A stretch of 35,824 nucleotides of DNA, taken from positions 1 through 35,824 of IMG/VR virus record IMGVR_UViG_3300025849_000101; one strand, 5' to 3'. Shown here piece by piece: positions 1 to 35,824 of this stretch (its first letter is position 1; the number at the start of each line of letters is the position of its first letter). The position numbers were made by a program, and so were the translations under genes. Under the pieces are notes generated by a model, which saw nothing but the letters and a program-made list of their open reading frames with translations, searched no databases and was not told the DNA's origin. Origin of the DNA: a virus. Taxonomy: Duplodnaviria; Caudoviricetes.

Positions 1-91
1 AACTAAGCACATCAAACAGTATTAAAAACAGGTCAACACTTGCGTCTATAATGTTATCGACGTTAAACCATTTGCGTAATTTTTCTCGCAT
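1..91 (-). CDS. small hypothetical membrane protein (partial, runs off window)
   Basis: Manual translation MREKLRKWFNVDNIIDASVDLFLILFDVLS...; CTAAATA late-promoter core upstream at 118-124. Confidence 0.6.
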   Translation of the reverse strand, partial: MREKLRKWFNVDNIIDASVDLFLILFDVLS

Positions 92-128
92 TTGCCCTGC
101 CCTTTATATGCTAACATTATTTAGTCAT

Positions 129-151
129 AAAAAAAGAGCCCTAAGGCTCTA
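129..151 (-). terminator. intrinsic terminator after the porin gene
   Basis: Minus strand AGAGCC-TTAG-GGCTCT followed by a T run. Confidence 0.75.
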
Positions 152-174
152 ATTTTAGTGTTATGTTTGTTTAC

Positions 175-984
175 TTAGAAGTTAAAAGATAGACCTGCTG
201 TTGGTGTCCAAGTTTCTGCATCTGTGTCATAATCAACACCTGCGCTTAGTTCTGCGCCTGCTACGTCCATTGTGTACTCACCACCTACGTGCTGTAGTCT
301 GTTAGCATCTGTACCGTTGATATATGCTGTTAATCCGCTTACGTCTACTGTACCTTCATATGCCCAATCTTCTGCATCTGTGTCATATGTTAATGCACCG
401 CCTGCTGTTGCCATACCTAATTCTACGCCAGCAACTTCTGCACCTAGTACAGTGTTTTCACTTGTGCGGTTGTAGTCCAATGCACCTGTAATTGCAAAAC
501 GATCCATATTGATTGTGTATGCACCTTGTACATTACTTACTTCTGTTATATCTGTTGTATAATCAGTTAAGCCAACAGCTACACTTGCACTACCAAAAGA
601 CAATGCTACTGATTCAGTCATTGCTGGTTTTGCTAGTGTTCCGTCTGCCGCTGCATTAGCTGCTGTTTCTGGCATTAAGTTGTTGTCATCGCCAACAGCT
701 ACGCCTACGCCTGCTACTTCTGTGCCTACAGTCCATGTATCCAATGTTAATGAATTACCGTCTGTTGCTTTAAAGTCTAAGTCTACTGTTGCTAAACTAC
801 CTGCATCGATGTCTAATTCGATACCCATTGTTCCGCCAGTTTTACCTGCTGTTGTTTCAGCAAAGTCTAAGTTTACTGCACCAGAAATTACTGGTCCTGT
901 TGGAGTAGCTACTGCTACTGTGTCTTCAGCCATTGCTGATGTGGCGGCCATTGCGGCTACCATTGCTAGTACGAGTGTACGCAT
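175..984 (-). CDS. Rhodobacterales-type outer-membrane porin
   Basis: Signal peptide (..TSAMA/E), alternating amphipathic beta-strand pattern, acidic composition, C-terminal Phe (GLSFNF) typical of BAM substrates. Confidence 0.8.
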   Translation of the reverse strand: MRTLVLAMVAAMAATSAMAEDTVAVATPTGPVISGAVNLDFAETTAGKTGGTMGIELDIDAGSLATVDLDFKATDGNSLTLDTWTVGTEVAGVGVAVGDDNNLMPETAANAAADGTLAKPAMTESVALSFGSASVAVGLTDYTTDITEVSNVQGAYTINMDRFAITGALDYNRTSENTVLGAEVAGVELGMATAGGALTYDTDAEDWAYEGTVDVSGLTAYINGTDANRLQHVGGEYTMDVAGAELSAGVDYDTDAETWTPTAGLSFNF

Positions 985-1112
985 TGAGGGGTTTCCTTCT
1001 TATTTTTTTATTTGGTGAGCGGGGGTGGGTTTTTGTTGCTCACTAAGTAATTATAGTATTCTACATATTTTTTATGTAGTTAAGAGCGGATTTTAGCTGA
1101 TTTGCGGAATAA

Positions 1113-1146
1113 TAAAAAAGAGTGTTACTTTTCAGCAACACTCTTA
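1113..1146 (-). terminator. intrinsic terminator of the tmRNA transcript
   Basis: AAGAGTGTTGC-TGAAAA-GTAACACTCTT followed by TTTT on minus strand. Confidence 0.8.
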
Positions 1147-1305
1147 ATGCTATGTTTGGTAACAAGGCCTAACTACCTCGTAACAGCCTAGGCTGCTAAT
1201 GCGAAATTTTCATTTGCAATTATAGTTTTTGTTCGCGATAACCGTGCTTACATCCGGATAACTCCACTAACTCTATTAACTACCAGTCGATCCTATTTCG
1301 CCCCC
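1147..1305 (-). ncRNA. ssrA: two-piece (permuted) tmRNA, coding piece; tag (A)ANENFALAA at 1217-1188
   Basis: 5' end GGGGGCGAAATAGGATCGAC at 1305; tag frame GCA AAT GAA AAT TTC GCA TTA GCA GCC TAG; 3' boundary approximate. Confidence 0.93.
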
Positions 1306-1317
1306 ATCATAAAGACA

Positions 1318-1443
1318 CTATCTATCTTTGTACTTTACCATAATCGTCCATTCTGGATGTTTATTTACAAGCTCACTTGCTTCTAACAAACTATCATAGG
1401 TGTCTATAATACTTCCAGTCTTTAGATTCATTACATAGTACAT
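1318..1443 (-). CDS. 41-aa ORF inside the tmRNA intervening segment
   Basis: MYYVMNLKTGSIIDTYDSLLEASELVNKHPEWTIMVKYKDR*; AAGGA SD 7 nt before ATG; fills almost the whole intervening segment. Confidence 0.7.
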   Translation of the reverse strand: MYYVMNLKTGSIIDTYDSLLEASELVNKHPEWTIMVKYKDR

Positions 1444-1455
1444 TTAGTGTCCTTA

Positions 1456-1516
1456 TGGTGGAGGCGCCGGGTACCGCCCCCGGGTCCTGTATAGCGTTTG
1501 AATTGCTTCAACGTTA
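1456..1516 (-). ncRNA. ssrA: two-piece tmRNA, acceptor piece (T-arm and CCA)
   Basis: GGACCCGGGGGCGGTACCCGGCGCCTCCACCA; CGCCTCC pairs with GGGGGCG giving G3-U70 and A73 alanine identity; 5' boundary approximate. Confidence 0.93.
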
Positions 1517-1521
1517 TGCTT

Positions 1522-1529
1522 TATTTATA
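1522..1529 (-). promoter_or_regulatory. T4-like late promoter driving the tmRNA
   Basis: Exact TATAAATA just upstream of the acceptor piece. Confidence 0.7.
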
Positions 1530-1535
1530 ACACTT

Positions 1536-1844
1536 CTAAGCGAAGATGTCAAGTTCTTTTTCTTGTTTAGTAGATACTTTTTTCTTAGGTGGTTCAATTT
1601 TGCGTAGCCAACTGTCAGCAATATATGCTTTAGGTGACGGACCTAACTGTATGTTTAGATCGTCTGCTTCAATCCACCAAAAGTGATCATGAACTGCACA
1701 ATGGCACTTCATTCCGAACGCTTCAAACTGTTCGCCTTCTTTAAACTTGCCAATGTATTCTGATACGTTAACAATGCGTCCTATGTTTTTAGTATTAATA
1801 CTAAAAACTATTACCGCTTTATCACCTTCATTTACGTTCACTCT
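1536..1844 (-). CDS. hypothetical protein
   Basis: ORF track 1536..1856; start uncertain (GTG at 1844 or ATG at 1856). Confidence 0.65.
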   Translation of the reverse strand, partial: RVNVNEGDKAVIVFSINTKNIGRIVNVSEYIGKFKEGEQFEAFGMKCHCAVHDHFWWIEADDLNIQLGPSPKAYIADSWLRKIEPPKKKVSTKQEKELDIFA

Positions 1845-2061
1845 TATCACTCTCATATTTTGTTACCATTGCTGATAACTGATCTGATTTAATTAACCAT
1901 CCACTTTCGTTTACTATAAACACATCGCCTGGTTTATACAACGGATGATCCTTATTACCAGGATTTCCTTGCCTATCTAATCCCATTACTTCTCCAGGCC
2001 AATCGCCTTGGACTGTAAAGTTTTCACCTGCCTGGTTTATATTATAATCAACCCACATCAT
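1828..2061 (-). CDS. hypothetical protein
   Basis: ORF in a tightly coupled minus-strand run. Confidence 0.7.
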   Translation of the reverse strand: MMWVDYNINQAGENFTVQGDWPGEVMGLDRQGNPGNKDHPLYKPGDVFIVNESGWLIKSDQLSAMVTKYESDKSERK

Positions 2062-2327
2062 ATTATTTTCTCCACTGCTGTAATATTATATTTAAGAGCA
2101 AACAATGTTGCTTGTTTAGAATTTGGTATTTCTACATAGATATCGCATCGACAGTATGTGTCATCAGGAAGTGTTTGGCTATTGCTCCTTAAGAGCTTCC
2201 ATTGCCAATTATTTGTTTCAATAGTTTTATGAAGTTCTGTACCTACTTCACGCATGATCCACATGTTTTCCATGTTTGTCTTTGCATGAGTCCATTTGTA
2301 CTCACATGATCCTAGATAGTATCTCAT
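2058..2327 (-). CDS. hypothetical protein
   Basis: Start MRYYLG overlaps the upstream stop (ATGA). Confidence 0.7.
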   Translation of the reverse strand: MRYYLGSCEYKWTHAKTNMENMWIMREVGTELHKTIETNNWQWKLLRSNSQTLPDDTYCRCDIYVEIPNSKQATLFALKYNITAVEKII

Positions 2328-2494
2328 AATCCTAACAAACCCCAACCGTGGTTAGCGATTGCGTTTGTTATAATAGCAAGGCAGGTTGCAATGTGTAACA
2401 GTACCCAAACGGTACGTACCATTGCAACCCAGTCTGCTTTACGATTGTTGTCGTAGGCTTTGGTGCCTATTGCTTTACACCAAATTTCCCACAT
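2324..2494 (-). CDS. small membrane protein (56 aa)
   Basis: Manual translation MWEIWCKAIGTKAYDNNRKADWVAMVRTVWVLLHIATCLAIITNAIANHGWGLLGL; TAATG coupling upstream. Confidence 0.75.
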   Translation of the reverse strand: MWEIWCKAIGTKAYDNNRKADWVAMVRTVWVLLHIATCLAIITNAIANHGWGLLGL

Positions 2495-2670
2495 TACATC
2501 GCGTTCTTTTTATCCTGGATTTCTTTTCTGCGTTCTTTTGTAAGTTTACCTAGATCTCCTAGTGCCTTACGTGCTCTTGCCGCAGATGCTTTAACACCCT
2601 TCTCTTCGAACGTTGCGTGTTCGGTCAAGTAGTTGTTATATGCTTGTACGATTTCATCGTGATTAGTCAT
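2494..2670 (-). CDS. histone H1-like Hc1-family protein (58 aa)
   Basis: MTNHDEIVQAYNNYLTEHATFEEKGVKASAARARKALGDLGKLTKERRKEIQDKKNAM; KG.K....RARK pattern of the Hc1 N-terminal domain; AGGAG SD. Confidence 0.75.
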   Translation of the reverse strand: MTNHDEIVQAYNNYLTEHATFEEKGVKASAARARKALGDLGKLTKERRKEIQDKKNAM

Positions 2671-2682
2671 GCCTTTTCTCCT

Positions 2683-2973
2683 TTAGTTTATTGCTATGCC
2701 TGAAGTTTGGGAAACATACTGTTTACCAATTTCGTCTTGTGTTTTTGCAATGCAACTTACTGATGTTGCCTGCAAATTAAATTTACCGTCCGGACTTACG
2801 CTGAACATGAAAGGTGCTAATCCTAGTCCCTTTTCTTGTGCAATAAGTACCATAGGTTTTCTTACTGTAAAAGACTTTTCTGTTTCTGCATCAAGTCTTG
2901 CTACAATTTCTTCTCCTGAACTAAGTTTTAGAGACACAGTGTCTCCAACTTTGTACGGTGCTTCTATTAACAT
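2683..2973 (-). CDS. hypothetical protein, possible Sm/LSM-like fold
   Basis: SLKLSSGEEIVARL pattern common in T4-like phage proteins. Confidence 0.65.
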   Translation of the reverse strand: MLIEAPYKVGDTVSLKLSSGEEIVARLDAETEKSFTVRKPMVLIAQEKGLGLAPFMFSVSPDGKFNLQATSVSCIAKTQDEIGKQYVSQTSGIAIN

Positions 2974-3224
2974 TATAATGTGTGTCCTGTTCCGTTGTAA
3001 CCTGTGTTATCGATGTATTCCACCATTTGTTCAAAGCCGCCTACCTTTTCAAATCCAACGATAATTTGTGGGAAGGTTCTAGCTGTTGGGAATTTTTCAA
3101 ATAGTTGATCTCTTGTAAAGTCTTTATCGAGTTCTTTATACTCGTACTTTAACTTCCGTGTTTCGCAAAGTGCTTTTGCTTTTAAGCAACTCGGGCAAGC
3201 TGGCTTGCCGTAAATTGTTATCAT
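2973..3224 (-). CDS. nrdC: glutaredoxin
   Basis: CPSC active site, TFPQI and GG motifs; adjacent to nrdB. Confidence 0.9.
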   Translation of the reverse strand: MITIYGKPACPSCLKAKALCETRKLKYEYKELDKDFTRDQLFEKFPTARTFPQIIVGFEKVGGFEQMVEYIDNTGYNGTGHTL

Positions 3225-4324
3225 AGTGAAAATCCTTTGAGACTGTCTTTATTGACATCCTGCTTGATGCCACCGATGATATAACTTTCAACTTCTGTCT
3301 CCTGCGGTGCAACTTGCAAGCCTGAGCTAGATAGCCAATGTTGTGTCCACGGTAGCGGGTTAGTATTTACTGGTGCATCAAATATAGTATCCATGCCCAG
3401 CGCCTTTAGTCGACGGTTTGCAATGTATTCTACATACTGATGTAACAATTTATCATTCAGTCCAATCATTGAACCGTCTTTGAACAGATAGTCTGCCCAA
3501 TCTTTTTCCTCTGCAACGCATTCACGCCACAAGTCGTATACTTCTTCTTTACACTCTTTTGCAATTTTAGCCATCTCTGGATCATCTTTGCCGCTTGCCC
3601 ACAACTTCAATACGTGTGTGCTTAGTGCTAGATGTTGTGCTTCGTCACGAGCAATAAGACTAATAATTTTTGCCGAGCCTTCCATAAGTTTAAGTTCGCC
3701 GAATGCAAATGTACATGCAAAACTTACATAAAAGCGCAAGCCTTCTAAGATATTTACAGTTTGCATTGCAAGATACAGTTTCTTCTTAACTTCATACATA
3801 TCGCCTTCTTTACGATGTACATAAGCGTCAGCTACTTCTGTAAATGCATCATAGTGTTTGGTAACACTTTCTGCTCGTGCAATAATCTTTTCGTCATCTA
3901 AAATAGTATCAAACACTTCACCAGGGTCAGCATACACGTTTTTCATAATGTGTGTGTAGCTACGTGAGTGGATTGTTTCAAAGAAGTCCCAAGTAACAAT
4001 ACACCCTTCTAGTTCAGGCAATGAAACATGCGGCAAAAATGCTAGGCATGGACCACGTCCTTGGACACTGTCAAGTAGTGTTTGGTATTTTAAATTGCTT
4101 GTAAAAATATGTTTTTGTTCTGGTCGGAAGTTAGCAAAGTCAGCACGATCTTTCTGCAGACTTACTTCTTCAGGTCTCCAAAAGTAACCAAGCATTGTTT
4201 GATTAAGTTTGTCAAACACAGGGAAACGAAAAGTATCGTAACGCTGTGTGTTTTGATCTGCTCCGAAGAACATATTTTGTTTAGTAAAGTCTACTTTTTC
4301 TTTATTGAATACTGTTTTTGCCAT
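3221..4324 (-). CDS. nrdB: ribonucleotide reductase class Ia beta subunit
   Basis: FWRPEE, ETIHSRSY (radical Tyr), EGLRFY, RDEAQH iron ligands. Confidence 0.97.
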   Translation of the reverse strand: MAKTVFNKEKVDFTKQNMFFGADQNTQRYDTFRFPVFDKLNQTMLGYFWRPEEVSLQKDRADFANFRPEQKHIFTSNLKYQTLLDSVQGRGPCLAFLPHVSLPELEGCIVTWDFFETIHSRSYTHIMKNVYADPGEVFDTILDDEKIIARAESVTKHYDAFTEVADAYVHRKEGDMYEVKKKLYLAMQTVNILEGLRFYVSFACTFAFGELKLMEGSAKIISLIARDEAQHLALSTHVLKLWASGKDDPEMAKIAKECKEEVYDLWRECVAEEKDWADYLFKDGSMIGLNDKLLHQYVEYIANRRLKALGMDTIFDAPVNTNPLPWTQHWLSSSGLQVAPQETEVESYIIGGIKQDVNKDSLKGFSL

Positions 4325-4348
4325 CTTCTCTTTTCCTTATACAACTAC

Positions 4349-4377
4349 ATACTACTATGAAACTGATAGTATGTCAA
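4349..4377 (-). promoter_or_regulatory. sigma70-type promoter before nrdB
   Basis: TTGACA-N17-TAGTAT. Confidence 0.6.
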
Positions 4378-4380
4378 CCA

Positions 4381-6699
4381 TTAAATTGCACATGCTTCGC
4401 AATCTTCTTCTTCGCCCTCTAACTCACTAGGTGCTAGTTGTTCCATTGGCTGGTCATCTTCTAGTTCACTTGGATCAGTCTTATAATCATAAGTGTTTTG
4501 GTAGTATGAAGTCTTCCATCCGTATTTATAAGTGTTTAATAAGTCACCAATCATTACGCTCATTGGAACTTCATTGTTCTCAAAATGTGTTGGGTTATAA
4601 CTCCAGTTACCGCTGATAGCCTGATCAAAGAACTTTTGCATTACCGCTACTATGTTAATATAACCTTCATTACTTGGCATATCCCATAGTAAACTATAAT
4701 AATTCTTTAGAGTTTGATACTGTGGAACAATCTGCTTAAGAGGCCCTTTCTTGGACTTCTTAACGGACAAGTAGCCTCTAGGTGGTTCGATTCCATTGGT
4801 TGCGTTCGACACAACGGAACTGCTCTCTGATGGCATTTGTGCGGACAAAGTGCTGTGCCTAAGCCCGTGTTCTTGTATGTCAGATCTAAGAGTCTCCCAA
4901 TCATAATTTAATTTGTTCTCTACAATTGTATCAACATCCTTTTTGTATGTATCAATTGGAAGGATGCCGTCTGAGTATTTAGTACGCTCAAAGTAATCAC
5001 ATGCTCCACGCTCTTGTGCAAGTTTGTTTGATGCTTTTAGCAAGTAATATTGAAATGCTTCTGATAAGTCATGTACAAGTTTCCATGACTCTTTGTTGTC
5101 ATACTTGACATGCTGTTTAGCAAGATAATGTGCAAGTCCAATGTAGCCTACACCTAATGAACGTCTTGCTTTTGTGCTAATCTCAGCCGCCTTGATAGGA
5201 TACTTTTGATAGTCAATAATTTCTTCTAGCGCACGAACAGCTAGGTCACATAGATCTTCTAAGTCGTCTAATCCTTTAATAGTGCCTACGTTAATAGCAC
5301 TAAGGATACACAATGCAATTTCGCCTTCTTCGTCATCAATATGATTCAACGGCTTTGTTGGCAATGTAATCTCTTGACATAAGTTACTCATGTAAACTTT
5401 ATCTTTGAATGAGCTGTGTGTATTACAATGATCAACATTCATAATATAAATGCGTCCTGTTTCTGCACGTTCTTTTACTAATGCACTAAACAGATCCATT
5501 GCTGATACAGTTTTCTTTTTAATGCTTGTAGCACGTTCATACTTTTCGTATAGCTCTTGAAATATATCTGCATCACCAAAGTATGCTTCGTATAAGCCAG
5601 GCACATCATGTGGCGAGAAAAGAGTTATATCTCCGCCGGATAACAACCTTTCATACATAGTTTTATTAAGCTGAATTGAATAATCTAACTTGCGTACTCT
5701 ATTATCTTCTGTACCTTTGTTGTTCTTTAGTACAAGAATGTCTTCAATCTCTTGGTGCCAAAACGGGAAGTGTGTAGTAGCACTGCCACCACGTACACCA
5801 TTTTGTGTACAGCAACGTACAGTTGCTTCGAACTTCTTTAGGAACGGAACTATTCCTGTGTGTGCAACTTCTCCTCCTCGGATTTTTGCGTTGACTCCGC
5901 GGATACGTCCTGCGTTAATGCCGATACCAGCTCTTTGAGCTGTGTATCTACCGATGGACATGTCTGACGCAAAGATCGAATCGAGCGTGTCGTCACTGTC
6001 AACAAGCACACAAGAGGCAAACTGCCTAACTGGAGTACGTACTCCGGCCATGACTGGCGTTGGGATATTGATTTTAAATAATGAGGTCGCATCGTAGTAT
6101 CTCCTTACATAATACATTCTATCTTCTTTAGGATAGTTAGCAAATAGCGTTGCCGCGATCATCATATACATGAACTGAGGAGTCTCAAATATTTCTCCTG
6201 ATGATCGATCCTGACAAAGATATTTGTCTACAACCTGACGCAGACCTGCGTAGGTAAAGTTTTCATCACGCTTGTGTTTAATATATGAATCTAAAGAATT
6301 AATTTCATCTGCTGTGTACTTTTCTAAAATTTCTTTATCATACACTCCTCGTTCAATATTACGTTCAATATTTTGCTGAAGTGTAATTGCATTGTATTCA
6401 CCAAATACCATTTTGTTTACAGCATAACTTAATAGGCGTGCTGCGGCATATTGATAGTTAGGAGCATCTAAACTAATAAGATCATTTGCACTGCGTACAA
6501 GCACCTCTTGAATTTCATTAGTACTCATACCATCGTAAAATTGTAAATTGGCATTCATCTCAATTAGACTACTACTTGTACCAGCTAGACCTTCACAGGC
6601 ATGTTCTACTACTTTGTGTATTTTATTAATATTAATAGGTTCTTTGCCGCCGTCTCGTTTTACGATGTAGATACCATTTGACATTCTTTTTCTCTCCAT
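4381..6699 (-). CDS. nrdA: ribonucleotide reductase class Ia alpha subunit
   Basis: N-terminal ATP cone (VKRDG), FASCVL, SNLCQE, KTSYYQ, C-terminal CEAC; start may be at MSNG (6684). Confidence 0.97.
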   Translation of the reverse strand: MERKRMSNGIYIVKRDGGKEPININKIHKVVEHACEGLAGTSSSLIEMNANLQFYDGMSTNEIQEVLVRSANDLISLDAPNYQYAAARLLSYAVNKMVFGEYNAITLQQNIERNIERGVYDKEILEKYTADEINSLDSYIKHKRDENFTYAGLRQVVDKYLCQDRSSGEIFETPQFMYMMIAATLFANYPKEDRMYYVRRYYDATSLFKINIPTPVMAGVRTPVRQFASCVLVDSDDTLDSIFASDMSIGRYTAQRAGIGINAGRIRGVNAKIRGGEVAHTGIVPFLKKFEATVRCCTQNGVRGGSATTHFPFWHQEIEDILVLKNNKGTEDNRVRKLDYSIQLNKTMYERLLSGGDITLFSPHDVPGLYEAYFGDADIFQELYEKYERATSIKKKTVSAMDLFSALVKERAETGRIYIMNVDHCNTHSSFKDKVYMSNLCQEITLPTKPLNHIDDEEGEIALCILSAINVGTIKGLDDLEDLCDLAVRALEEIIDYQKYPIKAAEISTKARRSLGVGYIGLAHYLAKQHVKYDNKESWKLVHDLSEAFQYYLLKASNKLAQERGACDYFERTKYSDGILPIDTYKKDVDTIVENKLNYDWETLRSDIQEHGLRHSTLSAQMPSESSSVVSNATNGIEPPRGYLSVKKSKKGPLKQIVPQYQTLKNYYSLLWDMPSNEGYINIVAVMQKFFDQAISGNWSYNPTHFENNEVPMSVMIGDLLNTYKYGWKTSYYQNTYDYKTDPSELEDDQPMEQLAPSELEGEEEDCEACAI

Positions 6700-6722
6700 A
6701 TTTCTTTTCGTTTGTTGAATAT

Positions 6723-7145
6723 TTAGTTAAGCATTGGCATGCAATATACTGTTTGCGACTTTAGATCCACAGGTAAATCTTCCTTTAAAATTGGCTTATC
6801 GTCTTCAAACCCTAGTACAATATTATCTACAAAAAGTAGATATAAGTAGCTTAAACTTCCTAACGTACTGATATGTATCTCAAAATTCGACCCCTTAAAG
6901 CGTTCAGTTAACTGTAACGAATAACACATACCTAGTACACGACAGAACTCATCATACTGGTTCTCTAGAATTAACTGCCAGGGGTCTGGCCAAGATTCTT
7001 TTGACCAAGGATCCGTATGTATACTAACATAAGGTGCTTGGTTATAAGTTACTAATAATTCAGAGAAAGGATCATCAGCAGTTTCTAAAGTTTGCCGAAG
7101 ACAGCTCCAAGATTTCAGTCTTTGTTCATAGTTTTTATGAAACAT
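6723..7145 (-). CDS. conserved phage hypothetical protein
   Basis: 140-aa ORF between the virion protein and nrdA. Confidence 0.7.
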   Translation of the reverse strand: MFHKNYEQRLKSWSCLRQTLETADDPFSELLVTYNQAPYVSIHTDPWSKESWPDPWQLILENQYDEFCRVLGMCYSLQLTERFKGSNFEIHISTLGSLSYLYLLFVDNIVLGFEDDKPILKEDLPVDLKSQTVYCMPMLN

Positions 7146-7151
7146 CTATCA

Positions 7152-9095
7152 TTATACAGTTTGTTTAGTTTTCACTTTAAATTTAAATTTACTTCTTGCA
7201 TCAGTTGGTAAACCACTAGCATAAGACTTAACTATAATTGTGTTAAGGTCTTCACTATTGCCTACATTATCTAGTATAGCATCAAAACTAATTGTGTCAA
7301 GATATAAATTGTCACCTAAGTAATCGTATTCGTCCGAAACTATTAATGATGGTGTGCCGTTTGCTGCATCTGTAATCTTATTAACTACAATATGCATAGT
7401 GCCGGAGCGCATTCCGTTGTATCCTTGCTCTGACAGTGATGTGTATTCAATCTCAAAGCCTTGATTTTCTATTTTTGGCAATCTAAATAGTGTGTTTGCA
7501 TCACCGTCCAATACTGTTACTTCATGTTCATATCCCCAATCATAGTTTACTGGGCCTTCAACTTCAGGCACATAAGGAATATCGTTAATAACTGGTGATA
7601 CTATTTCAAATGTTATAGCACCACTATTTAAATGAGGTATTGTAACAGTAAATTCTGTTGGACTAACAATTGTTGCAATTCTAGAATTAGTTACTATGTC
7701 CGTATCTACCTCAGGAGTGTTTAAGTTATCAGTTAGTGTAAATCCAAAGTCGCCAACTCCTGTTTTCTTAATAAGAAGTTGTCCTGGAGCCATGTCTGCT
7801 GTACTTGCTACAGTAACCGATAGTCCGCCTGCTACTAGTGTTGCAGAGCTTTGTCTAACAAATCCTTGACTATATGATAATACTTTTGTTCTAGTAAAGT
7901 AATCGTTTACACTCTTATTGCTTAATGTATCAATTGATATAATTGCTGTTTCAGGCTGATCATCTGCGCCGCCATTGTTAGCACACGTATAAAATCTGTT
8001 TTCTTTACTAATATTATAAGCACCCTTATTAATTAGTATAGCTTGATAAAGTGTATCTTTAAAAATGCTTGATTTAATAATGTTGTTTGATGGACCTACT
8101 GATTTTCCATTGCCTGGAATACTATCAATTACCATATTTTTACCAAATGCAATTCCGTATCCTAAAGTAGTAAACTTACATGAATCAAATATATTATCAT
8201 TAATGTCCCAATTAGATACTACACCGTATGCAAAGTTTTCAAAAGAACAACGAGTAAATTTATTGTTGCTAGATTCAACACCACCATTTTTGCTGTTTAA
8301 TGATAGTGCAATGTTAAACGTAGTTAATGTATCTGTTGGAACTACTGTGCCAACAGCCCAGTTACCTACAATTTTAATATTTGAAAAATTACTATCTCTA
8401 CAGCTATCTAGCTGTAATCCTTTAGACCCACTTTGAACAGAAAGAGTTAATCCTTCTATGCTAATATTTCTTGCTTGAGTAGCATATTCGCCACCAATAA
8501 TATAACCACCTGGAATACTCTCATCACTAACTGTTTGAATACATGCTCGACTAGTATTAGTTTGTCTAATAATAGTTTTATCTTTGCCTGAACCTCTTAT
8601 TGTTGCATGTGGAGGTACTTTAATAGTATCATTAATAGTATATGTTCCTGGCTCAAGGATTAGTTCAACTCTACCACTTGTGCTTAATTCAGCACCTGCG
8701 TTTAAAAATAATTGATCAATTGCTCTTTGTAATAATACTGTTGCATCTTGTGACTGTTCGCCTGTCAACCCAAATGCTCTAGCACTTACTCTATCGTCTA
8801 GTCTAGCTTGTAAGGTTCTTTTAACTGGATTAACACTGTCAATACCTGTTACAATAGAACCGTCGCCATTACGATAGATATAAGAATCAGCTAATTGAAA
8901 TAGGTCGTCATGTTCTGTAATAACTTTAGTATTACCTACTTGTGGTGCACCTTCTGCTACACTACCGTTACCTACAAACATTTCTTGCGTATCAATTGCC
9001 CAACCTAATTCGCCGCTTGACAATTGCGGTAACCCTGTGCCTTGATTCTTTTGACCTCTACGGATCTGTATTCTTGATATCTGTACTACAGCCAC
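7152..9095 (-). CDS. virion structural protein (IQIRRG N-terminal domain plus pectate-lyase-like beta-helix)
   Basis: IQIRRG...GELGW start; LQRAID, PGTY, GSG beta-helix entry motifs; Asn/Gly-rich repeats; late promoter core at 9122-9128. Confidence 0.75.
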   Translation of the reverse strand: MAVVQISRIQIRRGQKNQGTGLPQLSSGELGWAIDTQEMFVGNGSVAEGAPQVGNTKVITEHDDLFQLADSYIYRNGDGSIVTGIDSVNPVKRTLQARLDDRVSARAFGLTGEQSQDATVLLQRAIDQLFLNAGAELSTSGRVELILEPGTYTINDTIKVPPHATIRGSGKDKTIIRQTNTSRACIQTVSDESIPGGYIIGGEYATQARNISIEGLTLSVQSGSKGLQLDSCRDSNFSNIKIVGNWAVGTVVPTDTLTTFNIALSLNSKNGGVESSNNKFTRCSFENFAYGVVSNWDINDNIFDSCKFTTLGYGIAFGKNMVIDSIPGNGKSVGPSNNIIKSSIFKDTLYQAILINKGAYNISKENRFYTCANNGGADDQPETAIISIDTLSNKSVNDYFTRTKVLSYSQGFVRQSSATLVAGGLSVTVASTADMAPGQLLIKKTGVGDFGFTLTDNLNTPEVDTDIVTNSRIATIVSPTEFTVTIPHLNSGAITFEIVSPVINDIPYVPEVEGPVNYDWGYEHEVTVLDGDANTLFRLPKIENQGFEIEYTSLSEQGYNGMRSGTMHIVVNKITDAANGTPSLIVSDEYDYLGDNLYLDTISFDAILDNVGNSEDLNTIIVKSYASGLPTDARSKFKFKVKTKQTV

Positions 9096-9104
9096 TATAT
9101 TCTC

Positions 9105-9674
9105 CTACGCATTTATTATTGTATTTAGCCCTGTAACCCATTCATCAAAGGTTACCCGTTTGCGTGTATAGTTTCCTTTCGTACTGAGAGGCATTGACAT
9201 CCTTAAATCTTGCCACTCTTCAAACAACTCTTTAGATTTAGCTAGGTTTCCTTTATATGCGTGATATCTAGCCTTATCTCTAATATTATTAGGAACTTTC
9301 CAAACTAAATGCCTTTCAGCATTTCTTACTTTGTCTACTGGCGGCCTTATAGTAGGGTCTTTATATTGTCCTACTAGTGCGCCGTCCTTGTAATTAGGAT
9401 TATTTTTGCCAGAAAGATCATAATCAGCTTGATGCTGTTCAGTAAGTAGCGAAGCGGCTCCTGCATCCCTTGTATTGCCTAATTCGATATTATCAAGTAT
9501 CCACTGAGGAGGCGAGCACCATTCTAACAAAGTTGTTAAGTGGCGTTCAAAGTATTCCCAATGAACTTTAGCATGTACTTCTCTAGGTATATAAACTGTA
9601 TTATCAGGATGGTCAGGATTAATACCTAGTTGTTTACATTTGTATCTTTGAATAATATGATGTTTATGAAGCAT
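9105..9674 (-). CDS. HNH homing endonuclease-like protein
   Basis: HKHHII...DN...EVHAKVH HNH core and SGKNNPNYKDG NUMOD-like motif; likely start MLHKHH at 9674. Confidence 0.75.
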   Translation of the reverse strand: MLHKHHIIQRYKCKQLGINPDHPDNTVYIPREVHAKVHWEYFERHLTTLLEWCSPPQWILDNIELGNTRDAGAASLLTEQHQADYDLSGKNNPNYKDGALVGQYKDPTIRPPVDKVRNAERHLVWKVPNNIRDKARYHAYKGNLAKSKELFEEWQDLRMSMPLSTKGNYTRKRVTFDEWVTGLNTIINA

Positions 9675-10371
9675 GTTGCTCATAATATGTATACACTCTG
9701 TTATACCATTCGTTGCGCCATTCGTCATACTCATGCGGCCATACATCAAACTGTTGATATGTTTCACCACCTAGCAACATTCCGTCATCTCCGCGACTAC
9801 ACATAAAGATATGTCCTTCACGTATGTTTGTGCCGTATACTTCGTTATGTGCTTCTGCGTATGCTACTAGCTGTAGGAAGTAATTCTGTACATACTCTAA
9901 CTTCTTAGGCTTGTTGGTTTGTTTAAAATCCATAATACAAGGTTGCCCTTTGTATTGTCCTACTAAGTCAGTAGTGCCAGCATACATCTGCGGAACATAA
10001 AGAGCAACTTCACTACCCCATATTTCATCTACATCTACAAGAGCGTTATCTCGTACTTGCGTTGCCATTGCATGTGCTTTCTTAGCAAATGGATTGCTAC
10101 CTGGAGTAGGCCATTCGCCAAACTCTACATAGTCTTCCAAATACTTGTGCATCCTTGTGCCTACGCCTGCGGCTTCAGTTACGACTTCTTGTGCTTTCTT
10201 TTCGCCTACACGTTTGCGCCAGGCAATAAGTCCTGACTTGTCGCTAGTGGCGTCTAAGATTGTTGTAACGCTTGCTACAGCGTTCCCATCAGGTGTTAGG
10301 TACTTGCGTTTACCGTCTACGTTTTTACGTGAAATTGGTTTGTAATCATACTTCGTTGTTATTAAGCTCAA
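9664..10371 (-). CDS. PD-(D/E)XK (Cas4/YqaJ-like) exonuclease
   Basis: SVTTIL, GTRMH, GTTD, DFK, QLVAY motifs; TTG start. Confidence 0.88.
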   Translation of the reverse strand: MSLITTKYDYKPISRKNVDGKRKYLTPDGNAVASVTTILDATSDKSGLIAWRKRVGEKKAQEVVTEAAGVGTRMHKYLEDYVEFGEWPTPGSNPFAKKAHAMATQVRDNALVDVDEIWGSEVALYVPQMYAGTTDLVGQYKGQPCIMDFKQTNKPKKLEYVQNYFLQLVAYAEAHNEVYGTNIREGHIFMCSRGDDGMLLGGETYQQFDVWPHEYDEWRNEWYNRVYTYYEQHAS

Positions 10372-10396
10372 TGTGTTCTTCCTATACGTTACATAT

Positions 10397-10425
10397 AGTA
10401 TAGTACCTAATTACCTAGTTGTCAA
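10397..10425 (-). promoter_or_regulatory. sigma70-type promoter before the exonuclease
   Basis: TTGACA-N17-TATACT. Confidence 0.75.
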
Positions 10426-10431
10426 GTATTT

Positions 10432-10818
10432 TTATAAGTCTTTTAAGTCTGTTGCTGACTTAGCCATATTGCTTACTGTGTTGCTGTTGCCTGCATCTGT
10501 AGATACATCATCACCATCGTCTAATTCATTTTTAGTTTTAGGTTCAATTCCGTACTTACTAAAGTTCTTTACCATTGACTTTACTCTAGCATCAGTATCG
10601 TATGCAGCTTTAAAGGTACCAAAGTCAAATGCTTCCGCGTCTACATTTTGCATTAGTTTGTTTAAGTCAAGATTCTTAGCACCGCTTTTAATTGCTTCTT
10701 TATTTGGTTTATTGAAGTGTAAAAAGACAGCATGGCCGTTCTGATCGGCACTAGCGATTACCGTTCTTAAAACTTGTACTAGTTTCACTGAAGGAAGATC
10801 TCCTTCAGCTTCAATTAC
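10432..10818 (-). CDS. hypothetical head-associated protein, probably the -1 frameshift extension of the upstream core protein
   Basis: Frame is open from the A9G run (VIEAEGDLPSVKLVQV...); the annotated GTG at 10788 has its SD buried in a hairpin. Confidence 0.7.
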   Translation of the reverse strand, partial: VIEAEGDLPSVKLVQVLRTVIASADQNGHAVFLHFNKPNKEAIKSGAKNLDLNKLMQNVDAEAFDFGTFKAAYDTDARVKSMVKNFSKYGIEPKTKNELDDGDDVSTDAGNSNTVSNMAKSATDLKDL

Positions 10819-10824
10819 TTTTTT
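10788..10824 (-). promoter_or_regulatory. putative -1 programmed ribosomal frameshift cassette
   Basis: In-frame A_AAA_AAG, then TAA, 8-9 nt spacer, stem CTGAAGGA/TCCTTCAG. Confidence 0.7.
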
Positions 10825-11855
10825 TTTGAAAGGATTCCCGCCAATCTGCGGGCCTTGTCGCTTATTTCAGCTAACTTTTTTTTTGAGCGTTGTACACTCT
10901 CACGCTTTTCACGTCCGGCTTCTTCTTCGCCGCCCATAGCTGCGTCAGCTGCTGCAAATGCATCATCTTCAGCTGGTGCATCTGGATCCGTCATTGGATC
11001 TTCCATGTCAACTGTTGGTTCCATTGCTGCATCATCGCCCATCATTGGTGCATCGCCTTCACCTGTTAGCATGCCAACACCGCCTGTTAGTGCAATACGT
11101 GTTTGCTCCATTGCTGTGTATAGTGCTTCAAGTGATGGTTTAACTGCCGCTGTAAATGCTTCTGACTTTTCGCTACCCATTTCATCGCGGATAGCATCTG
11201 CTAGTTCTAGCATTGATTCACTTTGCATTTCTGCTGTGTCTTCCATCCAACCAGTTAATCTATCAACCATGTCTTTAGAAGCCATTACTAGTTCAGCTTG
11301 ATCTTCTGCACCTTCTTTAAGTGTACCTTCGTTCATTTTTTTATACTCAGATTCTTTAACCCAGCAACTTAGTGTTGGATCATTGCAATCATTTTTACAA
11401 TCAGTTGTTGCTTTACCAAACTCATCACCACACTCTTTACATACAGCTTTTTCTGTTAGTGATTCGTTAGCTTTCTTTTTAAACTGTGGAGGTACTTCGC
11501 CTTTTTTAGGCTTCTTGCCTTTTGGCTTTTCAGCGTTGTCGTCTTCGCCGTCTTTCTTGTCTGCCCAGTCTGGAACTCCGTCGCCGTCTGCATCTGGCTT
11601 TTTATCTGCTTCATTAATTGCAGCATTCAAAACATCAAGGAAGAGTTTTGATTTTTGATAGCTTTCACTAGTATGGACGCTGTCAAAACTTTCATTTGTC
11701 TCGACTTGACTTAATTTGGTTCTGATTCTGTTACGAGCATCTTCAAGTTGCTCTAATGTAAAGTTTTCTAGCTTGATCTTGCTTCCAAACTTCTTAGCAA
11801 GGCTTTCGTTTAAGCTCTTTGCCGTTACGGGTTTTGATATCTCATGTATGTTCAT
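10815..11855 (-). CDS. prohead core/scaffold-like internal head protein
   Basis: Acidic, coiled-coil, many L/I/M-x-E sites (LNE-S, INE-A, LTE-K, LKE-G) resembling T4 gp21 cleavage sites; late promoter at 11891-11897. Confidence 0.6.
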   Translation of the reverse strand: MNIHEISKPVTAKSLNESLAKKFGSKIKLENFTLEQLEDARNRIRTKLSQVETNESFDSVHTSESYQKSKLFLDVLNAAINEADKKPDADGDGVPDWADKKDGEDDNAEKPKGKKPKKGEVPPQFKKKANESLTEKAVCKECGDEFGKATTDCKNDCNDPTLSCWVKESEYKKMNEGTLKEGAEDQAELVMASKDMVDRLTGWMEDTAEMQSESMLELADAIRDEMGSEKSEAFTAAVKPSLEALYTAMEQTRIALTGGVGMLTGEGDAPMMGDDAAMEPTVDMEDPMTDPDAPAEDDAFAAADAAMGGEEEAGREKRESVQRSKKKLAEISDKARRLAGILSKKK

Positions 11856-11903
11856 TACATCTCTTCCTAATGCATTAAGTGTATTATAGTTATTTATGCC
11901 TTA

Positions 11904-12326
11904 CTAAACATAAATGTATTTATCTAACTGTTCTTTGGCGTGGCAAGTTTTGTCTTTAGCTATTTCATACCTATTTGATATAACATCATACCTAAAATCG
12001 TCCTTTGTCAATCGCATAGAATGCTTGTAAAATACGCAATCATTGTACCATTTTTGTATATCCTTGTCAATAGACAGTATACTTTGGGTTTTATCGTGTC
12101 CTTGTGCTAAATTTTTAGCAATAGCAACGGCACTTGACTTGCAAAAAGCTTCTGTTACTAACTTGTTATCTTGACAATCGTATACTTTATAGTAACCACG
12201 TTTGTTACATCGCACAACAAACGAGCCAATGCGAATACTATTTCCCTTTTGATAAGGAAACATGCTGGGATCGACAGTATCGTTAACTAGTTCTTCTAGT
12301 TCTTTAACTAATTTTTCAGGGTACAT
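11904..12326 (-). CDS. hypothetical protein
   Basis: 140-aa ORF in a late operon. Confidence 0.7.
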   Translation of the reverse strand: MYPEKLVKELEELVNDTVDPSMFPYQKGNSIRIGSFVVRCNKRGYYKVYDCQDNKLVTEAFCKSSAVAIAKNLAQGHDKTQSILSIDKDIQKWYNDCVFYKHSMRLTKDDFRYDVISNRYEIAKDKTCHAKEQLDKYIYV

Positions 12327-12519
12327 TTCTCACAACTACAGTTTGACTATTCAGTGCTACTTTACTTACCATACTCTTTCTTACAAGGTTTTCAATAACG
12401 AATTTTTCTCGTTCAGTAAACAAGCTCAGAGGTGTGGTTTTTTCTAGCTTATCTAGAATAGCACTTTCCTCGTTTGTTACTTGTATAGTAAACGACTTTA
12501 TTAATTCATTCATCTTCAT
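12316..12519 (-). CDS. small hypothetical protein (possible winged-helix-like)
   Basis: MKMNEL start; ERE..VIENLVRK pattern. Confidence 0.65.
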   Translation of the reverse strand: MKMNELIKSFTIQVTNEESAILDKLEKTTPLSLFTEREKFVIENLVRKSMVSKVALNSQTVVVRNVP

Positions 12520-12761
12520 GTGGTTTTATTAGGTTTAACCGTTTGTCCTACTCTTATTGTAGGCTTTTTAGGTTTTGAACCATTCATACTACTGTTGCCT
12601 GTATCTTTATTAACAGATACAGAACCATCTGAATTTGTTGCAATAACGTCTTTGTTCTTAGTTGTGTCTACAGTTAGTTCGGTGCCGTCACCCTGATCGA
12701 TAGTAACTTTATTACCTTGGACTCTACTAACTCTTTGGTTTGTAATTTCTGTAATTTTCAT
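12516..12761 (-). CDS. small hypothetical protein, putative internal head protein
   Basis: MKITEI start; ATGA-coupled. Confidence 0.65.
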   Translation of the reverse strand: MKITEITNQRVSRVQGNKVTIDQGDGTELTVDTTKNKDVIATNSDGSVSVNKDTGNSSMNGSKPKKPTIRVGQTVKPNKTT

Positions 12762-13060
12762 CGAACTTTTCTCCTGCTTGTCTTTTTTGGTTTAACAGAT
12801 TTATTTAATCTGATATTTCTATTAGAAGCAGGGTTTGATTTCTTAGCAATCCTGCTTTTAAATTTCATTGTTGGCGCTTTGGTGCTACGTGTTTGTTTAA
12901 ATGATTTGCTTTTACTTACATTTAACGGTTTGTTACACGCCGCCGGTGATGCCATTACTCTTCCTTTACGAACACCTGAAGTACATCTGTACTTACGTAC
13001 ACTTGACTTACCACTTTTACTCCATACTTGAGTAGCTTCAATGAGTTCTCTTATAAACAT
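12758..13060 (-). CDS. basic putative internal head protein, paralog A
   Basis: MFIRELIEA; QVW..RKYRC..G.R.GR......C; K/R-rich. Confidence 0.7.
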   Translation of the reverse strand: MFIRELIEATQVWSKSGKSSVRKYRCTSGVRKGRVMASPAACNKPLNVSKSKSFKQTRSTKAPTMKFKSRIAKKSNPASNRNIRLNKSVKPKKTSRRKVR

Positions 13061-13061
13061 T

Positions 13062-13364
13062 CTATTTTGACTTTCTCTTTGCCATTTTGTTTAATCGATT
13101 TACTCTTATCGAAGCTGGATTAGTACGCTTGGTTCTTTTGGTCTTCTTTGCAATTCTTGACCCTAGCTTTGCCTTCATAATTTTCATTCTTGCACGTTTC
13201 TTAGCATCTGGTGCAGCATAGCATTGTGCCATTTTAGCAACAATACGTCCATGACGTCTTCCGCCATGACATCTGTACTTGCGTACAACTTCTTTGCCGC
13301 GGCGAGCCCATACTTGCTTTTCTTCTACGGATTCGGGGTCGATGTAAAGTTCTCTTAATAACAT
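13062..13364 (-). CDS. basic putative internal head protein, paralog B
   Basis: MLLREL; same QVW/RKYRC/GR motif and NPAS; late promoter at 13369-13375. Confidence 0.7.
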   Translation of the reverse strand: MLLRELYIDPESVEEKQVWARRGKEVVRKYRCHGGRRHGRIVAKMAQCYAAPDAKKRARMKIMKAKLGSRIAKKTKRTKRTNPASIRVNRLNKMAKRKSK

Positions 13365-13382
13365 ATAGTTATTTAGCGAGAA

Positions 13383-13622
13383 TTACATTTGCAATAAAAT
13401 AACGATTATTGTGGAAAGTAGTCCTGCAACGATAGTACCTGCTGTACCAATAAGGACTTTGGTCATTGACTTTTGACCTTCTGTTATATCTTTATGGATA
13501 TGGTCAATTTTTTCTTCAACATTAGTAAGACGTTGATCTAACTGCTCATAACGAAGAGCGCATAAATCTACGTGTGCTTCTAGGTTTTCTTTTTCTAAAG
13601 TTGATTGAGCGGCAATAGCCAT
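13383..13622 (-). CDS. coiled-coil protein with C-terminal TM helix (holin-like topology)
   Basis: LEAHVDLCALRY coiled coil and hydrophobic C-terminus. Confidence 0.65.
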   Translation of the reverse strand: MAIAAQSTLEKENLEAHVDLCALRYEQLDQRLTNVEEKIDHIHKDITEGQKSMTKVLIGTAGTIVAGLLSTIIVILLQM

Positions 13623-13712
13623 ATAATTTCTCCGTTAAGTAAACTCATTCGTTAGCCTTGTAGTGGGGTTATTATATGCCTAATGTAGTGAAGTTTTATT
13701 TCTGCTACAAAG

Positions 13713-14102
13713 TTATTTATCACTTTGATAGAAAATAATATTGGTTAATGTAGGATTTTTGGAAGTGATAAACATATTTTTATCAGATACAAAGGTTTCT
13801 TCTAAACCAAGTATAATGGGTACATATTCAAAATCATCTATCATAAAGTCAACACTTGTTGATGCTTCAGCTTCTACAAAGAAGTTTATAGTCCATACTT
13901 TGTGTTTACCTTTATACTTAGATCCAAAGTCTTTGCATGTTTCAGTTTCAATACTAATATTAAAGTCACTTGGATTAGTTCTAAGTCCTATAGTGTTATA
14001 TAATGTATTAAAATTATCTTGTTGGTTTACTAGTTTTTTCTCTTGTCCTTTACGGGCATTAGTTTCAGTTACGTCAACTAGTGTTTTGATTTGGAATTTC
14101 AT
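13713..14102 (-). CDS. conserved phage hypothetical protein
   Basis: Likely start MKFQIKTLVDVT; late-promoter core just upstream. Confidence 0.7.
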   Translation of the reverse strand: MKFQIKTLVDVTETNARKGQEKKLVNQQDNFNTLYNTIGLRTNPSDFNISIETETCKDFGSKYKGKHKVWTINFFVEAEASTSVDFMIDDFEYVPIILGLEETFVSDKNMFITSKNPTLTNIIFYQSDK

Positions 14103-14118
14103 ACAGTATTTAAGCCAT

Positions 14119-14149
14119 AAAAAAAGAGCCACTTAAAAAGTGGCTCTTT
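14119..14149 (-). terminator. intrinsic terminator
   Basis: AAAGAGCCACTT-TTT-AAGTGGCTCTTT followed by a T run. Confidence 0.8.
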
Positions 14150-14205
14150 AGTGTGACGCCTGCCATTACGGCCATAATCACGGTTCCTAAGGTAAAGGAA
14201 TTATT

Positions 14206-14535
14206 TTAGTCTACAAATTCGCAAACAATAGCCATTGTTACGCCTGTTACACCACGGTAGTCTGCGCCTGCTGTTACAGTGCCTGTACCTTGTAGTGCTA
14301 CGTGTACAACGTCAGTTACGCCTGCTTCAAAAGCTGAAATACCTGCAATGCTCATTGCATCGTCTGTTCCTGCAACTCCGCCTGTTGCGATTGCTTGTAC
14401 TGCTGAGTCTAGTTCTGCTTGTGAGATATCAGTTTTAGATAAACTAATGATCTGTGTGCGTGGGCCTAAGCCGTTGCCTGCTTTTGCGTTATAATTGTCG
14501 ACGCCTGCAATTGCGCCAAATCCTGGTCCTGCCAT
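14206..14535 (-). CDS. small Ala/Gly-rich virion protein (decoration-like)
   Basis: Own late promoter, hairpin leader, strong AGGAG SD, own terminator. Confidence 0.65.
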   Translation of the reverse strand: MAGPGFGAIAGVDNYNAKAGNGLGPRTQIISLSKTDISQAELDSAVQAIATGGVAGTDDAMSIAGISAFEAGVTDVVHVALQGTGTVTAGADYRGVTGVTMAIVCEFVD

Positions 14536-14619
14536 GTTATTCTCCTATGTTTTCTCTATGACACATCTTCACGCTCAGTGAAGTTGTTATATGTATTTAG
14601 TCTTTTTGTAAATTTTTGC

Positions 14620-14946
14620 TTATTTTCGGCTGTTTTTAGCTCGTTTGTGTAGCTGTTTTAGCTGTGATATGTATGCTGTGCCACCGTTTACTATATCATC
14701 TATCATTTCAACAATAGGAACATATCCTTTTACATACTGATTAGGTGGCGTTTTGCCTTCTTCTGCCATCTCAACAAACTTAGTAGCTCTCATAGCATTT
14801 TCAAGGCCAACAAGGTATGCATAAAGGGCTACACGCTTTTCTTTTGACAAACGTTCTATTCTGCGTCCGCGGATATCTGCCCACGCATTTTCGTCTATTT
14901 GACTGTCAACGAGTCCATCTTCATACATACCCTTAATAAAGTTCAT
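14620..14946 (-). CDS. hypothetical protein
   Basis: TAATG-coupled ORF. Confidence 0.7.
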   Translation of the reverse strand: MNFIKGMYEDGLVDSQIDENAWADIRGRRIERLSKEKRVALYAYLVGLENAMRATKFVEMAEEGKTPPNQYVKGYVPIVEMIDDIVNGGTAYISQLKQLHKRAKNSRK

Positions 14947-15392
14947 TACATTGCGTCTCTTGCTGCTTGGTCTGCTTTCATTGCATCCATTTCATCATCT
15001 GCTGCACTAGTAAACTCGTCGTCGCCTTCGTCATCTAATCCGCCGTCTGATTTATCACTAGCAATATCTTTTTGTGTTGCAGATATCTTTTCTGCATAAG
15101 CTAATAGTTTCTTTACTATGTTAGGAGTTGTTCCTGTTTTTTTACATAGTTCTTCTAAAGTTCTTGAACCAAACGTTGCACCAAAGTTAGTAAGTTCATT
15201 ACCAACCTTTGCCATCATATTTGACAATGCATCATCTTTAGTTGTTGCAGCTTGATCCATTAAGATTCTGCCATAGTTGGCTAGTTTCTTTTGCTGAGGT
15301 GATATCTCTGCTTCCTGTTGTACTTCGTCGCCTAAAACACTTTCAGTAATCTTATCTAAGTGTGTTTCAAACTCTTTCATATAGTCTGTCAT
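14946..15392 (-). CDS. acidic hypothetical protein, putative internal head protein
   Basis: GGAG SD; ITE-S cleavage-like site. Confidence 0.65.
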   Translation of the reverse strand: MTDYMKEFETHLDKITESVLGDEVQQEAEISPQQKKLANYGRILMDQAATTKDDALSNMMAKVGNELTNFGATFGSRTLEELCKKTGTTPNIVKKLLAYAEKISATQKDIASDKSDGGLDDEGDDEFTSAADDEMDAMKADQAARDAM

Positions 15393-15403
15393 GGTATTTC
15401 TCC

Positions 15404-16549
15404 TTATCTCTGTACAGCTCTGTTTGCTTTAGTAAAAAACTCTCTTGGTACTAGTTTAATATCACCTTCTGGATGAGCTAGTACATATCCTTCTCCTCCA
15501 TCTCCCATACCTGGAATGTTGGATTTAACTGTTTGATCATGTGAGTCAAACTGTTGTATGATACTGTCCTTTACTACCATTAGTGCTGTTACGGTCTCCC
15601 ACATTGCACCAAATGCTTGTTGATGTTGACCGATGTATTCAATTATTTTATCTTTCTTCTTTTGCGAAAGTTGCTTTCTTGCTTGTATCCATTGAGCAAA
15701 GTCTTTACCTAGGTTGTTTAATCCTGTGTCTACTTTACTGTTTGTATATGCATATAGTATTTTAGCAAAGTCACTTAGTTGCATCTGCTTTAGTGACTCC
15801 ATATTTAATAGCTCGTCAATGCCTTGGGCATTCTTTTTAACTAGCTGTTCTAGTTTTTCTAGTTGTTCGTTGTCTACTTCTGCCGGACGTTCTACAGTAA
15901 CCGGAGGAACTACTAATACCTCAGAACCTAGGAAGATGTCATCAGTTTTTAGTGGACCTTCATTACCGGTTGCATCAACCATTCTGTGTACCACAACTCC
16001 TGTTTTACTCTGTCCAATACGTTTACCTAAGTCACTGTTTACATCTACAGCATATTCAACTACATTTGGTTTAAACACATAGTTGCTGTCTTGTACTTGC
16101 GGAGTGTTATAATATAACAAGTCACCTTTGAAGTAACCTCTAAAGGTAGTCGGTACAGCCCTTTCGTACATAGGAAAGATATTTTTCATTTTGCCAGCGA
16201 ATGCTACATAGCTTGGGTTTTCTCTATTCTTTCCGCCGCTTCTGTTAAGAAACATTTGTTCAAGATCGTTTCCGGTTTTGCTTCTGCCGTCATACCCTTT
16301 TGCTGTAAATCCGCTTTTGTCTGTAAGTATAAACTCTCCATCCTCATCACGGCCAAAAATGATTGCGGGAGATCCGTCCCATTTAAGTGTGACATCTTTA
16401 TGCGAGTCTCCTTCTAGGTTCTTTAGAGCTTCTACAGCTCTCATTGCGCCTCTGCTACCTTCCCAGAACACAATATCTTCTGCATGATCAATACGAGCTG
16501 CTTCAGTTAAAGGACGTTTATTAATTTGTTTAAATTCATTAAACCTCAT
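15404..16549 (-). CDS. ATP-dependent ligase-fold protein (DUF6267-like)
   Basis: KWDG (motif I KxDG), GD(L), EGYV (motif IV), IKLV (motif V); MRFNEF...LTE-A N-terminus. Confidence 0.7.
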   Translation of the reverse strand: MRFNEFKQINKRPLTEAARIDHAEDIVFWEGSRGAMRAVEALKNLEGDSHKDVTLKWDGSPAIIFGRDEDGEFILTDKSGFTAKGYDGRSKTGNDLEQMFLNRSGGKNRENPSYVAFAGKMKNIFPMYERAVPTTFRGYFKGDLLYYNTPQVQDSNYVFKPNVVEYAVDVNSDLGKRIGQSKTGVVVHRMVDATGNEGPLKTDDIFLGSEVLVVPPVTVERPAEVDNEQLEKLEQLVKKNAQGIDELLNMESLKQMQLSDFAKILYAYTNSKVDTGLNNLGKDFAQWIQARKQLSQKKKDKIIEYIGQHQQAFGAMWETVTALMVVKDSIIQQFDSHDQTVKSNIPGMGDGGEGYVLAHPEGDIKLVPREFFTKANRAVQR

Positions 16550-17426
16550 ATTGTGTATATCCTGTTAACTGTTTAATTCTGTTTAACTGTTTGTCTGCTA
16601 GACTTTCTTGTGCTAGGTTTTTAATATCGTCTGGTGTGCCAATATCTTGAACTTGTCTATTTTTAGCAAATCCAGTCAGTATGTTGTTTACTAGTTCTGC
16701 TGGATAATTCTTTTCCATTGCAGCTTTTAGGCTTTCGTATGAGTTTAGGTCTTCTGGGCTGTTAAATTTAAGAGCCTTTGCAATGCCCTGTGCATCTTTA
16801 ATTGGATTACCTATAACATCATTTTTATTCTTTTTTGTATATCCTTGTCCGTTTGCTTTAGGAACAGGTGTGCGTTTGATACGTACAAGTCCGTCTGTGG
16901 GGCTCCACATCCAACGTTCGCTTTCTAATGGGCGGCCGTCTTCAATCTTTTCTTCACTGTCTTTACGATCAAGTACAGCACATATTGTTGCAATCATAAT
17001 ATTACGGAATACACCTTTGTACTTTGATTCTTTATCGCTTGGTGAATGATAATACGTTTTCATCCAACCTGGATCACCTGGCATAAAGTCAACTTGTACA
17101 AACCCTGTGCGTGGCTTAGTTGCTTGTTTGTTTTGATCGTAGTTTACAATCTTTACCTTTGTCATGATAACACTACTTTTAGCTATATCAAGTACTAACG
17201 GTGACGCCTCAATCTTTTTAACTAGTTCTGGAATTTCATCAGGTTTAACTTGAATAGCAACATCAATATCACCACTAAACTCTTTTTTGCCTACACTGCC
17301 AAGCACATTATTCTTTAGGTCAATACCTAAAGCTCTTTCTAGTGCATCAAGTGTTGGATTAATTTCATCAATATGAATTGGTCCTACACCTGGCATTGAA
17401 CCGCCTTCAAAAAGTTTATTGGTCAT
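16539..17426 (-). CDS. DNA pol-beta superfamily nucleotidyltransferase
   Basis: LGS...SGDID and downstream QVD third acidic residue. Confidence 0.75.
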   Translation of the reverse strand: MTNKLFEGGSMPGVGPIHIDEINPTLDALERALGIDLKNNVLGSVGKKEFSGDIDVAIQVKPDEIPELVKKIEASPLVLDIAKSSVIMTKVKIVNYDQNKQATKPRTGFVQVDFMPGDPGWMKTYYHSPSDKESKYKGVFRNIMIATICAVLDRKDSEEKIEDGRPLESERWMWSPTDGLVRIKRTPVPKANGQGYTKKNKNDVIGNPIKDAQGIAKALKFNSPEDLNSYESLKAAMEKNYPAELVNNILTGFAKNRQVQDIGTPDDIKNLAQESLADKQLNRIKQLTGYTQYEV

Positions 17427-17676
17427 TTGCTTTGCTCTCGATTACTTTTTTAAGTCCTCGTTTAAACTTTTGAGGATCACCTGATTTTATTGAATTAATG
17501 AACCTACGTTCTAATTCGCCTGCTGTTTGTTCATTATAAGTATTACTAATTCTATTTAATAGATTGATTGCACTCTCAATAATATTGCTTCCACTGGATT
17601 CAATTAAGTGATCGTTACTTATTGCTCGATCAAGATTGTTTAATTCTTGTAATATACTTCTTGTACGTTTTTTCAT
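17416..17676 (-). CDS. conserved phage hypothetical protein
   Basis: First gene of the operon; GGAG SD; late promoter at about 17696. Confidence 0.75.
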   Translation of the reverse strand: MKKRTRSILQELNNLDRAISNDHLIESSGSNIIESAINLLNRISNTYNEQTAGELERRFINSIKSGDPQKFKRGLKKVIESKANDQ

Positions 17677-17755
17677 TTAATCTACTCCGTTAATGTATTT
17701 AGTTTATCTAAACTATAAATACACATACAATGAGGGCAATAACTTAGGGGGTAAC

Positions 17756-18541
17756 ATGTCGATAACAAAGATGTTGTTTGCTGAACGGTCATTATTGTTT
17801 GCGAAGCTATCTAGCATTGCTTATAATAGTAACATCAAAGAAGTAAAAAAGCAAGTAAAAAAATTAGGATTTACTACTGTTGAGTTCTATAACAAAGAAG
17901 GCGCACAAGCATATCGCTTTATGAACAAAGAAGATTTGGTTATTGCCTGTCGAGGAACACAACCAACAGAGTTTAATGACATTAGTGCAGATCTAAAAGC
18001 ATTTCCGGTTGTAGCTGAAACAATTAGTAGGGTACACAGAGGATTTAAAGCAGAAGTAGACGAACTTTGGCCAATGGTGTGTGAAGATATTTCAAGAACA
18101 GTTAATACAAATAAGAAACTTTGGTTCTGTGGACATAGCTTAGGTGCCGCAATGGCAACTATCATGGCTAATCGTTGTGAATGTGACTCAGTACTAACTA
18201 ACCCACAAGAGCTTTATACTTACGGTAGTCCAAGAGTAGGCTGGCCAGCCTACGTAGATAGTTTTAGTACTATACATCATAGATGGAAGAACAATAACGA
18301 CATTGTCACTACTGTACCTTTTAACATTATGGGCTATTATCACTGTGGCGAACTACATTACCTAAATGCTTATGGCAACTATAGAAAGCCTACTGGTTGG
18401 CAATTGTTTAAAGATAAGTTACGTGGTATGTGGATAGGTATCAAGAAGGGTAAGATTGATAACTTTTCAGATCATGATATCGGGTTATACATTGCATATT
18501 TAGAAATGTATGCAAGCGGCAAAGAAAACAGTCAAAGTTAA
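17756..18541 (+). CDS. lipase class 3
   Basis: RGT, VHRGF, GHSLG nucleophile elbow, TYGSPRVG, NNDIV, DH; TATAAATA at 17714-17721. Confidence 0.9.
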   Translation: MSITKMLFAERSLLFAKLSSIAYNSNIKEVKKQVKKLGFTTVEFYNKEGAQAYRFMNKEDLVIACRGTQPTEFNDISADLKAFPVVAETISRVHRGFKAEVDELWPMVCEDISRTVNTNKKLWFCGHSLGAAMATIMANRCECDSVLTNPQELYTYGSPRVGWPAYVDSFSTIHHRWKNNNDIVTTVPFNIMGYYHCGELHYLNAYGNYRKPTGWQLFKDKLRGMWIGIKKGKIDNFSDHDIGLYIAYLEMYASGKENSQS

Positions 18542-18810
18542 TCGCCAGCGTAGATGTTTGACGATCCTGTTGATATTGGATGTCCACAACTAGTACCGTC
18601 GCCTTTTCTTGCAACTGGTCTATCCTCTGCTATAACATTAGCACAATAACCAATTATAACACTAGCTGTATGTTGCCCACCGGGAACATGTGGCGCAATA
18701 AGATCACCTTCTGTAGCAATCGGACGATCATTAGCAATAACACTAAGACGCCCTGTGCGTATTAATCCTACAGCAATATCCTTTTCTTTTCTTGCTACTT
18801 TAGCTCCCAT
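18538..18810 (-). CDS. PAAR-domain spike tip protein (gp5.4-like)
   Basis: VAR..D, PIATEGD, PH...H, PVARKGD..CGH. Confidence 0.88.
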   Translation of the reverse strand: MGAKVARKEKDIAVGLIRTGRLSVIANDRPIATEGDLIAPHVPGGQHTASVIIGYCANVIAEDRPVARKGDGTSCGHPISTGSSNIYAGD

Positions 18811-18814
18811 AAAT

Positions 18815-19681
18815 TTATCCTTGAATGCCTTCTACCCCTGATGGCTCTGTCCACTCAGGCGGTTCTTGACCTGCATCTCTAATTGCATTATCTGATACAG
18901 CTTTTGAAACATCTCCCATTGCATTTTTTAAAACTATTGCGCCAGCTTCTGTATCAATTGCATTTCTAATATTAGATACAATGTAGTTTGTAACAAATCC
19001 TTGTATTTGTATTGCTGAATTCATAATCTTTAAAGGAAGTGCATAGTCTGGAAAGGTCCCAGTTACAGTAGCTTGTATAGGTGAAAATGTTGGGGTTGCA
19101 GCTTCTGGGCCAACACCGGGTACAAACACATTTGGTGTGATGCCAACCTGCGGTGTAACTTTTAGAAACTGAAACGACTCTGAAACACTACCTAATGCGT
19201 CTGCTCCTGTAGCTAAGCCTGATAGTAATCCGGTTTCAGTAATTCCTGCCCCTAACTCATTAAGAGTAGTTGCTGGTGGATTTTCTGGCACAGGTACAGG
19301 TTCGTTGTTCTCTTCTAATGCTGTTTTTATTACTTCATAATGATAAGGATCTAATTCATCTTTAATTGTTATGCCGCCTTTTGGGCTAGTTATTGTCTGT
19401 AATGCAATAGCTAACTCTACCATTGCCAAAGAATTCTGTGCCATATTTACGGCTATCTCGCCAAACTCTTTAGAATTATTAGGAACATTTAATGTAATTG
19501 TACCGTTATGATATGCCGGAAAAGGTCCTGCTACGCTAGGATAATCTTCTGGTACACCTATACTTATAACTACTGGTGTTGTTGCTAGACCTGTTAATCC
19601 TGCCGCTCCTCCTACCCAATCTAATCCAACAGCATCTGCAGCACTGCCAAGTAACTTGGCGCCTCCGCTTACTATTCCCAT
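18815..19681 (-). CDS. hypothetical virion/baseplate-associated protein with an internal duplication
   Basis: Co-transcribed with PAAR; halves resemble each other (GGITIKD vs GAIVLKN, EPVP vs EPPE). Confidence 0.6.
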   Translation of the reverse strand: MGIVSGGAKLLGSAADAVGLDWVGGAAGLTGLATTPVVISIGVPEDYPSVAGPFPAYHNGTITLNVPNNSKEFGEIAVNMAQNSLAMVELAIALQTITSPKGGITIKDELDPYHYEVIKTALEENNEPVPVPENPPATTLNELGAGITETGLLSGLATGADALGSVSESFQFLKVTPQVGITPNVFVPGVGPEAATPTFSPIQATVTGTFPDYALPLKIMNSAIQIQGFVTNYIVSNIRNAIDTEAGAIVLKNAMGDVSKAVSDNAIRDAGQEPPEWTEPSGVEGIQG

Positions 19682-19754
19682 CTATTATCTCCGTTGTTTG
19701 TTATTACTATCATTATTTATCTGGATAATTAGTAGATATTAAAAAAAAGTCAAG

Positions 19755-19785
19755 AAAAAAGGTAATGCCGTTGTACACTACCTTT
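19755..19785 (-). terminator. intrinsic terminator after the permease
   Basis: AAAGGTAGTG/CATTACCTTT followed by T's. Confidence 0.65.
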
Positions 19786-19793
19786 CTAATATA

Positions 19794-20753
19794 TTAAAGT
19801 CCGTTTGGTACTATAACATAGTGTATCATTAATACTACTCCAACTGATGCGCCTAAGCCAATCATCATCTTGAAGAAGTCTTTGGTGACCAACGGAAATA
19901 CTGTCTTGAACTTTTCCTTGCCTGTCATTGTTGCCATAGCAAGTTCACGTCCACATAGTAGTCCTACGAACACCCACGTTGTTGACATAGGTATATCGTT
20001 TAGTTCTTTAAAGAAGAATAAGATCAACCAGTACACGCCATCAATGATGGTTGCTGAACGCACATATCTTGTGTTGTGTTTTTCTAGTACAATCTTTTGG
20101 ATCTTACCACCACCCTCTCTAAACATAAATGCAAGTCCTACAACAAACACAACGCTCACTAGGATCATTAGGTCCCATGGAACTTGTCTTGGAAGGAACA
20201 CAGCAATGTTTGCCATGTCATGACTTAGCCAAGTAAACCACAGGAAGCCTGTTGTTACCCATTGTGCTATTCGCCACGCTTTCTTATGTTGTTCTTTAAC
20301 AGGCTTTGCTTCGTCAAGTAGTTTAGTAACTCCTATCCAAATAATGTATGCCGCGACTGCCGCGACAGCATAGCCCATCATGCTTTTCATCAACATCTTT
20401 TCTAGCACAAAAGTACTTGCAAAAGCACTCAACACTAGAAAGGAAGTTGATACCGGTACACCTATTCGTGTAAGTATTAATAGTAGGCCCGGTGCCATAG
20501 CATGATACCATTGTATCTCTTGAAACGGTATTTTGTTTAGTCGTCCATAACTAATATCTCCACCGTTGGTATACCAACCATACCAAAGTGTATACAGTAG
20601 AACAGCCGAAGCCGCTCCCCACATCACTTTCCAATTAAATTTTTCGTTATTACTTGCGATCCATGTACCTAGTGTTTGTACGGAATCATTTGCGATAACT
20701 GCGTAACCTGCGAACAGGAACCCAACAGCCATCCATAGGGTGAGTGCGTCCAT
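19794..20753 (-). CDS. PiT/PHO4-like inorganic phosphate (or other anion) permease
   Basis: About 10 TM segments; duplicated signature ANDSVQ/SHDMAN and PVSTS/PMSTT; AGGAG SD before MDALTL. Confidence 0.65.
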   Translation of the reverse strand: MDALTLWMAVGFLFAGYAVIANDSVQTLGTWIASNNEKFNWKVMWGAASAVLLYTLWYGWYTNGGDISYGRLNKIPFQEIQWYHAMAPGLLLILTRIGVPVSTSFLVLSAFASTFVLEKMLMKSMMGYAVAAVAAYIIWIGVTKLLDEAKPVKEQHKKAWRIAQWVTTGFLWFTWLSHDMANIAVFLPRQVPWDLMILVSVVFVVGLAFMFREGGGKIQKIVLEKHNTRYVRSATIIDGVYWLILFFFKELNDIPMSTTWVFVGLLCGRELAMATMTGKEKFKTVFPLVTKDFFKMMIGLGASVGVVLMIHYVIVPNGL

Positions 20754-20848
20754 TATTATTTCTCCTCTGCTTGATGTCTTTACCACATCGCTCACATAAT
20801 AAGACAGGGCTCAACGTTGCCCTGCTCGGAACAGAATGTTCCTACTTC

Positions 20849-20899
20849 TATTTATAGTAACATCATTAATCTGTATGTCAAATGGTTTCTATATAAATA
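20849..20899. promoter_or_regulatory. back-to-back late promoters
   Basis: TATAAATA on minus (20849-20856) and plus (20892-20899). Confidence 0.7.
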
Positions 20900-20988
20900 G
20901 TACGGCAAGATATGTTCTCGACCTGAGTCGTTGGTAACACAACGGGCGTTCGCCTTACAAAACATCATTACATTTTATGGAGAAAACA

Positions 20989-21174
20989 ATGATCAATATA
21001 GCAGATAGCATTGGTCGTGTAATGATGGCTGCGGTCACATTACCTCGATCAAAAAACACTAAAAGTGGTGTGGAAGAATATGTAAAAACAGAATTCCACA
21101 AAGATGACCAAGCATACGTTTTAATGTGTATGAACACAGGACGTAGAGTAGATATTAAAAACATCACAGTATAA
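20989..21174 (+). CDS. small hypothetical protein
   Basis: GGAG SD before MINIAD; hairpin follows at 21180-21203. Confidence 0.7.
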   Translation: MINIADSIGRVMMAAVTLPRSKNTKSGVEEYVKTEFHKDDQAYVLMCMNTGRRVDIKNITV

Positions 21175-21456
21175 TATAATAGGGTGCGTTTAGGCGCACC
21201 CTATCCCTACAAGTGTTGCTTGTAGAGCATGACAGCCTTTACAAAAAAGCGGTAGACTTTTTTAAAAGCATACGTTATTATAATATAAATAGTGTTGTAA
21301 TAGGACAGTGTCACTGTACTATTTCTTACTAACAAGCGACTTCGGCTTGTAAAAAAAGAAGGGCATTTCCTATGCCATACAAAGGTGACGCCGGAAGAGA
21401 CCGGGGTACGTGACGAACCTTAGAAATCACACACACATATACATAAAGGATATAAA

Positions 21457-21705
21457 ATGACTACACTAACGATGGCGGCCGACTCAATCGGTCTACCAGG
21501 TCTTGCGAACTGGTTCAAAAAAATAAACGCAAAAATGGCTCACCGAGCAAAAGTAAAACAAACAATTAGAGAACTTTCAAGACTTTCAACACACGAACTA
21601 AATGATATTGGTATTGCTCCTGGCGATATCTATAACATTGCAAACGGTGACGAAACTCTAAAACGTTCTGTAACTGTAAACAAGAAATTAGAAGGATGGG
21701 TGTAA
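21457..21705 (+). CDS. DUF1127 (YjiS-like) small protein
   Basis: R...QTIRELSRLSTHELNDIGI...DI motif. Confidence 0.85.
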   Translation: MTTLTMAADSIGLPGLANWFKKINAKMAHRAKVKQTIRELSRLSTHELNDIGIAPGDIYNIANGDETLKRSVTVNKKLEGWV

Positions 21706-21911
21706 TGACTGTAGCAACAATGACACACTCAACTTGGGATTATACTTGTAAAGTATGTAAAGTTATCCGTAACGCACTAGCGATTGCCTTTGTAGGCGTT
21801 ATTGCATTTGGTGAATCAGCAGGTAGAGCAAGAGCTGCTGCTGAACTATCAAGAATGGGATTGCACGATGAAGCCAAAGCATTAATGCTTAGTCCAAAGG
21901 ATTATTCATAA
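21705..21911 (+). CDS. small DUF1127-related protein
   Basis: RARAAAELSRMG..DEA; TAATG coupling. Confidence 0.7.
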   Translation: MTVATMTHSTWDYTCKVCKVIRNALAIAFVGVIAFGESAGRARAAAELSRMGLHDEAKALMLSPKDYS

Positions 21912-22048
21912 TGTGGAAAAGATTTATAAAGGCAATGGACTATAGAGCTTATTGTATGGCTATGAAAGAATTACGTAACCACGGTATGTATAAAGAAGCA
22001 ATGGAAGTCGCAGAGTTAAAAAATAAGCTCTACGATAAACACGCATAA
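21911..22048 (+). CDS. 45-aa protein related to the preceding ORF
   Basis: MWKRFIKAMDYRAYCMAMKELRNHGMYKEAMEVAELKNKLYDKHA; TAATG coupling. Confidence 0.7.
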   Translation: MWKRFIKAMDYRAYCMAMKELRNHGMYKEAMEVAELKNKLYDKHA

Positions 22049-22101
22049 TGTGGCCTTACACAGACGAAGAGTCTGACTTCTTAAATAGGAAAGCCAAATG
22101 A
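22048..22101 (+). CDS. 17-aa micro-ORF
   Basis: MWPYTDEESDFLNRKAK; coupled at both ends (TAATG, ATGA). Confidence 0.55.
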   Translation: MWPYTDEESDFLNRKAK

Positions 22102-22265
22102 AGACTAATCCTAATCCCCTAGTAAAGATTATTACAAGGTTGAGAATGTTCTATGCAGATGCACGTGGTCACCACGGTAAACGCTGGAATTACGAACCCG
22201 GAGATAATTACTTAGGAATGCGGAAAAGTAAGAAATGGAAACAAAAGCACCATGAAGCCAAATGA
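22098..22265 (+). CDS. 55-aa basic protein
   Basis: MKTNPNPLVKIITRLRMFYADARGHHGKRWNYEPG...; ATGA coupling. Confidence 0.65.
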   Translation: MKTNPNPLVKIITRLRMFYADARGHHGKRWNYEPGDNYLGMRKSKKWKQKHHEAK

Positions 22266-22431
22266 AAACTTCAAACTAAACGTAAAAGAATTAGAGCTTG
22301 TTGAACAAGCTCTTCTTCTACTTCAAACTACTTCTGATACTACAGTTAAACGAGACATACAAGATCTACGTGCTAAGTTTTATCATCAAAAAGTTTGGTA
22401 CAGACCAAAAACTACATACGTTAGCGGTTGA
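22252..22431 (+). CDS. 59-aa hypothetical protein
   Basis: MKPNENFKLNVKELELVEQAL...HQKVWYRPK. Confidence 0.7.
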   Translation: MKPNENFKLNVKELELVEQALLLLQTTSDTTVKRDIQDLRAKFYHQKVWYRPKTTYVSG

Positions 22432-22494
22432 CAAACATAAATAAGTTTGTTACATTAGTAACACTACACACATACACACACAAGGAGAAATATT

Positions 22495-22806
22495 ATGTCA
22501 GTAGATACAAAATACGGCGAAGCCATCTTTAAGCAAACTCAGGAAGTTGCTGAAATGTTCAAAGCGGCGATGCCAAAAATCACAACAAATAAAAATGATG
22601 AAATCCGCACCAAGGTTCTAGAGATGGCACAGAATAATATTTGGCAAGATTACCATGCCAAGTTAGGACAGTTTGAAACTACTGTTGCCAAAGAAGGTGA
22701 TGAAGTAGTAACAACTGTTGCACTTCCGGAAGTACCTGGAGCAGATGCTGTACTAGAAGCGGCTGAGAAGTTTTACGAGTTCGTAAACGGCAAGCCTAGT
22801 AAATAA
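22495..22806 (+). CDS. conserved T4-like phage hypothetical protein
   Basis: EIR..VLEMA ... AEKFYEFV; AGGAG SD. Confidence 0.75.
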   Translation: MSVDTKYGEAIFKQTQEVAEMFKAAMPKITTNKNDEIRTKVLEMAQNNIWQDYHAKLGQFETTVAKEGDEVVTTVALPEVPGADAVLEAAEKFYEFVNGKPSK

Positions 22807-22856
22807 TAATAAAGAGTTATTCAGGACATAGTCCGGTGATACATTAAAGTAGTAGC

Positions 22857-22888
22857 AAGCCCTAGCATTGGAAACAGTGTTAGGGCTT
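22857..22888. terminator. hairpin between convergent genes
   Basis: AAGCCCTAGCATTG-GAAA-CAGTGTTAGGGCTT. Confidence 0.75.
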
Positions 22889-22894
22889 AATCTT

Positions 22895-23629
22895 TTATAC
22901 TTCGCTGTTATCTACGAGTAGGATATCAAACGCGGCTGTAAGTCGTGCATTGTTACTACGAACGGTTGCTCTAACATCAATGTCAGACTTTTCTGGGATT
23001 GGAATCGGAAATGCAAAGTCATATAGATACTGTCCGCCTGCACCAGATACCTCAAAAGTATGTCCTACTCTAAATGTATCTTGTCCAAAGTATCGTACCA
23101 TCATATCACCTGTTGCATCGGCACCGGTTTGAACTGTAGCTGTGCCTTGACACAAGTATCCTGTCTTACCTGCCGGAACAGTATATACTGCCATCAGTGT
23201 TTGTCCTTTGCCTGCTGTAATGCAAGCAACTGTAGTGCCGCCTGCGGCACCTGCTTCAATGTCAATTTTGCCTGTGTTTGTTGCTCCGCCTGCTGAGCAA
23301 AATGCTCTATTGACTCGTTTGAACAATACAGTTCCTAACGTGTTAGCACCGTTTATTACAATAGTGTCTTCTACTGGGTTGTAGTCAGCATCCAACCCTT
23401 GTACTGTAATAGTATGTCCTTCATCTGCTAGATCATTACGTACTACATTTACTACTGCTGGAGTGTCTAATGCTGTCCAAGGATAAAGTGTATCACTGAC
23501 GTCCCATACCGTTCCTATAGTATTTTGTGACATTGCAGGGACAGCACCGAACTTGTGATTGAATGTGTGATCGGAGATATAGCCTCCGCTTACCATCATA
23601 TCAAAGTGATAGTGTTTACGATTTGCCAT
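22895..23629 (-). CDS. beta-rich hypothetical virion protein
   Basis: HKFG..., YTVPAGK motifs; late operon. Confidence 0.7.
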   Translation of the reverse strand: MANRKHYHFDMMVSGGYISDHTFNHKFGAVPAMSQNTIGTVWDVSDTLYPWTALDTPAVVNVVRNDLADEGHTITVQGLDADYNPVEDTIVINGANTLGTVLFKRVNRAFCSAGGATNTGKIDIEAGAAGGTTVACITAGKGQTLMAVYTVPAGKTGYLCQGTATVQTGADATGDMMVRYFGQDTFRVGHTFEVSGAGGQYLYDFAFPIPIPEKSDIDVRATVRSNNARLTAAFDILLVDNSEV

Positions 23630-23856
23630 TAACTAGCCCAAGGTCTGCCTTGCTTGAGGCCGCCGGTGTTAGCATTATCGATAAGACTGTTGTCTGCCGC
23701 ATACTTAGTAGGCAGTTGATTGATGTCTGCTGTAGTGTCAGCATAGCGTCCTGGCTCTACCACATTACGAGCCGCTCTGTCTGCATTTGCAAGAGCAAGT
23801 TTTGCTTCTTGTCTAAGTTTCTTGTTTGCTAGTGTTGATATACCGTTAGCTGCCAT
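23629..23856 (-). CDS. small hypothetical virion-associated protein
   Basis: MAANGIST...LPTKY...GRPW; TAATG coupling. Confidence 0.7.
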   Translation of the reverse strand: MAANGISTLANKKLRQEAKLALANADRAARNVVEPGRYADTTADINQLPTKYAADNSLIDNANTGGLKQGRPWAS

Positions 23857-24134
23857 TATCCATTCTCCCTTGGATCTTTTACTCTAATATCGTGTGGATG
23901 TTTAGGACCGTTTACTCCGCCGCCTGCAAGTGTTGTAACTGCATCGACATCTGCAACAACTTCATTAGGTGTATTAGAATAAGGTCCAGTACTATCACTA
24001 TCAAGTATTGCCATTATTTGTTTAAAACGAGATGCGATCGGCTCGCTTTCCTCAGCGCCACATGTGCTATCTGGTATTTCTTCTGACTTATCTATTAAAT
24101 CAAGTACAGCTCTAATAATGTCTTGCGCTCGCAT
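23856..24134 (-). CDS. hypothetical protein
   Basis: AGGAG SD; late promoter at about 24152. Confidence 0.7.
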   Translation of the reverse strand: MRAQDIIRAVLDLIDKSEEIPDSTCGAEESEPIASRFKQIMAILDSDSTGPYSNTPNEVVADVDAVTTLAGGGVNGPKHPHDIRVKDPRENG

Positions 24135-24172
24135 TTGCTTCTCCTATACTCTATTTATGCGTAAATAGCTGC

Positions 24173-24841
24173 ATGGATAAAGAAGTTCTTGGTACTATTG
24201 AGCGTTATAAAAAGCCAGTGTATATTGGTGACTTAGATTTCTCTCATCCTAGAGTAATTGGTATGATTGAATATGTTCAAAAATTATTTCTAAATGCGCC
24301 AGCGCATCATTTTATTGGAACATTTTTATACTTCTATTATATTGCACCTAAATTAAAAAGTCCTATTACAATTAGTGCTTACGGTGATAGTATAACTACT
24401 CATCCTGGTCAAGGCAGGCTATTAGGAAGCTATTTTAGACAAGATAAAACTATACCTGCGTTATTAATACCATTACATTCATCAAAAACAGAGATAGAAT
24501 TGTTAGATGCTATTTCAAATAATAAGAAAAGTTTTAAAAATAAAGTATTTTCTTATAATAATAAAAATCATCATGGGATTAGTACTACTGAATTTAAAAA
24601 ATACTTTCATCCTACACAAGACAGAATAGATTATGAACTAGAGAAAGATTCTTTAGTTAATGATATGTTGAACAAGCATGGTAGAATTAAATGGAACATT
24701 AAAGATAGAGATTCTATTAGCCTAGGCGAAGGTAAAAAAATAAAAGTAAATATAACATGTGACGTAGAAGGATTTTACCATAGCGTATTCTACCTTGCAT
24801 TCAACCATTATAAAGAAAGTAAGAAGTTTAAAATATTATGA
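24173..24841 (+). CDS. AT-rich hypothetical protein
   Basis: 222-aa ORF, ATGA-coupled to hemA. Confidence 0.7.
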
Positions 24842-26037
24842 CAATAGACAAAACCCTATTCCATGAAAAGATAAAGCAATTAAAACAGGAAGGCAAGTAC
24901 CGTGTATTCAATGATATACTACGCGAGCGCGGAAAGTTTCCTAAAGCTATTTGGTATGGACCTTATAACATCAAAGAGATTGTAAACTGGTGTTCAAATG
25001 ATTATCTTGGAATGGGACAAAATTCTGTTGTCATTGATGCAATGCACACAGCATTGAATCAAACAGGTGCTGGTAGTGGAGGCACTCGCAACATTGGAGG
25101 AACTTCACACTATCACGTTGCGCTTGAACATGAATTAGCATCATTGCATAGCAAAGAAGGATCGCTATTGTACAGTTCAGCGTATGTCGCAAATGAGTGG
25201 ACGCTCATCTCCTTAAAACAAATCGTTACCGACATTGTGTTTTTAAGTGATTCAAAGAATCACGCCAGTCTCATTCAAGGTATAAGACACAGTGGTGCTG
25301 ACAAACTGATATGGACGCACAACGACATGGGAGATCTCGAGGATAAACTAAAAGAAGTAGCCTTAACTGGCGGTACACCTTGTATCGTCTTTGAGTCTGT
25401 GTATAGCATGGATGGTGATGTCTCTCCTATCCAAGAGATTTGCGATCTAGCTACCAAGTATGGGGCAATGACATATATTGATGAGGTTCACGCCGTAGGC
25501 TTATATGGTGAACAGGGAGCAGGTTATTTAGAAAAACTAGGTCTGCAACATCAAGTCGACATTGTAAACGGTACGCTAGGTAAAGCCTTTGGTGTTACTG
25601 GTGGATATATAGCAGCGGATGCAGTCATTATTGACGCTATCCGTTCTGTAGCATCTGGCTTTATTTTTACTACTAGTCTTAGCCCTGTACTTTGTGCAGG
25701 TGCTTTGGCTAGTGTTAAATATTTAAGAGATCATCCACAGCTTAGAGACGAACATCAAGCTAGAACACGTAAATTAAAGAATATGCTAAAAGATAGGGGT
25801 ATAGAAGTCCACGAGGATGCTTGTACCCATATCGTTCCTGTTATGATCAGGGATGCATTTAAATGTAAAGAAATAAGCGATACTTTACTTAATGAATATG
25901 GTATCTATATTCAACCAATAAACTTCCCTACTGTCGCTGAAGGGACTGAACGACTTAGAATAGCACCGACTCCATATCATAATGATGCGATGTTGGCTGA
26001 CTTAGTCAACGCACTGAAGGAGGTGCTTAATATATGA
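24838..26037 (+). CDS. hemA: 5-aminolevulinate synthase
   Basis: [33 protein letters not shown] (PLP Lys), FIFTTS, ERLRI. Confidence 0.95.
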
Positions 26038-26447
26038 TTAAAAAATACTTTTGGATGGGACTTGGTTTCCTATCACTCGGAATGGCTTACATCGGTGTAA
26101 TCGTGCCCGGCATTCCTTTTTCAATCTTCCTAGTGTTTGCAGCATATTGCTTTGCTAAGAGCTCGCCTAGGATGCACAAATGGTTATATAACCACAAATA
26201 CTTTGGACCGTTCCTAACTAATTGGGTACAGAAAAGAGTATTTCCAACCAAAGGCAAATATGCAATGGTATTAGTTATGGCTAGTTCACTTGCGTTTTTG
26301 TACTTTAGTACAGGAAACTTGAAAGCGTTTGCTTGGAGTGGTGGCTTTATGGCACTAGTTGCTATATGGGCTTGGAGATTTCCAGGGTCAGTTGAAGAGC
26401 ATACTAGACGTACTAAAAAAGGACATAAAATAGGCTGGATTAAGTAA
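26034..26447 (+). CDS. ybaN: YbaN/DUF454 inner membrane protein
   Basis: G...PG.P...F...[11 protein letters not shown]...WL..H..FGP. Confidence 0.85.
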
Positions 26448-26949
26448 GCCAGTTACTCCAACTAGGGTGTTTAATAGTAAACTCTAGTTGCTTGCGTTTA
26501 TTTGCAAGATCATAATAATCAGGGCGGTAAGGTAGTTGCTTAGGCTTAATTAACTTGCTGCCCTTTCTGCTATTACAAGGGCCACACGCACTTACAATAT
26601 TTTCCCAATTGGTCTTGCCTCCACGGCTAAGTGGTATTACGTGATCTAATGTTAGTTGTTGTTTAGGAAAAGGTGTTAGACAAAATTGACAGGTAAAGTA
26701 ATCTCGGAGGTGAACATTGTATTTAGAGAAGCGTGGGTTCCTCCGCCGTCGGTACATATCTTTTAGCATGATTACAGCTGGTACTCTAGTTTCCCAACTA
26801 TTACTACGCACAATCCAATCGTCATACCATTCAAGTACGTTTACTTTGTCTAACCATAGGTATGTGATTGCTTCCTTCCACTGAATAGTGGAGGGTGGTA
26901 GTAGGCTAATAGGTTGTCCGTCTGCATTTAGAACCAACGTGTCTGCCAA
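26440..26949 (-). CDS. HNH endonuclease (McrA-like, CxxC)
   Basis: LVLNAD, RDYFTCQFC, DHVIPLSRGG, NIVSACGPCNSRKG. Confidence 0.9.
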   Translation of the reverse strand: MADTLVLNADGQPISLLPPSTIQWKEAITYLWLDKVNVLEWYDDWIVRSNSWETRVPAVIMLKDMYRRRRNPRFSKYNVHLRDYFTCQFCLTPFPKQQLTLDHVIPLSRGGKTNWENIVSACGPCNSRKGSKLIKPKQLPYRPDYYDLANKRKQLEFTIKHPSWSNWLT

Positions 26950-26959
26950 AACTGTTTCC

Positions 26960-27148
26960 TTATATATCTATATCTTGCATGCCTATGCACAAGGCTTGCT
27001 GTCCTGCTTTAAAGTATCCATTACCCTTGCCAACTTCTTCACTAAGGGCTTCACGGGCTTGGAAACATTCTGTCATTGTTTGATGTGCGGTTACTGCTTC
27101 AACATAAGGCATTGTATCATAAAAGTATATAAAAACTAGTACCCACAT
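26960..27148 (-). CDS. small hypothetical protein
   Basis: MWVLVFI...EC...C. Confidence 0.65.
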   Translation of the reverse strand: MWVLVFIYFYDTMPYVEAVTAHQTMTECFQAREALSEEVGKGNGYFKAGQQALCIGMQDIDI

Positions 27149-27513
27149 TAGGTAGGATCTCCATCGCTTTCTGAAGGTAGCATATTCTTTCCTGATGCTA
27201 TCATACAGTACAAAGGACCTACTTGAAAAATTAGAGTAAAGGTATTGTCTTCAAACCCTGGCTTCATAAAGATTGTTACCTTGCCATTGACTGTTTTGTT
27301 GCCAGGTATGTAAAACATTGCATCTGCATCAACAAATGGTATTTCGCCAAATCTTTGATAAAGTCCCATATCAGGTTCTAATGGTGAACACAGAGTCACT
27401 AATGGTAATAGCACTGTGCCTTCTGGCAGGCTTTGCGGAGACGGCGCCTTCTCTTGAGCGTGGATGCTACTGAATGGTAGCAAACACAATATAAATGTAG
27501 CTAACCATTTCAT
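27148..27513 (-). CDS. secreted hypothetical protein
   Basis: Signal peptide, two Cys, AGGAG SD. Confidence 0.7.
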   Translation of the reverse strand: MKWLATFILCLLPFSSIHAQEKAPSPQSLPEGTVLLPLVTLCSPLEPDMGLYQRFGEIPFVDADAMFYIPGNKTVNGKVTIFMKPGFEDNTFTLIFQVGPLYCMIASGKNMLPSESDGDPT

Positions 27514-27635
27514 TGCTTTTCTCCTGTATTAACTATTTAAGTATTCTAGGTAGTTCTGTGCTATAATGTGATCAATACGTGTTTGGAGTTTAATCCAGTT
27601 CGATGTACCTTCACTGTATTGTTGTTGTTCTTGTT

Positions 27636-28190
27636 TTAAAAAAATAAGTTTATCATTTGATGGCTGCTTAACTCTGTTGCTTGTTTCCATTGTTTTTCTC
27701 CATCATAATTAAATATTATATTATCATTTCCGTCTGCTGTCAACCAACTATTTTCTGCTCGGTAGGGAGGCTGTCCTTTTAATTCTAAATCTAATTGTCC
27801 TGGTTGCCATCCGCATACACCAACAGCAATTCTCCAGGCACTAGGCTGTTGACCAAAAGACATTTTTTCAAACATAAAATCATCACTTGTAATCATTAGC
27901 CCTTTACCTGCAATAGTTGAGCTTGTACTTTCAAAGTCGTCAGTGTGTAACATAAAAACTGTTCTAGTTGATAGTGGACCTCCGAAGCGCATTTTTTCTG
28001 GACTCTCAGGAAAAGACGAAAATCTTTTTGTTAAAAGAAAATCATTTACACTTAGGTCTGCTGGTTTGTTTAAGATAATTCCCTGTGTACCTTTGTCGTC
28101 ATCACTGAATACATATATTACACTTTTGTCGAAGGGGTTATTTTTAGGAAGGTTAGGGTGAGCTATCAAAAGTTTACCTTGTCTTGACAC
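27636..28190 (-). CDS. YqgE/AlgH (DUF179) family protein
   Basis: LLIA.P, F..SVI, G.ILNKP, GGP, GW.PGQL..E, W. Confidence 0.9.
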   Translation of the reverse strand: MSRQGKLLIAHPNLPKNNPFDKSVIYVFSDDDKGTQGIILNKPADLSVNDFLLTKRFSSFPESPEKMRFGGPLSTRTVFMLHTDDFESTSSTIAGKGLMITSDDFMFEKMSFGQQPSAWRIAVGVCGWQPGQLDLELKGQPPYRAENSWLTADGNDNIIFNYDGEKQWKQATELSSHQMINLFF

Positions 28191-28199
28191 TTCTACCTC

Positions 28200-29063
28200 C
28201 TATGCTGTTCCAAATACTGTTTGGCCAATGACTTGTGAGTCTCTAGCATTGCGCATTGCATACATAAAGTCTATGTTTGTGCCTTTACCATATGCTCTTG
28301 GATTGTTTGATGTAAAGTTTAACCAGCTCTTGTCCATGTTTGGTAGATAACGTATTAATGCTCCAACAACTTGAGCAGCTGTTGTATTACTCATGTTTGA
28401 AAAATTTCTACTAGGACCTGGATCGTATCTAGTTCCTGTAACTGCCTGGAATTGATTGCGTTGTGTAAGAACAGCTTCCATATTGTTAGGATAGCTATTG
28501 CTTCTAATTCTATTTAGGATTACTGCCGCAACTGCTGCACGTTCTTGTGAATTAGGACTTGCTTCTGATGCAATAGCTCTAAGGAACATATTCATATCTT
28601 TTTCTTCAAGTTCTATTCCTAAGAAATCGTTAACTACTTCTATTGCTTGAGGGAGATTATTTAGATTAGCTAAGTCTCCTAAGTCTCCAATACTACCGCC
28701 TTCATTGCCTGTTGGTGTAGGGGTTGCTACCTTTGTTGCTGATGCTAGTGTTGCTGATGCTGTAGCATCTAAATTACGTCCTGTTGCTGGTGTAACATTA
28801 TTATCTCTTTTAAATGCAGCCACCGCACGTTCTGTTCTAGGTCCGTACTTGCCGTCAATGCCTGTTGAGCCTACACTATATCCTAGTTCTTCTAAGCGTG
28901 TCTGTAGAGCTTTAACATCATCTACTTGCTCTGGTGGATAAGGCGGGCCTGCTTCTAAGCCGTTCGATATATCAACAACATTATTGTCTTTATCCATCTT
29001 GTTACCAACTACATCTTTATCTGTTGGTATTGACTCTACTATCTTAAAATCTGTATATCTCAT
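28200..29063 (-). CDS. peptidoglycan-binding domain plus SleB/Hydrolase_2 cell-wall hydrolase
   Basis: DVKALQ..L..LGY..DG.YGP.T..AV; IASEA, VILNR, YPN, QF. Confidence 0.85.
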   Translation of the reverse strand: MRYTDFKIVESIPTDKDVVGNKMDKDNNVVDISNGLEAGPPYPPEQVDDVKALQTRLEELGYSVGSTGIDGKYGPRTERAVAAFKRDNNVTPATGRNLDATASATLASATKVATPTPTGNEGGSIGDLGDLANLNNLPQAIEVVNDFLGIELEEKDMNMFLRAIASEASPNSQERAAVAAVILNRIRSNSYPNNMEAVLTQRNQFQAVTGTRYDPGPSRNFSNMSNTTAAQVVGALIRYLPNMDKSWLNFTSNNPRAYGKGTNIDFMYAMRNARDSQVIGQTVFGTA

Positions 29064-29569
29064 GTTTGTCCATACCTATCTGTTATACCTCTTTGAAGTG
29101 CATCTAATCCTTGTGTATTAGCATCGTTGCTACCCCACGATTGTCTGTTAGAACTATGCCCTTGACTGTTAACATTGTCGACGCCTGATAATCCAATATG
29201 TATAGAGTGATCTCCCATACCTGTATATCCATAGCCCACTTCTTTAGCACCATGCATACCGCATTGTCTAACAAACTGTTTGGCTACGGTGCTGTTTGCT
29301 GTTTGTATTTGGCCGTCTTTGTATATCTGTACGTCTGCTGCCTGTCCGAGATCATGTCTTGTTGTAGTTGATTGTACTCTACTGCCTCCTTTGGTATGAA
29401 CAGTGTCTTGGCCGCCGGAAACTATTTTAATATCTACATCTGCTCCTTCGGCTGCTCTTTCTAGTATGTCCATTAGCTCTGGGTCAATAGCATAGGGGCG
29501 TTGTTGCATATCGCCTGAGCGATTGCTATATTCTACCCTACTTTCATTTAGTATTTCCCAAGTTAGCAT
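29060..29569 (-). CDS. M15-like Zn peptidase (peptidoglycan peptidase fold)
   Basis: IVSG, RH..G.AAD, IHIG. Confidence 0.65.
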   Translation of the reverse strand: MLTWEILNESRVEYSNRSGDMQQRPYAIDPELMDILERAAEGADVDIKIVSGGQDTVHTKGGSRVQSTTTRHDLGQAADVQIYKDGQIQTANSTVAKQFVRQCGMHGAKEVGYGYTGMGDHSIHIGLSGVDNVNSQGHSSNRQSWGSNDANTQGLDALQRGITDRYGQT

Positions 29570-29570
29570 G

Positions 29571-29822
29571 TTAACTCCAATCCGGTAACGGACCTCCGTA
29601 CTGTTTGCCTTTGATCTTCTTACCGTCCATCTTAGTTCTACTTTTCTTACTTCTACCTAGCTTGTGACTCTTCTTGCCTTCGCGACGACGGAGGCCTTGA
29701 CTCTTGCAACTTGCAAGGTTACTTGCTCCTAGGTCTTTATTTGATTTACTACTTTTGCATAGCTTTGCACTAGCTTTTTCAAGTAAATCTATAACTTCAA
29801 TATCAATGTCTTCTATTCGCAT
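29571..29822 (-). CDS. basic putative internal head protein
   Basis: MRIEDI...LLE-K, then K/R-rich with two Cys; late promoter at about 29827. Confidence 0.65.
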   Translation of the reverse strand: MRIEDIDIEVIDLLEKASAKLCKSSKSNKDLGASNLASCKSQGLRRREGKKSHKLGRSKKSRTKMDGKKIKGKQYGGPLPDWS

Positions 29823-29864
29823 GTTGTATTTAGCTTTGGTAGCATACGAATAGACTAAAAACAA

Positions 29865-30083
29865 TTATCGGTACTTGTCTGCAGGATTGTCGTATTCACT
29901 CTCTTCCTGACTACATAGTTTAAAGGTTAATGCTTTGCGAGGTCCTTTCGTAGTGTTTAAGTTAATCTCTCCTGTCTTTTCATGAAATTCAATTTTAGTA
30001 ATTGTTGCTCTTTCATTGTTTTGGCCTACTAATATTTCCTGGCCTAGTTCTAAGTTTAGATTAATGTTGCTGGTCTTGCTCAT
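29865..30083 (-). CDS. small hypothetical protein
   Basis: GAGGAG SD. Confidence 0.7.
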   Translation of the reverse strand: MSKTSNINLNLELGQEILVGQNNERATITKIEFHEKTGEINLNTTKGPRKALTFKLCSQEESEYDNPADKYR

Positions 30084-30159
30084 CGGATATCTCCTCTTGC
30101 TACATCATATATATTTATTATAACGTAGGCCCCGCTGCAAGGTATTGGTAAATACATGC

Positions 30160-30321
30160 ATGAATAGATATATTGTAGAAAAAGTCTCACAAGGACAATA
30201 TAAGATAGTAGATACATCTCTTAAGCAAGCAATTGCTTGGATTGCTAAAAAGGCTCCTGCAGACAGAGCTTGTGCAGAGATTAATAGAAACTATCAGAAC
30301 AATCTTACCGAAAGTTCTTGA
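30160..30321 (+). CDS. 53-aa hypothetical protein
   Basis: Manual translation MNRYIVEKVSQGQYKIVDT... Confidence 0.55.
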   Translation: MNRYIVEKVSQGQYKIVDTSLKQAIAWIAKKAPADRACAEINRNYQNNLTESS

Positions 30322-30346
30322 CATAATCCCCAAACCGTAGTACTAT
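30318..30346 (+). promoter_or_regulatory. early sigma70-type promoter P1
   Basis: TTGACA-N17-TACTAT. Confidence 0.65.
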
Positions 30347-30549
30347 ATAAGAGTAATGCGGACAGAACGTTCTTCATATCCAGCTTGTGTTGGGCTTAGT
30401 AGCATAGGAAATAGCAAATGGCCCTGGAAACAGCAAAGATCTGAATGCTGGAATGATATGATAAGTCGTAAATATCCGTGGTACCTTAGGCTTGTGCCTA
30501 GCAAATACATTTACTGGGACCGTTATGGTACCCACTTACGGAGGCCACA

Positions 30550-30852
30550 ATGGTTAACAAAGCAACTTTACTAATTATTACTTCACTTGCTATGTCAGGA
30601 TGTGCTTCACATGCTCCAGAATGGATCACGGGCTCAGATAACTGTCCTCAGATAGGTTGTGGTAAGGACCTTTCATTTTACCCTATGATGCCAGGCGAGG
30701 CTGTAAGACAAGCTGAAGCAAATGGTTTTGAATGGGGTAAGACAAGCTCAGCTTATCCTCCCTCTGACCCAAAACATTGGGAACTTCTTAAGCAAGAACA
30801 AGCCGCTGGAAATACTCCTGCGGAATGGAACAAAGATCTAACTCAAAAATAA
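30550..30852 (+). CDS. lipoprotein
   Basis: Hydrophobic signal plus MSGC lipobox; GGAGG SD. Confidence 0.75.
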   Translation: MVNKATLLIITSLAMSGCASHAPEWITGSDNCPQIGCGKDLSFYPMMPGEAVRQAEANGFEWGKTSSAYPPSDPKHWELLKQEQAAGNTPAEWNKDLTQK

Positions 30853-30862
30853 ATTTAATGAC

Positions 30863-31024
30863 ATGAAAAACATTCGTAGGCCTCAAGCCCCCAAGCGGCG
30901 AAATTGGGTTGCAAAAACTGTTCGAGACTTAGACGGACCGTATCGTCCGAAAATAGAACGTGATAAAACACAACCATATAGAAAACCAAAACACCCTAAG
31001 AAGGATTTAGATTTTGGTGAATAA
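30863..31024 (+). CDS. ArfA-like small basic protein (53 aa)
   Basis: MKNIRRPQAPKRRNWVAKTVRDLDGPYRPKIERDKTQPYRKPKHPKKDLDFGE. Confidence 0.55.
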   Translation: MKNIRRPQAPKRRNWVAKTVRDLDGPYRPKIERDKTQPYRKPKHPKKDLDFGE

Positions 31025-31057
31025 AAGGTTGACTTCTTAGTCTACTGAGGCTATACT
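31012..31057 (+). promoter_or_regulatory. early promoter P2
   Basis: TTTTGG..AGG-TTGACT-N17-TATACT. Confidence 0.8.
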
Positions 31058-31081
31058 GTATATAACAGTTAGGCAAACAAT

Positions 31082-31291
31082 ATGATTTTAAATTTACTTA
31101 AATGGACGGCTACTTTTACTCTTATTATTGGCTTTGGTTTATTCAGTGCTGGTATTACAGAGGGTTGGTACCTACAAATACTAGGTGGCATGATTTGGTT
31201 AGTAGCCGGTATTGGAATGAAAGACAAGCCAATTATCTTTACCAACGGTGCAATGACTGTGGTAGGTATCATAGGTAGACTTTTTGGTTAA
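31082..31291 (+). CDS. small three-TM membrane protein
   Basis: LKW.AT; hydrophobic. Confidence 0.75.
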   Translation: MILNLLKWTATFTLIIGFGLFSAGITEGWYLQILGGMIWLVAGIGMKDKPIIFTNGAMTVVGIIGRLFG

Positions 31292-31327
31292 TAAGAGGTT
31301 GACACTGTAGCAAATAGGTGCTATAGT
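31282..31327 (+). promoter_or_regulatory. early promoter P3
   Basis: TTTTGG..AGG-TTGACA-N17-TATAGT. Confidence 0.8.
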
Positions 31328-31362
31328 ATATACATAATGTAAACAACGACATGGAGGGCTTT

Positions 31363-31662
31363 ATGTCAAATACACTTACTTTCAAACTTGCTGGAGACGG
31401 CTACTGGGATGCAGAAGCAGGACGTGAGGTAACACTCACAGGCTTCACTGTTGAGTATATGAACAGCGACACCTATGAGCCTTGTGCTGAAGGTGACGAC
31501 AAGGCTGTAATTGGTCATGTCACTGTTGATCACGACAGCACCTGGGATGTCTATACAGACTCAGCGTTCCAAGAGGCGGCTGCCAACTACACCAATATCA
31601 TGGGCTTGGACTTTACCGAGCAAGGTATGCAAGAAGATAACATGGCGAGCATGGAGGTATAA
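31363..31662 (+). CDS. acidic early hypothetical protein
   Basis: GGAGG SD; YTD..F, TEQGMQ. Confidence 0.75.
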   Translation: MSNTLTFKLAGDGYWDAEAGREVTLTGFTVEYMNSDTYEPCAEGDDKAVIGHVTVDHDSTWDVYTDSAFQEAAANYTNIMGLDFTEQGMQEDNMASMEV

Positions 31663-31664
31663 GA

Positions 31665-31973
31665 ATGGCTTATTGGACTCACACAAAAGATCCTATCGGA
31701 GTGTTCGTTGAGAAAGAAGTAGGCAACTCGTTTGAATATTCAAACAACGATGATCCGTTCAACTTCTGCGAAGACTTCCCACACAAGATATGGGTTGGTG
31801 GTGTTGTAAACGATCAAGGCTACCGCTATGGCATTGTCAAGAAGACTGTAGCCTATGTCTGTGTTGATGAAGATGAGTTTGGCTTGCCTGTGCTTGAGAA
31901 ATGGTATATCAAAAACCATAAGCAATATGGTTTTGGAAAATCTAACCTAGACTTTTTAACAATTAGGGGGTAA
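31665..31973 (+). CDS. early hypothetical protein
   Basis: GGAGG SD; KKTVAYVCVDED. Confidence 0.75.
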   Translation: MAYWTHTKDPIGVFVEKEVGNSFEYSNNDDPFNFCEDFPHKIWVGGVVNDQGYRYGIVKKTVAYVCVDEDEFGLPVLEKWYIKNHKQYGFGKSNLDFLTIRG

Positions 31974-31975
31974 CA

Positions 31976-32119
31976 ATGAGGATTATTTTAATCAGTTTAA
32001 TGTCTCTTATGCTAGGAGCCTGTAGTATATCATCATACCACGGTGCCGGACTAGAAGAACGAACGGCCAATTGCATTAAAGATATATTTGATCCAATGAA
32101 CCGAGGTAGTGGTTGTTAG
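31976..32119 (+). CDS. small lipoprotein (47 aa)
   Basis: MRIILISLMSLMLGAC lipobox. Confidence 0.65.
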   Translation: MRIILISLMSLMLGACSISSYHGAGLEERTANCIKDIFDPMNRGSGC

Positions 32120-32164
32120 TTTTGGCATAGAAGAGGTTGACAAATAACCTAATGATGCTATTAT
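32120..32164 (+). promoter_or_regulatory. early promoter P4
   Basis: TTTTGG..AGG-TTGACA-N16-TATTAT with extended TG. Confidence 0.75.
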
Positions 32165-32201
32165 ATAAGAGTAAGTTAAACAAACAAACAAAGGCAAACA
32201 A

Positions 32202-32480
32202 ATGGCAATTATGAAAAAAGTATTTCACTCAGATCCAGGGCATGGATGGTTGGCTGTGAAATTGAACGAAATTAAAATGTTAGGTATTGAAAACGAAATC
32301 TCAAACTTTTCTTATGTGAAAGGCAAAACAGCCTACCTTGAAGAAGATTGCGATGCTACGAAGTTTATCAATGCGGCAAAGGCCAAAGGTATCACAATTG
32401 AAATCCGTAACGGACCTCAGCGCGAAGCATCTTCTCCAATCCGTTATTTTAAATCTTATTCACCATCAGAGGTACAATAA
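32202..32480 (+). CDS. early hypothetical protein
   Basis: DPGHGWL ... YLEEDCDA motif. Confidence 0.8.
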   Translation: MAIMKKVFHSDPGHGWLAVKLNEIKMLGIENEISNFSYVKGKTAYLEEDCDATKFINAAKAKGITIEIRNGPQREASSPIRYFKSYSPSEVQ

Positions 32481-32481
32481 T

Positions 32482-32652
32482 ATGAACGACCTATTAGAAA
32501 TTATCAGCGATCTTAAAGAACTTGAAACCCTGTATCAATCAGGCGAACTAAGAGAATTTGACTTCCGTAATATGATTTCAAAATATGAGTCACAGTTCAC
32601 TACGTTCGAAACCCAGATGGAAGATCTTTTTGAAAAGCAAGACAAATGGTAG
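32482..32652 (+). CDS. early hypothetical protein
   Basis: GAGG SD before MNDLLE. Confidence 0.65.
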   Translation: MNDLLEIISDLKELETLYQSGELREFDFRNMISKYESQFTTFETQMEDLFEKQDKW

Positions 32653-32903
32653 AGATTAATTTTGATTCTCCTGTACCGTCTAAATTCCGTTCGTGGTGTA
32701 ATGAGAAATGGTACGAACACAAGGATGAGCTATGGGATTGGGAGCAGAAGTTTCCGGAATATGACAGCACCTACTATTTTCAAAAGCATCGTTGGATGTT
32801 GAAGAGAATGTACAAAGAAGAGATGCTAGAAAAATTTCGGATTGAAAACGAACGTAAGATACAGAAAGAACTTAAACGAGGATTTAAGAAAGGAAACTTA
32901 TAA
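32646..32903 (+). CDS. early hypothetical protein
   Basis: ORF track; coupled. Confidence 0.7.
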   Translation: MVEINFDSPVPSKFRSWCNEKWYEHKDELWDWEQKFPEYDSTYYFQKHRWMLKRMYKEEMLEKFRIENERKIQKELKRGFKKGNL

Positions 32904-33091
32904 TGTTTGAAGTCTCACCTGGAATGGGCTGGTTAGCTCTAGCATATACTGTAGGCACACTATTCGGTCTATGGTATCGACAACGAAAGACAGTCGAACA
33001 GACTATTGACAGTCTTATCGACAACGGTTACCTCAAGCATCGCAAAGATGCCAAAGGTGAAATTGAAATCTTAAAATATAACGAAGACTAA
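32903..33091 (+). CDS. small membrane-anchored protein
   Basis: N-terminal TM; TAATG coupling. Confidence 0.7.
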   Translation: MFEVSPGMGWLALAYTVGTLFGLWYRQRKTVEQTIDSLIDNGYLKHRKDAKGEIEILKYNED

Positions 33092-33100
33092 GGAGTCTAT

Positions 33101-33478
33101 ATGAGTGAACTAGAATATTGGGAAAGACAGCCAACAGATCAACCTTGGCTACTGAATGGTTTTAATGGTACTTGGAATTTTAGAGATCATAATTTGATCC
33201 CTGAAAGTCTGCATAACTTTATCTTTGAACACTTTCCCAAAGTTGAAAAGTTCAAACGAATTCCGCTTGAAGATATCAACAAGATTATGAATGACGTTTG
33301 GGAAGGTCCCGGATCAATGACTAAAATTGTTCGTCTTAAAAACAAAATGTTCTCTGCTAGGCAAGATACGAAAAAAGAAAATTCATCCAAGGTGATAAAC
33401 ACTGTAAGAACTATTGACGACTATGACGAAAACGACTTTTCTGAAAAGGTAGTAATTACTAAAGAGGATGAAAAATAA
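33101..33478 (+). CDS. early hypothetical protein
   Basis: AGGAG SD. Confidence 0.7.
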   Translation: MSELEYWERQPTDQPWLLNGFNGTWNFRDHNLIPESLHNFIFEHFPKVEKFKRIPLEDINKIMNDVWEGPGSMTKIVRLKNKMFSARQDTKKENSSKVINTVRTIDDYDENDFSEKVVITKEDEK

Positions 33479-33480
33479 CA

Positions 33481-33526
33481 TTTTGGTTAGATAAAGGTTG
33501 ACAACCTTGCAAAAAGATCGTATACT
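33481..33526 (+). promoter_or_regulatory. early promoter P5
   Basis: TTTTGG..AGG-TTGACA-N17-TATACT. Confidence 0.8.
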
Positions 33527-33563
33527 GTATATACAAATTAGGCAAACATAAGAGGCAAATACT

Positions 33564-33842
33564 ATGAATAACGTACAAACAGCAATCACAGCAATCCGTA
33601 ACACTAACAACCGTGATGAACTTAATCAGATCATCGAAGCGGTGAAACTTCAACAGAACTTCCTAGCACGGCAGAGCGCAAGATCCTTTATGAAGGGTGA
33701 TGCTGTTCAGTTCACAGGACGCGGTAACCGCACTGTGGTAGGTACTGTGGTCAAGGTTAACCCAAAGACCATCGTAGTTGATTCACCAAGCCAAGGGCGT
33801 TGGAAAGTCACAGCGTCAATGCTAACTTCATTAGAGGCATAG
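33564..33842 (+). CDS. SH3/KOW-like early protein
   Basis: GD.V.F..R....GTV.KVN.KT..V...W.V. Confidence 0.7.
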   Translation: MNNVQTAITAIRNTNNRDELNQIIEAVKLQQNFLARQSARSFMKGDAVQFTGRGNRTVVGTVVKVNPKTIVVDSPSQGRWKVTASMLTSLEA

Positions 33843-34046
33843 ATGGGACCGTTTAATGAAATGAGACAGTTGAGCCGCAAAGGTGCGGTTCTTCGAGTTC
33901 TCAAGCAGAACAATCTAAGTGAATGGGCTCGCAACTATTGGGGCACAGTCTATGACACTATTGCAATGGATGAAGGTCGTTACAACGATCGAGTGGTAAC
34001 GGTATTCAAAAATATTCAATCTAAAAAAACAGGAGAATGGCTATGA
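33843..34046 (+). CDS. early hypothetical protein
   Basis: ORF track. Confidence 0.6.
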   Translation: MGPFNEMRQLSRKGAVLRVLKQNNLSEWARNYWGTVYDTIAMDEGRYNDRVVTVFKNIQSKKTGEWL

Positions 34047-34219
34047 GTAAGATTGGCAATTGGGTTCTAGAAATGCAAGAAGATGCGGCATGGATCAGCC
34101 GAGAGGTATTCATCCGCAAACACGGTGTGGCTCAAGCAGATGTATGGGACGAAGTTCAACGTCAAATGGATGAAGACAGCTACGACCATTACGAAATGGA
34201 GATGGACGACGGTGCCTAA
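34037..34219 (+). CDS. early hypothetical protein
   Basis: AGGAG SD; MSK...MQEDA. Confidence 0.7.
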   Translation: MAMSKIGNWVLEMQEDAAWISREVFIRKHGVAQADVWDEVQRQMDEDSYDHYEMEMDDGA

Positions 34220-34460
34220 ATTCAAGCAGAATTATATGAAGCCAGACTTTGAGTTTGCACGTGACCTATTTGAAGGTCTTACGTGGAGTCGAACGAACTC
34301 TAAAGGCACTGGCTCATACGACATCACACTAGAGCCTAAAGGTTTTACTTGTGACTGTCCAGGATTTACCTTTCGTGGTAAATGCAAACACACTCAAAGC
34401 GTAAACGATCAAATCAAGGAGGCTGTAAATGGCCAAGTCCCCCAATACCGATCCATTTAA
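34212..34460 (+). CDS. SWIM zinc-finger protein
   Basis: CDC-x8-CKH; GTG start after GGAG. Confidence 0.8.
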   Translation: MPKFKQNYMKPDFEFARDLFEGLTWSRTNSKGTGSYDITLEPKGFTCDCPGFTFRGKCKHTQSVNDQIKEAVNGQVPQYRSI

Positions 34461-34683
34461 TAACACCTGGTCCTATGACTGTAGTTGGACTCAACCGTAT
34501 GTGAGTATGAATGACTTCTTTCAGGGTAAAGATTGCCGTGAGATCTATGAAGCACTTTCGGTTGAAAAAGAACTTGACGCTTTGGATAAAATTGATAAAC
34601 GAGTAGATGAAATGTTGACATTTCCTGAAGCTGAAGCTATAATTAAACGTATAATGAACAAACGAGGTGACTCAAATGATTAA
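34429..34683 (+). CDS. early hypothetical protein
   Basis: AGGAGG SD. Confidence 0.6.
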   Translation: MAKSPNTDPFNNTWSYDCSWTQPYVSMNDFFQGKDCREIYEALSVEKELDALDKIDKRVDEMLTFPEAEAIIKRIMNKRGDSND

Positions 34684-34819
34684 GGCTGTAATTTTTATTG
34701 CAATTGGTGCTGTGGGTGCATATCTTTATATGAATCCAGGTGATGTAGACGGAGCAACACAAATGCTCAAGCAAGGCATCAATCAAGGTGCGACTGTGAT
34801 CCAAGAGGCAACACAATGA
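34676..34819 (+). CDS. small membrane-anchored protein (47 aa)
   Basis: MIKAVIFIAIGAVGAYLY...; GAGG SD. Confidence 0.65.
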   Translation: MIKAVIFIAIGAVGAYLYMNPGDVDGATQMLKQGINQGATVIQEATQ

Positions 34820-35082
34820 TTGACATTACAGAAATTACCCCAGGCGCGAGCTATGCCTGCAAGTTTAAGACTCGAACCATGTTGGACAGTCTAGGTCGTC
34901 CAGCACCTAATCTAAGTGACACTCCTCTCGGAGGCGAAGGTGAGTATGAGGGCTTTGGTGTTCTCAAACAGAGAGACCTTGAAAAACGTCTTGTGGTAGT
35001 ATATGACGAATCTAGCAGCAGAGATTTCATTGTGAGCTTTGACGACATTTGGGACGTTGACACAGTGGAATGGGTTGACTAA
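34816..35082 (+). CDS. hypothetical protein
   Basis: ATGA coupling. Confidence 0.7.
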   Translation: MIDITEITPGASYACKFKTRTMLDSLGRPAPNLSDTPLGGEGEYEGFGVLKQRDLEKRLVVVYDESSSRDFIVSFDDIWDVDTVEWVD

Positions 35083-35092
35083 ATACTACGCG

Positions 35093-35407
35093 ATGGACAA
35101 AGATGAAATCCCCCTAGACCCCGAAGAAATACCCCTCTACTCAGTAGATGATGCAACTCTTGAACTCATAGAAGTAGCTCTCAACTGTATGGTAACTCTG
35201 AGCGAGAGTCAACTACACGAAGATGCTAGAGAGAACCTAGTAACAATCGCAGATGAAATAGCACTGAGATTTGGTATTAGTGCGGGTGTTATTGAAACAA
35301 CCACAGAAGATGATGGTGAAACAATACTACGTCCCAGAGGCGGTATTTTCAACGACGAAGATGATGAGGATAATAACCCAAGTAAACTGGGTCCAAGCCT
35401 CAATTAA
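35093..35407 (+). CDS. acidic hypothetical protein
   Basis: Start MDKDEI after CTAAATA. Confidence 0.65.
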   Translation: MDKDEIPLDPEEIPLYSVDDATLELIEVALNCMVTLSESQLHEDARENLVTIADEIALRFGISAGVIETTTEDDGETILRPRGGIFNDEDDEDNNPSKLGPSLN

Positions 35408-35438
35408 ATACTCTACGCAAACTCAGTAGAGGACTATA

Positions 35439-35624
35439 ATGATTACACTGTATAGAATATATGATCACACAACCAAGAACACTCTAGCAAATGCTCTTGA
35501 CGAAGAACAAGCCAACCAGGTACTTCACTTCTTACAACTGGAGTATCCACACAACGAACTTGTAATAGAAAGCTATAGTCATTCCTCAGTAAAGGGCATG
35601 GGTAGAGATCCCGACTTACACTAA
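35439..35624 (+). CDS. hypothetical protein
   Basis: GAGG SD. Confidence 0.65.
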   Translation: MITLYRIYDHTTKNTLANALDEEQANQVLHFLQLEYPHNELVIESYSHSSVKGMGRDPDLH

Positions 35625-35824
35625 ACCTTAGATGAATAAACAACAAATTATAAACAAACTCAAAGATTGCACACTAGATGCAACAGAACGCGAAAGTCTC
35701 AATCAACACCTACATTACCTAACTGTAGAGGGTATAAAGCCCACAAGCGCGAAGCGTCCACGCAAAAAAAAGAACACACACGTTCGCAAAAATTTTAAGC
35801 GTGACTAGAAACTAGACTACACTG

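Follow-up and report, generated by a model that had tools for sequence, protein, structure and literature searches.

What is a protein-coding gene doing in the part of an RNA precursor that is normally cut out? This question is raised by the window, that is, the whole stretch of 35,824 nt of viral DNA analysed here, which carries on its minus strand a permuted tmRNA gene with an intervening segment (spacer) of 150 nt holding an open reading frame (ORF) under selection, whereas the spacer of such genes is typically short and non-coding (median 30 nt among the bacterial matches listed). Alongside many unknown genes, the window encodes a ribonucleotide reductase, a glutaredoxin, a histone-like protein and a 5-aminolevulinate synthase, and by this content it reads as part of a large phage, for which the alpha-type tmRNA and the 5-aminolevulinate synthase would point to an alphaproteobacterial host. 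The 5-aminolevulinate synthase, a heme-pathway auxiliary gene in a phage-like contig, lies at 24838-26037(+) and matches TIGR01821 with 573 bits. The Hc1 histone-like protein is found at 2494-2670(-) (Pfam E = 7e-10), a YqgE/AlgH-like protein scoring below cut-off at 27636-28190(-), and a porin-like ORF, recognised by inspection and with no family match, directly after the tmRNA terminator (175-984(-)).

The permuted tmRNA gene and its closing stem

Judged by every feature tested (score, piece order, acceptor stem and tag), the locus is a permuted tmRNA gene. The Rfam model tmRNA_permuted (RF04321) matches 1517-1188(-) with 108.2 bits, against a cut-off of 47, and the alpha_tmRNA model scores 88.8 bits at the same minus-strand locus; ARAGORN missed the permuted tmRNA at 1517-1188(-) and called nothing there. 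The 7-bp acceptor stem with its G3-U pair, the T arm and the CCA are all present, and the tag frame has the hydrophobic ending in AA-stop that membership of the permuted tmRNAs requires. In the nine distinct loci carrying the ORF in the spacer the alanine G-U pair is kept throughout, the T stem and acceptor stem covary, and the tmRNA is intact in both structure and tag frame. The same piece order, CCA, G-U pair, tag frame and hairpin-closed spacer characterise the permuted tmRNA genes of Alphaproteobacteria and marine phages (RF04321, RF01849; Melnitz ssrA).

Promoter-like site, acceptor piece, spacer with its ORF, coding piece and terminator-like hairpin form one unit of about 410 nt (Table 1). 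The TTGACA-N17-TATAAA arrangement is also found upstream of eight of the nine distinct loci; a consensus scanner, which requires the -10 element to end in T, omitted the site. Downstream of the tag stop and ahead of the terminator, the window has a short hairpin region (1160-1185(-)) that is conserved in L363 and L366.

Table 1. Features of the permuted tmRNA locus in the window, in the order of transcription
Feature	Position	Strand	Remarks
Promoter-like site, TTGACA-N17-TATAAA(TA)	1522..1552	-	Upstream of acceptor piece; read from sequence
tmRNA acceptor piece	1456..1517	-	Rfam RF04321 alignment
T arm	1483-1467	-	Part of acceptor piece
Acceptor strand	1466-1460	-	Part of acceptor piece
Discriminator and CCA	A1459; CCA 1458-1456	-	End of acceptor piece
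Intervening segment (spacer), 150 nt	1306..1455	-	Between CCA and G1 (1305)
5' arm of closing stem	1445..1455	-	Holds Shine-Dalgarno (SD) sequence AAGGA (1454-1450)
41-aa ORF	1318..1443	-	Small beta-beta-alpha-beta protein, no known family; homologues, dN/dS, model
3' arm of closing stem	1308..1320	-	Opens with ORF stop codon
tmRNA coding piece	1146..1305	-	Rfam alignments; 3' end approximate
Tag reading frame, ANENFALAA-stop	1217-1188	-	Sequence and Rfam alignment
Intrinsic terminator-like hairpin, 12 pairs, with T run	1110..1145 (hairpin 1145-1118)	-	

The spacer arms 1455-1445 and 1320-1310 pair and prolong the acceptor stem; the pairing is interrupted by a single C-A mismatch, where the first C of CCA stands. 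The fold is more stable than all of 200 shuffles (z = -5.9, a value that takes in the tRNA-like domain too), and over the nine distinct homologous loci the named structure pairs in 98.3% of cells, against 39-47% with slid partners, including two compensatory pairs inside the spacer stem. The preliminary description had drawn attention to complementary spacer ends that extend the acceptor stem; the pairing stands, as it covaries in nine loci, but it is nothing special, since most bacterial spacers listed are, by inspection, short hairpins of the same geometry. The closing stem itself is ordinary, and it is the content of the loop that is unusual.

The SD sequence in the 5' arm deserves separate consideration. 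TAAGG is invariant in all nine loci while its partner bases differ among them, both G's of the SD facing U, C or a mismatch, which argues that the SD is kept as a sequence beyond the needs of pairing.

The spacer ORF and its protein

Both the sequence and the Rfam alignments bear out the earlier reading that the spacer, 1455-1306(-), is almost filled by a 41-codon ORF led by an AAGGA SD, and the same holds for the placement of its signals: the SD (1454-1450), 6 nt before the ATG, lies in the 5' arm, and the 3' arm opens with the TAG stop (1320-1318). A protein search with this ORF retrieved 19 homologous clusters of 66-93% identity, and locus searches retrieved 40 viral and 47 metagenome loci with a related ORF, some contigs being in both collections. 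Leaving out the window's own record (L401) and an edge fragment (L447), 85 loci were considered, 16 of them in tmRNA spacers and 69 free-standing in small-gene arrays. The spacer copies comprise 14 complete ones and nine distinct coding sequences (CDS), one identical to that of the window, and the free copies 34 distinct CDS, or 32 after trimming. A viral contig (L361) carries the identical locus.

Frameshifts, stops and a loss of codon-level conservation in homologous segments had been named beforehand as observations that would speak against a gene. The reading frame is unbroken in 14 of 14 complete spacer copies, the sole indel being an in-frame 3-nt insertion, and one spacer copy starts with GTG instead of ATG. 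By pairwise Nei-Gojobori counts, in which the pairs are non-independent, dN/dS is 0.127 among the nine distinct spacer CDS and 0.129 among the 32 free ones. Variable columns fall 14/8/25 over the three codon positions of the distinct spacer CDS, and along the eight edges of a spanning tree of spacer copies alone there are 39 synonymous and 32 non-synonymous steps, with synonymous sites making up 18%. To judge from these substitution patterns, purifying selection acts on the ORF as on a protein gene, both inside the spacer and outside it.

The two kinds of copies differ in the source of their SD, which for spacer copies is the arm of the tmRNA stem, whereas free copies have no such arm; instead, at each of the 29 distinct junctions the start of the free copy lies no more than 4 nt from an upstream stop. 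On the tree, spacer copies are interspersed with free ones, so the selection seen among the spacer copies could partly predate their capture. A single spacer clade is compatible with the tree (AU p = 0.246, not rejected), and several independent entries of the gene into spacers are thus not established. Upstream of many free copies (L365-L375, L377-L387, L392 and others), and also in the L016 spacer, unrelated-looking genes share the ending Gly-Gly-Glu-His-Glu-stop, whose stop overlaps the next start and which is likely a recombination handle of the small-gene arrays.

The predicted model of the 41-aa protein has a pLDDT of 92 and a beta-beta-alpha-beta topology. The family is small, with seven matches in 1.84 billion protein representatives, of which the two long ones are weak repeat matches. 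No homologue was found in 50,697 cultured-phage records or among PDB sequences, and no named family in the ESM Atlas (best score 0.86). Foldseek searches of PDB and BFVD with the model gave no match at E <= 0.001; the top rows from BFVD are weak matches to uncharacterised small phage proteins (TM about 0.8). By eye, the model may resemble the RNase H1 N-terminal/Cauli_VI RNA-binding domain, which is absent among the Pfam, PDB sequence and fold matches; the best VIA-align Z, 5.0, is within noise for a model of 41 residues. Matches to PHROG 385 (E = 0.02) and to Pfam GCV_H are at noise level. Pfam NUMOD1 (PF07453) was considered as a further candidate, with a weak match (E = 0.02) in 5 of 16 family members, and was rejected: the score of 15.6 bits is below the cut-off of 22.8, and the model shows one helix followed by a strand, whereas NUMOD1 has a hairpin followed by a helix-turn-helix. 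For a predicted model of this size, the Foldseek, BFVD and VIA-align matches give no basis for a function, and we take the protein to be a non-essential accessory phage protein.

The spacer as an exchangeable slot

The spacers of permuted tmRNAs were compared in two samples, the 120 bacterial (118 parsed) and 120 viral loci (119 parsed, 111 distinct) among the matches listed. Only 2 of the 118 bacterial spacers among these matches reach 90 nt, neither with an SD-led ORF, whereas the viral spacers listed have a median of 84 nt and 52 of 111 are at least 90 nt long. Among the 52 long viral spacers listed, 16 hold an SD-led ORF covering at least 60% (five of the 16 being one family), against an expectation of 1.7 +/- 1.2 (maximum 6) in 200 arm-preserving shuffles and three on the opposite strand. 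The other 36 fail this strict test, with the ORF running past G1 in some and a non-coding spacer in others. In a wider set of 173 distinct viral and metagenome spacers, which includes an SD-biased scan, an ORF with 22 codons or more and a coverage of at least 60% is present in 102; these ORFs fall into 34 clusters, among them one that stems from a wrongly called frame in the largest family and several singletons, likely chance frames. At least nine cargo clusters have a homologue outside spacers, counted in loci whose own spacer had been parsed and masked. An SD core lies within the first 22 nt in 13 of 19 cargo clusters, compared with 9 of the 65 arm types that enclose no cargo (Fisher p = 1e-5).

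Closely related tmRNAs differ in what they carry. Bodies 100% alike over 182 nt (L066/L103) and 98.9% alike over 182 nt (L024/L063) enclose unrelated ORFs, and a pair 99.5% alike (L043/L027) has an ORF in one spacer and none in the other. The window's arms are found around four other proteins and one empty loop of 29 nt (L196, L125, L190, L232, L167), and the window's ORF is found in tmRNA bodies only 70-87% alike, with exact start and stop placement and an invariant SD. By these sequence comparisons, the content of the spacer is exchanged between phages. In the window the end of the slot has stops in all three frames; of 104 viral spacers, 17 have three frames closed there and 69 have two. 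Where all three are closed, an insert is predicted to gain promoter, SD and stop. The stops of cargo ORFs cluster at this end, either 12 nt or 1 nt ahead of G1 or 13 nt past it. The proposal that the loop is a safe harbour for variable cargo genes is well matched by the excess of SD-led ORFs and by near-identical tmRNAs with unrelated ORFs, and it can be taken further, because purifying selection acts on the cargo within the spacer and the phages' small-gene arrays are its source. Such arrays of large phages are modular and moron- or cassette-like, and in them, too, short genes with common short ends and overlapping stops and starts can be exchanged; the tmRNA slot, by contrast, is embedded in an RNA gene, from which it takes promoter, SD-bearing arm and stop codons.

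Other spacers showed further arrangements. The ORFs of L014, L061, L065, L066, L081 and L012 (spacers of 108-118 nt) and of L103 have no stop before G1, and in the cultured phage Melnitz an SD-led frame of 54 codons likewise starts in the tmRNA spacer and passes G1 (L448:1552-1716). These frames take in the first 13 to about 42 nt of the mature coding piece, so a cut by RNase P would leave a non-stop message. The Melnitz frame resembles the viral cargo of L016 (22 residues, 55%, E = 7e-6 within the spacer set). In the largest cargo cluster (L033, L045, L082, L121; spacers of 159-192 nt), the arm SD is followed by a leader ORF of about 18-30 codons, which overlaps out of frame a membrane-protein-like main ORF (offset modulo 3 equal to 1 in 42 of 43), an overlap that may reflect translational coupling or frameshifting. 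Six viral permuted tmRNAs with a canonical T loop and a beta-type look (L127, L155, L159, L179, L200, L204) have an AGGA arm and then an ATG in the spacer, and the 111-nt spacer of L096 is tRNA-like by eye, with D-arm- and T-arm-like motifs.

No report of a protein gene in a tmRNA spacer was found in the literature searched, outside the scope of which lie Keiler 2000, Williams 2002, the 2004 article by Sharkady and Williams, and Mao 2009. In its accessible sections, a 2025 database paper (PMC11915505) records one tRNA gene and one repeat as spacer inserts, placing protein genes only in group I introns; its supplement makes no mention of 'Phage' or 'IVS'. The available parts of PMC4131195, PMC3978253 and PMC2245857, and of PMC10117765, which concerns the tag frame, hold no precedent for spacer protein genes, and PMC9004378, in the portions available, describes the Melnitz ssrA without its spacer, the word 'intervening' being absent. 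The Melnitz GenBank record lists the tmRNA with no CDS inside.

The closest analogue is offered by the ORF-bearing intervening sequences of 23S rRNA (S23p; Coxiella, Leptospira), described in the part of PMC4990558 available to us. These too are stem-closed pieces of a structural-RNA precursor that hold an ORF and are removed without ligation, excision being predicted in our case. They differ in being cut by RNase III, where tmRNA spacers are probably removed by RNase P and 3' processing (PMC3985003, as far as its accessible text goes), and in having one cargo family, where tmRNA spacers have many unrelated ones; the 41-aa cargo, unlike theirs, also lives free-standing. The Coxiella ORF has a poor SD, is decaying and is reported as probably not made in vivo (PMC4990558, available part), whereas the tmRNA spacer ORF has a conserved SD and a dN/dS of 0.13. 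Complementary arms are present in our locus, which is located in a tmRNA and not in 16S or 23S rRNA, and the protein has no Pfam match to the S23p four-helix bundle, its model being beta-beta-alpha-beta. By analogy, the tmRNA spacer may resemble an ORF-bearing rRNA intervening sequence in its working without being one. Standard tmRNAs with group I introns can likewise carry a protein gene inside the removed part of the pre-tmRNA: 36 of 883 intron forms contain one for a homing endonuclease (PMC11915505, accessible sections). Those introns lie in the T loop, self-splice with ligation and carry a mobility enzyme as cargo, whereas our locus has no Rfam intron match, an intact T loop, no nuclease and a predicted maturation free of ligation.

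Predicted translation of the precursor and alternative readings

Folding of growing transcripts, computed as equilibrium prefix folds with no kinetic model, suggests when the ORF might be read. The predicted cost of opening the SD is 0.9-2.8 kcal/mol for transcript 3' ends from 1428 to 1314, 6.3 kcal/mol at 1310 and about 13 kcal/mol once the acceptor stem forms. With the SD predicted to be open only until the 3' arm has been made, translation is likely co-transcriptional, and ribosomes can likely load only on nascent RNA; at usual elongation rates this leaves a few seconds for loading. The earlier suggestion that translation and tmRNA folding compete is upheld by this folding computation (0.9-2.8 rising to about 13 kcal/mol), with any regulatory purpose of the competition being hypothetical.

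Given a conserved gene in a spacer that is normally cut out, one transcript would likely act as a short-lived messenger first and as a tmRNA precursor afterwards. The reading that we favour, with somewhat better than even confidence, is that the spacer holds a conserved gene in an exchangeable slot and that the precursor is translated briefly during transcription, before the stem hides the SD and processing destroys the message. Genes would enter the slot by recombination at its short conserved ends. The SD would be cheap to open for about 115 nt of transcription (3' ends 1428-1314) and then locked, and a ribosome loaded in this period would terminate precisely where the 3' arm begins, leaving the stem to close. 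A cut by RNase P at G1 and 3' trimming would then free the CCA and the spacer would be degraded, by comparison with two-piece tmRNAs, the maturation of which probably involves RNase P and a 3' processing enzyme (PMC3985003, accessible text). Since the spacer would be lost during maturation, each transcript of a strongly made RNA would yield about one copy of the protein or a few, and the product would be an accessory phage protein of the ordinary kind that plays no part in tmRNA biology.

The same geometry could instead serve regulation, a ribosome on the spacer delaying stem closure and RNase P cleavage, so that the ORF would be a sensor and its protein secondary. The SD in the 5' arm with the stop at the 3' arm, the clustering of cargo stops at the slot end and the steep predicted accessibility switch are what this coupling would lead one to expect, but the clustering is partly automatic, since in 86 of 104 viral spacers the slot end leaves at most one frame open. 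We consider the coupling unlikely, given that the amino-acid sequence is under the same purifying selection as in free copies and that short, empty spacers suffice for maturing the same RNA in bacteria and many phages. About as unlikely, in our view, is that the spacer merely tolerates inserts and the gene is untranslated there, its conservation stemming from recent or repeated copying of free genes. That 69 of 85 copies are free-standing agrees with such silence, as does the finding of four of them, with flanks often short, 0.45-0.62 kb from a tmRNA with a non-coding spacer; the SD is predicted to be fully paired in the folded precursor, and the Coxiella rRNA spacer ORF (PMC4990558, available part) and the tRNA gene and repeat inserts on record in tmRNA spacers (PMC11915505, accessible sections) offer precedents. 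Against it stand the synonymous excess among the spacer copies themselves, the exact start and stop placement with an invariant SD in tmRNA bodies 70-87% alike, and the enrichment of the SD across unrelated cargo.

The preliminary description had also envisaged a mini-mRNA released by processing, linear or circular, and translated afterwards. ORF, SD and stop do all lie within the excised 150 nt, but both arms remain on that piece, in which the SD is predicted to stay paired (unpaired probability 0.04, opening cost 6.6 kcal/mol); moreover, no 5' leader is left before the SD, and several cargo families stop beyond G1 and would be incomplete on a released spacer. These points make the mini-mRNA quite improbable. 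Least probable of all, and largely refuted, is a selfish element, in which the ORF would be a remnant or helper targeting the tmRNA, such as a NUMOD1-type DNA-binding piece of a homing endonuclease. The weak NUMOD1 match in some family members and the occurrence of homing endonucleases in tmRNA group I introns (PMC11915505, accessible sections) are outweighed by the score below cut-off, the model lacking a helix-turn-helix, the lack of a long nuclease-fused form among the seven matches in 1.84 billion proteins, and cargo that is unrelated between phages.

At the RNA level, the spacer ORF, or a sequence varying little from it, is covered by metatranscriptome contigs from three studies; one of these contigs, identical over 1273-1463, bridges G1 and the ORF (run X2, depth 2.9). 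This weakly supports the existence of the precursor as RNA, the runs having been chosen for holding this stretch and the contigs, which may hold DNA, showing no strand, ends or level. Almost nothing else of 20 kb is covered at 97% in runs X2 and X9. Joints in RNA contigs that skip the spacer were considered as ligation and rejected: their sides are 20-36 nt long with foreign letters in between, and the joints belong to tmRNAs of other organisms.

Beyond brief translation of the precursor, a possible though doubtful extension is that the tmRNA gene would work as an expression cassette with a timer, in which the stem meters a small constant dose per transcript of whichever protein has been captured, ribosome traffic on the spacer paces maturation, and cargo reading through the RNase P site yields non-stop messages that are tagged by its own tmRNA, giving a feedback between the level of a phage protein and the capacity for ribosome rescue. 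On the reading that we favour, a housekeeping-RNA precursor would be used both as messenger and as gene-exchange site across many aquatic phages. Genes in tmRNA spacers can escape annotation, as in the Melnitz record. The locus would also be a compact system for the competition of transcription, ribosome loading and RNase P processing on one RNA, and the passengers in the tmRNA locus may help to explain why phages keep tmRNA genes.

Follow-up and report, generated by a model that had tools for sequence, protein, structure and literature searches.

The 346-residue gene and its -1 frame extension

The window, the whole 35,824-nt stretch of viral DNA analysed here (IMG/VR record IMGVR_UViG_3300025849_000101), carries a 346-residue gene that ends TCA AAA AAA AAG TAA. 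All features of the junction between this gene and its -1 extension lie on the minus strand (Table 1). The -1 frame is open from the slip site, where it reads KKK-VIEAEGDLPSVKLVQV, up to a stop at 10432, and according to the ORF translation it would extend the 346 residues by 128 to a fusion of 474 residues. The earliest start codon in this frame is the GTG at 10788, with AAGGAG located 11 nt upstream within the 5' arm of the hairpin. The perfect 8-bp stem (10808-10788) begins 9 nt past the heptamer, or 8 nt past it if the closing G-U pair is counted as a ninth; its z score of -3.3 was equalled by two of 200 shuffles. An initial sequence-only reading of this DNA had described the gene end, a stem 8-9 nt 3' of the heptamer and an open -1 frame entering an ORF whose sole start is a GTG with a buried Shine-Dalgarno (SD) sequence, and all three descriptions were borne out. 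A TTG start just after the zero-frame stop was considered and rejected, as its frame (LKLKEIFLQ*) has nine codons and is not conserved.

Table 1. Features of the junction and its transcription unit (window coordinates)
Feature	Position	Strand	Details
ATAAATA, putative late promoter motif of CBB/GAP32-like phages	11891..11897	-	motif from PMC5259590
346-aa virion protein gene	10815..11855	-	phrog_14154, E 1.7e-12; homolog of CBB_298 / GAP32_293 / RaK2 ORF135 / PA5oct gp237
346-aa protein layout	11855-10815	-	leader MNIHEI; predicted helical N domain 1-85; Lys/acid linker with Cys-rich insert; helical domain 181-264; acidic tail; terminal helix 325-342
Second A9G (S324-KKK-LAE)	10867..10884	-	A9G 10884-10875, 57 nt upstream of main run; -1 stop TGA 10869-10867 after two codons
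Main slip site A9G (TCA AAA AAA AAG)	10818..10827	-	A9 10827-10819, G 10818; in-frame heptamer A_AAA_AAG 10824-10818; zero-frame stop TAA directly after (10817-10815)
128-codon -1 frame extension	10432..10818	-	V347-L474 of predicted fusion; homolog of CBB_299
V-I-E, predicted prohead-protease site	10810..10818	-	predicted cut after E349 of fusion
9-bp hairpin (8 perfect pairs + G-U)	10787..10809	-	8 nt after heptamer; hides AAGGAG, touches GTG 10788; kept in window's subclade only
Sigma70-type promoter TTGACA-17-TATACT for next gene (exonuclease 10371-9664)	10397..10425	-	marks unit end

Runs of nine or more A/T occur only twice in the window, both at the 3' end of the 346-residue gene. The earlier reading had called for a check on the length of the main run. 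Contigs from sequencing runs X2, X5 and X7, which belong to three other studies, span this A9 without a gap, and it is therefore not an assembly error; the contig from a fourth run overlaps it too shortly on one side to count.

Tblastn searches of GenBank phages with the two window proteins gave no match. A distant homolog bridges the upstream protein to virion proteins of Rak2/GAP32-like jumbo phages (CBB, GAP32, fHe-Yen9-04, PA5oct and Phosso; 39 records); no bridge to isolates was found for the downstream partner of that homolog. The gene order in the isolates is that of the window, namely the upstream gene, a gene of ~110 codons, an exonuclease and a ribonucleotide reductase (RNR), and is partly kept in Phosso. 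Among the 13 proteins tested, CBB_298 matched the profile of the upstream protein (E 5e-19) and CBB_299 that of the downstream domain (E 6e-7). The upstream members of the pairs CBB_298/CBB_299, GAP32_293/294, RaK2 135/136, fHe-Yen9-04 g291/g292 and PA5oct gp237/238 gave E values of 4e-26 to 9e-16 in the same set of 13 and share the gene order, with exonuclease and RNR following; CBB_299 and g292 matched the downstream profile with E of about 1e-6. Unlike the window, the four isolates examined have separate genes with their own start, and PA5oct gp238 and Phosso 459 are positional matches only (E 0.06 and 0.3). Mass spectrometry of CBB virions detected CBB_298 with 10 peptides and CBB_299 with two (PMC5259590), and on the strength of these homologs we regard the carrier as a virion protein.

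It had also been proposed that the carrier is a core or scaffold-like head protein. This assignment did not survive comparison with G006, a complete 329-kb genome that encodes a distant homolog pair and, ~245 kb away, T4-like protease, scaffold and major capsid genes. The gp22 scaffold role was rejected since a different 365-aa gene of G006 occupies the gap between protease (gp21) and capsid (gp23). Searches of 10 fragmentary contigs of A-run phages found gp21 in 0/10 and no gp23; gp21 is present in G006, which is complete but distant. The upstream protein of the A-run locus L012 has an identical counterpart on a 320-kb contig.

Neither protein could be assigned to a family by Pfam, NCBIfam, PDB sequence or ESM Atlas searches. 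The model of the extension predicts an alpha/beta domain (pLDDT about 90 over residues 10-100) followed by a low-confidence tail with a conserved VSxMAKxA motif. Foldseek returned nothing for this model at E 0.001; many of the listed structural matches are winged-helix domains, with Z of 3.3-5.2 and rmsd of 3-5 A. The cargo model is at best weakly winged-helix-like, and nucleic-acid binding would be a guess. Elsewhere, the downstream domain is doubled or forms the N-terminal module of longer proteins (P0123-P0126, P0128, P0129, P0140), with the xxE motif after it. In L269 (Phosso 457/458), L266 and L268, the gene for the C-terminal domain of the carrier lacks the N-terminal helical domain, or the latter is split off from it.

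The runs carrying this DNA are marine or estuarine. The window encodes a 5-aminolevulinate synthase (24838-26037, plus strand; TIGR01821 above cut-off), a heme-pathway auxiliary gene next to DUF454; other window genes encode an AlgH-like DUF179 protein (27636-28190), a lipase (17693-18541), a DUF1127 protein (21457-21705) and a PAAR protein (18538-18810). Based on what we take to be the distribution of 5-aminolevulinate synthase, DUF1127 and the tmRNA found in a relative (L542, G011), these genes together suggest an alphaproteobacterial host. Just after the exonuclease, the ORF at 9105-9770 (minus strand) shows a weak HNH/AHH match (E 0.016), and in L196 an unrelated endonuclease-like ORF follows the homologous pair; both are possibly mobile endonucleases.

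Conservation of the A-run and its exchange with separate-gene forms

Homologous junctions were collected from viral contigs (seven scans) and metagenome contigs (one scan) with the best 80 loci per scan, and they represent a sample. Among the matches listed, we identified at least 243 distinct junctions. Of these, 117 combine an A-run with a domain in the -1 frame, 125 have an own start and one is an odd case. None of the 117 A-run junctions (mostly TCA AAA AAA AAG) has a leader-bearing ATG. Detailed counts refer to the first 103 A-run junctions and 113 separate forms; a later set adds 14 and 12, respectively. L059 (no downstream domain), L181 (duplicate of L020), L191 (wrong upstream match) and L448 (identical to the window) were left out, as were five loci without the domain and duplicates of a 63-nt junction. 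L351 and L355 were reassigned by hand from ATG to A-run as their ATG is internal and leaderless.

An in-phase A_AAA_AAN was present at 103/103 A-run junctions. The runs comprise 83 A9G in the phase of the window, two A9G in another phase, six A9C, six A10, three A8G and three A6G, so that at least nine A are found in 97/103 and exactly nine in 91/103. The zero-frame stop directly follows the slip site in 68 of the 103. A [VIL]xE motif is located within nine residues past the shift in 99/103 junctions, compared with 16/991 control windows in the body of the domain; the codons for it coincide with the zero-frame stop or follow it, which argues for selection on the -1 frame beginning at the run. 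The signal had been read as heptamer plus hairpin. Its heptamer and -1 relation are conserved across the A-run loci; the hairpin is confined to the subclade of the window, and the conserved element is instead the nine-A run.

Long A-runs are rare elsewhere in these genomes. Flanking DNA of 98 homologous loci contains one A9 in 523,642 nt, with the counts dropping from 204 A7 to 26 A8 to this single A9, and none of 87 KKK triplets in the bodies of 98 upstream genes is written AAA AAA AAN. Nineteen pattern matches to A9/A10 in five relatives correspond to 17 distinct runs, five of which are this junction; in none of the remaining 12 does a long ORF lead into a -1 frame that is both long and start-less, and at most two give alternative tails of 43-51 codons. 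The two candidates are A9G/A10G runs close to where other long ORFs end, in L276 (G004) and L280 (G003), and are possible further slip sites.

An in-frame fusion was found neither in the loci examined nor among 237 upstream and 153 downstream homolog proteins; the search for longer proteins, which is a weak one, returned tandem-domain and cargo-bearing forms only. This bears on the explanation that the junction is an assembly error within one continuous ORF or a decaying pseudogene. Homopolymers are error-prone, and L478 is a copy of L112/L477 with an identical junction that is one A shorter (A8 for A9), which places the domain in a startless +1 frame; we counted it against the best reading, and it is either an error or a natural indel. 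Against such an origin, the -1 relation recurs in 117 distinct junctions among the matches listed, contigs from three independent studies cross the A9 gap-free, no continuous ORF appeared in the searches just described, and the downstream domain is intact and conserved. We consider this explanation largely refuted and its residual probability very small.

All 113 separate-gene forms begin with a sequence matching M[KRL]xx[ED][FILV], a pattern defined after viewing the data. Six or more A remain at the end of the upstream gene in 1/113 of them, and one of the 12 added later retains an A6 relic. The A-run and an own start with an M-K/R-x-x-E/D leader exclude each other almost completely. Ten junctions, seven in the detailed set and three added later, combine A9G, a GTG overlapping TGA, and the leader; on the tree, the seven adjoin the separate forms L026 and the L121 group. 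The sequence-only reading had held that homologs with an independent start would speak against slippage. About half of the homologs do have one, and this does not refute slippage since they are almost exactly those that lack the A-run.

The tree was built from 106 rows (74 A-run, 24 own-ATG and 8 of 35 outgroup rows) with the junction columns trimmed. It implies five changes of state (4-5 in bootstrap replicates), of which well-supported branches require at least four; a single split between A-run and separate forms was rejected (p-AU 3.5e-6). The independent evidence therefore amounts to 4-5 events, not 243 sequences. With the freshwater-type group as root, the base of the marine clade is occupied by A-run forms, and the separate forms branch off inside this clade. 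The simplest reading of these sequences is that the A-run arose in a coupled gene at the cost of its start and leader, both of which were regained several times.

In outgroup phages, the two genes are coupled by TAATG or TAATCGTG, likewise in the -1 frame, and this invites the explanation that no fusion is made at all: a terminating ribosome would open the hairpin and allow coupled translation from GTG 10788, or a non-canonical start (ATT) would be used at the TAA overlap. The AAGGAG of the window, situated in a hairpin adjoining the upstream stop, fits this explanation, as do the 11/103 A-run junctions in which a GTG overlaps TGA. It is at odds with the 73/103 junctions that lack ATG, GTG or TTG between the slip site and a point 30 nt beyond the stop, with the overlap codon of most homologs (ACT, ACC, AAT, AGT, GTT or ACA) and with the replacement of the window's GTG by CTT, GCT or GTT in its closest relatives. 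It also leaves the A9 and the xxE motif, both upstream of the GTG, unexplained, and we regard coupling alone as improbable. The proposed programmed slip to a 474-residue fusion is supported by the open -1 frame, by the 346 + 128 residues that it joins and by conservation. We conclude that the junction is a real, well-supported case of recoding and assign a probability of about 0.88 to the fusion being made by slippage of either kind.

Proposed ribosomal and polymerase slippage at the nine-A run

Slippage by the ribosome would have some ribosomes move back one base on the A9G directly before the stop and continue into the start-less 128-residue frame. We consider this the most likely mechanism, based on the three Lys codons on the A9, the adjacent stop and the 9-bp stem 8 nt away in the window; that it accounts for most of the slip has about an even chance. 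Three A6G and three A8G sites, which fall below the nine-A threshold, are signs of slippage at the level of the ribosome. Ribosomes can slide along consecutive AAA codons (PMC4363877), which would explain why nine A and not six are kept. The arrangement shares with the E. coli dnaX and IS3 -1 frameshifts the in-frame A_AAA_AAG, the direction and, in this phage, a 3' stem at 8 nt. It differs in that the signal is extended to A9G, the stem is not family-wide and no upstream SD is conserved; unlike in dnaX, the shifted product is the longer one and the zero-frame stop directly follows the site.

The stimulators vary across the family. A stem at +7/+8 is kept in 5/5 distinct sequences of the window's subclade, with differing 3' arms; RNAalifold counted no compensatory pairs in four subclade sequences. 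In L001, a change from U-A to C-G that the alignment tool did not count is visible by eye. An uninterrupted stem of at least 8 bp at the site occurs in 8/103 A-run junctions and 35/409 control positions, which gives no family-wide hairpin, and an upstream SD at -5 kcal/mol or better in 8/103 junctions and 159/920 controls (-5.3 in the window itself). Folding of the 3' 50-mer at -10 kcal/mol or better was observed at 31/103 junctions compared with 39/409 controls, and by the same cut-off at 13/20 non-A9G sites, which represent few independent clades, compared with 18/83 A9G sites. The 3' stems are very strong (-15.7 to -20.5 kcal/mol, z about -5 to -6) in the A9C/A10 clade of L050, L172, L149, L068, L179 and L030; in two of these loci the stem begins 15 nt past the site, beyond the usual stimulator distance. 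In E. coli, unstimulated heptamers raise frameshifting only 2- to 10-fold over a background of 0.055% (PMC4066793).

The sequence-only reading had passed over the polymerase. Slippage of RNA polymerase on the A9 would give some transcripts an additional A, to be read as SKKK-VIE with the same fusion and fate, and the two mechanisms may add up. That the slip is mainly transcriptional has, in our estimate, a substantial minority chance. Exactly nine A in 91/103 runs and ten in six match the nine A/T stated as the length for bacterial RNA-polymerase slippage (PMC5009743). A9 is nearly absent from the flanks, yet 13 bare in-frame A_AAA_AAG are tolerated in the gene body, and A9G also occurs in a second codon phase (two main sites, five upstream sites). 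The lack of conserved stimulators and the weak frameshifting of E. coli heptamers that have none point the same way, as does a tRNA-Lys(CUU) in one of the two A-run phages with identified Lys tRNAs: G001 has UUU only, and G003, the phage of the stemless A9G junction L012, has both UUU and CUU, the latter of which should damp a dnaX-type shift and was counted against the ribosomal reading. The two genes of G003 stand side by side (L555:1961-2116). Thermus thermophilus dnaX, an example of transcriptional slippage, likewise has a run of exactly nine, needs no stimulator and yields two products per gene; here, the slip would lead to the longer product, and A6G/A8G variants with stems exist. A single RNA-library contig (X19, depth 2.9) spans the run with no indel, and contigs hide minority forms. 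Against a mainly transcriptional slip stand the six A6G and A8G sites among the 103, as well as the 3' stems, which are enriched and kept in the subclade though they would be unable to act on a polymerase still at the run. A further point is the G after the run in 91/103 junctions, even where the next -1 residue is not Val, mostly in one clade.

The second A9G, which the sequence-only reading had overlooked, predicts, with moderate confidence, a 329-residue form without the terminal RRLAGILS helix. A second upstream run of 8-9 A was identified at 20/117 A-run junctions, five of them in the other codon phase, and the -1 frames stop after 2-4 codons; L465 and L327 have A8 at both sites. Synonymous codons among ten second-site genes are only 59-73% identical, and the KKK at this position is broken by AAG in other lineages, so that retention of the second site looks selected. 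It is limited to part of the tree and was lost between the near-identical L459 and L460.

Predicted packaging and cleavage of the fusion

The 474-residue fusion would carry the second domain into the prohead, where a gp21-type protease would cut after V-I-E (E349) and free the domain. Taken as a whole, this explanation, from slip to cleavage, is in our judgement as probable as its opposite. In T4, the gp21 protease cleaves behind L/I-X-E, and leaders of 10-19 residues direct internal proteins into the head (PMC9026906). The likening of VIE to a T4 gp21 site, made on first inspection, held in that an xxE just past the junction is selected; V takes the place of the L/I of T4. Separate forms have a leader and xxE, and A-run forms have xxE alone behind the carrier. 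We infer from this pattern that the fusion may replace leader targeting, and that a cut after E349 would yield a protein like the processed separate form. The M-x-x-x-E/D leader would then be a capsid-targeting sequence; a location in the head interior, the ratio of the products and their cleavage are likewise predicted. The separate forms resemble T4 internal proteins in having a short N-terminal leader followed by xxE, and T4-like gp21 and gp23 are present in the complete relative. They differ in that no sequence homology is shown and in that A-run lineages lack the leader while xxE remains.

Among 61 PA5oct genes, detection by mass spectrometry was not significantly associated with the leader (4/24 vs 2/37, p 0.2). 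In the window, 9 of 35 genes checked begin M-x-x-x-E/D-hydrophobic, with minus-strand starts at 11855, 12519, 12761, 13060, 13364, 16549, 24134, 29063 and 29569; they are candidates for head-targeted proteins.

Phage structural proteins extended by frameshifting and fusion as a means of packaging are already known (PMC5009743). The former include T3/T7 gp10B and the proteins of Lactobacillus A2, Listeria A118/A500/PSA and lambda gpG/gpGT (PMC5009743), in which, as predicted here, some of the product of a morphogenesis gene gains a C-terminal domain through a shift at the gene end. In contrast to these, the carrier is neither the major capsid protein (not gp23), a tail shaft nor a tail chaperone; the extension is predicted to be mixed alpha/beta and not Ig-like, a protease-type site follows the junction, and the extension is a separate leader-bearing gene in sister lineages. 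Unlike lambda G/GT, the window gene is not located between the major tail and tape measure genes, and its neighbours are small leader-bearing genes, exonuclease and RNR. In retroviral Gag-Pol, frameshifting links a minor component to a structural protein that takes it along during packaging, and proteolysis then releases it (PMC5009743). The logic would be the same here; the sequences are unrelated, the cargo is a small domain, and packaging and release are predicted. A broader version of this idea, which we put forward tentatively and consider doubtful, is a Gag-Pol-like route in marine jumbo phages. In such a route, frameshift-and-cleave would be interchangeable with a capsid-targeting leader and switched 4-5 times through GTG-overlap intermediates, and a structure-free nine-A run would be read by both polymerase and ribosome. 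Tandem A9G would give isoforms of 329, 346 and 474 residues that set the amounts of carrier, anchor helix and cargo in the head.

No paper on this junction was found in a literature search judged by titles and abstract openings, with subscription papers and bioRxiv supplements outside its scope; PRFect (PMC10274946) supplements could hold predictions. The word "frameshift" is absent from the CBB paper (PMC5259590). The junction adds a widespread recoding site in abundant uncultured marine jumbo phages, where gene callers cut the downstream protein short at a false GTG. With more than 100 natural variants, from A6G to A10 and with or without stems, it offers material for telling ribosomal from polymerase slippage on A-runs. 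It also constitutes a natural experiment, as one virion protein would rely for its delivery on an N-terminal leader in some lineages and on a fusion by frameshifting, with a protease-type site, in others. This swap between leader and fusion suggests that the leader serves as the capsid-targeting signal in Rak2/GAP32-like phages.
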